This document shows positions 1 to 31,867 of a stretch of DNA of 31,867 nt, piece after piece (position 1 is the stretch's first letter; each line of letters begins with the position of its first letter). Where the stretch lies: positions 1 through 31,867 of the IMG/VR virus record IMGVR_UViG_3300017991_000291. One strand, given 5' to 3'. The notes below the pieces were generated by a model that searched no databases, was not told the origin of the DNA, and saw only the letters and a program-made list of their open reading frames with translations. This stretch comes from a virus. Its lineage: Duplodnaviria; Caudoviricetes. The position numbers were made by a program, and so were the translations under genes.

Positions 1-967
1 AAATGTGTTTCAGGGCAACGCGACCAACGGATGCATGCCAGCGTTCGCGTTGTGGGCAAATCACAACGCCTTCCATCATGTGACCAGCTTCGGTCGAAAC
101 GACAGAATCTTGTTCAGCCAACGTCTTAATTGTTTCGATATCCAACGAACCTTGGTGGAGTATCGGAACATGCGGAACATCGTATTCAGACAATTGCTGA
201 AATAGATATTCCTGATCCATCCACAGACCACCCGAACATGCAGCAAATCCAGCGAAAGTGATTTCACCTTTCTTGCGACCATATTTCAGGCTCTGAACAT
301 CGCCAAATGCTTCGCCATATAGAACAGCGCGTTCGTTGTTCTTACACCACTCCTTGACACCAGGAATGTTCTCTATGGCCCTGGCCCAGACATGATTGCC
401 ATCAGGATACAACCATCTGTTTCGAGAACCCATATAAAAAATGCCATCGATCATTGTATAGCGCGCATTGGCTCCATGAATTTTCTCGGTGACAAAAACC
501 TGTTCGCCTTCCGCAATCACGTGCGGAAATCGCTCCAACGACTCGATGTCGAATTTTGGTGCAAATGTCGATGGATACATTTCTTGTGGCATTTCGTCAG
601 CCATTGTGATTTTCACAACAGGCTCCCATCGTTGGATGTCAAGCTCTTCCATCACATTGTCACCAACAGACCTTTCCGCCAGTTCCGCTGGTACTGGAAT
701 AAGAAGACCAAAACTCAACTCACCGCGCAATCTGACTGCTTTAAGACGATGCTTGTCGCGATTCGCCTTTGCCAAGAATGAAAATTCTGGACGATCCGTT
801 GGAACCATATAATCGGGCTCTATATAAACAGCCCGATCACCCTTCTTAAACTCGCCCTTTTTGACAATTGCTTGCCACTGACCAATCGGCACGATTTCCA
901 ATCGGCTCGCATTTGGATGTGGAAGGACATCACCAATTTCGACGATATTTACTGCATGTGTGCTCAT
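1..967 (-). CDS. ATP-dependent RNA ligase (Rnl2/DRB0094-like with N-terminal OB domain), runs off the window edge
   Basis: Manual translation from ATG 967: MSTHAVNIVEIGDVLPHPNASRLEIV..VKKGEFKKGDRAVYIEPD..LRGELSFGLL..VTEKIHGANAR (nucleotidyltransferase motif I, KxHG). Missing from the ORF track because there is no stop in the window. Confidence 0.88.
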   Translation of the reverse strand, partial: MSTHAVNIVEIGDVLPHPNASRLEIVPIGQWQAIVKKGEFKKGDRAVYIEPDYMVPTDRPEFSFLAKANRDKHRLKAVRLRGELSFGLLIPVPAELAERSVGDNVMEELDIQRWEPVVKITMADEMPQEMYPSTFAPKFDIESLERFPHVIAEGEQVFVTEKIHGANARYTMIDGIFYMGSRNRWLYPDGNHVWARAIENIPGVKEWCKNNERAVLYGEAFGDVQSLKYGRKKGEITFAGFAACSGGLWMDQEYLFQQLSEYDVPHVPILHQGSLDIETIKTLAEQDSVVSTEAGHMMEGVVICPQRERWHASVGRVALKHI

Positions 968-979
968 AACAATTTCCTA

Positions 980-1390
980 TCACTTTCTGTTGCGAAGCAA
1001 TTCCTGCGAACTGCCTTTTAGTTCCACTTCTGGAATGATAGCTTGCGGCTTAAACGTCACCGTGTAATGATACCTGCTAACGTCAGCACCTTCAAGCTGT
1101 TCAATCATATACGTGACGTTGTGAGAAAGTCCGAGAAAATGTTTCTTGTACTTCTCTTCTCCGGTTTTGCATGTGACTTCGAGTTGTTTGTCTTGCGTGT
1201 CAGCACGAATAGAACACGCGCCAACGATCTCAAGAAAATACTTGTCTGTAATTCCGTTGATGAAAACAACCCTTCGCATAATACGAAAATTGTCAGCCTC
1301 ATATGACAAATTATGAGACGCTACTTCTGCATCTCTGCAACCAGTCAGCGCGATGGTAACGGCGAGAATTCCTGCAACAATCCACTTCAT
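980..1390 (-). CDS. Phage lipoprotein
   Basis: Signal peptide with lipobox LTGC; S.NLS..ADNF.I.RR.VFINGITD pattern typical of a widespread phage lipoprotein family; GAAGGA RBS. Confidence 0.75.
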   Translation of the reverse strand: MKWIVAGILAVTIALTGCRDAEVASHNLSYEADNFRIMRRVVFINGITDKYFLEIVGACSIRADTQDKQLEVTCKTGEEKYKKHFLGLSHNVTYMIEQLEGADVSRYHYTVTFKPQAIIPEVELKGSSQELLRNRK

Positions 1391-1402
1391 AACAATTTCC
1401 TT

Positions 1403-1534
1403 CTATGGTTTCAGTGTGGAGATATCTGTCGGTACAGTTTCAACAGCCAGCAATCCCACCGACAGAAAAAAGAAAGCGGCTGCGGCGACTAGAAGCAGAA
1501 ACCAATAAACTGTCATCCATTCGTCTCTGTACAT
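1403..1534 (-). CDS. Small membrane protein, 43 aa (MYRDEWMTVYWFLLLVAAAAFFFLSVGLLAV...)
   Basis: Manual translation; GAAAGGA RBS; one hydrophobic helix; fills the gap between neighbours. Confidence 0.55.
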   Translation of the reverse strand: MYRDEWMTVYWFLLLVAAAAFFFLSVGLLAVETVPTDISTLKP

Positions 1535-1549
1535 TTAAACGTCCTTTCG

Positions 1550-1684
1550 TTACGGTAACGTATGAATTACGTCATATGGTGGAGTATACATCACGCTTTG
1601 GTATATAGCAACACTCAAAAAGAAAATCAACATGGCTGCCAGATACCATGATATGTACTTGTTGTTATCGTGCTCATTTTTCAT
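1550..1684 (-). CDS. Small membrane protein, 44 aa (MKNEHDNNKYISWYLAAMLIFF...)
   Basis: ATG lies in the junction of the upstream ORF (GGAGGATTTTGATTATG); one hydrophobic helix. Confidence 0.5.
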   Translation of the reverse strand: MKNEHDNNKYISWYLAAMLIFFLSVAIYQSVMYTPPYDVIHTLP

Positions 1685-1862
1685 AATCAAAATCCTCCAA
1701 TAGTTGCACTTCTTTCCAACGTTGAGCGGAACTTGTATTCTGAAAAACATTACCAAATGTTTTCACCCACACATCATTAGAATATCTAGTGCAATCCGCG
1801 CTGGTTGCAACATAGTAGGTTGCGTGTGTAATTTTTCGCACACATTTATGACTCGAAATCAT
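1674..1862 (-). CDS. Divergent array-A unit, 62 aa, ends QLLEDFDYEK
   Basis: Keeps the family C-terminal junction and overlap geometry; QV repeat not evident. Confidence 0.55.
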   Translation of the reverse strand: MISSHKCVRKITHATYYVATSADCTRYSNDVWVKTFGNVFQNTSSAQRWKEVQLLEDFDYEK

Positions 1863-2034
1863 CTTCCAGCCCTTCGACTATACTATCCCTACATGCAAGG
1901 TTTACTATATTTTCAACGGGTACAAAAACCATATTCACAATGAATGAAGCAAATACGTTGTGTGAAAGAACACCAACAGACCAATTCGCATTGAGCAAGA
2001 TATCACTCAAAATAAGATCAACAAAGCCTCTCAT
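1846..2034 (-). CDS. Divergent array-A unit, 62 aa, ends GLEDDFES
   Basis: Family-like length and C-terminus; ATGA overlap with the upstream ORF. Confidence 0.55.
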   Translation of the reverse strand: MRGFVDLILSDILLNANWSVGVLSHNVFASFIVNMVFVPVENIVNLACRDSIVEGLEDDFES

Positions 2035-2129
2035 CGAAAAATATCCTGCAATTCACCAAAGATTGCAAATGTCTTAACATCGACAACGCCTCTTGATGTA
2101 TGAAGAAACAGAGACAACAACCTATTCAT
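2031..2129 (-). CDS. Short divergent unit, 32 aa (MNRLLSLFLHTSRGVVDVKTFAIFGELQDIFR)
   Basis: Manual translation; starts in the junction of 2122..2325 and ends in an ATGA overlap. Confidence 0.4.
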   Translation of the reverse strand: MNRLLSLFLHTSRGVVDVKTFAIFGELQDIFR

Positions 2130-2325
2130 AATAATCTTCTTTCAATTGCCGCCCGACTCGCAACTCGACTTGATTCCAAACTCGCTCCCAAACTTGCCAC
2201 CCGACTTGCCGCGCGACTTGGCTATCTACTTGCCACCCGACTTGCCGTCTGACTTGCAACCCGACTTGCTCCCAGACTCGGATTTGATTCTCAACTTGCC
2301 GCTCGGCTTGATCTTCACTCATCAT
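2122..2325 (-). CDS. QVxx repeat mini-protein, 67 aa
   Basis: QVENQIRVWEQVGLQVRRQVGWQV...QLKEDYYE. Confidence 0.75.
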   Translation of the reverse strand: MMSEDQAERQVENQIRVWEQVGLQVRRQVGWQVDSQVARQVGWQVWERVWNQVELRVGRQLKEDYYE

Positions 2326-2479
2326 AAAAATCTTCTTTCAATTGCTGCCCGACTTGCTCCCAGACTTGCCGCCAGACTTGCCGTCCGACTTGCAGCCAGA
2401 CTTGCTGCCAGACTTGCCGATCAACTTGTCGCATGACTTGCAGTCTGATTTGCCGCTCAACTTGATCTTCAATCGTCAT
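2315..2479 (-). CDS. QVxx repeat mini-protein, 54 aa (start revised to MTIEDQV)
   Basis: The track's N-terminal extension is the shadow frame of the upstream repeat; ends QQLKEDFYDE. Confidence 0.75.
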   Translation of the reverse strand: MTIEDQVERQIRLQVMRQVDRQVWQQVWLQVGRQVWRQVWEQVGQQLKEDFYDE

Positions 2480-2669
2480 GATAATCTTCTTCCAATTGCC
2501 ACCCGGTTTGCCAATAGACGTGATTCCAAACTCGCTCCCAAACTTGCCACCCGACTTGCCGATAGACTTGATCCCAGACTTGCCGATAGACTTGATCCCA
2601 GACTTGCCGTCTGACTTGCAACCCGACTCGCCACCGGATTTGCCGCTCAACTTGATCTTCAATCGTCAT
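2469..2669 (-). CDS. QVxx repeat mini-protein, 66 aa (MTIEDQVERQIRW...)
   Basis: Start in the conserved junction; ends WQLEEDYHDD. Confidence 0.75.
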   Translation of the reverse strand: MTIEDQVERQIRWRVGLQVRRQVWDQVYRQVWDQVYRQVGWQVWERVWNHVYWQTGWQLEEDYHDD

Positions 2670-2862
2670 AATAATCTTCATCCAATTGTTGTGTGGTTTG
2701 CAGATAAACTTGCTCCCAGGCGTGCGACCATACTTGCCTATAGACTTGCAACCAGATTTGCACCCAGACTTGCCGCTCGACTTGCCACATGATTTGCTGC
2801 TCGACGTGCTGCCCGACTCGCTGATATATTTGATGCTTGATTTGGTGATCTTCACTCATCAT
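2659..2862 (-). CDS. QVxx repeat mini-protein, 67 aa (MMSEDHQIKHQ...)
   Basis: Start in junction; ends QQLDEDYYDD. Confidence 0.75.
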   Translation of the reverse strand: MMSEDHQIKHQIYQRVGQHVEQQIMWQVERQVWVQIWLQVYRQVWSHAWEQVYLQTTQQLDEDYYDD

Positions 2863-2968
2863 AATAGTCTTCACCCAATTGCTCCCAAACCTGCCACCAA
2901 ACATGCCGCCAGACTTGATCCTCAACTTGCGGCCAAATTTGCTTATCTACTTGTTCTTTACTCATCAT
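2852..2968 (-). CDS. QVxx repeat mini-protein, 38 aa (MMSKEQVDKQ...)
   Basis: Start in junction; ends EQLGEDYYDE. Confidence 0.7.
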   Translation of the reverse strand: MMSKEQVDKQIWPQVEDQVWRHVWWQVWEQLGEDYYDE

Positions 2969-3140
2969 AATCATCTCTGACTTGCTGCCTCGCTTGCCGC
3001 CTGACTCGATCCTCAACTTGCCGCCAGACTTGCCACCAAACTTGCCGCCTGAATTGCCATTCGACTTGTTCCTCGACTTGCAGTCCGATTTGCTGCCTGA
3101 CTTGCCGCCTGACTCGATTATCAATCCTTTCGTTATGCAT
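2958..3140 (-). CDS. QVxx repeat mini-protein, 60 aa (MHNERIDNRVRRQV...)
   Basis: ATG at 3140; ends QQVRDDYDE. Confidence 0.75.
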   Translation of the reverse strand: MHNERIDNRVRRQVRQQIGLQVEEQVEWQFRRQVWWQVWRQVEDRVRRQARQQVRDDYDE

Positions 3141-3366
3141 CAAAATCTTCTTTCAGTTGTGGCTTGATGCGCGCCGCGATGCACCCCCTGACTTGGACCT
3201 CAACATCCCATTCAACACGCATCCTAAGTGGCAACCAGACTTGTTCTCTGATTTGTTTCCAATCATCTTGATCATAGATTTGATACCTGAGTTTATCCCA
3301 GACTTGCTGATTGACTTGCCGCCAGAATTGGTGTGTGACTTGTCGCTTAACTTGTTCGTTCATCAT
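3133..3366 (-). CDS. QVxx repeat mini-protein, 77 aa, first intact unit of array A
   Basis: MMNEQVKRQVTHQFWRQVNQQVWD...PQLKEDFDA. Confidence 0.75.
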   Translation of the reverse strand: MMNEQVKRQVTHQFWRQVNQQVWDKLRYQIYDQDDWKQIREQVWLPLRMRVEWDVEVQVRGCIAARIKPQLKEDFDA

Positions 3367-3400
3367 AATCTTATCCCAATTGCCATCTGCTACATGCCTA

Positions 3401-3487
3401 GCAATTCTCTATTGTAGGGTGCCCCATCGGATGATTGAAATGGAACTCTTCGGGCATTGCCCAGGACACCCTACAATAGAGAATTGC
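3401..3487. repeat. Perfect 21-bp inverted repeat with 45-nt spacer
   Basis: gcaattctctattgtagggtg (3401-3421) and caccctacaatagagaattgc (3467-3487); extends 4 more pairs, two of them G-U, on the minus-strand RNA. Confidence 0.9.
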
Positions 3488-3671
3488 GCCTCGTGTGCAT
3501 TTCCCATTCAGCATAATTAATCAGTCTAGTGATTTGCCGAATGCCTTTCTCTGTCATCACAACCCACCCGCCCAATGCAGAAGGGCAGACAACGATCCAT
3601 AGCCGGTGTGGTGCAATTGCATGGAAAACGGTGTCACCAACCTGTATGTCGTTATACTGCCCTTCTGTCAT
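3471..3671 (-). CDS. Hypothetical protein, 66 aa (MTEGQYNDIQVGDTV...)
   Basis: ATG 1 nt after the AAA ATPase stop; IQVGDTV start is typical of small SH3-like phage proteins. Confidence 0.55.
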   Translation of the reverse strand: MTEGQYNDIQVGDTVFHAIAPHRLWIVVCPSALGGWVVMTEKGIRQITRLINYAEWEMHTRRNSLL

Positions 3672-3672
3672 A

Positions 3673-4650
3673 TTAGCGCTTCCTGCATGTCGTTGCGCGT
3701 GCAATTTTTAACCAATTGCCCTGTCCGCTCTGACGAATTTCTCCGACTTTAATCGCGGTTCGTAGAGACAATTCACGCAACTGATTTGCATACTTTTCGA
3801 TGAAGTGAATGACATCTTCGATTTCGTTAGGGCTTAGCCCGTTTGAAGAAAGCATGCCTTCACGGATCACCTGCTTGATGCGAACGATGTAGTCTTGCCT
3901 CGTTTTCATATCCAGATCGATATAGTGTGAACGTGAGAGCATTGCCTTGAAGTGCGGTGCGTTGCGATGTTCACGTTCAATCATCGCATCGAAATCCAGA
4001 TTTGTGATGAAAATGATTGTGCCTTCGAAAGTGAAGGTTTTGGGGATCATTTCACCATTGTCGTCATCTTTCATTCTCCGCTCTGACATATAACTCACGT
4101 TGCGCTTCTTGCTCGTATCCAGAACAGCCTTGAGGATATTTAAGCTGGTCTCGTCATTGAATACACTGTCAGCGTCGTCGAAGATAATCACTTCACCAGC
4201 ATGCCGATGCTTGTAAAGCATTCGATAAAGACCAGTCGGCCTGACATAACCCTTGATCAGCGAATGTCGCTCACCATTCGCATCCCATTCTGCCAGCGCC
4301 TCTTCGACGCTGAACGACTTTCCAAGACCAGGAGGACCAGCAACGATCATGCTGCGAAGCCCACCCTTGAGTGCATCATCGATCAGATACGAGAGAATTT
4401 CAAAACTCTCGCGAATGTTCTTATCGACTTCTTCGTCAGTCAGACGCGGCTCGCCTTCGAATGCGGTTGGTGCCGTTCTGCTGATCAGTTCGTTGCGGTT
4501 GGATGGTTTTGCATCTACCGCATCATAATAACCCTCGATGGGGCTTTCGGTTTCGTTCTTCTTCTTGCTGCTCTTGCGCCACATGGCGGCACTGAGAGCA
4601 AGTGCCGATGCGCTCGTCAGGAGCGCTACGTACAAATACATGTCAATCAT
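3673..4650 (-). CDS. AAA+ ATPase with N-terminal hydrophobic anchor
   Basis: Walker A GPPGLGKS, Walker B IIFDDAD, sensor IFITN; AAAGGA RBS. Confidence 0.85.
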   Translation of the reverse strand: MIDMYLYVALLTSASALALSAAMWRKSSKKKNETESPIEGYYDAVDAKPSNRNELISRTAPTAFEGEPRLTDEEVDKNIRESFEILSYLIDDALKGGLRSMIVAGPPGLGKSFSVEEALAEWDANGERHSLIKGYVRPTGLYRMLYKHRHAGEVIIFDDADSVFNDETSLNILKAVLDTSKKRNVSYMSERRMKDDDNGEMIPKTFTFEGTIIFITNLDFDAMIEREHRNAPHFKAMLSRSHYIDLDMKTRQDYIVRIKQVIREGMLSSNGLSPNEIEDVIHFIEKYANQLRELSLRTAIKVGEIRQSGQGNWLKIARATTCRKR

Positions 4651-4663
4651 GTTGTGTTCCTTT

Positions 4664-4709
4664 CTTCATCCGATGATTAGATCATATGCCAATCATCGGA
4701 TGAAGTCAA
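4664..4709 (-). promoter_or_regulatory. Sigma70-type promoter inside a perfect 15-bp inverted repeat
   Basis: TTGACT (4709-4704), 17 nt, TATGAT (4686-4681); arms cttcatccgatgatt (4664-4678) and aatcatcggatgaag (4691-4705). Confidence 0.8.
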
Positions 4710-4717
4710 GAGATTTT

Positions 4718-5020
4718 TCAACGAACCTGTACGCGCGTCACGATGGTCTGCTTCTCATCCCGCCATTCGCTGTGTTCCTTGATCGTGAACACCACATCCG
4801 CCGTATCACCGACTGCTAGACGACAAACGCCGAAGGTTTTGATGCAATTGCCGTTTTCGTCGCGGAGCGTTGTTATTACCCCACCGCCATAGCGACTTTC
4901 GTAGTGGTGCTTGTGTTCACACGTTACCCTGCTCGCCAAGCGCTTTCCAGGATAGCCAACCCAATTGGAATTCCGCTTGATCTCGGCAAGCTTGGCTTGC
5001 TTGGCAGCTTTCTCTTCTGC
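4718..5020 (-). pseudogene. 5'-truncated gene: C-terminal OB-fold-like domain of a common phage protein
   Basis: SNWVGYPGKR..RYG..LRDENGN..GDT..TIKEHSEWRDEKQTIVTR; sequence upstream of about 5020 is QV repeat in another frame, and the frame has no ATG. Confidence 0.55.
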
Positions 5021-5094
5021 CAATCGACTTGCTGCTCGCCTTGCCGCCAGACTTGCCAATCGATTTGCCGCCCGACTTGTTCTTCAATCTTCAT
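4924..5094 (-). pseudogene. Truncated QVxx unit (26 repeat residues) fused out of frame to the downstream gene
   Basis: MKIEEQVGRQIDWQVWRQGEQQVDWQ then non-repeat tail; first ~70 nt nearly identical to the start of 5084..5281. Confidence 0.65.
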
Positions 5095-5281
5095 AATCTT
5101 TTTCCAATTGCCACCGGACTTGCCACCTGACTTGCTGCCAGACTTGCCACCGTACTCGCCGCCAGACTTGCTGCCAGACTTTATTATTGACTTGCCACCT
5201 GACTTGCCGCACGACTTGCTGCTCGCCTTGCCGCCAGACTTGCCAATCGATTTGCCGCCTGATTTGCTCTTCAATCTTCAT
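5084..5281 (-). CDS. QVxx repeat mini-protein, 65 aa (array B)
   Basis: MKIEEQIRRQIDWQVWRQ...WQLEKDYED; 9 Trp and 15 Gln. Confidence 0.75.
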   Translation of the reverse strand: MKIEEQIRRQIDWQVWRQGEQQVVRQVRWQVNNKVWQQVWRRVRWQVWQQVRWQVRWQLEKDYED

Positions 5282-5298
5282 AATCGCTATCCAATTGC

Positions 5299-5375
5299 TG
5301 GTCGGGGCACGAGGATTTGAACCCCGGACCCCTTGCTCCCAAAGCAAGTGCTCTACCAAGCTGAGCTATACCCCG
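5299..5375 (-). tRNA. tRNA-Pro(TGG)
   Basis: CGGGGTATAGCTCAGCTTGGTAGAGCA-CTTGC-TTTGGGA-GCAAG-GGGTCCGGGGTTCAAATCCTCGTGCCCCGACCA; cloverleaf with encoded CCA. Confidence 0.96.
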
Positions 5376-5382
5376 AGAGGCA

Positions 5383-5763
5383 TTACGCCTCAACAGCAAC
5401 CCACTGATAACCATCGTGTTCGACGATATACTCGACGCCACTGGCTTTGATGCTTTCCACGCCATCCAGGCTGATGCGACGAAACGCACCCTTGTTGCCG
5501 TCACGATCTTTCTTCTGCATGTCATATACCGTAATGACATTGTTCGCAGCATCGCTTCCTGCTCGAACGCCTTCCGCGAGACGATATCCAGCAGCCTTTT
5601 TTGTAGCAGGCACGCCGAAACGATATGTGCTGGTGTAGATAGCACCCGCCGGTTCCACGACTTCACCAGCAACAACCTTGTCGTGCTTGCGACGAGTAGT
5701 CACCGAGAAGATGGTGCTTGTTTCTTGAAGCTCTGCGAAGAGTTGTTCGACTGACTTGCTCAT
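5383..5763 (-). CDS. Hypothetical protein, possible SH3/WYL-like beta-barrel (start revised to MSKSVEQ)
   Basis: GAAAGGA RBS; ITVYDMQK..GAFRRISLD motif; has its own promoter. Confidence 0.65.
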   Translation of the reverse strand: MSKSVEQLFAELQETSTIFSVTTRRKHDKVVAGEVVEPAGAIYTSTYRFGVPATKKAAGYRLAEGVRAGSDAANNVITVYDMQKKDRDGNKGAFRRISLDGVESIKASGVEYIVEHDGYQWVAVEA

Positions 5764-5791
5764 TGTGTTTCCTTTCGCTGTTCGATGATCA

Positions 5792-5830
5792 TTTATCGCA
5801 CATCCAAAGGAGCATGTCAACAACTTTTTT
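5792..5830 (-). promoter_or_regulatory. Early (sigma70-type) promoter
   Basis: AAAAAAGTTG-TTGACA (5820-5815), 17 nt ending GATGTGC, GATAAA (5797-5792). Confidence 0.75.
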
Positions 5831-5836
5831 GCGAAT

Positions 5837-5911
5837 TGGTACGCGTGGCTGGATTCGAACCAGCAACCTAGTGGTTATGAGCCACTGGCTCTACCGTTGA
5901 GCTACACGCGT
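5837..5911 (-). tRNA. tRNA with CAT anticodon (elongator Met or Ile2)
   Basis: ACGCGTG..AGTGG-CTCATAA-CCACT..GGTTCGAATCC..CACGCGTACCA; lacks the initiator GGG/CCC anticodon stem. Confidence 0.92.
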
Positions 5912-5912
5912 A

Positions 5913-5988
5913 TGGTGCCGAGTGAGGGACTTGAACCCCCAACCACCTGATTACAAATCAGGTGCACTACCAGTTGTGCTAACTCGGC
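5913..5988 (-). tRNA. tRNA-Thr(TGT)
   Basis: GCCGAGT..CCTGA-TTTGTAA-TCAGG..GGTTCAAGTCC..ACTCGGCACCA. Confidence 0.95.
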
Positions 5989-7019
5989 TATATTGCCTTT
6001 GCCAAATTCAGCTTGGCTTTGACGCGGCTTTTAGCAACATGCAATGGTGTTTTGCCAGTCACCGCGCCTGTTTCAAGTATCGACAAAACGCGATGCTTGA
6101 TGTTGTCAATCTCGCGCATATGATCTTGTTTCGTGACGTAGTTGGCCGCTGCAATCACACCACCAGCGTTGGCAATGAAGTCTGGAATATACAAAATATC
6201 CTTTGTTTTCAATGCGTTAGCCAAGTCGTCATCTGCAAGCTGATTGTTTGCAATTCCACAAATTGCCTTGCATTGCAACTGTGCAATAACACCACTTGTC
6301 AGAATTCCACCAAGCGCACACGGAGCCAAAATATCGCACTCCGTCGAAAGAATTTCACTTGAGTGAACAACCGTTGCGTTTAATTCTGTCGCCATTGTCT
6401 GTCCGAGGTTTGGCATGTCGTCATCAATCGTTATATCGGAGATGAACAATTGTCCAACACCGACTTTGTGAAGAAGTCTCGCCAACGCATAGCCGGTTTT
6501 GCCAACCCCTTGAATTGCAACGCTTTTTTGCGTCAAATCCCAACCGTTAAACTCCGCAACGGCGAGAATTGCGTTGAATGCACCGCGTGCTGTGCTTTCC
6601 AAAATTGGCGTTGCTACGCCACAAACATATTCACTCGTTCGAGACACGGCACGCATATCGCCCAGGGTTGAGCCAAAATCAACGGCAGTGTAATATTGCC
6701 CAGCCAACTGATTAACATGTTCACCGAAACACTCGAAAAGTTCTTTACGATCTTTTCCATCCCAAGTGTTTGAAAGTATTACACTTTTCCCACCCCCCAA
6801 CGGAAGATCAGCAGCAGCACATTTGTATGTCATCCCATGTGACAAACGCAGTACGTCTCGCAGAGCATCATTTGGATTGTCATATTTTGCAAAGCGACAA
6901 CCACCAACCGCTGGTCCTAGCGTCGTATCATGAATGGCAATCATGCCACGTAGCCGACCACCCAACCCATTGAACATGAATACTTTTTCATGATTTGCAT
7001 AACTACTGTGTGTGAACAT
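5988..7019 (-). CDS. Leu/Phe/Val-type amino acid dehydrogenase (Glu/Leu/Phe/Val family)
   Basis: IAIHDTTLGPAVGGCR, LRLSHGMTYK, LGGGKSVI, QGVGKTG, PCALGG, GIANNQL, PDFIANAGG. Confidence 0.93.
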   Translation of the reverse strand: MFTHSSYANHEKVFMFNGLGGRLRGMIAIHDTTLGPAVGGCRFAKYDNPNDALRDVLRLSHGMTYKCAAADLPLGGGKSVILSNTWDGKDRKELFECFGEHVNQLAGQYYTAVDFGSTLGDMRAVSRTSEYVCGVATPILESTARGAFNAILAVAEFNGWDLTQKSVAIQGVGKTGYALARLLHKVGVGQLFISDITIDDDMPNLGQTMATELNATVVHSSEILSTECDILAPCALGGILTSGVIAQLQCKAICGIANNQLADDDLANALKTKDILYIPDFIANAGGVIAAANYVTKQDHMREIDNIKHRVLSILETGAVTGKTPLHVAKSRVKAKLNLAKAI

Positions 7020-7324
7020 TATTTGTGTCCCAATCCTCTAACTGCACAATCAACATCATATTGCATGTACTTGAAATTGCTGTATGTTCGTATAACAGCT
7101 TCATCTTCATGCAGTTCTTCTTCCGTGGCTTCAAGCCCATTGCAGAACGGCGATAGGAACTCGGCAGCGTGTATCGAATATTCAACGGGTCGATTTGAGT
7201 CAACCACCTGATAATAATAAGTTTGTTTACTTCCCTTCGGTGCTGTAACCCGTCGAACATAAAGAGATTCTTGCTGCAAAGCATACATCATTTCCAGCAA
7301 ACATTCGTCGCTTGTTCTGCTCAT
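7019..7324 (-). CDS. Hypothetical protein, 101 aa
   Basis: ATGA and TAATG overlaps with both neighbours. Confidence 0.65.
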   Translation of the reverse strand: MSRTSDECLLEMMYALQQESLYVRRVTAPKGSKQTYYYQVVDSNRPVEYSIHAAEFLSPFCNGLEATEEELHEDEAVIRTYSNFKYMQYDVDCAVRGLGHK

Positions 7325-7587
7325 TTTGAATCCATGTTATATGTTAGGCCAATAATTTTGTTGCCGTCTGTTTCATACAGCGATGGTGCACCAAACATGC
7401 TCGTCAACAACTCGATTTGCTCTGCTGACATTTCATTCATCAACTCCTGGCCTTCACACCAGAACATCAACGAAATGCCATCGTCATCAACGCTTATACC
7501 ATTTTCCTTGACGATTTGCAAGTCATCCAGGTGCTTCGTGGTGAAATCCTCGATGTATTTTCGTTTGGAACTTGTGCGACGGGGCAT
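7321..7587 (-). CDS. Hypothetical protein, 88 aa
   Basis: AGGAG RBS; overlaps the speD 3' end by 65 nt. Confidence 0.55.
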   Translation of the reverse strand: MPRRTSSKRKYIEDFTTKHLDDLQIVKENGISVDDDGISLMFWCEGQELMNEMSAEQIELLTSMFGAPSLYETDGNKIIGLTYNMDSK

Positions 7588-7933
7588 GGCCTTCTTCTCC
7601 TAGATATTTAACGATATTTTGGATGCATTCAAAAGCATCACACGATCCGCACATATAGACATCCAGAGTGGCCAAATTGTATTCTGGCCATGTATGGACG
7701 GATGCATGGCTTTCTGACAAGACTAGCATTCCTGTGAACCCACCAAAATCAGAATTCTCGCCGGGGAAATCGTTAACCGATCTATACAGAATGGTTGCGC
7801 CTTCTGCGAGAACAGCACGTTCCATGATATTCATCAGAATTGCTGAGTTGTTGGAAAAACACACTTGGTTCAATTCTGGTTCCCACCGCAAATCCAACAT
7901 TGCGTGTTTTCCGACATATGGTATCGCTTTCAT
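7523..7933 (-). CDS. speD: S-adenosylmethionine decarboxylase proenzyme (class 1B)
   Basis: GKH..LDL, GFTGMLVLSE/SHASVHTWPE, DVYMCG, C-terminal RG. Confidence 0.92.
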   Translation of the reverse strand: MKAIPYVGKHAMLDLRWEPELNQVCFSNNSAILMNIMERAVLAEGATILYRSVNDFPGENSDFGGFTGMLVLSESHASVHTWPEYNLATLDVYMCGSCDAFECIQNIVKYLGEEGHAPSHKFQTKIHRGFHHEAPG

Positions 7934-7947
7934 TTCGAAACCCTTCT

Positions 7948-8001
7948 AAAAAAAGACGCCAGTTGAGCAGGAACATCAACAACGGAACTCAACCAGCGCC
8001 T
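7948..8001 (-). terminator. Terminator-like hairpin directly upstream of speD
   Basis: AGGCGCTGGTTGAG, 20-nt loop, CTCAACTGGCGTCT, then a T-run. Confidence 0.6.
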
Positions 8002-8004
8002 ATT

Positions 8005-8178
8005 CTATCTCAGCTTATCATCAACCCAGGAACGACATATCTTCATCGCAGTATTTATATCAGTCATGCGCCACCCAGGAATGTATTCCTTATCGATGAA
8101 GACATTATACGCACCACTCACCCATAACAATGCTATGTGCTTTCCGCGATATGTTTCCGAATAATATCTATCCTGCAT
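8005..8178 (-). CDS. Hypothetical protein, 57 aa (MQDRYYSETYRGKHI...)
   Basis: GGAG RBS before ATG 8178. Confidence 0.6.
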   Translation of the reverse strand: MQDRYYSETYRGKHIALLWVSGAYNVFIDKEYIPGWRMTDINTAMKICRSWVDDKLR

Positions 8179-8189
8179 AACAACTCCGT

Positions 8190-8522
8190 TCAAAGCGTGT
8201 TTGGAATATAGAGACACCTAACGTATTGATATCCCTCGACATTTAGAATGCAAGCGTGCATTTTATTGTCTTTCGAAACGCGTAAGTCTCCTGCTGGTTG
8301 TGTGTCGAAGAACACTCCCGTCCCATGCTTCGTCGTCACTTCCCACCCAGCAATTGGCTCCTGGCCATGTTGTGAAACAACTACACGTTTTGCCTTCAAC
8401 ACTGGTGCACAATCCTGCTTATTGCAACAGTCGGCGTCATACCACTCGTGACCATGCGACGGTGCGGAGAGAATGGCAATAAACAAAATCGCCAGAAAAA
8501 GCATTGCATATCTCACAACCAT
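8190..8522 (-). CDS. Secreted Cys-rich protein
   Basis: Signal peptide then HEWYDADCCNKQDC..SKD..HAC..RCLYIP, a pattern I recall from alphaproteobacterial phages. Confidence 0.7.
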   Translation of the reverse strand: MVVRYAMLFLAILFIAILSAPSHGHEWYDADCCNKQDCAPVLKAKRVVVSQHGQEPIAGWEVTTKHGTGVFFDTQPAGDLRVSKDNKMHACILNVEGYQYVRCLYIPNTL

Positions 8523-8611
8523 AGCTTAACTCCCGCTGACAACAAAACAACAAGCAAAATCACCAAAACGACTATGTTCAGTGATGCTTCAACGAAATTC
8601 TTATTGTCCAT
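8513..8611 (-). CDS. Small membrane protein, 32 aa
   Basis: Manual translation MDNKNFVEASLNIVVLVILLVVLLSAGVKLWL; AAAGGA RBS. Confidence 0.5.
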   Translation of the reverse strand: MDNKNFVEASLNIVVLVILLVVLLSAGVKLWL

Positions 8612-8623
8612 TCCAGTTTCCTT

Positions 8624-8830
8624 TCACTTTTTCAACGTCTTGTTGCAAATGTCATGAATTCTGTCAACGCTTGGCTCGTCTTGCAAAAGCACTTCCAACA
8701 AAATTTCTTTTATGGCAGTACGCAATTCAGTGATCTTGTCTCCCATCTTTTCACACGCTTCCTGTGCTCGTTGCCTCTCAGCCCTAACACACATCAATTC
8801 TGCTTCCAGCGTCTTCTTTGTCATTGACAT
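8624..8830 (-). CDS. Small coiled-coil protein, 68 aa (MSMTKKTLEAEL...)
   Basis: GGAG RBS; start revised from the track. Confidence 0.6.
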   Translation of the reverse strand: MSMTKKTLEAELMCVRAERQRAQEACEKMGDKITELRTAIKEILLEVLLQDEPSVDRIHDICNKTLKK

Positions 8831-8845
8831 ATCAATTTCTCCGTC

Positions 8846-8880
8846 AGGCGGTTTGGTGTTTTGACCAAACCGCCTATTTT
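8846..8880. terminator. 12-bp stem hairpin downstream of the CobS-like gene
   Basis: aggcggtttggt / accaaaccgcct; the T-run is on the plus side, so it may be a processing or stability hairpin for the minus-strand transcript. Confidence 0.5.
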
Positions 8881-8888
8881 GTGTGTCC

Positions 8889-10040
8889 CTAGAAGGGAAT
8901 TTCGTCATCATCATTTGATGTTGGTGTGGGTGTTTCGTTGCTGGCATTGACATCGATCTTCGAATACAAGTCCTTGAATGCCGTCTTGCTGTCCGCCTCG
9001 AAGCGAGATACACACAGTTCGATTGCCTTCATACGATCACCGAAGATAGCATACGTCTGAACGATGTGACAGAGACGACGCGTTGTGATGACATCTTCAA
9101 CACCGTCATCTTCGTATGTCTTGCGAATTGCATCGGCCCAAAGAACCAGCTTGTCCGCGAATTCCTCGTCAACTTTACCAACATGATCCATGTGCTTCAT
9201 GATGATGCGCTTTTCGACAGCAGGCGTCGGATAAGGCTGGCAGAACGTCAGGATAAAACGCTCCATCAGAGCCTCGTCGAGAATTCGCGCAGAGATGAAC
9301 TTGCCATCGTCAGAACCACGGCCCAACGTGTTGCCAGTTGCGATCACCGTGAAGCCAGGGGCAGGGTGTACCAGTTCGCCAGTCTTCTTGATCAGGATCG
9401 GCTTGCCTTCCAGAACGCCTTGAAGGCACATCAAAGGGCGCTCAGGCCGATCCATCTCGTCAATGAGCAGAACCGCGCCTCGTTTCATCGCACGTACCAC
9501 AGGGCCTTCTGAGAATACGGTAGCGCCATTTTCGAGACGGAAGCCACCAATCAAGCTGTCTTCATCAGTATCTTCGCTGATCTGAACACGGAGCATTTCA
9601 CGACCAAGCCGTGCACATGCCTGCTCGACCATGAAGGTTTTGCCGTTGCCAGAGAGACCAGCAATCCAGATCGGATAGAACGTGCCAGATGCAATGATCT
9701 TTTCAACGTCCTTGGCATGTCCCCACTTGACGTAGAGGTTGTTCTTATTTGGCACGAAAATCTCTTCGCGAATTTGCGGGGTGTTCTGAAACACGTCAGC
9801 CTTGGAAACTTCATCGACCTCGGTTTGTGGCTTCCGTTCGATGGGAACGATCAGAGCGTTGAAATTGTAGAAGCCTTTGTGAATTTTCTGCATCTTGTTT
9901 TGCAGCGACTTTGCCACAGTTGGGTGCGCGCCGAGACGGGCACACATCTCATTGATGTCGCGAGTGCGAACATCACCAAGCGGGTATTCGTTGGCGAGTG
10001 TGTCGAGAATGGTGCTTTCGGTTTGAGTCAAAGTGGTCAT
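8889..10040 (-). CDS. cobS: CobS/MoxR-like AAA+ ATPase (phage CobS family)
   Basis: GLSGNGKT, DEDSLIGGFRL, LLIDEMD, TGNTLGRGSDDGKF, LDEALMERF, ITTRRL. Confidence 0.9.
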   Translation of the reverse strand: MTTLTQTESTILDTLANEYPLGDVRTRDINEMCARLGAHPTVAKSLQNKMQKIHKGFYNFNALIVPIERKPQTEVDEVSKADVFQNTPQIREEIFVPNKNNLYVKWGHAKDVEKIIASGTFYPIWIAGLSGNGKTFMVEQACARLGREMLRVQISEDTDEDSLIGGFRLENGATVFSEGPVVRAMKRGAVLLIDEMDRPERPLMCLQGVLEGKPILIKKTGELVHPAPGFTVIATGNTLGRGSDDGKFISARILDEALMERFILTFCQPYPTPAVEKRIIMKHMDHVGKVDEEFADKLVLWADAIRKTYEDDGVEDVITTRRLCHIVQTYAIFGDRMKAIELCVSRFEADSKTAFKDLYSKIDVNASNETPTPTSNDDDEIPF

Positions 10041-10082
10041 TTGATGTTCCTTAAGTCTCGTGTTGTCCGTTGTTGATGATTA

Positions 10083-10111
10083 GTTATCGCATGTCTGGGA
10101 GAGGAAGTCAA
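10083..10111 (-). promoter_or_regulatory. Early promoter
   Basis: TTGACT (10111-10106), 17 nt ending ATGC, GATAAC (10088-10083). Confidence 0.75.
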
Positions 10112-10112
10112 G

Positions 10113-10139
10113 AAAAAAGTTGGGCCGAAGCCCAACTTT
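10113..10139 (-). terminator. Rho-independent terminator
   Basis: AAAGTTGGGC-TTCG-GCCCAACTTTTTT right after the VWA gene stop. Confidence 0.9.
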
Positions 10140-10140
10140 C

Positions 10141-12240
10141 TTATGCAATCAGATCAATGAATTTGTTCACAATGATCCGAGTGCCACGCTTAGAACCAGC
10201 GTGCTTCTTGAAGGCATTGATAATCCTGCCTTTTGTCGCAGTTGGATCGAATTCCAGTTCTTCCGTGAAAGCATTCAGCGATGCCGACTTGACAGGAATG
10301 TTGAAGCGACGATCATAACCATCAACATCGTCTTCAACCATCGGCTCTGCATCAGCTTTCCATTCCAGTCCCATCATCATGGCTTGACTTCTTTCAGCCA
10401 GGATGAAATGCGTGACTGTATCGACAGCACCACTTTTACGATACCAATCATAGATGCCCTTGGTGAATTTGCTGATAGCATTTCTAAAATCCGTATTGCT
10501 ATCAACGCACAGCATCGTGCGCTTATCGAGCATGACACGATCCGCGCGTTCGCGTCTTCCAGTTGCACTGTATTGAGACATCCACTGAGGCGCACCATCT
10601 GTTAAAACAACCATATTCATCTTATCAAGATTGTGACGAATTTTGAGTTCCTTAACAGCCGGTTGTAGTGCGATCAGTGCCTCAAACATTGGAGTACCGC
10701 CCATAGACATTCTAGCGCCAATCAGATGATTACAAGCAGCCTTGAATTCGTTCTTGCTCATTTCGCTGGACAACAACTCCAACACATTCACAGAACGCAT
10801 ATCGAGAGTTGCTATTGCTTTGTCGTCCGAAAGACTTCGTGAAGGGGAAAAAGCTCCCCCTGAAGTGAAAGAATAAACCGCGAACGGAATATTCGCCTTC
10901 CTACAGAACATCGCCAAAATAATCGCCTGACGAATGACTTTATGTATCACGCTGCTCATTGAGCCCGATGAGTCGATGAGCATAACCATTCCATGCGATT
11001 TTCCAGTTGGCAGTTTCATACCACGCAGGAAAATCTCATCGTTGTAGCGATACTCGTGCAAGCGAGACATATTGAGCGAACCCGTCTTGACGACTTTGGC
11101 CATTTTGTACTGCGCCGCTTTGCGCTTCATCGTGAATTCTTTGACCAAGGCGTTCACAGCCGCACTATTATCCTTGGCAAATTCATCATATGCACCAAAG
11201 GTATTAGCATTACCCAGAGTCAACTTTCTGATGCAACCCTTGCGTGCTTTATCAGAGACAGGCTGCGCAACAGGAGAACCGTCGCCGGAAAATTGTTGTT
11301 CGACGTTTTTCTCCATTGAACGCAACGTTTTCGAGATCAGCTTGTCTGCCAATTCTTCATCAGTGATGGTTTCTTCTGGACGCATCTTACCAGCACCAGA
11401 CCCCAACTCACTGTCAGCGTTTTTGCTGTTGAGACCTACGGTTTTGGCATCATCACCAGCATCGGTTTCTTCACCGTCACCGTTACTAGAACCATCACCA
11501 TCCGTCTCGCCGCTATCTTTGCCGACGCCATCATCACCAGCTTCGGCACTGGTATCGCCTTCACCTTCACCGTTGCCTTCACCAGCAGCAGCGTCTTCTT
11601 CGCCTTCTTTTCTGTCCATCCCATCCTTTTCTTGAGAGATGCCATTGTCCATCATGACATCCTGCATGCTCTTTTCGGCTTCGTCGAACTTTTTGCCGAG
11701 ATGGGCAACGATGTCCTTTGACAACTGAATAACCTCGGCAAAGGTCTCGGTGGTGTAGCACCGATCAAACAGAACTTGCTCTTCTGGCGTGAATTCCACA
11801 GTCACCAGATCACGAGCCTTGGCTTTCAGGTTGATGCGATCCAGAAATCCCATGTCAAACACGGAGAAATCGCGCTTCTTACCGACACTGAAAAAGTCCA
11901 TATCCATTATGTGCTTGTAGCCACGGCGGAAATCCTTGACCAAGCCAGGATACCGACGAAGGATCAGTCGCTCAATGCGAACATCCTCGACGATGTTGAC
12001 CAAATCTTGAAACTTCGGATTTTCTTTGACATAAGAAATCCACTCTTCCAGCGGGGTGTAGAGTGCGTGCGAAACCTCGTGGCCGACCAGCATGTCGTAC
12101 GTTTCTTCGTTGTTCCAAGCCGGAAGACCCAGAGTGCGCGTTTTGATGTCGAAGAAAGCAGTCTTGTAGTTGCCGTGCTGCACATCAATGTTCTCGTTGG
12201 CAAGCAGCCTAGCAAAGACTTCTTTGTGGGTGAGTATCAT
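10141..12240 (-). CDS. CobT-like metallopeptidase / VWA domain protein (MoxR partner)
   Basis: GHEVSHALYT (HExxH), NIVEDVRIE, acidic Gly-rich linker, MIDAS DSSGSM / GGTP / LTDG. Confidence 0.88.
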   Translation of the reverse strand: MILTHKEVFARLLANENIDVQHGNYKTAFFDIKTRTLGLPAWNNEETYDMLVGHEVSHALYTPLEEWISYVKENPKFQDLVNIVEDVRIERLILRRYPGLVKDFRRGYKHIMDMDFFSVGKKRDFSVFDMGFLDRINLKAKARDLVTVEFTPEEQVLFDRCYTTETFAEVIQLSKDIVAHLGKKFDEAEKSMQDVMMDNGISQEKDGMDRKEGEEDAAAGEGNGEGEGDTSAEAGDDGVGKDSGETDGDGSSNGDGEETDAGDDAKTVGLNSKNADSELGSGAGKMRPEETITDEELADKLISKTLRSMEKNVEQQFSGDGSPVAQPVSDKARKGCIRKLTLGNANTFGAYDEFAKDNSAAVNALVKEFTMKRKAAQYKMAKVVKTGSLNMSRLHEYRYNDEIFLRGMKLPTGKSHGMVMLIDSSGSMSSVIHKVIRQAIILAMFCRKANIPFAVYSFTSGGAFSPSRSLSDDKAIATLDMRSVNVLELLSSEMSKNEFKAACNHLIGARMSMGGTPMFEALIALQPAVKELKIRHNLDKMNMVVLTDGAPQWMSQYSATGRRERADRVMLDKRTMLCVDSNTDFRNAISKFTKGIYDWYRKSGAVDTVTHFILAERSQAMMMGLEWKADAEPMVEDDVDGYDRRFNIPVKSASLNAFTEELEFDPTATKGRIINAFKKHAGSKRGTRIIVNKFIDLIA

Positions 12241-12265
12241 TGGTCATCTCCGTTGTTGTGCATCT

Positions 12266-12304
12266 GTTATCGCACATCAGCGGATGGGTGTCAACAACTT
12301 TTTT
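12266..12304 (-). promoter_or_regulatory. Early promoter
   Basis: AAAAAAGTTG-TTGACA (12294-12289), 17 nt ending GATGTGC, GATAAC (12271-12266). Confidence 0.8.
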
Positions 12305-12328
12305 GCAGCCATTTGTGGCTACACACGG

Positions 12329-12820
12329 CTACGATCTCTCGGATCGCAATGGAGCCGGATAGTTCCAGGGAGACACAAGTTCGATGTCATAGTCAATCAT
12401 GTATGTATCATCGTCAGTCACGATATAACGAAACACGTTGCGCCCCTCGTTGCCACTCATGATCAGCGGCATACCATTGACTAGTATGCGTGCTGAACAA
12501 AAGCTGACTGTTTTAGACGATGTGTTGCGATAGTAAATGCGCGGAATGACAACAATCGTTGACGCTTCTAGCCATGCCGATACTTCGTTGGCTGTTTGAA
12601 AATCTCGCATGTTCTTTGTTTTCATGTATTGATTGCGCCAGGGCGAAATGATCATGTGCTTGGCAGTAGCCTTCACTCTCTCGACAGATTTCTTTTGAGC
12701 ACATACAGTTCCATCTGCTTGAAGCAGTGTTGTTCCGTTTGGAACGATTGGCGGAACTTCGCTGGCAAGTGCGCTTGCCGCAATAAACACAGAAATCAGA
12801 AAAGAGAGAAGATAGGCCAT
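12329..12820 (-). CDS. Secreted hypothetical protein, 163 aa
   Basis: Signal peptide ending ALA; AAGGA RBS. Confidence 0.65.
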   Translation of the reverse strand: MAYLLSFLISVFIAASALASEVPPIVPNGTTLLQADGTVCAQKKSVERVKATAKHMIISPWRNQYMKTKNMRDFQTANEVSAWLEASTIVVIPRIYYRNTSSKTVSFCSARILVNGMPLIMSGNEGRNVFRYIVTDDDTYMIDYDIELVSPWNYPAPLRSERS

Positions 12821-12823
12821 TGT

Positions 12824-13282
12824 TCAAATCCTTTTGGTTGATTTTTGTCTCGTGCATTCATCCCAGCGACAAACCAATCCAATTGCTCTGCCATGCGCTT
12901 CAATCTCAGCCGGGTCATCAAAATAGTGCTTTGATTTTGTCGGGTTCAATCGTTGAAGAGATTTCGACAGCACTCGCCCACTGTTTTTGCACAACTCACC
13001 ACGCACAAATTGTTTTACGTGTACTAGTTCGTGAGCAAATGCCAATTTCTGCTCGTGTCGCGACATACTTGGTCTTATCCAAATGACATAGGAATTTCCA
13101 TAGTCATGATGCGTAAAGCCCTTGTAACCTGCATACTCTCTACCGTTATGATCGAACCCTATTTTCAATTCGAGCGTATTCATTTCCTCTGGCGTCATCA
13201 ACAGCCCAAGCATATACTTTGCCATGTCACGAAACACATCATCTGTGATTTTTTTGTTCGTACCACGAAATATACATCTCAT
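12824..13282 (-). CDS. Putative zinc metallopeptidase
   Basis: AHELVHVKQ and PAEIEA motifs; AGGAGG RBS. Confidence 0.8.
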   Translation of the reverse strand: MRCIFRGTNKKITDDVFRDMAKYMLGLLMTPEEMNTLELKIGFDHNGREYAGYKGFTHHDYGNSYVIWIRPSMSRHEQKLAFAHELVHVKQFVRGELCKNSGRVLSKSLQRLNPTKSKHYFDDPAEIEAHGRAIGLVCRWDECTRQKSTKRI

Positions 13283-13301
13283 GACATTACCTCCTGTTTA
13301 G

Positions 13302-13985
13302 CTACGCCAGTGTTTTTTCAATGAGAAGCCTCGACTGTTTTTCAATGAAAAATAGTGCTGAATGCAGAGCATCATCGCTAATATTGGCAACCACCACGCT
13401 GCAACTCGGCTTCGGTTTTTCATATACGTTCAAAATCATGCAGCCATCAATGTTGCGACCAATCTCTTCTTCGTACATTCTCGCGTAGGTGAGAGTCTGT
13501 ACGAAGTAATCTTTCATGTATTTGGTGCTCTTTTTCGTTTCGCTGGTTTTGTAATCGGCAATGACAGTTTTACCATCATGCAGTGTACAGACTAAATCCA
13601 CAGTGCCAGCAGCACCAATGTCTTCGTTATGCATCATCAACTCAATTGCATGCACAGCTTTGATGCGCTTTTGCATCTTCTCAATGAGAGGCGGCATCAG
13701 ATGTTTGTATTTAGCATCAATGTTGATTTCACTCTGCCCAGATAAAAGAAAATGCTCGATTGCTTCATGAACAGCAGTTCCTCGCTCCAACGCCTTCTGG
13801 CTGATAAACGACCAATCTGGGGTGTTTTTTCGCCAGCTTGCAAGGCTCTTCTGTTTCTCGGGCGTATCCAACAACGAAGTGACGGATGGCAATGGTGTGT
13901 TGCCATCCTTTGTATAGAACCGCGTTCCATTGATATCAACACGTTTCACTTCGTGTTGATATTCGTCCAATTCCAGCTTAATCAT
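13302..13985 (-). CDS. PD-(D/E)XK exonuclease
   Basis: PSVTSLL, RGTAVH, GTVD, ADYKTS, Q...YA. Confidence 0.85.
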   Translation of the reverse strand: MIKLELDEYQHEVKRVDINGTRFYTKDGNTPLPSVTSLLDTPEKQKSLASWRKNTPDWSFISQKALERGTAVHEAIEHFLLSGQSEINIDAKYKHLMPPLIEKMQKRIKAVHAIELMMHNEDIGAAGTVDLVCTLHDGKTVIADYKTSETKKSTKYMKDYFVQTLTYARMYEEEIGRNIDGCMILNVYEKPKPSCSVVVANISDDALHSALFFIEKQSRLLIEKTLA

Positions 13986-14368
13986 GTTGCCGATCCATAA
14001 ACAAGAGTGTGCACAACAGCGAAGATTGCCATAACAAACAGCACTGCCAATGAGACGTGTACCGTTGCTCGCTGTTGTGATTGAAAGAATTCGAGACCAA
14101 GAACAGTATCATGTCGTTTTCCAATGATTGCTTGAAGATAACCACAGACGTTGAAAAGCAAAGCAAGCGACGCAATCTTGATCATTGGCAACAAACCATC
14201 CTTGCCAAACATCAATCCGATATAAATAGCCAATAGTAAAATTGGCACCGTGGCAGATAAGGAAAAACCACGCGAACTGTGATAGTTTATAGTCTCGTTT
14301 GGCCGCCTAAGCCACTGCATGATGTTCATCAAACTCTCCATTTCATCACATTTTTTGGTTGCTGTCAA
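13982..14368 (-). CDS. Membrane protein with about 3 helices (start uncertain)
   Basis: Hydrophobic segments; GAGG before a TTG start. Confidence 0.6.
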   Translation of the reverse strand: MTATKKCDEMESLMNIMQWLRRPNETINYHSSRGFSLSATVPILLLAIYIGLMFGKDGLLPMIKIASLALLFNVCGYLQAIIGKRHDTVLGLEFFQSQQRATVHVSLAVLFVMAIFAVVHTLVYGSAT

Positions 14369-14372
14369 CCCC

Positions 14373-15125
14373 TCAATGATACCCTAGTGCATTGCACGCT
14401 ATGATGTACTGCCTCGCCTTACCAGAACGCACAACATCCAATGCTGTCATGTTCACGAATTCGAAACACTCCATCTGCTTACAAATTTCGATCATTCTGT
14501 TCAGATCATACTTACCTTTTCTTTCATCGAGATCGGATTGTGCCGTATCACCACAGAAAATGATTCGCGATCCCTCACCGACGCGAGACATGATCGTGTG
14601 CAATTCCATCCATGATAAATTTTGACACTCATCAACTATGATCGTTGTGTTGTCAAATGTCAACCCTCTAAGAAAACTGGTTGACGTGAATTCGATTGCC
14701 TCTTTCTGCTTGAGAATTTCGTATGCATCAGAACGATTAAACAACTGCTCCGTGATGCTATAGTAAGGCAGTTCATAATTCCTCATTTTCTCATTTTCTG
14801 ATCCAGGCAGAAACCCCATATCTCGCGACGGAACAACAGAACGGACCACAAGAACCTTATCACAATTTTCCAATACAACTTCACGCAAGGCGAAATAGAA
14901 AGCCATCAATGTTTTTCCAGTTCCTGCACAGCCATGCAAAAATAAATCTTTGCCATGATACCACGCTTCAAATGCTCGTCTCTGATTTTCTGTAAGAGGC
15001 TGAATATCTATCAATGGCATTGTATTCAGTGTGACCTTTTCCTTTCGTAACTGCCGTTTCGCTTTTTTTGTCAGTTGTTGTGCGATTTGCATTTTACGTT
15101 TTCTCCTGTGTGTTCTTGATTTCAT
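14373..15125 (-). CDS. phoH: PhoH-like ATPase
   Basis: GCAGTGKT, MGFLPG, FLRGLTF, IVDECQN, CGDTAQSDL, DVVRSG. Confidence 0.95.
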   Translation of the reverse strand: MKSRTHRRKRKMQIAQQLTKKAKRQLRKEKVTLNTMPLIDIQPLTENQRRAFEAWYHGKDLFLHGCAGTGKTLMAFYFALREVVLENCDKVLVVRSVVPSRDMGFLPGSENEKMRNYELPYYSITEQLFNRSDAYEILKQKEAIEFTSTSFLRGLTFDNTTIIVDECQNLSWMELHTIMSRVGEGSRIIFCGDTAQSDLDERKGKYDLNRMIEICKQMECFEFVNMTALDVVRSGKARQYIIACNALGYH

Positions 15126-15155
15126 ACTCAGCGTCGGTTTCTATCCTTTCTCCTG

Positions 15156-15183
15156 AAAAGCGAAAGCCGCGCAATTGCGCGGC
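15156..15183 (-). terminator. Probable terminator
   Basis: GCCGCGC-AATT-GCGCGGC-TTTCGCTTTT. Confidence 0.65.
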
Positions 15184-15190
15184 CCTCTGG

Positions 15191-15424
15191 TTACTTGAAT
15201 GTGTTGATCTTACTTCCGATGTTGCTTTTCTTGATCTGCTTTAGCAAATCTCTGAAACCGTCAGCCGGTTTTGTACGACCGAGTTTTACACTATCAGCAT
15301 CAGCGGGGAAACCATCGATCAACTGTTCCACATCTGGATTTTCAGCGAGGAAGTTGGTTCTCTCTGAGATAGTCATAAACTCACGCCACGTTCGCTCGCC
15401 TTTGCGAAACTTGTAATATGGCAT
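15191..15424 (-). CDS. FmdB-like small protein of T4-like phages (no Cys knuckles)
   Basis: MPxYxF..MTISE..NP..KP.DGFRDLL. Confidence 0.65.
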   Translation of the reverse strand: MPYYKFRKGERTWREFMTISERTNFLAENPDVEQLIDGFPADADSVKLGRTKPADGFRDLLKQIKKSNIGSKINTFK

Positions 15425-15591
15425 TAACGCATATCCTGTTCTTCACTCAATTCGTCGATATTTCGATGTCGCAAAGCACGTCGAATTTGCTTTTCTTTGC
15501 GCCGCATCATATCACGTTTGATTGCCTGCTTGTTGCGCTTCAACTCGCTATCGTCATCATAATAGCGATCATACTTTCGTGTCTTTCCCAT
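15424..15591 (-). CDS. Small charged protein, 55 aa (MGKTRKYDRYYDDD...)
   Basis: Manual translation; TAATG overlaps at both ends. Confidence 0.65.
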   Translation of the reverse strand: MGKTRKYDRYYDDDSELKRNKQAIKRDMMRRKEKQIRRALRHRNIDELSEEQDMR

Positions 15592-16022
15592 TAGTTCAGT
15601 TCACCCCATGCTTCTTCGATAAGTTTCTGTGTTACGCCTCGATATGGAATCTGCTTGTCTTTCAGTGCAAGCAACAACTTTGCATCCTCTGGATCAACAG
15701 ATTCCAATAAGTCTACGAACATGCTTTCTAACCTGATGCCATTTATGTTCTGTCCTTTACCTCCTTGCACAAAATAATATAACTTTCCCAAACGACATTC
15801 ACGATGCAAGTTCGTTTTTGCATCTTGACTTTCCAGCGGCTTGTAAGGTGGCGAACCGCTCGGAAGCAACCATTTAACGCGTGGATCATATGCAAATGCC
15901 AGTGCCTCGTGCATATGTTTGCTGTAATGCTTTTTCAAAAAAGCTACCTTATCTTTTCGGGCAGATAACTTTTCCGTCTCAGCCAAAATTTCGTGCATGC
16001 TTAGTTGTTTTTCGGGTTCCAT
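15591..16022 (-). CDS. Conserved T4-like hypothetical protein (DUF6433-like)
   Basis: W.LP.G.PPYKP..RE..LYYF..E.MF..LLE; follows rnh; GGAG RBS. Confidence 0.7.
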   Translation of the reverse strand: MEPEKQLSMHEILAETEKLSARKDKVAFLKKHYSKHMHEALAFAYDPRVKWLLPSGSPPYKPLESQDAKTNLHRECRLGKLYYFVQGGKGQNINGIRLESMFVDLLESVDPEDAKLLLALKDKQIPYRGVTQKLIEEAWGELN

Positions 16023-16032
16023 GGTATCTCCA

Positions 16033-16890
16033 TTAAAAATCATTCAGGTTTTCGAGCAGATTGCTCAGGTTGTGCTTCTTCATGTATTCTATCAAATTTG
16101 ATCTATCGGGCACTTTTGGTCCTTGACGCAACGCTTCAAGTATTTGCTCACGTAGATGCTCAGGCGTCATGGTAAGATCAATCAGCGTCTTATTGCGTAC
16201 CCAATTCTGATAATACTTATGGTTTTCGTCGTTTTGAATATCCTTCAATGCTTCGAGCCGCTTTTTGGTCATTGGAACTTGTCGCTTTCCATCAACCATA
16301 AACGTATCACCATCAGACAAAATATTTGGTATATCGTCATCAGCATCACCGCGCAAAATGTGCTCTCGAAGAAATTCAGCGGGATCGCAATCGGGACGCA
16401 ACATGCGCTTTTTGACAGGATCATATTGCTGAACAAAAGAAAAACGCTGTAGCTGCTTGAAGTCCTTGTCGCCTGACACAATCACAACACCATCTTTTGA
16501 TGTTGATGGATCGAATTCAGAACAAAGCACGCCTATGATATCATCCGCCTCACACCCATCAATCTGAATGTAAGTATACGGAAAATTGTCACGAATTTCT
16601 GCTCGAATGCGATCCATGCTTTGATATATCGCATTCCAATCAACATCAGATTGGCTGCGATTATTCGCACGTCGCGCCTTATAGAACGGAAAATAATCCT
16701 TGCGCCAGTTATGCACACTATCGGAGCAGATAACGAAATTCGTATCGTCTCGAAATTTTGTGCGAATGTTGCGCAACATGTTTAGTGTCATGTGTCGAAC
16801 CATAGGTTCTTCGATTGCAAGATTTGTGTGCGATTTCACTGCACTGAAAAATGTTGCAAACAACACTTGATTGAAATCAACAAGTATCAT
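16033..16890 (-). CDS. rnh: T4-type RNase H (5'-3' exonuclease)
   Basis: MILVDFNQ, WRKDYFPFYKA.R, EADDII, SGDKDFKQL, GDADDDIPN. Confidence 0.93.
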   Translation of the reverse strand: MILVDFNQVLFATFFSAVKSHTNLAIEEPMVRHMTLNMLRNIRTKFRDDTNFVICSDSVHNWRKDYFPFYKARRANNRSQSDVDWNAIYQSMDRIRAEIRDNFPYTYIQIDGCEADDIIGVLCSEFDPSTSKDGVVIVSGDKDFKQLQRFSFVQQYDPVKKRMLRPDCDPAEFLREHILRGDADDDIPNILSDGDTFMVDGKRQVPMTKKRLEALKDIQNDENHKYYQNWVRNKTLIDLTMTPEHLREQILEALRQGPKVPDRSNLIEYMKKHNLSNLLENLNDF

Positions 16891-17305
16891 CGGGTATTTC
16901 TTTCTTGTCTGAACGCAAAAAGCTCATTGATGGCGGGTGAAAACGATAAACCATTTTCTCATCTTCATCCGAAACCAAACTGATGGTGGCGGCAGCAATT
17001 TGCTGCAAGGGGTGTTCACGCTCATAGTGAGCAGATATGTATGAAATGATGGCCTCTGCCGCAAAGGAAAAATCCTCTGGCGTGTCATTTGGCTCCATTC
17101 CAAGTTCGGCAAGGCGTGTACCAATTTCTGATATCAGAACCATTGCCAGCGTCTGAATTTGGCTATCTTCACGAATTTTGTTGATCGCTTCGATATCCCT
17201 TATCGACTGATCTTCCTCTTCGCTGTCTTCGTGCGCGTCGAACAGTTCTATTGCGCTCGGTTCGTTTGGAAACAGCTTATAGATGTTGTCTTTTTTATCG
17301 GTCAT
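16877..17305 (-). CDS. Acidic hypothetical protein, 142 aa
   Basis: AAGGAAG RBS; packed in the operon. Confidence 0.65.
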   Translation of the reverse strand: MTDKKDNIYKLFPNEPSAIELFDAHEDSEEEDQSIRDIEAINKIREDSQIQTLAMVLISEIGTRLAELGMEPNDTPEDFSFAAEAIISYISAHYEREHPLQQIAAATISLVSDEDEKMVYRFHPPSMSFLRSDKKEIPDDTC

Positions 17306-17314
17306 ATCACTTCC

Positions 17315-18346
17315 TTACTTGAAGGTTCTCAGTATCAAAGTATCCACATTCATGCGCCCATTTGGAGGCGTGCGTTTTGCATTGATTTGTTTTATACGCT
17401 GTTCCACCTTTCTCTTACCATCTGTCATAACACAGGGCACAATATCATCGGGCTTTCGCAGTGTCAAGTGGTATGACAGTTCTGGATTAAAATTGATGAT
17501 CGTAGTTCTGTTGACTGACAAAGTTGTTTCATCAGCAGCGACGTATTTAGTGAGCTTTCGTGTCTTCACATTAAACGTCCAGAGAATTTTTGCTGATACA
17601 ATAGAAGCCGGGTCGATGCTCGAATACGTGCCATGGTCCTTTAGATAATTCATTTTACTGACAATTTTATCTGCGCTGACTGGTTTCTTCTCACGCGGTT
17701 TTGTCTGCCGTCTTTTGGTAACAGTTTCTCCAAGTGTAAGTTGAGAAACTATGGCCTCGACCAATTCTATATATCGCTTGAGTTGCGCCTTTTTCAGATG
17801 CTCATATCCTTCACCATCGCGCAATTCATCGAGCAATCCAGCGTACAATTTTCGAGCAGCATTGATATCAGCGACTTTTGTTTCCGACGAAAGAGACAAA
17901 TCAATTTCTGGCAAAGTTTTGTAGCCGGAGCGATAGAAAGCATCTAAGTGATCATCGATTTCACACACCACCATGTTAAGTTGTCGTCTTGGCGTCTTTG
18001 CAACTTTAGGTTGTATCTCTTTTTTTGCGTCTTGAACAACATTTTCGATATTTTGCACAAGCATGTTTCTCAAATCATCATCGTGCAAACCACGCGTCAA
18101 CATTCTGGCAATAGATGCCATTGTTTGTGTTATTGATGCATGATTGGATGCGTTGTATGCAGTGATGGTTTCTGCATCATACTCATTTTTCTGCATCCAT
18201 TGAATGATCCACTTCTTTGTATCACGCACAGCATACAGATACGCATAGTAATTCAGCGCATTGATTATTTGGTATCGCTTGGCGATGCCGTCAAAAGACG
18301 GTTCTTCGCCAAGCATGCTTTTTTCTATGGTTGCCTTTCTGGCCAT
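17315..18346 (-). CDS. Conserved T4-like hypothetical protein (start revised to MARKAT)
   Basis: ALNYY..SIDP..IV.A..LWTFNVKTRKL..TLRKP..PNGRMN; TAATG overlap with the upstream gene. Confidence 0.75.
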   Translation of the reverse strand: MARKATIEKSMLGEEPSFDGIAKRYQIINALNYYAYLYAVRDTKKWIIQWMQKNEYDAETITAYNASNHASITQTMASIARMLTRGLHDDDLRNMLVQNIENVVQDAKKEIQPKVAKTPRRQLNMVVCEIDDHLDAFYRSGYKTLPEIDLSLSSETKVADINAARKLYAGLLDELRDGEGYEHLKKAQLKRYIELVEAIVSQLTLGETVTKRRQTKPREKKPVSADKIVSKMNYLKDHGTYSSIDPASIVSAKILWTFNVKTRKLTKYVAADETTLSVNRTTIINFNPELSYHLTLRKPDDIVPCVMTDGKRKVEQRIKQINAKRTPPNGRMNVDTLILRTFK

Positions 18347-19377
18347 TAATAATCCACCTGATAGCTGAATGTGCTTTCTGGTTTTTTGTGTTCGATCTCT
18401 TTTGGCGGATTGGAAGCAATAATGTTTTGCAAAAACCCTTCCCATTCTTTCGCACGAACATCCCAGGAATAATTGACATTTGCATATATCTGCTGACCAA
18501 TCAATTTGGAAATCAACGCAGGATCATTCTCTCGAATGAGATCAATAGAATTCATCATTACTTGATGAATGAGACCAGCGTGCGTTTGTTGATCTTCTGA
18601 ATAATGATACATGAACGTGAATTGTCCAGATGTTTCAAACAAAGCACCGTAATTCGGATGCAAACACATCAAACCAGATGCCATCGACTCGATCAATGAT
18701 CGGCATGATGTTTCTGGCCAAATATTAGGATATGCAAATATGTGTGCCGTCTCTGCAAGAAACTGTCTCACTTCATTGTTTGGAACTGTGCCATGGTATG
18801 TCATGGAATCATGCGCTTCGATGCGATCAAAGAGTTCCTTAAAGCGTTCATCCTGCTGCTTCCAGCCATAAATCTGAAACGACGAGAAAACGTCAAGATG
18901 CAGGTTTTTGTACTGACTCACCAAGTGCTCAAATGCCGGAACCAGCAAATGCAATCCTCGGTGTGGTGTCGTGTGATACACTAGACGAATTTCCTTCTCT
19001 GGATCGGAGAAGTCCCACTTTTTTTCCATATCAACTTCGATAGGATCGATTGCATTTCGCAAAACCATGCACCGGCCCCACGGTATGTTGTATCGCTCGA
19101 TAAACCGCTGACACTGCCACACAGACACAAAGACGAACTGGTGAAATCTAGACCAGCCGCCATCTTTCAGAAAATTTGCAACCTGCGGGTCTTCTGGCAA
19201 ATCATGGCACCACAGAATTCGAAATTTGGTTTCATCCAATTCATGCAACTCTGGTCGCGAAAGTATGATCTGAAAATTATCCAGAAGCTTTTCATCGACG
19301 CGTCGGTGCAATTCAGTCATCATCAATTCAGAACCAGACATTGCATTCTGGTTTAACTCATTTCGCCACTTTTCCAT
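18346..19377 (-). CDS. GT-B fold glycosyltransferase (GT4-like)
   Basis: GSE, LWCHD, FVS.WQ, TTPHRGL, YPNIWPETSC..IESMASG, GAL.E, YSWD. Confidence 0.88.
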   Translation of the reverse strand: MEKWRNELNQNAMSGSELMMTELHRRVDEKLLDNFQIILSRPELHELDETKFRILWCHDLPEDPQVANFLKDGGWSRFHQFVFVSVWQCQRFIERYNIPWGRCMVLRNAIDPIEVDMEKKWDFSDPEKEIRLVYHTTPHRGLHLLVPAFEHLVSQYKNLHLDVFSSFQIYGWKQQDERFKELFDRIEAHDSMTYHGTVPNNEVRQFLAETAHIFAYPNIWPETSCRSLIESMASGLMCLHPNYGALFETSGQFTFMYHYSEDQQTHAGLIHQVMMNSIDLIRENDPALISKLIGQQIYANVNYSWDVRAKEWEGFLQNIIASNPPKEIEHKKPESTFSYQVDY

Positions 19378-19613
19378 TATTGATCTCCCATCGACGGAAA
19401 CATGTAATCCAACAAATCAAGATAGCCACCAATGCACTCGCCTTCGACAAGCACAATTGGCAGCACCTTACAATCGGGATACTTTTCTAGAACATCTTCG
19501 CGAGTGATGTCCAGACCTATATGCCGCTCTTCAAATTCTTTGTCATTATCTTTGAGCAGTTTTTTCGCTTGATCGCAATACGAACAGCCTTCACGAGTAA
19601 TCAGTGTAATCAT
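19377..19613 (-). CDS. Glutaredoxin
   Basis: CSYC, LP and IGGY motifs. Confidence 0.9.
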   Translation of the reverse strand: MITLITREGCSYCDQAKKLLKDNDKEFEERHIGLDITREDVLEKYPDCKVLPIVLVEGECIGGYLDLLDYMFPSMGDQ

Positions 19614-19628
19614 GCAAAACTCCTTATT

Positions 19629-19826
19629 TCATGCCACTCCTTCATTATATATGAACAACAACACCAACGATACAAAAAACCAGATTATGAAAATGACTAG
19701 AAGTATGTCTGTCAAAGATAGTTTTTTTAAGGCTTGAACCGTATCACTGATTATGAGAAACCCAATTAGCGCAGACACGACAATGATTGGTGTGTGGAGA
19801 AACGCATTCCACAGAAAATCTTTCAT
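19629..19826 (-). CDS. Small two-helix membrane protein (MKDFLWNAF...)
   Basis: ATGA overlap; paralog of the adjacent gene. Confidence 0.65.
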   Translation of the reverse strand: MKDFLWNAFLHTPIIVVSALIGFLIISDTVQALKKLSLTDILLVIFIIWFFVSLVLLFIYNEGVA

Positions 19827-20026
19827 TGACGCGAATCCTTTCCATAAAACAGAGCCAGCAATGCTGCAACAAACCACACTCCAAAAACACATGCTGCTGC
19901 AACCATCACAGGATGTTCACTTGCCTCTATCATGCCAACCAAAGCATGGCCAACAAATGTTATGACCAGCAGAATGAAAATGAAGATGGGTGTGTACACA
20001 AATGCGTTCCACAGAAATTTTTTCAT
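19823..20026 (-). CDS. Small two-helix membrane protein (MKKFLWNAF...)
   Basis: ATGA overlap; paralog of the adjacent gene. Confidence 0.65.
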   Translation of the reverse strand: MKKFLWNAFVYTPIFIFILLVITFVGHALVGMIEASEHPVMVAAACVFGVWFVAALLALFYGKDSRQ

Positions 20027-20352
20027 TCCCCATCTCCAGCTTCTGTTGGCTGCTCCGACAATGAATTTTCCAACCGAAGTTTTTCTTCCTCTCGAATAAC
20101 AGCAAGCTGCTTTGGTGTCAATGTCCCAACGTCAATGAGACCAACACCATATTCTGACTTCGTTCTGTTTTGTATCAGAATAGCATCATACAGAGCATCC
20201 CGCATATCAATGTATACTCGATCATTGGAAGCAGCAATGATCTGTGCTTCTGTGCTGTCAATCGAGCATTCAGAAACCCGAAAAGAATTCGGATGTGCTA
20301 TGTTGTATGGATCGAAATATTGGATCACGAAAACTCGTCTGTTATCGCTCAT
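20023..20352 (-). CDS. Hypothetical protein, 109 aa
   Basis: GAGGA RBS; ATGA overlaps. Confidence 0.6.
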   Translation of the reverse strand: MSDNRRVFVIQYFDPYNIAHPNSFRVSECSIDSTEAQIIAASNDRVYIDMRDALYDAILIQNRTKSEYGVGLIDVGTLTPKQLAVIREEEKLRLENSLSEQPTEAGDGE

Positions 20353-20534
20353 TGTGTGTATCCTCTTACAAAGTCGGCTTCCATTTGTTCATCAGCCAAA
20401 TAGTGAATTGGCTCTCCTACATATGCATGTGCCTTCGTGTATATTTTGAAAAACACAGCCCAAGAAACACTCCACTTGATGTCTTCTTGTGCTTCAAGGC
20501 GTTGCATTATTTCGCGATGTATTTTGTCCTTCAT
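20349..20534 (-). CDS. Hypothetical protein, 61 aa
   Basis: Packed in the operon. Confidence 0.55.
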   Translation of the reverse strand: MKDKIHREIMQRLEAQEDIKWSVSWAVFFKIYTKAHAYVGEPIHYLADEQMEADFVRGYTQ

Positions 20535-20535
20535 C

Positions 20536-20952
20536 TCATTCTCGATTTCTCTGCATCCAAACAGTCACAACATCCATTAGCTGCTTGTGCGTGTCATCAA
20601 ACCATGCACTAACATGATAGTTATACTTGGTCGGTTCTGTGTAAAAGGGCAGATCATCGCCCTTCAAAGTGTCCATCCAAACAACAAAGTCAGGATCGAT
20701 TCTGTCTCTCTCGAATTGATATTCACAAACGCAGTCGATGACTGCAATTTTTCCTGCTCTTACTATGCCATCTGAAAGCAGAAGCATTTTGTATCCTATG
20801 CCACAAGAGACAAAATCGTGACAACCAGAATACTTCTGGTAGTGCTCATTGACTTCTTCTTCGCCAAGATACACACCACCAATCAACTCTGAAAACGGTT
20901 TTGCCAGAACCGTTTTTCCTGAGTTTGGTCTTCCGCAAATCAGAATTTTCAT
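20536..20952 (-). CDS. P-loop kinase, APS-kinase-like phage family
   Basis: MKILICGRPNSGKT..DFVVWMDT. Confidence 0.7.
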   Translation of the reverse strand: MKILICGRPNSGKTVLAKPFSELIGGVYLGEEEVNEHYQKYSGCHDFVSCGIGYKMLLLSDGIVRAGKIAVIDCVCEYQFERDRIDPDFVVWMDTLKGDDLPFYTEPTKYNYHVSAWFDDTHKQLMDVVTVWMQRNRE

Positions 20953-21173
20953 GCACCAACCTCGTCATCGTCCAACTCAAATTGAGTTTGTCGATTGGCC
21001 GCAGCCATGCCCGACTGCATGAGAGCCTTCAACTCAATGATGTGCGCTTGCTGAAACAGATACATAGCAAGCTGTCGCTCAGTAAGTTTCGATTTGGTTG
21101 CTTGTGCAGTCGGATCGTGTTTCATGACACTGATCATCAGACTTGCCGTGACTTGATCGTATTCGGCTGACAT
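20949..21173 (-). CDS. Hypothetical protein, 74 aa
   Basis: GGAG RBS; first gene after a promoter. Confidence 0.6.
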   Translation of the reverse strand: MSAEYDQVTASLMISVMKHDPTAQATKSKLTERQLAMYLFQQAHIIELKALMQSGMAAANRQTQFELDDDEVGA

Positions 21174-21210
21174 TGCTATTTCTCCACATAGTGTGTCCTA
21201 TCGATGCTGC

Positions 21211-21239
21211 AATCTTGCACACATACATACTCGTGTCAA
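21211..21239 (-). promoter_or_regulatory. Probable early promoter
   Basis: TTGACA (21239-21234), 17 nt ending TGTGC, AAGATT. Confidence 0.55.
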
Positions 21240-21259
21240 GAGGTAATTTGAGGATCAAC

Positions 21260-21646
21260 ATGTGGACATATCAAGAGAAGCCGTTCATCGAAGACATGGC
21301 AGAGGGATTTGTTGGGTTTGTGTACTTGATCACCAACAAGACAAATGGAAAAAAATACATCGGTAAGAAGCTATTCAGCAAAGCAAAAACTTACCAGAAG
21401 AATAATCGCAAACGAAGAACACGCGTGAAGTCTGATTGGGAAATTTATACTGGCTCGAACGCATTACTCAATGAAGACATTAAACAGGGTGATGAAATCG
21501 AGAAGGAAATTCTGCATCTCTGCAAGAGTAAAGGTTGGGCATCGTATTACGAAACGCTCGAAATTCTACAGAGAAATGCATTGCAAGACGATAAATATTA
21601 CAACCAATGGGTTTCCTGCAAAATTCAGGCGAGACATCTAACATAG
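21260..21646 (+). CDS. GIY-YIG family nuclease (start revised to MWTYQ)
   Basis: GFVYLITN..KKYIGKK..SDW..Y.GS; GAGGA RBS. Confidence 0.85.
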   Translation: MWTYQEKPFIEDMAEGFVGFVYLITNKTNGKKYIGKKLFSKAKTYQKNNRKRRTRVKSDWEIYTGSNALLNEDIKQGDEIEKEILHLCKSKGWASYYETLEILQRNALQDDKYYNQWVSCKIQARHLT

Positions 21647-21658
21647 AAAGGTTATGAA

Positions 21659-22312
21659 ATGATCAATGAAGAAAACATGTATGAAGAACGCATCGCAGAA
21701 TTGAAAGGTTCCAATGGCGATAAATGGTGTTGGTTGCGACAGGATACTGGTGCTTGGGAAGGTCCGTTGAAAGATTGGAATACATCTCACTATGAAAAAT
21801 ACGTAGAACCAATCGAGCAGAAAAATGTTGTTGTTACTGCTGGTGGAAACATGGGTTTGTATACCAGAGCATATTCAACCCTCTTCAAAAGAGTGTATGT
21901 ATTCGAACCAGACCATATCAATTTTCATGCGTTGGTTCGCAACAATTTAGCACACAACGTTTTCTTTTTTCGGGCTGCTCTTGGTGCCACTTCTGGATGG
22001 TGTACTATCGATCCAAGCAATGACATAGAAAACGCTGGCATGCACAAAGTCACCGAAAGACATGGTGGCATCATACCAGTAATGACCATCGATTCTCTCA
22101 ATCTTCCTGAATGCAATCTCATTCAGCTTGATACCGAAGGCTACGAGCCACAGATCATTTCCGGTGCTCTAAATACTATTGAAGAGCATTCACCAGTTGT
22201 TGTTACAGAAGGAAACAACGCTGATATTACCAAAATGCTTGGTTCTATGGGATATCAAATGACTGGTGCCTCAAAAGCAGATTTCATTTACAGGAGAGTA
22301 CAGAATGCCTGA
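21659..22312 (+). CDS. FkbM-family SAM-dependent methyltransferase
   Basis: AGGNMG, VYVFEP, AALG, TIDSL, IQLDTEGYE..GA..TI. Confidence 0.88.
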   Translation: MINEENMYEERIAELKGSNGDKWCWLRQDTGAWEGPLKDWNTSHYEKYVEPIEQKNVVVTAGGNMGLYTRAYSTLFKRVYVFEPDHINFHALVRNNLAHNVFFFRAALGATSGWCTIDPSNDIENAGMHKVTERHGGIIPVMTIDSLNLPECNLIQLDTEGYEPQIISGALNTIEEHSPVVVTEGNNADITKMLGSMGYQMTGASKADFIYRRVQNA

Positions 22313-22475
22313 TGACAACAATGGTTGGGTTTGCCCGGTTTGCCACAAAGTTTTTGCACCAACAGTTAAGATGTGCAAGAAGTGTTCCAAACAACTCAAA
22401 GAGAGTGAACAACTTCTCGAAGAATAACGCAAAGTAAGGTGGCGTTAACTCTATTGCTAACGCCACCTTCATCAT
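22284..22475 (-). CDS. Hypothetical protein, 63 aa
   Basis: TAATG overlap upstream; convergent overlap with the methyltransferase. Confidence 0.35.
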   Translation of the reverse strand: MMKVALAIELTPPYFALFFEKLFTLFELFGTLLAHLNCWCKNFVANRANPTIVVIRHSVLSCK

Positions 22476-22684
22476 TATTCGTCTTCTTCAAAAGCATCCG
22501 ATTCTTCATTGAGCAAATCATACGCTTCATCATATGCATCAGATTCTTCACGCAACGATTCAGCAAAATCCAAATCGTACCACTGAATATGTGGAATCAT
22601 TTCATGATAAATTGTTACGCGCGTATATCTCGAACTGACGTGCTCTTCGATTGATTTCAAGAATTCTAGAACAACTTCTTGCAT
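22475..22684 (-). CDS. Acidic hypothetical protein, 69 aa
   Basis: AGGAGG RBS after nrdJ. Confidence 0.65.
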   Translation of the reverse strand: MQEVVLEFLKSIEEHVSSRYTRVTIYHEMIPHIQWYDLDFAESLREESDAYDEAYDLLNEESDAFEEDE

Positions 22685-22693
22685 GTATCCCTC

Positions 22694-24583
22694 CTATATT
22701 TCACACTGACCAGCAGAACAAGCCAGTGCCTGCAACCCTTCTACCATATCAAGCTCTTCGTGGAATTCGCCCCAATTAATTTCTGTTGGGAAATCCTTGA
22801 CCAACTCTTCATACTTATCCTTGGTAATGGTTTCATATGGTGCTTGTCGATAACTGCCGCCGTCATATGGCAAGAATGAGATACCAGAAACTTCGTCGAA
22901 ATTTTTGTAAACCCACGCCCCAACTTCCATCCATTCATGTTCTTTCACAGAGATTGTAACAGATGGATTGTGCTCACACCAATTCTGTTTATACATCAGC
23001 CACATTTCCAGGTGCTGAATTGCACTGATATCATTTCTGCAAATGGCATCCTTTGGCGCTTTTTTGGGAAATGAGAAAACAACAGTGCTGGTTGGCTTCG
23101 TAACATCAGGCTCATTGGGAATTTTTTGTGTTATCATGAATTGAGTAAGTGGGTCTTTGATATCGCCGCGAACTCGACGAATATAGTACGGATCATGACG
23201 CTGATGAATTCCTGACGAGCTATCTGTAAGTTGACTGACAGTTCCAGAGGGTTTCACTGTTGTGATGGCAGCAGATTGAGCAATTCCCATAGCACTTGCG
23301 TATTTTTTGTTTACCTCAATTGTATATTGTCGCAATGCAGACAACCGCTTTTTGACATCATCGGTTGGTTTGTTCAACAATGGACAATCCATGATTCCAG
23401 TCATTGAAACACCAAGCAGCCGCTCTTCCTCAGCGTTTTTCTGCCAAATCTTCCTGAGATATGGAAAATGCGTAAACGACGCTTGAACAGTTCCTATTAT
23501 TGTTGCCAGTCGAATTTTACGTTTCAGTGTTTCATCAATATCATCAGCACGAGCAACAATCTCAGTCAGATTGCAAAAGCTATTTGAACGAAGCAAAATT
23601 TCTCCACATGGATTAACACCCTGAATCAGACTTCCGTCTCGCCTTCCATTTCGATTGGCTTGTTTTATTGCTGCCTCTCGATTGAATATTCCTCGTTCGC
23701 CACTTTTGGATTCATATAACGCCAACCATTCCTGCATGAACATTCCAATATCTGGTTTTTCGTTATACACAGCACTGTTGTTTGCCAATGCTCGCTGCAC
23801 ATCATGTTCCCACCATGCTCCTGATTTAGCATGTCGCATACGATCATCTGATAGGTTTGACAGAGAAATCAAAGCTGATCTTCGCACGCCACCAACAACA
23901 ACAACTTCACCAACCTTGCACATAATATCGTGGCACTCAATTGAAGTTAGTTTGCGACCACGCGCATTCCGAAACGTTGCAATAGTGAAATTGAATAGGT
24001 CTTCAAGAGGCTCTGGTCCAGAAGCTCGACCACCAAACGTTTTGAGCGGCGTACCAGCAACACGCACCTTTGAAAAATCTCGATTTGGAATTTCACCAGC
24101 ATAGAGCATTGAGATGAGAACTCGAAAAGCCTTTGCCCAACCTTCCTTGGAATCCTTTACGATAATTGTACTATCGCTATCGAACATTTTTTCTGGGACT
24201 TCTGGCAGTTTGTTGATGTATTGACGCTCTACTGAAAAACCAACACCAGTTCCACACATCAAAACAAACATAGCCTCATCGAAGGCTTTGGGATCGTCAA
24301 CAGCAATGAATGAGCAATTATAGAGACAAGTATTATCACGAGCCAATGCAGGACCAGCAGTCATCATTCCACGCATGGATGGCATTATTTCATGAGCCAC
24401 AATCGCGTTACGTATTTCCTCCCATTCTTTTGGCTTGATTGCCGCATTATGTTTTTCATCAACATGAGACTTCATGAAATTGATATATCGATCAACCGTT
24501 TCTTCCCAATGTTCTCGACGCGATTTCTCTGGCAAAAATCTAGCATAGCGGCTTTTATGAATAAAGGATTCGTATAGTTTCAT
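22694..24583 (-). CDS. nrdJ: Class II (B12-dependent) ribonucleotide reductase
   Basis: YNC, GTGVGFSVE, VVVGGVRRSA, NPCGEI, TTVKPSGT, C-terminal CSAGQC. Confidence 0.95.
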   Translation of the reverse strand: MKLYESFIHKSRYARFLPEKSRREHWEETVDRYINFMKSHVDEKHNAAIKPKEWEEIRNAIVAHEIMPSMRGMMTAGPALARDNTCLYNCSFIAVDDPKAFDEAMFVLMCGTGVGFSVERQYINKLPEVPEKMFDSDSTIIVKDSKEGWAKAFRVLISMLYAGEIPNRDFSKVRVAGTPLKTFGGRASGPEPLEDLFNFTIATFRNARGRKLTSIECHDIMCKVGEVVVVGGVRRSALISLSNLSDDRMRHAKSGAWWEHDVQRALANNSAVYNEKPDIGMFMQEWLALYESKSGERGIFNREAAIKQANRNGRRDGSLIQGVNPCGEILLRSNSFCNLTEIVARADDIDETLKRKIRLATIIGTVQASFTHFPYLRKIWQKNAEEERLLGVSMTGIMDCPLLNKPTDDVKKRLSALRQYTIEVNKKYASAMGIAQSAAITTVKPSGTVSQLTDSSSGIHQRHDPYYIRRVRGDIKDPLTQFMITQKIPNEPDVTKPTSTVVFSFPKKAPKDAICRNDISAIQHLEMWLMYKQNWCEHNPSVTISVKEHEWMEVGAWVYKNFDEVSGISFLPYDGGSYRQAPYETITKDKYEELVKDFPTEINWGEFHEELDMVEGLQALACSAGQCEI

Positions 24584-24603
24584 GTGGTGGCACTCCGTGG
24601 AAC

Positions 24604-24792
24604 TTAAGTTTGTGGCTCTAGGGTTTTTATCGCTGAAACAAAATCAGCTTTTAGTTTCTTGACACGTAATAATAGTCGTTTTGCCTCCTGTATTTGTGTT
24701 TCTGATTGTTGAATTTCTTTCTCTATACGATCAATCTGAAGTTGATAGCCGTCTCGTTTTTCTTTGAGAGCATCAAGCACACTATTGTCCAT
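24604..24792 (-). CDS. Small coiled-coil protein (MDNSVLDALKEK...)
   Basis: TGATG overlap with the thyX stop. Confidence 0.6.
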   Translation of the reverse strand: MDNSVLDALKEKRDGYQLQIDRIEKEIQQSETQIQEAKRLLLRVKKLKADFVSAIKTLEPQT

Positions 24793-25475
24793 CACACAAC
24801 ATCCTTCCACATAACATCAATTCCACCCAGACTGGTTTCTAGAAATGGATACAGCGATAGAAGTATTGCTTTACACTCCTTGGCAATTAGCCGGTGTTCT
24901 TTTTGTGTTTCTGGTCCTTCTCTCAATGCAACGTATGTGATCCATGATCTGAGGTTTCCATTCATGTACATACGGCTCATGACCATTCCTTCTGGAAGAA
25001 CTGCTCTGGCTTGTTCTTTGGCTATTCCATTTTCAATGGCCCATTTGTATGCCAGTTTACATTCGTGCATTATCTGCTCTTGTTTCAAAACCCAGGCACG
25101 ATGCAATTCTTCATCATTCACTTCAATGCTATTCTGTCGATTTTTGCTATCTTGAAGTCTTGATTCTCGAACGCTATAACCAAGTTCATTTGGGTCAGCA
25201 TAGCGTTGTGAGAATTCCTGAAAACTGAATGATCTGTGCCGCAAAATTTGTCTCGCAATATCTCGCGTTGTATTGATTTCCAAAATCACATTGGCCATTT
25301 CGAAAACTGACCAGTGTTTATGTTTGATGCAATAGTTGAGAAGTTTTTCTGCTGTCTGATTATTATTCTGATTGGAAGGATTGGAAACTCTGGCACAATA
25401 TGCCATCAATTCATGCGGTGGAGATTCATAATCATTTTCTGCCTGTGTGTGTGCAATCAACTTTACTGTATCCAT
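24792..25475 (-). CDS. thyX: Flavin-dependent thymidylate synthase
   Basis: RQILRHRSFSFQEFSQRY, AKEQARAVLP, TQKEHR. Confidence 0.97.
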   Translation of the reverse strand: MDTVKLIAHTQAENDYESPPHELMAYCARVSNPSNQNNNQTAEKLLNYCIKHKHWSVFEMANVILEINTTRDIARQILRHRSFSFQEFSQRYADPNELGYSVRESRLQDSKNRQNSIEVNDEELHRAWVLKQEQIMHECKLAYKWAIENGIAKEQARAVLPEGMVMSRMYMNGNLRSWITYVALREGPETQKEHRLIAKECKAILLSLYPFLETSLGGIDVMWKDVV

Positions 25476-25496
25476 GAATAGCTCCTTATTTACTAA

Positions 25497-25709
25497 TCAC
25501 ACTTCTTTAATGTGTACCTCATACACTGGTATTTCACTAAAAACAGTGTTTTTTCTAACGATATCTAGAATTTCCCATTGTCTATTTTGACCCAAAGTGG
25601 AAAATTTTTTCACATCCCCGACAGTGAAATTTTCAAACCATCGAAAATGTGTCAACAGTTGCCCGTTCTCTATGAAATGAACGTAACCATAAAAACGATC
25701 TTCGATCAC
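25497..25709 (-). CDS. Hypothetical protein, about 70 aa
   Basis: GTGA overlap with the last array-C unit. Confidence 0.55.
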   Translation of the reverse strand: MIEDRFYGYVHFIENGQLLTHFRWFENFTVGDVKKFSTLGQNRQWEILDIVRKNTVFSEIPVYEVHIKEV

Positions 25710-25888
25710 CGACAATTTTCATCCCATCCATCACAATCCTCCATAACTTGCCATAAGATTTGCTGATTGACTTGCCGCCAGATTTGCCGCCAGACTTGCC
25801 ACACAACTTGATCATATACTTGCTCCAAAACTTTCTGATCGACTTGCTGATCGATTTGAACCAAGAATGATTTTACGTTATACATCAT
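25706..25888 (-). CDS. QVxx repeat mini-protein
   Basis: QIDQQVDQKVLEQVYDQVVWQVWRQIWRQV. Confidence 0.7.
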   Translation of the reverse strand: MMYNVKSFLVQIDQQVDQKVLEQVYDQVVWQVWRQIWRQVNQQILWQVMEDCDGWDENCR

Positions 25889-26054
25889 AATCATCCATGA
25901 TTTGCCAGAAGACTTGCTGATTGGCTTGCTTATTGACTTGCCGCCAGACTTTCTGATTAACTTCCTGATCTACTTTCAGATTGACTAACCAAGCAACTTT
26001 ATTCCAGACTTGATGTGCGCCGCATCCGAATGTTTTATATATCAATTCCATCAT
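25878..26054 (-). CDS. QVxx repeat mini-protein
   Basis: QEVNQKVWRQVNKQANQQVFWQIMDDYDV. Confidence 0.7.
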   Translation of the reverse strand: MMELIYKTFGCGAHQVWNKVAWLVNLKVDQEVNQKVWRQVNKQANQQVFWQIMDDYDV

Positions 26055-26226
26055 AATCATCCATAGCTTGCCGCTTGGCTTTCAACCAAACTCGATCCCC
26101 AACTTGCCACCATACTTGCTGATCAATTTGCCGCCAGACTTGCTGATCGAATTTCCGCCTGACTTGCCGCAAGACTTTCTCTCTGACTTGCCATCCGATT
26201 TGTATATCAATTCTCGCGTTATCCAT
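26035..26226 (-). CDS. QVxx repeat mini-protein (MDNARIDIQIGWQV...)
   Basis: Start in junction. Confidence 0.7.
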   Translation of the reverse strand: MDNARIDIQIGWQVREKVLRQVRRKFDQQVWRQIDQQVWWQVGDRVWLKAKRQAMDDYDGIDI

Positions 26227-26413
26227 CAAAATCCTTCCAAAGTTGAAAATAGCCTTGCTGCCAGCGTTGCCGATTAACTTTCTGCCAGAGTTGCCACACA
26301 ACTTGATCATATACTTGCCCCAAGACTTTCTGACGAACGTTTTCCAGACATTGCGCATCGATAGAAGAAAACCCTTGCTGCCCGACTTGATCAACGATTT
26401 TTATTTTATTCAT
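26219..26413 (-). CDS. QVxx repeat mini-protein (MNKIKIVDQV...)
   Basis: Shares QKVL.QVYDQVVWQ with 25706..25888. Confidence 0.7.
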   Translation of the reverse strand: MNKIKIVDQVGQQGFSSIDAQCLENVRQKVLGQVYDQVVWQLWQKVNRQRWQQGYFQLWKDFDG

Positions 26414-26591
26414 CAAAATCATCCACCAATTGACGCCAATATTGCCACTGCTTTATTTCTTCTATTCGTCTCCTACCCTTGCTTTGTATTCTCACAAACA
26501 CTTCCATGTAAATATTACGAGATACATGACACGAAACATTCAATCTCGACGCATCAATATGATGCAATGCAGAATCCTTAGCACCGACCAT
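26406..26591 (-). CDS. Divergent family member, ends YWRQLVDDFDE
   Basis: Junction retained, repeat decayed. Confidence 0.55.
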   Translation of the reverse strand: MVGAKDSALHHIDASRLNVSCHVSRNIYMEVFVRIQSKGRRRIEEIKQWQYWRQLVDDFDE

Positions 26592-26610
26592 AACCAAACA
26601 CCCATCTGAT

Positions 26611-26644
26611 AAAAAAAACCGGCGTAGGTTTCCCCACGCCGGTT
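26611..26644 (-). terminator. Rho-independent terminator closing the DUF6745 operon
   Basis: AACCGGCGTGGG-GAAA-CCTACGCCGG-TTTTTTTT. Confidence 0.92.
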
Positions 26645-26673
26645 ACTCCTACCAACTCAAACAATACGCACTA

Positions 26674-27015
26674 CTAGTCCTGAACGCGACGATAGCCTTC
26701 TGGCGTGTACTCGCGCTGACGGATGATTCTGTAGTCACCCGGCTCAAGGAGCAGAGATTCGTGTGTATCATAGTCGCGAAGGTGAGTAAGCTCACTCGCG
26801 CGATGAAGCGTCAGAAACGCTTCAAGTTCGTTGTCCGGGTTTTCGAACATGCTTGCATCATTACGATCCAGCACGTGGTGGTGCCCGGTTTCAGAGTGCG
26901 TGACAATCAGGTGGTTCCCTTCCGGCGCAACCTCTTTCAGATTGCTTCGGTCGAAGCTGTCCACACGCATGATCATCACATCACCCTGAGCAGCGATTTT
27001 CTTGAAAGTTCTCAT
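26674..27015 (-). CDS. His-rich conserved partner of DUF6745 proteins
   Basis: QGDV..HSETGHHH..LTH...DTH..L.PG.Y.I.RQREY.P...RRV.D; GAGGA RBS, ATG 1 nt after the upstream stop. Confidence 0.8.
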   Translation of the reverse strand: MRTFKKIAAQGDVMIMRVDSFDRSNLKEVAPEGNHLIVTHSETGHHHVLDRNDASMFENPDNELEAFLTLHRASELTHLRDYDTHESLLLEPGDYRIIRQREYTPEGYRRVQD

Positions 27016-27016
27016 A

Positions 27017-27907
27017 TTACGTCCTCACTTCTGGTTTGACAAACTCGTTGACATCGATACCCCATGTGCTCGCTTGCGCTTCCATGGCAGTATTGACATC
27101 AGGCGGCACGGGAATGGCAAAAAATCGTCCAGTCCCACACTTCACACGCAAGAACCTTTCGGTTCCAACGTCAGGGAGATCGACTTCAAGCAGAGTGCCG
27201 ATCTCAGGATCATCATCCTGATGGATGACCTTGGCATCAAGTTGGTTGAGAACGCTTTCCCACCCAACGATTTCAGAAAAACACCGGCGCTGTTCGATGT
27301 CTTCCCACGTCAACGCGATACGCGGATCGAGTTGGCTTTTCGGCGTCATCAGCCATTCACGCGGTACACGCGTGCCATGCCAACAACAAACAGTCCAACC
27401 ATCGCGATAACGCAGCGAAGGTCCTTCTTCACTGTGTTGCCGCCCTTCGTCATCGAGTTTGATGAATTCGGGACGATTGACAATCACAGCAACATCCTCT
27501 TCCCACCACACGTTGTCACAGGCAGAACAGAGTTCTTCAAAAACCTTGAAGTTTGCGAGCGTTTCGTTCTCCCAATTGAGAACGTCACGGAAGAAGGTGA
27601 TATAAGCGCACGAAGAAACTTGCGAAGAACCGCAATACAGCTTCGAAATCCCATCGTAACATTCTTGTTTTGTTGGCTCACGGCCAAGCTGATGTTCCAG
27701 GCCCATCTTGATTGCTGCAAACGGGGAGTCTGCAAAAAGCACAGTTGGGCGCGGACGCTCGATGATGTCGTAAATTTTCAGAACACGCTCTTTTGCGTAC
27801 TCGAAATCCACGGGTTCAGTGGAAAGACCAATCTTCACCCATTTCTCAGTCCAACCAGGAATTTGTGCTTCCTGTTCAGGTGTCATGCTCTCGATTTTCT
27901 CAGGCAT
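27017..27907 (-). CDS. DUF6745-type protein lacking the internal QV/QL repeat
   Basis: TPEQEA..KW..IGLSTEP.D..DSP; RP....DDEGRQHSEEGP..Y.DGW...WHG.RVP; EQRR; PVPP...TA.EA.A.TWG. Family recognised from memory of these motifs. Confidence 0.8.
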   Translation of the reverse strand: MPEKIESMTPEQEAQIPGWTEKWVKIGLSTEPVDFEYAKERVLKIYDIIERPRPTVLFADSPFAAIKMGLEHQLGREPTKQECYDGISKLYCGSSQVSSCAYITFFRDVLNWENETLANFKVFEELCSACDNVWWEEDVAVIVNRPEFIKLDDEGRQHSEEGPSLRYRDGWTVCCWHGTRVPREWLMTPKSQLDPRIALTWEDIEQRRCFSEIVGWESVLNQLDAKVIHQDDDPEIGTLLEVDLPDVGTERFLRVKCGTGRFFAIPVPPDVNTAMEAQASTWGIDVNEFVKPEVRT

Positions 27908-27941
27908 ATAAAAATCCTATTGTTTCTGCCGTCACTCAAAT

Positions 27942-27979
27942 TGTCTACCACAAGTTCTATTTACTGTCAACAACCTTTT
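27942..27979 (-). promoter_or_regulatory. Early promoter of the DUF6745 operon
   Basis: AAAAGGTTG-TTGACA (27970-27965), 17 nt ending TGTGG, TAGACA (27947-27942). Confidence 0.7.
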
Positions 27980-28055
27980 ACATTTTTCTGCTCCCTCTGT
28001 TCAATGTCTTAACCTCTTCAAGATGAACACACCCTAGCAAAGTTGTGTGGTGTCG

Positions 28056-28223
28056 TCAAGCACCTTTTTTAAAATCTTCCCTCGCCTGACTTATGAAGTG
28101 TTTTTCGAAATTCATATTAGCGTTTATAGCTTTCCTGAGTTGCCATCTGACTGCTATGTTGATACGTACGGCTTGCAATGCAGACAGGAATCTAATCGAC
28201 CCAACTTTGCTACATATTGTCAT
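28056..28223 (-). CDS. Divergent terminal unit, 55 aa (MTICSKV...QAREDFKKGA)
   Basis: Start in junction; family-like end. Confidence 0.55.
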   Translation of the reverse strand: MTICSKVGSIRFLSALQAVRINIAVRWQLRKAINANMNFEKHFISQAREDFKKGA

Positions 28224-28410
28224 GATAATCATCCATAACTTGCTTCCTGGCATCCCGCCAGACTTGCTCATCGACTTGTCGATAGACTTGCCACCAGACT
28301 TGCCAATTGATATGACGTTCGACATACAGCCAGAATTGATCATTGAGTTGATCCCAGAGTTGCTGATCAATTTTCCGCCCGACTTGATTATTCATTTGCT
28401 CTTCATTCAT
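28210..28410 (-). CDS. QVxx repeat mini-protein (MNEEQMNNQV...)
   Basis: Ends QVMDDYHDNM; paralog of 28578..28772. Confidence 0.72.
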   Translation of the reverse strand: MNEEQMNNQVGRKIDQQLWDQLNDQFWLYVERHINWQVWWQVYRQVDEQVWRDARKQVMDDYHDNM

Positions 28411-28585
28411 GATAATCATCCATAACTTGCTGCTTAGTTTGCCACCCAACACGCAAATAAACATCCTGCACCTGTTCCCATTCTACTATATTCCATACTT
28501 GCCGCTTGAGTTGTATACTTAATTGGTTTCTGGATGTCTCATAGACTTGCTCATAGATTCGATAGTGGATTCGGTGTTTAATCAT
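28403..28585 (-). CDS. QVxx repeat mini-protein (MIKHRIHY...)
   Basis: Ends QQVMDDYHE. Confidence 0.7.
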   Translation of the reverse strand: MIKHRIHYRIYEQVYETSRNQLSIQLKRQVWNIVEWEQVQDVYLRVGWQTKQQVMDDYHE

Positions 28586-28772
28586 GATAATCATCCATAA
28601 CTTGATGAACAACTTTCAAATTGCATTGCTCTTCGACTTGCCGATAGACTTGCCGCCAGACTTGCACTTGGGCTTGTTGCCATAGTTGCTGCCCGATTTG
28701 CCGATTGATATGATGTCCGACATACAGCCAGAATTGCTCATAAACCGGATCGTAGATTTGCTCTTCATTCAT
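28578..28772 (-). CDS. QVxx repeat mini-protein (MNEEQIYDPV...)
   Basis: Ends HQVMDDYHD. Confidence 0.72.
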   Translation of the reverse strand: MNEEQIYDPVYEQFWLYVGHHINRQIGQQLWQQAQVQVWRQVYRQVEEQCNLKVVHQVMDDYHD

Positions 28773-28944
28773 GATAATCCTCTTTCAATTGATCCACTTC
28801 TTGCCGCCCGACATGCCACCAAACACGCCCATCCGCTCTCCACCAGACAAATTCTCTAACAATATATCGAATATCTTTATCAATACACTTCCAGACTTTT
28901 GCGTTGAACACAACCAAAAATGTTCTGTCGATATCAAGATGCAT
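28765..28944 (-). CDS. Family member, 59 aa (MHLDIDRTFL...DQLKEDYHE), below the track cutoff
   Basis: Manual translation; paralog of 29100..29288. Confidence 0.7.
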   Translation of the reverse strand: MHLDIDRTFLVVFNAKVWKCIDKDIRYIVREFVWWRADGRVWWHVGRQEVDQLKEDYHE

Positions 28945-29110
28945 GAAAATCTTCTCTCGCTTGTTGACGCGCTTGTTTGTCGGCTTGTAGTCTCGTGTTT
29001 TCTAAAATGTCCCACCAAACCGGCACATAAACTGCGCTATTAATATTGTCCACCATCATATTCCATATTGGAGTTTCAACTTTCTTCTCAACTTCAATAT
29101 CAATCCTCAT
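28934..29110 (-). CDS. Family member, 58 aa (MRIDIEVEKKV...QQAREDFHAS), below the track cutoff
   Basis: Manual translation. Confidence 0.65.
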   Translation of the reverse strand: MRIDIEVEKKVETPIWNMMVDNINSAVYVPVWWDILENTRLQADKQARQQAREDFHAS

Positions 29111-29288
29111 GATAATCCTCTTTCAATTGATCCACTTCATGCCGCCCAACTTGCCGCCACCAAACACGTCCATCCGCTCTCAACCAGACAACTTCGCCAA
29201 CAAGATATCGAATATCTCTATCAATATACTCCCAGGTTTTTGCGCATGCATTCGCCCAAAACGTTTTGTTTATATCAGTAATCTTCAT
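29100..29288 (-). CDS. Family member, 62 aa (MKITDINKTF...)
   Basis: Ends DQLKEDYHED. Confidence 0.7.
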   Translation of the reverse strand: MKITDINKTFWANACAKTWEYIDRDIRYLVGEVVWLRADGRVWWRQVGRHEVDQLKEDYHED

Positions 29289-29463
29289 GATAATCGTCTT
29301 TCAGTTGCCCATCAACTTGCCACTTGAGTTGCATCCAGACTTGATCCCAAACTTGACCCCAGACTTGTTGATTGACTTGCCGCAAGGTCTGATCCCCGAC
29401 GCACCGATCTACGCACATCATTACCTGCCACCAAACTTGCTCATTGCATTGTCGTTCATTCAT
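29275..29463 (-). CDS. QVxx repeat mini-protein (MNERQCNEQV...)
   Basis: Ends GQLKDDYHEDY. Confidence 0.72.
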   Translation of the reverse strand: MNERQCNEQVWWQVMMCVDRCVGDQTLRQVNQQVWGQVWDQVWMQLKWQVDGQLKDDYHEDY

Positions 29464-29623
29464 GATAATCATCTTTCAGTTGCGACCAATTTTGACACTT
29501 GACTTGCCACCAGACTTCATTTCTGACATGCCACCAAACGAACTGTTTGACTTGATGCTCGATTTTCAGGATTGATCCAAAGACTTGCCAATCAATCTGT
29601 TGTTCGATCCGTTGTTCATTCAT
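29456..29623 (-). CDS. QVxx repeat mini-protein, 55 aa (MNEQRIEQQIDWQV...), below the track cutoff
   Basis: Manual translation; ends QNWSQLKDDYHE. Confidence 0.7.
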   Translation of the reverse strand: MNEQRIEQQIDWQVFGSILKIEHQVKQFVWWHVRNEVWWQVKCQNWSQLKDDYHE

Positions 29624-29810
29624 GATAATCATCTTTCAGTTGCGACCAATTTTGATCCCAAACTTGCTGATCGTTTTGATCCCAGAATTTCCAATTGATT
29701 TGCTCCAAGATTTGCATCCTAATTTGCATTCTGGTTTGATCCGAACTTTGATTCCAGCTTTGGTATTCGATTTGATCCCTGACTTGCCGCCAGACTTGAT
29801 GCCTAATCAC
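29616..29810 (-). CDS. QVxx repeat mini-protein (GTG 29810 or ATG 29819 start)
   Basis: Ends QNWSQLKDDYHE. Confidence 0.7.
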   Translation of the reverse strand: MIRHQVWRQVRDQIEYQSWNQSSDQTRMQIRMQILEQINWKFWDQNDQQVWDQNWSQLKDDYHE

Positions 29811-29991
29811 GCCAATCATCCTTCAATTGCATCTCTGCACCCCCTCCCTGTTGCGCCCACAATCGATCATCAAGCTTCTGTTTGATTTGCTGCCAGAGTT
29901 GCCATTCAACATGCCGCACGGTTCGAGAAAAAATTTCCATAAGAACTTGCGTCCCAACTTGCTTAATTTGCCAACATTGATCTTCATGCAT
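29803..29991 (-). CDS. QVxx repeat mini-protein (MHEDQCWQI...)
   Basis: Ends MQLKDDWRD. Confidence 0.68.
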   Translation of the reverse strand: MHEDQCWQIKQVGTQVLMEIFSRTVRHVEWQLWQQIKQKLDDRLWAQQGGGAEMQLKDDWRD

Positions 29992-30169
29992 CAAAAGCAC
30001 CTCTCAATTGCTGCCTAACGTGAAACCTGAATTGCAGCCAGACTTGCTCCCCGGCTTGATCCCACACTTGCTTCTCGACTTGCTCTTCGACTTGTCGCTC
30101 GACGTACTGCTCGACTTCTCGCACAACTTGCCACATAATTATCTGCTGAACTAGATGATCAATTTTCAT
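29984..30169 (-). CDS. QVxx repeat mini-protein (MKIDHLVQQ...)
   Basis: Ends QQLRGAFDA. Confidence 0.72.
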   Translation of the reverse strand: MKIDHLVQQIIMWQVVREVEQYVERQVEEQVEKQVWDQAGEQVWLQFRFHVRQQLRGAFDA

Positions 30170-30365
30170 CAAAATCACCTCTCAATTGCTGTCTAGCGTG
30201 AAACCTGACTTGTCGATCAACTTGCATCCATACTTGCTTCTCGACTTGATCCCAAACTTGACACCTGACTTGCTCTTCGGTTTGATCCCACGCTTGTCGC
30301 TTGATTTGCTGCAAGATTCGTCGATCAATTCGAAACCAAACATTTTCAATTCTTTTGCCGTTCAT
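30159..30365 (-). CDS. QVxx repeat mini-protein (MNGKRIENVW...), mosaic
   Basis: Ends QQLRGDFDEN. Confidence 0.75.
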   Translation of the reverse strand: MNGKRIENVWFRIDRRILQQIKRQAWDQTEEQVRCQVWDQVEKQVWMQVDRQVRFHARQQLRGDFDEN

Positions 30366-30561
30366 TGCAATCATACCTCAATTGCCTCAAAACGTGCCGC
30401 CAGATTTGCCGATCAACTTGATCCCATACTTGCTTCTCGACTTGATCCCAAACTTGACACCTGACTTGCTCTTCGACTTGCTGCCAGATTTGCGTCCTGC
30501 CTTCTCGGTAGATTTGTTGATCAATTCGAAACCAAACATTTTCAATTCTTTTGCCGTTCAT
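30346..30561 (-). CDS. QVxx repeat mini-protein (MNGKRIENVW...)
   Basis: Ends RQLRYDCNERQKN. Confidence 0.75.
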   Translation of the reverse strand: MNGKRIENVWFRIDQQIYREGRTQIWQQVEEQVRCQVWDQVEKQVWDQVDRQIWRHVLRQLRYDCNERQKN

Positions 30562-30757
30562 TGCAATCATACCTCAATTGCCTCAAAACGTGCCGCCAGA
30601 TTTGCCGATCAGCTTGCCGCCAGACTTGATCTTCGGCTTGATCCCATACTTGCTTCTCGACTTGCTCTTCGGCTTGATCCCATACTTGCGTCCTGACTTG
30701 CTGCCAGATTTGTAGATCAACTTGCAACCAAATATTTTCAATTCTTTTACTGTTCAT
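30542..30757 (-). CDS. QVxx repeat mini-protein (MNSKRIENIW...)
   Basis: Ends RQLRYDCNERQKN. Confidence 0.75.
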   Translation of the reverse strand: MNSKRIENIWLQVDLQIWQQVRTQVWDQAEEQVEKQVWDQAEDQVWRQADRQIWRHVLRQLRYDCNERQKN

Positions 30758-30950
30758 CAAAATCACCTCTCAATTGCTCTTTAAAATGAAACCGATGCTG
30801 ATAGACTTGATCCCATACTTGATTCTCGACTTGATCCCATACTTGATCCCAGGATTGCTCTTCGGTTTGATCCCACGCTTGTCGCTTGATTTGCTGCAAG
30901 ATTTGTAAATCAACTTGCAACCAAACGTCTTCAACTCTTTCGTTATTCAT
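30747..30950 (-). CDS. QVxx repeat mini-protein (MNNERVEDVW...)
   Basis: Ends EQLRGDFDEQ. Confidence 0.75.
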   Translation of the reverse strand: MNNERVEDVWLQVDLQILQQIKRQAWDQTEEQSWDQVWDQVENQVWDQVYQHRFHFKEQLRGDFDEQ

Positions 30951-31101
30951 TGCAATCTTCCATCAATTGCCCCTGTATTTGCCGTACAGTTTGATGTCCT
31001 ATTCTCTTGCTGGTTTTCCGCCTGACTTTACCGCCAATTTGCCGTCCTATTTGGCCCCAGACTTGCCACGTGAATGTCCGCCAGATATTCATTTCAATCA
31101 T
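30943..31101 (-). CDS. QVxx repeat mini-protein, 52 aa (MIEMNIWRTFTWQVWGQI...), below the track cutoff
   Basis: Manual translation; ends GQLMEDCNE. Confidence 0.68.
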   Translation of the reverse strand: MIEMNIWRTFTWQVWGQIGRQIGGKVRRKTSKRIGHQTVRQIQGQLMEDCNE

Positions 31102-31291
31102 AATGATCTTCCTTCAATTGCATCCTGGCCTTTCGCCAAACGCTAAACGTGACAGCCCACTCAACTTCCCATCTAACAGACCTCCCGACCAACAATCGTG
31201 TGCTTACAGAACAACAATCAATACATTCCTTATGCGTTGCCCATCTGACATGTTCATCCAACAATGCATCGACCATTGCAAATTTCCTCAT
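31094..31291 (-). CDS. Divergent first unit of array D, 65 aa
   Basis: ATGA overlap with the MazG-like gene; ends MQLKEDHYD. Confidence 0.62.
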   Translation of the reverse strand: MRKFAMVDALLDEHVRWATHKECIDCCSVSTRLLVGRSVRWEVEWAVTFSVWRKARMQLKEDHYD

Positions 31292-31659
31292 TTCACGATG
31301 TCTGTCAAATCGGCTGGTTTGTACAGATCGCCCTTTAGGATTTTACCGTCTTCACGATAAGAAGGCTTTCCGTCTGCATTCAATTTGCTCATGTTTGACT
31401 TGTGTACCGCATCGAAACACTCGTCGATTTCTATTCCATATGCAGCAGCAGTTCCATAGACCACATACAACAGATCAGTCAATTCCTTTGCTATATTGAC
31501 TGGCTCATTTTCAAGCATGGCTTCTTCTACTTCGTTCAATTCTTCTTCAATGAGACGCAATCGCAAGTCCAATTGTTCCATTGTCAACTCAGTATATTTT
31601 TCCGGCGCACCATGCCCAAACGCCAGCATGAATTCTCGAACTTTCTGAAAATTGGTCAT
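31288..31659 (-). CDS. MazG-like / PRA-PH NTP pyrophosphohydrolase
   Basis: LIEEELNE..KELTDLLYVVYG..VHKSNMSK..REDGKILKG. Confidence 0.9.
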   Translation of the reverse strand: MTNFQKVREFMLAFGHGAPEKYTELTMEQLDLRLRLIEEELNEVEEAMLENEPVNIAKELTDLLYVVYGTAAAYGIEIDECFDAVHKSNMSKLNADGKPSYREDGKILKGDLYKPADLTDIVK

Positions 31660-31671
31660 TACGTTTTCCTT

Positions 31672-31867
31672 TCAAGCTATTTTCTTCCACAACCCAAACT
31701 CTGACTCAGCTTCCAAACCCTTATATGTGTGTTGTGATAACACAGATTCAATATCAGCAACGCCATTCAATACCATGTCATTGACATCCTTCTGTTCAAT
31801 TCTTCTTGGCCAAATAACAACAGAGAATTCAGCCTTGATTGCCGCATACAAAGAACGCACAATGTCG
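31672..31867 (-). CDS. DNA primase (T4 gp61-like), C-terminal end only
   Basis: VVIWP....KDVNDMVL..TYKGLEA...F..WKK; the gene begins beyond the window edge. Confidence 0.8.
   Translation of the reverse strand, partial: DIVRSLYAAIKAEFSVVIWPRRIEQKDVNDMVLNGVADIESVLSQHTYKGLEAESEFGLWKKIA

Follow-up and report, generated by a model that had tools for sequence, protein, structure and literature searches.

Why a phage should surround a single gene for a DUF6745 protein with dozens of short, overlapping ORFs that encode a tetrapeptide repeat is the question raised by this locus, which lies in a window of 31,867 nt from an uncultured T4-like phage. All the features of the locus are on the minus strand. 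A preliminary description of the window had counted 23 short ORFs, 18 upstream and five downstream of a DUF6745-type gene and a gene for a His-rich partner, and about 12 further members in two distant arrays. Both counts were reproduced: the upstream array comprises 17 ORFs and a degenerate ORF at 28056-28223, and the distant copies comprise nine units detected by HMM, one of them frameshifted, and three degenerate ORFs. The last three are probably degenerate units of the same family, with membership inferred from chaining only. The 23 ORFs (hereafter mini-ORFs) were stop-free and overlapping, as first described, and no intergenic DNA was present within the arrays, every internal junction being an overlap of 8-20 nt. 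Since the first ORF of the upstream array also shares an ATGA overlap with a MazG-like gene, no broken unit is hidden between the ORFs. The downstream array is followed by a 72-aa ORF and thyX.

Table 1 Features of the DUF6745 locus and its arrays in the window
Feature	Position	Strand	Basis
Upstream array, 18 overlapping mini-ORFs, 52-71 aa	28056..31291	-	ORF chain; joined to MazG-like gene
Promoter-like site TTGACG-N17-TAGGGT, A-tract upstream of the site	28031..28059	-	Predicted, pattern match
Second promoter-like site TTGACA-N17-TAGACA	27942..27970	-	Predicted, pattern match
DUF6745 protein, repeat-less form, 296 aa	27017..27907	-	Pfam PF20530, 80.3 bits
His-rich partner, 113 aa	26674..27015	-	phrog_27831 match
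Intrinsic-terminator-like hairpin, 12 pairs and T-run, 3' of partner	26617..26644	-	Terminator prediction
Downstream array, 5 overlapping mini-ORFs, 57-64 aa	25706..26597	-	First unit degenerate
Distant array behind tRNA-Pro, 1 intact unit and 1 frameshifted copy	4924..5281	-	HMM
Distant array, 7 overlapping units, 37-77 aa	2122..3366	-	HMM
3 chained ORFs (32, 62 and 62 aa) without repeat, 2 with acidic junction	1674..2129	-	Chaining only

The DUF6745 gene and its neighbor had been regarded as one promoter-to-terminator unit. The terminator is strong, and the promoters are predicted: the 150-bp gap upstream of the DUF6745 gene contains two TTGAC-N17-TAG sites, out of four on the minus strand of the window, but they are only plausible as promoters because a general promoter scan returned 11 sites against 10.7 expected, that is, no excess. 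An Rfam search of the window matched only three tRNAs, and the units are open frames; a non-coding repeat array, such as a CRISPR or a structured RNA, was therefore rejected.

The assignment of the two central proteins was upheld. The DUF6745 protein scored far above the Pfam cut-off of 27 bits, and its structure model had a pLDDT of 94.9. No clear match to this model was found using Foldseek (best E 0.27) or the VIA fold search (best Z 4.2), sequence searches gave none either, a viral structure library returned only DUF6745 proteins and uncharacterized fragments, and an Atlas search gave only unnamed viral clusters, with PF31129 for the partner. DUF6745 is an unstudied family without a solved relative. 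The partner gene adjoins the DUF6745 gene in the window (27015/27017), and a neighboring partner gene is present at 75 of the 79 viral loci that encode DUF6745. An alignment of the partner showed HSETGHxH, H78, H85, E106 and a C-terminal D, from which we infer that it binds metal.

Relatives of the DUF6745 protein are bimodal in length, with one group of about 286-300 aa without an insert and another of 310-490 aa with an insert at a single slot, often made of QVxx repeats. This slot is flanked by the SP helix and the W..F..FFRD motif, and the insert of the fused form was modeled as a helix running on from the core, with a mid-insert pLDDT below 50. Where relatives hold up to about 285 aa, often as tetrapeptide repeat, the window protein has a 35-aa linker without repeat, and we thus rejected its classification as the repeat-bearing, fused form. 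The best 150 matches of the mini-gene profile included 140 long proteins, and DUF6745 parts were present in 133 of these. Judged by sequence, each mini-ORF is a stand-alone copy of a tract, x-Q-V-(W/R/G/E), that is internal to other DUF6745 proteins. The position following the dipeptide is rich in W/R/G/E/Y both in the mini-ORFs and in the six fused flavors (AT also uses D, and NL uses S). The flavor of the mini-ORFs (QV, QL or NAT) is also that of their nearest fused relatives, NAT units occurring with the AT clade and QL units with QL relatives.

We compared 87 non-redundant representative loci, using fused loci as the control for array presence in place of unselected phages, for which the RNase H gene gave five loci, two of them from this phage. 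The repeat was inside the core in 25 loci, 24 of which had no mini-ORFs, and of the 62 cores without an internal repeat, 44 had mini-ORFs and 18 had none detected nearby. The tract is thus almost never both inside and beside the core (1/25 versus 44/62), the one locus with both being L214. In five whole records with a fused gene, three of them complete, all 14 profile matches fell inside one long frame (5/5), and all four complete genomes with QV mini-ORFs, three of which were found by the repeat pattern alone, held a repeat-poor core and one partner. The preliminary description had linked the arrays to the DUF6745 locus; this link stands in that array presence depends on the DUF6745 state, whereas the identity of the tract and its absence from the core of the window had been missed. 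A survey of neighbors at 98 loci gave no recurrent functional gene; its two top families were other-frame readings of the partner and the mini-ORFs, and the next-best family occurred at 7/98.

Some loci do not fit this pattern. Among the cores with neither repeat nor mini-ORFs, chained non-repeat ORFs occupy the places of the arrays in L111, L157 and L049, and none are present there in L175, L036, L026, L012, L034 and L056. G001 (63% complete) carries eight mini-ORFs and neither core nor partner, and among 10 mini-bearing records without a nearby core, DUF6745 was found elsewhere in two, the other eight being only 2-63% complete.

A rival reading is that the mini-proteins have taken over the job of the insert and act alone, as decoys or binders without reassembly, leaving the core and its partner with a different task. 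Cores with neither repeat nor mini-ORFs agree with it, as do arrays 20-40 kb from the core in the window and in G002, and a genome can have 47 copies or more, a number beyond what one core could need at once. Most arrays, however, lie directly at the core and partner, and their flavors follow the core lineage. In the jumbo phage G014, moreover, the core is cut at the slot, with nine mini-ORFs between the halves and 38 behind, so that the halves, as separate genes, would need assembly in trans. We regard independent action of the mini-proteins as unlikely.

The split form arose more than once. A single clade of split forms was rejected (AU p 1e-75); the tree required six state changes, four of them forced by strong branches, and the detached pattern recurs in at least four lineages. 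Most split loci belong to one clade of 40 rows, and a phylogenetically independent test had only five pairs and was not significant. Strains with 98-100% identical core DNA carry different mini-ORFs, differences that could in part be assembly errors in repeats, and the mini-genes appear to be reshuffled quickly between strains with near-identical cores.

This observation also weighs on two related proposals, namely, that the units are DNA cassettes recombining into the DUF6745 gene or that the chain is frameshifted into one long repeat protein. The 12-bp repeats with a fixed hexamer, and the single frame offset common to all array junctions of the window, would suit them. Against this, CAAGTY occurs once in the core gene and 49 times in the upstream array, core DNA stays identical where mini-ORFs differ, and the 4-nt overlaps in the arrays of other phages give another frame offset. 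Both proposals are largely refuted, and we consider them highly improbable.

The units were said to differ at the x positions of Q-V-x-x; they do, and their register and the residues in the Q and V slots vary as well. Pairwise identity of the mini-ORFs had a median of 27% (range 4-73%, 253 pairs), and in six of the 23 the repeat was almost gone, with only 0-2 Q-[VIL] pairs; it is mostly lost from upstream units 31094, 29100, 28934, 28765 and 28056. None of the 22 units tested had an internal stop, although 633 of their 1351 codons are one step from one and the other two sense frames contain 45 and 110 stops. The chance that all 22 would remain open is about 1e-10 under neutral substitution at 10% per site. 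Ribosome-binding sites precede the units (mean -4.2 versus -2.5 kcal/mol, P 0.0002). With stops purged and these sites upstream, maintenance of the units as proteins is supported at the sequence level. The same evidence bears out part of the earlier proposal of selection for a diverse protein repertoire, but positive selection finds no support, pN/pS being 0.56-0.87, below 1, in the eight closest paralog pairs, and the decoy, sponge, anti-defense and host-range roles suggested there are conjectural.

Variation in the 12-mer falls at positions 7-12, and least change is seen at the two A residues of CAA. Among 1020 Q slots TAA was absent, whereas the same C-to-T change occurred 35 times at the V codon. 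Synonymous CAG (3) was rarer at the Q slot than non-synonymous CGA (18) and AAA (22), a scarcity suggestive of constraint at the DNA or RNA level.

In another reading, the arrays are a by-product, in which a slippage-prone tract left its gene and multiplies by recombination, its frames kept open only by gene conversion and polarity avoidance and its peptides inert. The depletion of CAG, the Gln and Val codons that are uniform inside each lineage, pN/pS values near 1 and the decay of edge units are all in keeping with this. Yet the absence of stops was seen at a median identity of only 27%, degenerate units that are past conversion still keep their frame, length and junction, and Asp and Gly are avoided at the V slot (two each, versus Ile 38 and Ala 19, n = 1020). 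The recurrence across lineages also speaks against a by-product, and the 18-unit array, provided that both promoter-like sites are real, is followed by no gene that depends on it. We therefore consider inert peptides quite unlikely.

By analogy with peptide libraries, the units might instead be precursor peptides or substrates modified or cleaved by the core and the metal-binding partner. Many variable short ORFs with fixed ends do adjoin a pair of genes whose products have invariant His, Glu, Arg and Cys/Thr residues, and both fused and split forms occur. The ends of the units, however, are constant within one phage but not from one phage to another, and the overlap together with the ribosome-binding site accounts for them; the fused tract is internal, not terminal; and no match to a known modifying enzyme came up in Pfam, NCBIfam or the PDB, by sequence or by fold. 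We consider a precursor role very unlikely.

The explanation to which we incline, if only slightly, is that the variable tract became detached and was copied as the mini-genes, and that their products, likely small helical proteins, would act with the repeat-less core and the partner as exchangeable parts. We favor it because the repeats match, the slot is empty in the core, the two states are nearly exclusive, the split has several origins, the flavors correspond, stops are purged and reshuffling is fast. The arrays would very probably be translated as a coupled chain, in which the acidic end of each unit holds the ribosome-binding site and start of the next. The core and partner would likely form a constant unit, with host-type promoters driving its expression during the early or middle phase. 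Slippage and recombination of the 12-bp units are highly likely to reshuffle W/R/G/E/Y while older units drift into unique sequences, offering many surfaces at once. Slightly favored, too, is a putative binding of the mini-proteins to the emptied slot of the core or close to it, and in the conflict between phage and host their surfaces might, somewhat more doubtfully, recognize variable host targets or distract them. On this reading, the two proteins would be a constant core to which the arrays provide, in trans, a library of variable helical modules, probably for host conflict. More tentatively, it may be a new diversification system, in which a variable recognition module left its gene several times to become a co-expressed library of up to 50 mini-subunits for a constant metal-binding core facing many host targets, reshuffled by 12-bp unit recombination, with the arrays also serving as a nursery of unique small proteins.

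The closest known relatives are the fused DUF6745 proteins (PF20530, phrog_31813; P0046, P0097, L079; and the SL-flavor gene of MW202476, L361), which have the core, partner, repeat unit and W/R/G/E alphabet in common with the window. They carry the tract internally, whereas in the window phage it is absent from the protein and present as about 30 separate ORFs. Ma-LMM01, a cultured Microcystis phage, likewise encodes a DUF6745 protein and a His-rich partner (gp174/gp175) among replication and nucleotide genes, but unlike the window phage it has a long non-repeat insert in gp174 and no QV mini-ORFs in its whole genome; gp174/gp175 are transcribed with middle genes (PMC5780444, Table S3). Together with this cultured core pair, the pairs of fused and split forms make the DUF6745 family directly testable. 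A literature search, with subscription journals and bioRxiv supplements outside its range, found nothing on DUF6745 or five repeat motifs, and a text search of PMC7824862 showed no such system; the split-library design is absent from the literature searched. Large aquatic phages have a class of short "hypothetical" genes that the arrays explain, and the arrays also show how repeat genes become unique small proteins.

In large lytic phages, anti-defense proteins, sponges and decoys form arrays of small, clustered, variable accessory genes. The mini-ORFs are similarly small, clustered and variable but constitute a single repeat family tied to one core gene. Family searches with the mini-proteins gave no match to an anti-defense or other family and no link to defense families, and a search of cultured phages with the low-complexity filter on gave no match. 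RiPP precursor libraries, such as the fused and split borosins and the prochlorosins, likewise combine one putative enzyme unit with a large number of short, variable ORFs next to it and have fused and split forms; the present system appears to lack a leader conserved across phages and differs in its internal fusion, and no known modifying enzyme was matched. Diversity-generating retroelements, silent-cassette antigenic variation and polymorphic toxin cassettes combine a fixed scaffold with a fast-changing surface and vary one expressed gene by rewriting its DNA. A retroelement was rejected, as the variation is not adenine-specific. The 30 proteins scanned, from a record that is a 32-kb fragment, included no reverse transcriptase. 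Silent-cassette gene conversion was rejected on the hexamer counts and the unchanged core DNA given above. The scaffold and variable surface are alike in all of these, but in the window each variant has an ORF and a start of its own and the core DNA is unchanged. If the mini-proteins do plug into the core, they would give one protein dozens of surfaces at once without gene rewriting, unlike retroelements and cassette switching.

The window, which spans an entire viral record of 31,867 bp, carries T4-like genes for a B12-type ribonucleotide reductase, ThyX, RNase H, PhoH, a MazG-like protein, and three tRNAs; locus L001, which is near-identical to it, additionally carries primase and structural genes. 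On the minus strand, the order at the locus is primase, MazG-like, 18 mini-ORFs, two promoter-like sites, DUF6745 (the core), a His-rich partner, terminator, 5 mini-ORFs, a 72-aa ORF, thyX, and the reductase. Across the two arrays and the core, the only difference between L001 and the window is a Tyr/His substitution within one unit. As in the preliminary description, 23 short ORFs of 52 to 71 aa surround the DUF6745 unit; their median identity to one another is 27%. Their reported chaining without intergenic DNA was also found, the junctions being 8 to 20-nt overlaps, and the acidic end of each preceding unit encodes the ribosome-binding site and start of the next. Mean pairing energy at these ribosome-binding sites was −4.2 kcal/mol, compared with −2.5 kcal/mol for that region (P 0.0002). 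The frames are intact, as had been claimed, with no internal stop in the 22 units tested; 47% of their codons sit one step from a stop, and the probability that all 22 would stay open under neutral substitution at 10% per site is ~1e-10. Six units have nearly lost the repeat and kept frame and length. The "about 12" further members in two distant arrays proved to be nine clear units (one frameshifted) and three that are probably degenerate copies.

Coordinates of the features discussed
Source	Coordinates	Feature
Window	4924-5375	mini-gene pair beginning immediately after tRNA-Pro; second copy frameshifted past ~27 codons
Window	5988-7019	Glu/Leu/Phe/Val dehydrogenase
Window	7523-7933	S-adenosylmethionine decarboxylase
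Window	8889-12240	CbbQ-like AAA ATPase next to a 699-aa protein without Pfam match, whose motif we take to be VWA-like
Window	25706-26597	downstream array
Window	26674-27015 (-)	His-rich partner, 113 aa
Window	27017-27907 (-)	DUF6745 core
Window	28056-31291	upstream array
L157	3386-5932	repeat-less chained ORFs
L049	5451-8703	repeat-less chained ORFs
L111	11352-11917	repeat-less chained ORFs
G014:C1 (L268, L372)	336608-358022	at least 47 mini-genes; partner 17 kb past C half
L009	9767-10852	partner and DUF6745 as one 361-aa frame
L062	3045-4046	DUF6745 with Gly/Ser-rich N-terminus

Homologs of the core fall into two length classes, a short one of ~286 to 300 aa and a long one with an insert at one slot, which is often made of runs such as QVWS, QVES, or QVRD (among the matches listed, 120 of 604). 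The DUF6745 of the window has a 35-aa linker at this slot. A profile of the mini-proteins matched 1052 representatives; among the best 150 of these, 140 were at least 250 aa long, and 133 of the 140 contained DUF6745 parts. The fused tracts occur in QV, QL, SV, SL, NL, and AT flavours, and the dipeptide is commonly followed by W, R, G, E, or Y (also D for AT and S for NL), as it is in the minis. In the predicted structure of a fused relative, the insert was a helix extending from the core, with a poorly resolved middle; the core modelled alone gave a pLDDT of 94.9, and fold searches matched no solved fold resembling it. The link of the mini-genes to DUF6745 is strong, and the minis likely form a putative complex with the core in trans.

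We then compared loci with the tract inside the core (fused) and those with minis beside it (split), using 176 DUF6745 ORFs from 221 loci plus the window that were complete enough for linker measurement. With duplicates included, minis were present at 93 of 112 loci with a linker of ≤45 aa (459 ORFs in 1055 kb), at 1 of 64 with a linker of >45 aa (QV profile), and at 0 of 31 (403 kb) with a long V/I/L repeat in the linker. With a detector independent of flavour, NAT minis were additionally recovered at L201, L209, and L214. Clustering at 80% identity gave 98 clusters, from which 11 rows were dropped (two with just 2 to 3 repeats and nine that lacked minis and had flanks shorter than 3 kb). In the remaining rows, which are related to one another, a tract within the core and minis next to it seldom occurred together: minis accompanied 44 repeat-less rows versus 1 fused row, and 24 fused and 18 repeat-less rows had none. 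An independent-pairs test of tract inside versus minis was not significant, with only 5 pairs. A scan that used just the repeat pattern returned 137 overlapping loci. A fused gene without minis was present in 24 of them, minis together with a short or partial core in 32, and the partner only in 3; L268 was a further one, and the other 77, mostly short stretches or fragments, lacked a core. In whole records, matches were confined to the long gene in 5/5 fused types and numbered 8 to 71 in 4/5 repeat-less types. All four complete genomes with QV minis had the core and one partner; G001, 63% complete, had neither.

The tree needs six state changes, of which strong branches force four; the direction of change between fused and split is unrooted. 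L209, with NAT minis, was placed in the AT clade, and a NAT pattern scan found four contigs, three with an L209-type repeat-less core amid NAT minis. L029 and L181, which carry QL minis, cluster with a fused QL protein (support 87-94), and fused L082 is the sister of L003. A single clade of split forms was rejected (AU p 1e-75, 17 vs 27 rows). In G014, a complete 369-kb phage genome, the core is cut at the insertion slot, in the order 103-aa N half, 58-aa ORF, 9 minis, 334-aa C half, at least 38 more minis, and partner. The homolog P0248 looks like another C half, with repeats at its start.

Gln and Val codons are near-uniform inside a lineage but differ across lineages, indicating that the 12-mers are homogenised and Q-V is kept as protein. 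Strains whose core DNA is 98 to 100% identical differ in unit order between fixed ends, possibly in part through assembly error. Over 1020 codon slots at 28 loci, TAA was absent, Asp and Gly were rare at the V slot, and the Q slot held synonymous CAG 3 times, CGA 18 times, and AAA 22 times. At the Gln slot of CAA-type arrays (window and 28 loci), synonymous CAG occurred about six times less often than the non-synonymous codon CGA; GTG was also rare. The pN/pS values of the eight closest window pairs (0.56-0.87) give no support for diversifying selection. At L111, L157, and L049, array positions hold chained 45 to 83-aa ORFs without the repeat, which at L157 keep the usual MKSV start; possibly these are new small proteins that arose from repeat units. 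The fused slot too holds long non-repeat inserts, and in the fused as in the split state, repeats seem to be drifting into unique sequence. Five loci (L091, L097, L115, L124, and L062) have two DUF6745 genes each, several with long non-repeat inserts.

Certain His, Glu, and Thr residues of the partner are invariant, and its Atlas clusters are 80 to 88% viral. It is fused to the core at L009 and in an Atlas cluster of 50, which suggests that the two form one complex; L011 has the same core as a separate gene. The homolog P0129 is fused to an SMI1/KNR4 domain, a family associated with toxin-immunity systems. Across P0129, P0124-P0126, and P0130, DUF6745 is joined to SMI1/KNR4 (PF09346) or DUF4116 repeats (PF13475), and the partner to HNH (PF13392). 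In Ma-LMM01, both genes increase with the middle genes, reaching log2 FPKM of ~12 at 3 h according to Table S3 of PMC5780444. From hypervariability, copy number, and timing, our guess is a role in host conflict.

Our literature search found no paper describing a detached DUF6745 repeat library, and the passages of PMC7824862 that were searched contained no such system. The split DUF6745/mini-gene arrangement is real, selected, and recurrent, and in the literature searched it stands without a described counterpart.

What the first reader, a model, noticed from the sequence alone, without database searches (positions are those of the whole stretch)
27017..27907. DUF6745 protein lacks the repeat segment that the surrounding mini-genes encode (possible split architecture)
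Recalled family knowledge, not searched here: many DUF6745 proteins have the layout [LTPEQE..W...LSTEP.D..DSP]-[(QVWD/QLWS)n tetrapeptide tract]-[RP..D..GRLH...GPA..Y.DG..HG..VP]. Seen: after ADSPFAAIKMGL this protein has only EHQLGREPTKQECYDGISK before the C-terminal part, with no tract, while dozens of free-standing QVWxQV tracts are its neighbours. Inference: the variable tract has been externalised, either as interchangeable trans-acting subunits, as donor cassettes for recombination, or as dominant-negative mimics acting on repeat-containing homologs.
Basis: partly seen in the sequence, partly recalled or inferred. Interest (0 to 1): 0.85.

Follow-up and report, generated by a model that had tools for sequence, protein, structure and literature searches.

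The report
Phage protein with detached repeat library
A T4-like phage encodes an unstudied protein (DUF6745) without the variable four-amino-acid repeat that many related phages build into it, and carries that repeat instead as 30 separate mini-genes, which likely give one core protein interchangeable parts, possibly for countering host defences.

Summary
Confirmed. 27017-27907(-) is a 296-aa DUF6745 with a 27-aa linker exactly where relatives carry Q[VL]xx tetrapeptide tracts. The window holds 30 intact mini-genes of that repeat, 21 of them flanking DUF6745 and its His-rich partner gene. Tract-less DUF6745 is common, but it travels with mini-genes. Among 101 representative homologs, 44 had a tract and no minis, 43 had minis and no tract, 14 had neither nearby, and none had both. 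The switch recurs on the tree (14 changes; independent-pair p 0.06), and QL-type minis sit beside QL-tract relatives. A reverse DNA search found the repeat only inside DUF6745 or in minis. Donor-cassette recombination is unlikely, because there is no homology to the gene. Best reading: repeated gene fission, with the minis likely working in trans as exchangeable subunits. A counter-defence role rests only on analogy to the non-homologous Tweety gp54. No paper mentions DUF6745. This scan noted the same arrangement earlier on other phage genomes.

The parts
27017..27907 (-). Tract-less DUF6745 core, 296 aa: helical N-domain, 27-aa linker (residues 64-90), RP..D..GR.H...GP motif, EQRR helix, beta C-domain with CGTGR, C-terminal RT
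   Evidence: AF2 model pLDDT 92.8, pTM 0.82
26674..27015 (-). Partner gene, 113 aa, predicted almost all-beta, invariant QGD / HSETGHxH / H78 / H85 / RQRE; phrog_27831; starts 1 nt after the DUF6745 stop
   Evidence: 194 hits in the 222 sequences scanned; an Atlas cluster named DUF6745-containing (366 aa) holds a matching domain
28210..31276 (-). Upstream array of 17 overlapping Q[VIL]xx mini-genes (52-71 aa), between the MazG-like gene and DUF6745
25706..26413 (-). Downstream array of 4 mini-genes (58-64 aa)
4924..5281 (-). Two mini-genes; the second loses the repeat in its C-terminal half
2122..3366 (-). Distant array of 7 mini-genes (37-77 aa)
27942..27979 (-). Promoter-like element AAAA[AG]GTTGTTGACA-17 nt-TAGACA upstream of DUF6745; the 15-nt motif recurs exactly at 12303 and 5829
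   Evidence: (3 exact matches, 4 with up to 2 mismatches; shuffle mean 0.74); a consensus match, not shown to function
26607..26644 (-). Intrinsic-terminator-like 12-bp hairpin plus T run, closing the predicted DUF6745-partner two-gene unit

Best explanation
This is a split form of a three-part phage module, in which the repeat that relatives carry inside DUF6745 is encoded as a library of free mini-genes whose products likely bind the tract-less core in trans as exchangeable subunits. Shown: the module is DUF6745 core + His-rich partner + Q[VL]xx repeat, and the repeat sits either inside the core's linker or in free mini-genes, not both, in the loci examined. Inferred: several lineages lost the internal tract and moved it into short, translationally coupled genes that multiply and diverge by tandem duplication and 12-bp slippage, keeping Q-[VIL] fixed while positions 3-4 vary. 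Inferred: the roughly 60-aa minis are helical and supply the variable recognition surface, while the conserved core and partner (a possible metal site) supply a constant activity. Least certain: that the targets are host anti-phage proteins, as for the tunable tetrapeptide-repeat counter-defence protein Tweety gp54, so that one phage would field about 30 specificities instead of one. My odds: fission with function in trans about 0.85; physical docking on the core or partner about 0.6; counter-defence as the role about 0.35.
For: Mutual exclusion: 112 of 136 short-linker cores have minis within the locus, against 0 of 29 tract-bearing cores; in 70%-identity clusters with loci of 5 kb or more, 21 of 26 against 0 of 20 (Fisher p 1e-8, not corrected for kinship). 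Among 101 representatives, none has both. Reverse search for QVW[DN]QVW[DN]Q: of 128 loci, 46 lie inside DUF6745, 61 in minis, 21 are cut or unassigned and 0 lie in other long proteins; all 30 flanked tract loci lack minis, and all 22 mini loci with a DUF6745 have a tract-less one. Whole genomes: 3 of 3 complete tract-bearing records show the repeat only in the DUF6745 frame; 2 of 2 complete short-linker records have 26 and 9 matches in short frames; 2 of 2 complete mini-bearing records without a nearby core have a tract-less core elsewhere. Linkage: median distance to the nearest mini is 61 bp (n=112), and it is on the same strand in 79 of 79. Recurrence: 14 tract changes on the tree, and one clade for all short-linker rows is rejected (AU p 0.023). 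Dialect: only 6 of 116 mini loci are QL-type, and L030/L045 among them branch within the QL/NL-tract group. Split cores keep the residues that are invariant in fused cores. Minis are more varied: 77 different position 3-4 pairs in 172 window tetrads, against 34 in 463 fused tetrads. Analogy: Tweety gp54 (PMC2884959, PMC9262239, PMC8549241; passages read).
Against: 24 of 136 short-linker cores have no mini in the locus. Some of these are short fragments, but the closest relative with long flanks (L193) has none in its whole bin, and L085 has the same gene order without arrays in 4.7 kb. One 92%-complete record with a free 220-aa repeat protein gave no DUF6745 match. 12 of 16 cores with long non-repeat linkers, and Ma-LMM01, have no minis, so a tetrad repeat is not needed in every member. 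The kinship-corrected test is not significant (7 starred pairs, 4.9 the same way, 0 the other way, median p 0.0625), and 36 of the tract-less rows are one clade. L011 has QV minis although its starred sister has an SV tract. The caps of the minis differ between genomes, so there is no universal docking peptide. In the window a terminator-like site and separate promoter-like sites suggest that core and minis are on different transcripts. Tweety gp54 is not detectably homologous (hhalign probability 0.2%). The arrays were almost unchanged between two samples (1 change in the arrays over 14.8 kb), so fast turnover is not shown.
Confidence: 0.55

Rival explanations
1. After fission the minis act on their own, as free decoys or sponges that bind host targets directly; the core and partner act in the same pathway but do not hold the minis.
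For: Minis have genome-specific caps, are also found far from the core (window 2122-5281; records G016 and G017) and may be transcribed separately. Some tract-less cores lack nearby minis.
Against: It does not explain why no tract-bearing genome examined has free minis (0 of 44 representatives), nor why the nearest mini lies a median 61 bp from the core gene.
Confidence: 0.2
2. The minis are substrates or building blocks: the core and His-rich partner modify, chaperone or nucleate them into a filament or coat, and variation tunes that polymer rather than target recognition.
For: Invariant His/Glu and Cys residues in partner and core suggest chemistry. The fixed Q-[VIL] stripe every four residues and many co-expressed paralogues would suit co-assembly (inference).
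Against: In fused forms the same repeat is tethered at both ends inside the core. Neither protein matches a known enzyme fold.
Confidence: 0.12
3. The minis are dominant-negative mimics that poison tract-bearing DUF6745 proteins of competing phages or prophages.
For: Tract-bearing homologs occur in prophage-like regions of many bacterial genomes, and the minis resemble their tracts.
Against: Mimics would not need their own genome's core to be tract-less and fully conserved, and the repeat dialect follows the lineage's own core in the clearest case.
Confidence: 0.08
4. The minis are donor cassettes recombined into the DUF6745 linker, as in antigenic variation.
For: The tract sits at one fixed site and varies widely in length among homologs.
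Against: The longest shared word between the gene and the arrays is 11 nt (9 nt for the linker region); 21 control segments give 10-14. The minis have their own ATG and overlapping junctions. No joint ends in the gene and no indel is seen in contigs of 4 runs (contigs drop rare variants). No locus had both forms.
Confidence: 0.03
5. The arrays are non-functional 12-bp minisatellite expansions that follow loss of the tract by chance.
For: The Gln codon is almost always CAA (A at position 3 in 251 of 278 units), and neighbouring units share long DNA stretches, as expected from slippage and homogenisation.
Against: All 30 units are open from ATG to stop, while the other two frames hold 75 and 154 stops; the median pairwise protein identity is only 0.29. 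The same design recurs in at least 112 loci.
Confidence: 0.02

Closest known systems
DUF6745 (Pfam PF20530, phrog_31813) with partner phrog_27831, e.g. prophage prophiGD102-1 gp38/gp37 and Microcystis phage Ma-LMM01 MAP_174/MAP_175
   Same: Same core and same adjacent partner; Foldseek match to the LMM01 protein at E 1.7e-18.
   Different: prophiGD102-1 gp38 has an internal QL tract, and LMM01 has a long non-repeat linker and no minis. Here the linker is empty and the repeat is on 30 separate genes. No function is published for the family.
Mycobacteriophage Tweety gp54 (with Che8 gp57 and PMC gp51), a tunable counter-defence protein
   Same: A 12-bp/tetrapeptide tract with the first two residues fixed and the last two variable, between unique N- and C-domains (PMC2884959, passages). 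Repeat-number changes tune it against Phrann and MichelleMyBell prophage defences (PMC9262239, PMC8549241, passages). This mirrors the fused DUF6745 layout.
   Different: No detectable homology to DUF6745 (no Pfam hit). The repeat is AAxx, not Q[VL]xx. It is a single fused gene with no library and no His-rich partner beside it.
Silent-cassette gene conversion (pilS/pilE, vls) and diversity-generating retroelements (recalled)
   Same: A constant expressed core plus many variable versions of one segment.
   Different: No homology between the arrays and the core gene. The variants are intact genes, not silent cassettes. No reverse transcriptase among the 30 window ORFs scanned.
PeSL-bounded hyperplastic regions of T4-like phages (PMC2839356, PMC4122927; search listing only)
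   Same: Small variable genes in a T4-like genome, with a repeated promoter-like motif.
   Different: Here the units are paralogues joined by overlapping stop/start junctions, with no promoter cassette per unit.

Membership tests
DUF6745 (PF20530) | Score above the Pfam gathering cut-off | tested here: met
   80.3 bits against 27, E 1.6e-22
DUF6745 (PF20530) | Invariant core residues shared with tract-bearing members (His of the RLH motif, EQRR, CGTGR, terminal RT) | tested here: met
   (71 split and 27 fused cores)
Fused DUF6745 subtype | Period-4 tract in the linker | tested here: not met
   27-aa linker without a tract
Tweety gp54 family | Sequence homology of the N- and C-domains | tested here: not met
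   hhalign probability 0.2%, E 0.34 (one gp54 sequence against the DUF6745 profile)
Tweety gp54 family | 12-bp tetrapeptide repeat with fixed first two and variable last two residues | tested here: met
   Q in 221 of 278 units at position 1, V/I/L in 232 of 278 at position 2, positions 3-4 mixed; a likeness of design, not of sequence
Tweety gp54 family | Repeat-tuned escape from a defence system | not testable with these tools
   Needs infection assays
Silent-cassette gene conversion | DNA homology between cassettes and the expressed gene | tested here: not met
   Longest shared word 11 nt, controls 10-14
Diversity-generating retroelement | Reverse transcriptase plus a template/variable repeat pair | tested here: inconclusive
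   None among the 30 ORFs scanned and no repeat pair with the gene, but the record is a 31.9-kb fragment
Cupin / known metalloenzyme fold (partner protein) | Fold match to solved structures | tested here: inconclusive
   Foldseek gave nothing at E<=0.001; VIA best Z 3.4, rmsd 4.4, 84 aligned
Known anti-phage defence proteins (PADLOC) | Profile match | tested here: not met
   0 families for 4 proteins at E<=1

The most novel reading that the evidence does not exclude
Phages have repeatedly turned a single tunable repeat arm into a combinatorial library: one constant DUF6745/partner effector is loaded with any of dozens of co-expressed repeat microproteins, giving one virus a polyspecific, evolvable set of adaptors against host defence proteins, like an F-box or antibody repertoire without DNA rearrangement.
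Probability: 0.3. Interest if true: 0.92.

Novelty: categorically new. Interest (0 to 1): 0.74.

Why it matters
No paper in the library mentions DUF6745, and none describes its repeat (one listing, a nanopore paper). Yet the module is widespread in phages and prophage-like regions, and neither protein has a solved relative. The fused/split alternation gives a clear, testable prediction: a free 60-aa repeat should complement a tract-less core. If the minis are exchangeable adaptors, this is a protein-level diversity system in phages. It would also offer a tractable way into how tetrapeptide-repeat proteins such as Tweety gp54 are tuned, a mechanism that PMC8549241 calls obscure. It also explains a class of short ORF arrays that gene callers can easily miss.

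Tried and rejected
Fold searches: the core has no PDB match (Foldseek; VIA best Z 4.3, rmsd 4.1, 68 aligned, rows covering only residues 214-288), and neither has the partner; my first guess of a cupin is unsupported. The ESM Atlas gave only unnamed or DUF6745 clusters, plus DUF6745-LRR fusions in cyanobacteria. NCBIfam and PADLOC gave nothing above cut-off. Longer partner homologs are mostly joined to HNH or unrelated upstream frames, which I judge uninformative. My first mini detector missed W-poor and QL-type minis and was replaced. No RNA holder was listed, which says nothing about expression. The 13 joints all end within the arrays, with sides of 46 nt or less; they may come from other minis, so I did not use them. 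The intergenic RNA upstream of DUF6745 folds no better than shuffles (z 0.60). The Ma-LMM01 transcriptome paper does not name gp174/gp175 in its main text; its supplements were not read and may give their timing. Literature searches without a relevant hit. Rows dropped: 45 of 229 DUF6745 ORFs had no measurable linker and 3 were near-identical copies of the window. Trees used loci of 5 kb or more, clustered at 85% (80 rows) or 80% (101 rows); the second left out L002 and L003 and kept one doubtful Gly-rich row (L290_56).

Full report
Setting. The window is a 31.9-kb virus record with ThyX, a class II ribonucleotide reductase, T4-type RNase H, PhoH, DUF6433 and a GIY-YIG nuclease. I read it as part of a large T4-like phage (inference from gene content). 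Ten DNA runs from sediment and seawater, in 8 studies, hold the region.

Observation. 27907-27017 encodes a 296-aa DUF6745. Between the conserved DSP motif and the Y-[CG]-G motif it has 27 residues. Of the 120 best homologs listed, 30 have three or more tetrads in this linker and 77 have 35 residues or fewer. In the AF2 model (pLDDT 92.8) the linker is helix 62-74, a loop, and helix 80-89, and the alignment opens its gaps at that loop. Some longer homologs carry hundreds of non-repeat residues between the same anchors, so the site appears to be a general payload position (inference). A 113-aa partner follows after 1 nt, with a promoter-like site before the pair and a terminator-like site after it. 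The partner has invariant H40, E42, H45, H47, H78 and H85 in 25 aligned sequences and had 194 hits in the 222 sequences scanned. The window has 30 mini-genes: all start with ATG and are open, most overlap the previous stop by 8-29 nt behind purine-rich leaders, and their median pairwise identity is 0.29. Of 278 12-bp units, 221 start with Gln and 232 have Val, Ile or Leu second; positions 3 and 4 vary.

Association test. From three collection scans (the best 80, 80 and 58 loci) I obtained 229 DUF6745 ORFs. 181 had a measurable linker once 3 copies of the window were removed. With the corrected detector: short linker with minis 112, without 24; repeat tract with minis 0, without 29; long non-repeat linker with minis 4, without 12. 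In 70% clusters with at least 5 kb of DNA the counts were 21 of 26 against 0 of 20 (p 1e-8, kinship ignored). The nearest mini lay a median 61 bp away and was on the same strand in 79 of 79 distinct cores. Of 128 loci, 46 were inside DUF6745, 61 in free ORFs of 220 aa or less, 21 cut or unassigned, and none in another long protein. Of the 80 loci with flanks (not de-duplicated), all 30 tract loci had no minis; of 41 mini loci, 22 had a tract-less core, none a tract-bearing one and 19 no core in range; 9 were cut or unassigned. Whole-record checks agree. Three complete tract-bearing genomes show the repeat only in the DUF6745 frame; of the other two records in that call, one matched likewise and one, with an SV-type tract, gave no match. 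Complete short-linker genomes of 156 and 63 kb have 26 and 9 matches, so the split form is not confined to large phages. Of five mini-bearing records without a nearby core, the two complete ones have a tract-less core elsewhere; three (17, 63 and 92% complete) gave none. Against: of five short-linker records without nearby minis, only one had a match elsewhere. Three of the four blanks are 6-14% complete, but the fourth is the bin holding L193, the window's nearest relative on the tree. L085 shows the window's gene order without arrays in 4.7 kb, whereas L087, with a very similar core, has minis.

Phylogeny. On a core-only tree of 101 representatives, 44 have a tract and no minis, 43 minis and no tract, 14 neither and 0 both; the tract state changes at least 14 times. 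The window's group (window, L193, L087) lies in a starred 17-row clade that is otherwise mostly tract-bearing or long-linker. Mini-bearing, tract-less rows also occur at L259, L230, L303, L203, L155, L030/L045, L025/L126, L011 and in one clade of 36. Holding all 48 short-linker rows of the earlier 80-row tree in one clade is rejected (AU p 0.023; the group was defined by linker length, and the test was run after I had seen that tree). The independent-pair test leans the same way but is not significant (7 starred pairs, 4.9 the same way, 0 the other way, median p 0.0625). The tree is rooted only at its midpoint, so fission rather than fusion is the simpler reading but is not proven. The repeat dialect adds support. 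Only 6 of 116 mini-bearing loci use QL rather than QV; L030 and L045 (93-94% QL) branch with L182 (SH-aLRT 91) inside a group of QL/NL-tract cores (94), and L155 lies next to that group in an unresolved fork. L011 is a counter-example. Split cores keep the residues that are invariant in fused cores (71 against 27 sequences), so they are not decaying.

Mechanism. Donor cassettes need homology; the gene and the arrays share no more than chance. Contigs of four runs cross the linker without a joint or indel, though contigs drop rare variants. A second sample is 99.86% identical over 14.8 kb, with one change in the arrays, so there is no sign of programmed hypervariation. What remains is function in trans. 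A segment that is fused in some genomes and free, adjacent and on the same strand in others usually marks a physical partner (established comparative reasoning, recalled), so I favour minis docking on the core or on core + partner. I could not model this. Earlier notes of this scan report predicted docking for other genomes; these are unchecked and are not counted as support. Free minis explore more sequence than fused tracts (77 position 3-4 pairs in 172 window tetrads against 34 in 463), as expected if the benefit of splitting is many specificities at once. The biological role is the weakest step. The neighbourhoods sampled are replication, recombination and regulatory regions where they could be named (many neighbours had no match), and the promoter-like motif is of the host sigma-70 type, which fits an early or middle intracellular accessory role. 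The only characterised protein of like design that I found is Tweety gp54, whose repeat number tunes escape from prophage defences (PMC2884959, PMC9262239, PMC8549241; passages read; the primary study they cite was not read). It is not homologous, so it is an analogy only.

Novelty. Searches for DUF6745, for the repeat words and for the arrangement found no description; the library lacks most subscription papers. Neither protein has a solved relative or a fold match. The family has a Pfam name, but neither the three-part module nor its split library form was found in print. This scan noted it before on at least five other genomes. I rate it categorically new as an arrangement, with the mechanism inferred; interest 0.74.

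Noticed in passing
window 5815-5829, 12289-12303, 27965-27979 (-): The exact motif AAAA[AG]GTTGTTGACA precedes three transcription units (a 126-aa ORF, the 699-aa peptidase/AAA pair, and DUF6745); likely a phage early promoter.
   Followed up: partly
window 29316-29819: Contigs over two to three array units have about half the depth of their flanks in runs X1 and X3 (6-7 against 11-15), a weak hint of array polymorphism in the population.
   Followed up: no
window 28765-29288 and 31094-31276 (-): Several units keep the QLKEDYHE-type cap but have largely lost the Q-V stripe; two of them (29288-29100, 28944-28765) are 65% identical to each other.
   Followed up: no
L259:6024-6983, L265:9434-10774: These DUF6745 proteins end in a [QH]GD[VI] motif like the start of the partner protein, and an Atlas cluster holds core and partner domain in one chain.
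   Followed up: no
ESM Atlas cluster; P0159: DUF6745 fused to leucine-rich repeats in cyanobacteria (72 members), and to a PF09346 domain in one protein.
   Followed up: no
L169, L184, L217, L176, L196: Other tract dialects occupy the same linker: AAT[YDR], NL[WS][AD], SV[RW][AD]. The alanine-rich type recalls the AAxx repeat of Tweety gp54.
   Followed up: no
L250:9520-10182: A free 220-aa QV repeat protein in a 92%-complete record with no DUF6745 match.
   Followed up: partly
window 5988-7019 and 7523-7933 (-): The phage carries a Glu/Leu/Phe/Val dehydrogenase and an S-adenosylmethionine decarboxylase, possible auxiliary metabolic genes.
   Followed up: no
L290:6977-7777: A Gly-rich G[DNY]G[DNY] repeat protein ending in a DUF6745-like C-terminal part, beside a tract-bearing DUF6745 and two partner genes.
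   Followed up: no

Follow-up and report, generated by a model that had tools for sequence, protein, structure and literature searches.

Overlapping stop-start junctions chain repeat mini-genes beside a repeat-less DUF6745 gene in an uncultured phage

Integron cassette arrays are characterized by IntI, attI and attC. In them, small single-gene units stand in a row, all in one orientation, and strains differ in the number of units; the phage array described here is like them in this, but its units are overlapping paralogues with no fixed crossover point. In the T4-type phages RB49 and phi1, PeSL cassettes have a repeated short element between small non-essential genes that permits recombinational shuffling, and the abstract of that study names no recombinase (PMC2839356). 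As described there, PeSL is an intergenic promoter plus stem-loop, whereas the phage junction, coding on both sides, is not where breaks mainly fall. Gene pairs translated by reinitiation have been described in which stop and start overlap and a Shine-Dalgarno motif lies inside the upstream gene (PMC6728339), and a range of −8 to +10 nt has been taken as predictive of reinitiation, −8 nt being the shortest overlap possible in the phase of our array (PMC10666635). The array junctions likewise overlap stop and start and have a Shine-Dalgarno-like site inside the upstream coding sequence; the difference is that the device is repeated 17 times in a row between paralogues, in one homogenised sequence. 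Finally, Tweety gene 54 is reported to contain a 12-bp repeat in which the first six bases are fixed and positions 9 and 12 are the least variable (PMC2884959), and the repeat number of Tweety gp54 is reported to tune counter-defence against Phrann gp29/gp30 (PMC9262239).

The window is the whole 31,867-nt stretch of DNA that was analysed, and its own record is a fragment, about 18% complete. It carries 18 tiny overlapping ORFs chained through 17 junctions on the minus strand, from 31291 to 28056. The units are mostly Q-(V/I/L)-x-x tetrad repeats, whilst strong divergence marks the first and last ORFs and three in the middle (29100-29288, 28934-29110 and 28765-28944). Each mini-gene is repeat plus cap only, with no unique N- and C-terminal regions flanking the repeat, and no family was assigned by Pfam (five ORFs scanned) or PHROG (11 mini-proteins scanned).

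28056..31291, minus strand: main array, 18 overlapping ORFs of ~50-70 aa, each successor in the +1 frame
31094..31120, minus strand: junction 1, 8-nt overlap, next start 31101
30943..30969, minus strand: junction 2, 8-nt overlap, next start 30950
30747..30776, minus strand: junction 3, 11-nt overlap, next start 30757, strong GAGGTG site
30542..30580, minus strand: junction 4, 20-nt overlap, next start 30561, within a 93-nt exact repeat common to junction 5
30346..30384, minus strand: junction 5, 20-nt overlap, next start 30365
30159..30188, minus strand: junction 6, 11-nt overlap, next start 30169
29984..30010, minus strand: junction 7, 8-nt overlap, next start 29991
29803..29829, minus strand: junction 8, 8-nt overlap, GTG start 29810
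29616..29642, minus strand: junction 9, 8-nt overlap, next start 29623, weak ribosome-binding site, within a 42-nt exact repeat common to junction 10
29456..29482, minus strand: junction 10, 8-nt overlap, next start 29463, weak ribosome-binding site
29275..29307, minus strand: junction 11, 14-nt overlap, next start 29288
29100..29129, minus strand: junction 12, 11-nt overlap, next start 29110
28934..28963, minus strand: junction 13, 11-nt overlap, next start 28944
28765..28791, minus strand: junction 14, 8-nt overlap, next start 28772, sole full match to the 27-nt consensus
28578..28604, minus strand: junction 15, 8-nt overlap, next start 28585
28403..28429, minus strand: junction 16, 8-nt overlap, next start 28410
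28210..28242, minus strand: junction 17, 14-nt overlap, next start 28223

The overlaps measure 8 nt (nine junctions), 11 nt (four), 14 nt (two) or 20 nt (two). As the initial annotation had stated, all 17 are 2 mod 3 and the next start lies in the +1 frame at each, which is a single fact put in two ways; the start codons were picked by the analyst, and other in-frame starts are present which leave the phase unchanged. The spacing from the C of CAA to the next start is exactly 19 nt at 17/17 junctions and the stop alone shifts. Also fixed at every junction are the CAA itself, A at −13, G at −7, T at −5 and the TG of the start. The codons read Q (17), then L (13), V (three) or A (one), then K, R or M (17), with D as the fifth codon in 16/17. 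The 27-nt consensus first proposed thus has a real core motif but is looser than stated, being matched in full at 1/17 junctions (range 18-27 letters), and its tyrosine codon occurs at only 8/17. With up to three mismatches allowed, a 23-nt form of the junction is matched 12 times in the window, against 0.00 expected (100 shuffles), and the junction is the best-conserved part of the units (mean pairwise identity 0.75, versus 0.45 for tails and 0.35 for heads).

Pairing energies were obtained with the familiar anti-Shine-Dalgarno motif. The junction median is −5.7 kcal/mol versus −2.9 at random positions (p=0.0004), and the median is −3.0 inside units and −5.75 for 26 other genes of the window; the ribosome-binding-like stretch attributed to the junction is borne out at the strength of ordinary genes, with weaker pairing (−1.6 to −2.3 kcal/mol) at three junctions (starts 29623, 29463 and 29288). 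In the reading that fits best, the junction consists of the final Q-(V/L)-x-x repeat and an acidic cap, the cap also providing ribosome-binding site and start, and each array has its junctions homogenised. Judged by this arrangement, the junction probably couples translation of successive units. Nine of the 17 overlaps lie at −8 nt and eight at −11 to −20, beyond the range taken as predictive in the published account, and since ribosome-binding sites are mostly of normal strength, many units could start independently. The junction itself is an ordinary device: stop, ribosome-binding site and start overlap, and the whole is repeated and homogenised.

The same junction type also chains two further arrays of the window, 26597-25706 and 3363-2122, and a fragment of an array follows a tRNA gene.

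25706..26597, minus strand: second array, one diverged ORF and four repeat units, main-array junction type, overlaps 8, 8, 17 and 8 nt
2122..3382, minus strand: third array, seven repeat units, main-array junction type, overlaps 8, 8, 8, 11, 11 and 11 nt
4924..5300, minus strand: tRNA-Pro fragment, one complete unit and the start of a second, immediately after the CCA of tRNA-Pro

The third array has a degenerate junction in front of its first unit (3382), with no unit upstream. Similarly, the tRNA-Pro fragment opens with a junction (5300) lacking an upstream unit; its other end runs into the 3' half of an unrelated gene, to which it is fused, and it is missing from the corresponding site in strain G002. 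Amongst related arrays, 182 unique junctions comprise 94 in +1 phase, 85 in −1 and three in frame; by cluster, +1 is found in 31/54 and −1 in 23/54. Counted from the last tetrad, the start most often lies 19 nt away in +1 junctions (41/94) and 20 nt away in −1 junctions (45/85). The junction consensus of the window recurs in 5/182, all in one locus, L054. As far as these comparisons reach, the junction sequence is array-specific and differs between phages.

Between the main and second arrays lie two genes:

27017..27907, minus strand: DUF6745 gene, 296 aa, Pfam PF20530, 80.3 bits (cut-off 27)
26674..27015, minus strand: partner gene, 113 aa, phrog_27831, usual neighbour of DUF6745 and arrays

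DUF6745 proteins (PF20530; phrog_31813) with an internal tetrad tract include P0033, P0050, P0092 and A0A7T8 of Microcystis phage LMM01. Their Q-V-x-x repeat is the same as that of the arrays and helical in models, and the same small partner gene lies alongside. Unlike in these proteins, the repeat in the window is detached into ~30 separate overlapping mini-genes, with none in the DUF6745 gene, where the alignment shows it to be missing. Tweety-like flanking by unique ends is present in these fused homologues and absent in the mini-genes. A loose repeat pattern occurs at least three times in 32/120 DUF6745 homologues among the matches listed, inserted at the point where the window's copy has none; the mini-proteins correspond to this insert, which lies outside the Pfam profile. 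Of 61 viral contigs with wide flanks, 40 have an array junction, and a DUF6745 match lies within the locus in 18 of these and was not seen within the fetched flank for the other 22. All 18 array-adjacent matches are without internal repeat (several being strain duplicates), and none of the eight contigs of this set with a repeat-bearing DUF6745 match has an array junction.

A single unit is modelled as one helix (mean pLDDT 90). In a complex model of the unit 30747-30950 with the window's DUF6745, the score was 0.81, against 0.01 for the best of three controls; that level is reached by 116/157 solved complexes and 2/215 mismatched pairs, counts that apply only approximately to a model run with own alignments. 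At least 97% of contacts agree between runs and partner pLDDT is at least 79. The junction-encoded Q59-L60-R61 is among the lowest-error contacts, the constant Q-V positions sit in the interface, and no solved relative was found that could explain the pass by memory. The mini-proteins are thus predicted to clip onto the adjoining repeat-less DUF6745 as a scaffold, from a model that covers one unit and is of a kind that split-gene halves tend to pass.

On balance, we think it reasonably probable that the junction is the overlapped end and start of successive repeat mini-genes, likely coupling their translation, and that the mini-proteins are interchangeable variable modules of a repeat-less DUF6745. 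Each unit consists of successive 12-nt repeats, in which CAAGTC is followed by six variable bases and the translation is Q-V-x-x. The last repeat (QL-x-E/D) and a short acidic cap would form the junction, with GAR/GAT codons doubling as ribosome-binding site and the next start ~19 nt on from the last repeat. A ribosome stopping at one unit would restart on the next, so that one transcript could yield a mixed panel of ~60-aa helices. Crossover between any two in-frame CAAGTC repeats would keep frame, cap and overlap, so the recombination substrate would be the whole unit and not the junction alone. General phage recombination or slippage, the breakpoints being seen and the enzyme presumed, would create, remove and chimerise units while keeping the junctions within an array similar. 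In old, diverged arrays, the main array included, the junction would be the longest remaining homology and sometimes a crossover site. The less ordinary part is that a variable repeat, in other phages an integral part of one unstudied protein, exists here as ~30 small coupled genes beside a repeat-less copy of that protein. If the modules are interchangeable on one scaffold, this would be a widespread, undescribed phage route to a diverse protein repertoire, and the arrays would give a direct handle on DUF6745. In the literature searched, no published paper on the function of DUF6745 was found, nor any on coupled repeat mini-genes beside it.

It had been proposed that the junction is a dedicated plug-in site, with cassettes moving by junction exchange, integron-like but without a recombinase. 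Units do come and go between strains with frame and overlap kept, as that proposal had it, but the junction as a dedicated crossover site is not supported, and we regard this explanation as unlikely. Part of the array is missing in a natural variant:

29335..29789, no strand: stretch of the 455-nt deletion, two junctions lost

This deletion is in frame and lies at an 11-nt microhomology within the repeat body. Its joint was seen in run X6, contig L143 has the identical form, and contigs of X1, X3 and X5 break at 29345 and 29790, depth falling to about half in the intervening stretch; the polymorphism points to an array changing within present populations, although the comparison drew on assembled contigs, in which indels in repeats may reflect assembly errors. 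Mapping of indel breakpoints gave one unit-number change of four that fits junction-to-junction exchange (182 nt, L013 versus L033, with a 59-nt tract across a junction); three of the four do not, and internal length changes were in the repeat body in 5/5. At 21 other array loci, 39/248 (16%) of the ends of shared exact tracts fall inside junctions, about the junction's share of a unit and so no enrichment. Linkage between flanks holds across the junction in L043 (r=0.54) and L081 (r=0.45), two loci overlapping on one contig, but not inside genes. Neither do synonymous positions mark out the junction as had been envisaged: fixity in unit bodies (CAA 0.84, GAT 0.93) is similar to that at junctions (17/17, 16/16), and the junction sequence varies between phages.

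The window itself leans to junction exchange: 8/30 of its tract ends are inside junctions (27% vs 16%; these ends are not independent), and head-tail similarity within genes (r=0.17, p=0.053) is not below that across junctions (r=0.07, p=0.24). Junctions are also the longest sequence common to diverged main-array units. There are two whole-gene paralogue pairs, each with an unrelated unit between, and one pair has both borders inside junctions; a single offset of 362 nt relates the paralogues starting at 28772 and 28410, and its borders fall at −7 and +4 of successive junctions. Some old recombination events, namely that of the 28772/28410 pair and that at the start of the tRNA-Pro fragment, end at junctions; junctions also precede the first units at 5300 and 3382. 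As for gain and loss of the PeSL type, some unit borders are at junctions and most in the repeat body; there was no excess of sigma-70-like promoters in 25400-31867 (11 sites vs 10.7 expected) and no minus-strand terminator inside the array. Of the features of integrons, to which the array was likened initially, neither recombinase nor hairpin nor a fixed crossover point was found. Tyrosine recombinase PF00589 was found in 0/5 records, including a complete array-bearing jumbo phage of 368,758 nt that has a RecA-family gene (control positive 14/14). No attC-type hairpin was seen at the 5/17 junctions folded, on the coding strand only (z −0.39 to +1.55), and there are no inverted repeats of at least 20 nt at junctions.

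More doubtful still is that the arrays are a by-product, in which a self-expanding 12-nt repeat carries start and stop along and the peptides have neither partner nor role. One dicodon, CAA GTC, makes up 2628/3180 Gln-Val pairs in related loci (partly forced by the search pattern), slippage-sized indels are common, and strains lose two units together. Against this, open frames, tight overlaps and a single phase per array are maintained across 54 sequence clusters, the arrays flank DUF6745 and its partner, and in the complex model, which passes, the constant Q-V positions belong to the interface. Tetrad variation moreover steers clear of third codon positions: entropy (n=2977) is 1.78, 1.51, 1.69 and 1.53 at positions 7, 8, 10 and 11, and 1.10 and 1.02 at positions 9 and 12, and the window's 125 tetrads have a weaker pattern in the same direction.

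A further reading makes the units silent donor cassettes from which the internal repeat of the DUF6745 gene is restored and varied by copying. This would suit a repeat that is the same and arrays that adjoin that gene; we consider it very improbable, as silent cassettes need no starts, stops or ribosome-binding sites and the 18/18 repeat-less array-adjacent DUF6745 matches offer no acceptor tract.

Programmed +1 frameshift sites have a conserved shift-prone codon next to the stop. Fusion of units into long repeat proteins by such shifting, as once suggested, is formally possible, a +1 shift at any of the 17 junctions being in frame with the next unit and long repeats occurring inside DUF6745, but is unsupported and hardly credible, because related arrays use either phase (the opposite one in 23 of the 54 clusters) and no slippery site is conserved: eight different codons precede the stop at the 17 main-array junctions (GAA, GAT, AAT, CAG, GCA, TAC, TCT, ATG), the +1 codon of the pre-stop codon nearly always alters the first base, the stop position moves, and a downstream-frame stop lies just before the start at 13/17.

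Returning to the favoured reading of modules on a DUF6745 scaffold, a use for them is suggested by Tweety gp54. The array repeats resemble its published description: they are 12 nt long, bases 1-6 are constant, and the variation falls on the first two positions of the codons. The difference is that Tweety gp54 (Che8 gp57, PMC gp51) carries its repeat, Ala-Ala-x-x, within a single protein whose ends are unique, where the array has free mini-genes. In a tblastn comparison with repeat-bearing DUF6745, Tweety gp54 was not among 11 records at E<=0.01, from a collection that may not include the Tweety record. Tweety gp54 is an analogue of the array units, not a homologue. By this analogy, the mini-protein panel would most likely serve in conflict with host defences. 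We tentatively extend this to a recombination-fed display library in trans, in which translationally chained units would give dozens of helices of 60 residues; one face of each would be constant (Gln-Val) and another hypervariable, and they would load singly on one DUF6745 scaffold as a repertoire of counter-defence specificities. Every 12-base repeat would offer such a library a point for in-frame reshuffling, with no need of a dedicated recombinase or reverse transcriptase, and one phage would field a whole counter-defence repertoire. The complete 368,758-nt phage has at least 45 array units.

On the minus strand, 28056–31291 carries 18 overlapping ORFs joined by 17 junctions, and the chain proposed in the initial annotation, with each next start in the +1 frame, was recovered with overlaps of 8 nt (nine junctions), 11 nt (four), 14 nt (two) and 20 nt (two). 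The distance from the C of the CAA codon to the next start is 19 nt in all 17, and overlap length varies because the stop position alone moves. The 27-letter consensus originally written for the junction is looser than stated, with a full match at one of 17 junctions and 18–25 letters at the others, but it lies far above chance, as the window has 12 matches to a 23-nt version where shuffling predicts 0.00. Pairing of the ribosome-binding-like stretch with the anti-Shine-Dalgarno motif (taken from general knowledge) has a median of −5.7 kcal/mol at the junctions, equalling that of 26 other window genes (−5.75), against −2.9 for random positions (p = 0.0004 vs random), although it is weak at three of the 17. 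At 13 of 17 junctions, a stop in the downstream frame, immediately before the ribosome-binding site, is made up of the Leu codon plus the base that follows it. The same junction chains the arrays at 26597–25706 and 3363–2122, and is also found ahead of the first units at 5300 and 3382. The observation of a repeated junction is confirmed.

Related loci yielded 182 unique junctions, comprising 94 in the +1 phase, 85 in the −1 phase (including 79 of the classic 4-nt ATGA type) and 3 in frame; over 54 sequence clusters the split is 31 (+1) vs 23 (−1), and phase is near-constant within each array. The window consensus recurs at 5 of the 182, all in the viral contig L054, and junction DNA is conserved within an array only. 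The arrays have a layout in common, in which the last tetrad lies modally 19 nt ahead of the start in the +1 phase (41/94) and 20 nt ahead in the −1 phase (45/85), with an acidic residue 3 or 4 codons past the Gln of the last tetrad in 42 of 64 locus representatives; junction phase is set by one base. Synonymous positions are fixed at the window's junctions, as CAA (17/17) and as GAT at the fifth codon (16/16), but the unit bodies are nearly as fixed (0.84 and 0.93 for CAA and GAT, compared with 0.51 and 0.70 in other genes), and homogenisation therefore spans the whole unit. The exact junction pattern was found at four loci in viral contigs, three of which were set aside as chance matches in unrelated phages without repeat units, the fourth being a strain near-identical to the window; a longer pattern gave 0 loci. 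The junction type nearest to the window's is that of the approximately 17-unit array in L054/L148, which stands beside a gene that we take to be capsid-like and may derive from the same or a closely related phage.

If the junction were a plug-in connector, as initially suggested, units should be gained and lost at junctions. Four changes in unit number were mapped from indel breakpoints between related loci or variants. The first, a 455-nt deletion within the window's own array, has its joint in metagenome run X6 and in contig L143 (possibly not independent samples); in runs X1, X3 and X5 contigs break at the corresponding places and depth falls to about half, whilst X7 and X8 are unbroken; it is in frame, removes two junctions and has 11 nt of microhomology within the repeat body. 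Between L013 and L033, a repeat in the middle of one unit's body is matched, in a 146-nt change, to the final repeat of the unit that follows through 8 nt of microhomology, and a 182-nt change involves a 59-nt tract across a junction, which fits the connector. The fourth, of 220 nt (L007 vs L045), involves a tract of 77 nt within the body; it sits at the edge of a contig and could reflect a collapsed assembly. Five other length changes (12, 24, 24 and 36 nt, and a 63-for-147-nt swap) all fall within the unit body. Indels that keep the frame within the repeat were observed directly. The comparison left out L052/L105 (complex replacement), L054/L078 (1-nt shift), L021/L045 and L045/L095 (offset change outside the array), the diverged pairs L012/L041, L015/L065 and L041/L124, and pairs repeating the same event. 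Candidate joints at 25950–28635, 26144–29766, 30852–30804, 25810–29768 and 29800–25756 were rejected as repeat cross-mapping, with short sides or inserted letters.

Within the window, the paralogues with starts at 28772 and 28410 have one common offset of 362 nt, whose borders lie at −7 and +4 of successive junctions. The tRNA region provides a further case, with the following features:
window 4718–5300, compared with L149 17500–19830: a repeat unit and a half after tRNA-Pro
L149 15974–16177 (related strain G002): a solitary diverged unit-like ORF after tRNA-Met
window about 5785–5830; L149 about 16165, 16965, 18475 and 18778: TTGAC/GCGATAAA element
The tRNA-Pro fragment starts at a junction and breaks off within a unit body, where an unrelated gene is fused to it; it is missing in G002, where about 2.3 kb of other small genes take the place of the 1.5 units. 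The half unit passes, over 9 nt of shared sequence, into the interior of a gene whose G002 copy is longer. The solitary ORF of G002 comes with a separate ribosome-binding site, carries a QLEDDF motif close to its end, and is missing from the window. A promoter-like element, TTGAC followed by GCGATAAA, is repeated ahead of the variable small genes of this region and is reminiscent of PeSL-type cassettes; PeSLs are repeated elements at which small genes are shuffled without a recombinase (PMC2839356).

The 182-nt change, the 28772/28410 borders and the start of the tRNA-Pro fragment thus favour junctions as recombination sites, whereas the other three of the four changes and all five body indels do not. 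Mapped ends of exact tracts shared between units are similarly divided: 8 of 30 fall in junctions in the window, but 39 of 248 in 21 other loci, close to the fraction of a unit that the junction occupies (roughly 15%). Linkage, a weak and mixed test, gave r = 0.17 within genes (p = 0.053) and r = 0.07 across junctions in the window; L043 and L081, on one contig, gave across-junction values of 0.54 and 0.45, and in four other loci nothing was significant. Junctions would appear to serve at times as crossover sites, not as privileged ones, and most plausibly do so in old arrays with little other homology left.

Integron and frameshift features were used as general background for comparison. The likeness to an integron cassette array does not hold up: a tyrosine recombinase is absent from five records, the complete phage included, and five folded junctions were no better than shuffles. 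The complete array-bearing phage has a RecA-family gene, and promoter-like sites occur at chance level. Overall, the initial interpretation is partly supported, and the junction is probably better described as a homogenised overlap with a putative coupling role than as an integron-like site. Fusion of units by +1 frameshifting is made unlikely by the eight forms of the last sense codon and by a phase that flips between phages. The Lys-Ser-Gly-rich +1 frame, considered as a second protein, was rejected as a shadow frame (28 stops vs 33.5 ± 4.6 and 32.6 ± 4.7 under synonymous resampling); as it is no more open than expected, dual coding is confined to the 8–20 overlapped bases.

Each unit is a run of Q-(V/I)-x-x coded by 12-nt repeats beginning CAAGTC, and a DUF6745 gene and its 113-aa partner sit between the main and second arrays. 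By a loose pattern, the same repeat occurs inside 32 of 120 listed DUF6745 homologues, where the window's DUF6745 gene has none. The repeat DNA pattern, which is blind to repeat-less DUF6745 genes without an array, matched 136 viral loci. Of the 61 contigs with wide flanks, an array junction occurs at least once in 40, with a DUF6745 match within the locus in 18 of these (several being strains of one phage) and the partner in 17; the internal repeat is absent from all 18 of these matches, and an array junction from all eight contigs with a repeat-bearing DUF6745. The complete 368,758-nt jumbo phage G004 has at least 45 units in a single +1-phase array around one DUF6745 gene (337,000–350,000; L145–L146). 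In L021, a single open frame (1319–2401) matches both DUF6745 and its partner and may represent their fusion. No annotated phage matched the array by blastn, a profile built from 28 units retrieved five proteins only, all from the window itself, and neither PDB sequence nor Foldseek searches returned a significant match; ESM Atlas matches were solely unnamed viral clusters (0.90–0.91), and a viral library search returned DUF6745-like proteins only.

A single unit was modelled as one helix, and the repeat tract of a fused DUF6745 homologue as helical with low confidence. The modelled complex of unit 30747–30950 with the window's DUF6745 scored 0.81 (best of three controls, 0.01), a mark that 116 of 157 solved complexes attain, as do 2 of 215 mismatched pairs; these counts apply only approximately to models built with user-made alignments. 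Docking runs share at least 97% of contacts, with partner pLDDT of at least 79. The modelled interface includes the fixed Gln and Val positions, and the junction-encoded Q59-L60-R61, among the lowest-error contacts, is placed beside residues 62–66 and 84–87, the site at which fused forms carry the repeat. Binding of the unit to DUF6745 is a prediction that this model supports; halves of split genes tend to pass complex models, though a search for a solved relative found none.

The units would be co-transcribed, with ribosomes reinitiating from unit to unit, and would recombine via general phage enzymes or slippage; coupling at overlapping genes is established (PMC6728339, PMC10666635). A role against host defences may be envisaged because of an analogy with Tweety gp54, which is an analogue only: its repeat is 12 bp, with fixed and variable positions distributed in the same way (PMC2884959), and its counter-defence is tuned by repeat number (PMC9262239). 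The system may represent a variant of the variable tetrapeptide-repeat phage proteins, split into a putatively coupled library. The literature searched, which excludes most subscription journals, contains no description of this system and no mention of DUF6745 by name.

The window makes up about 18% of a large tailed-phage genome (CheckV) and encodes a class II ribonucleotide reductase, Thy1, PhoH, a T4-type RNase H, an RNA ligase and three tRNAs, a gene content that suggests a T4-like phage. It also encodes a Glu/Leu/Phe/Val dehydrogenase (5988–7019) and an S-adenosylmethionine decarboxylase (7523–7933). Most of 25500–31400 is present in ten metagenomic DNA runs, from sediment and seawater; the runs listed as carrying it include no RNA run. 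L142, identical to the window, was left out of counts. The array aligns without gaps to that of L001, which differs from the window at 21 positions over 10.8 kb; 20 of these are clustered in 31615–31852, and this clustering suggests a recombined tract. At 30106, L001 and all eight runs compared have another letter, and that of the window may be a rare allele or an error. A second DUF6745 allele was found in X9 and X10, with 14 substitutions within 27419–27713 and identical flanking DNA, and X8 has 10 of the 14.
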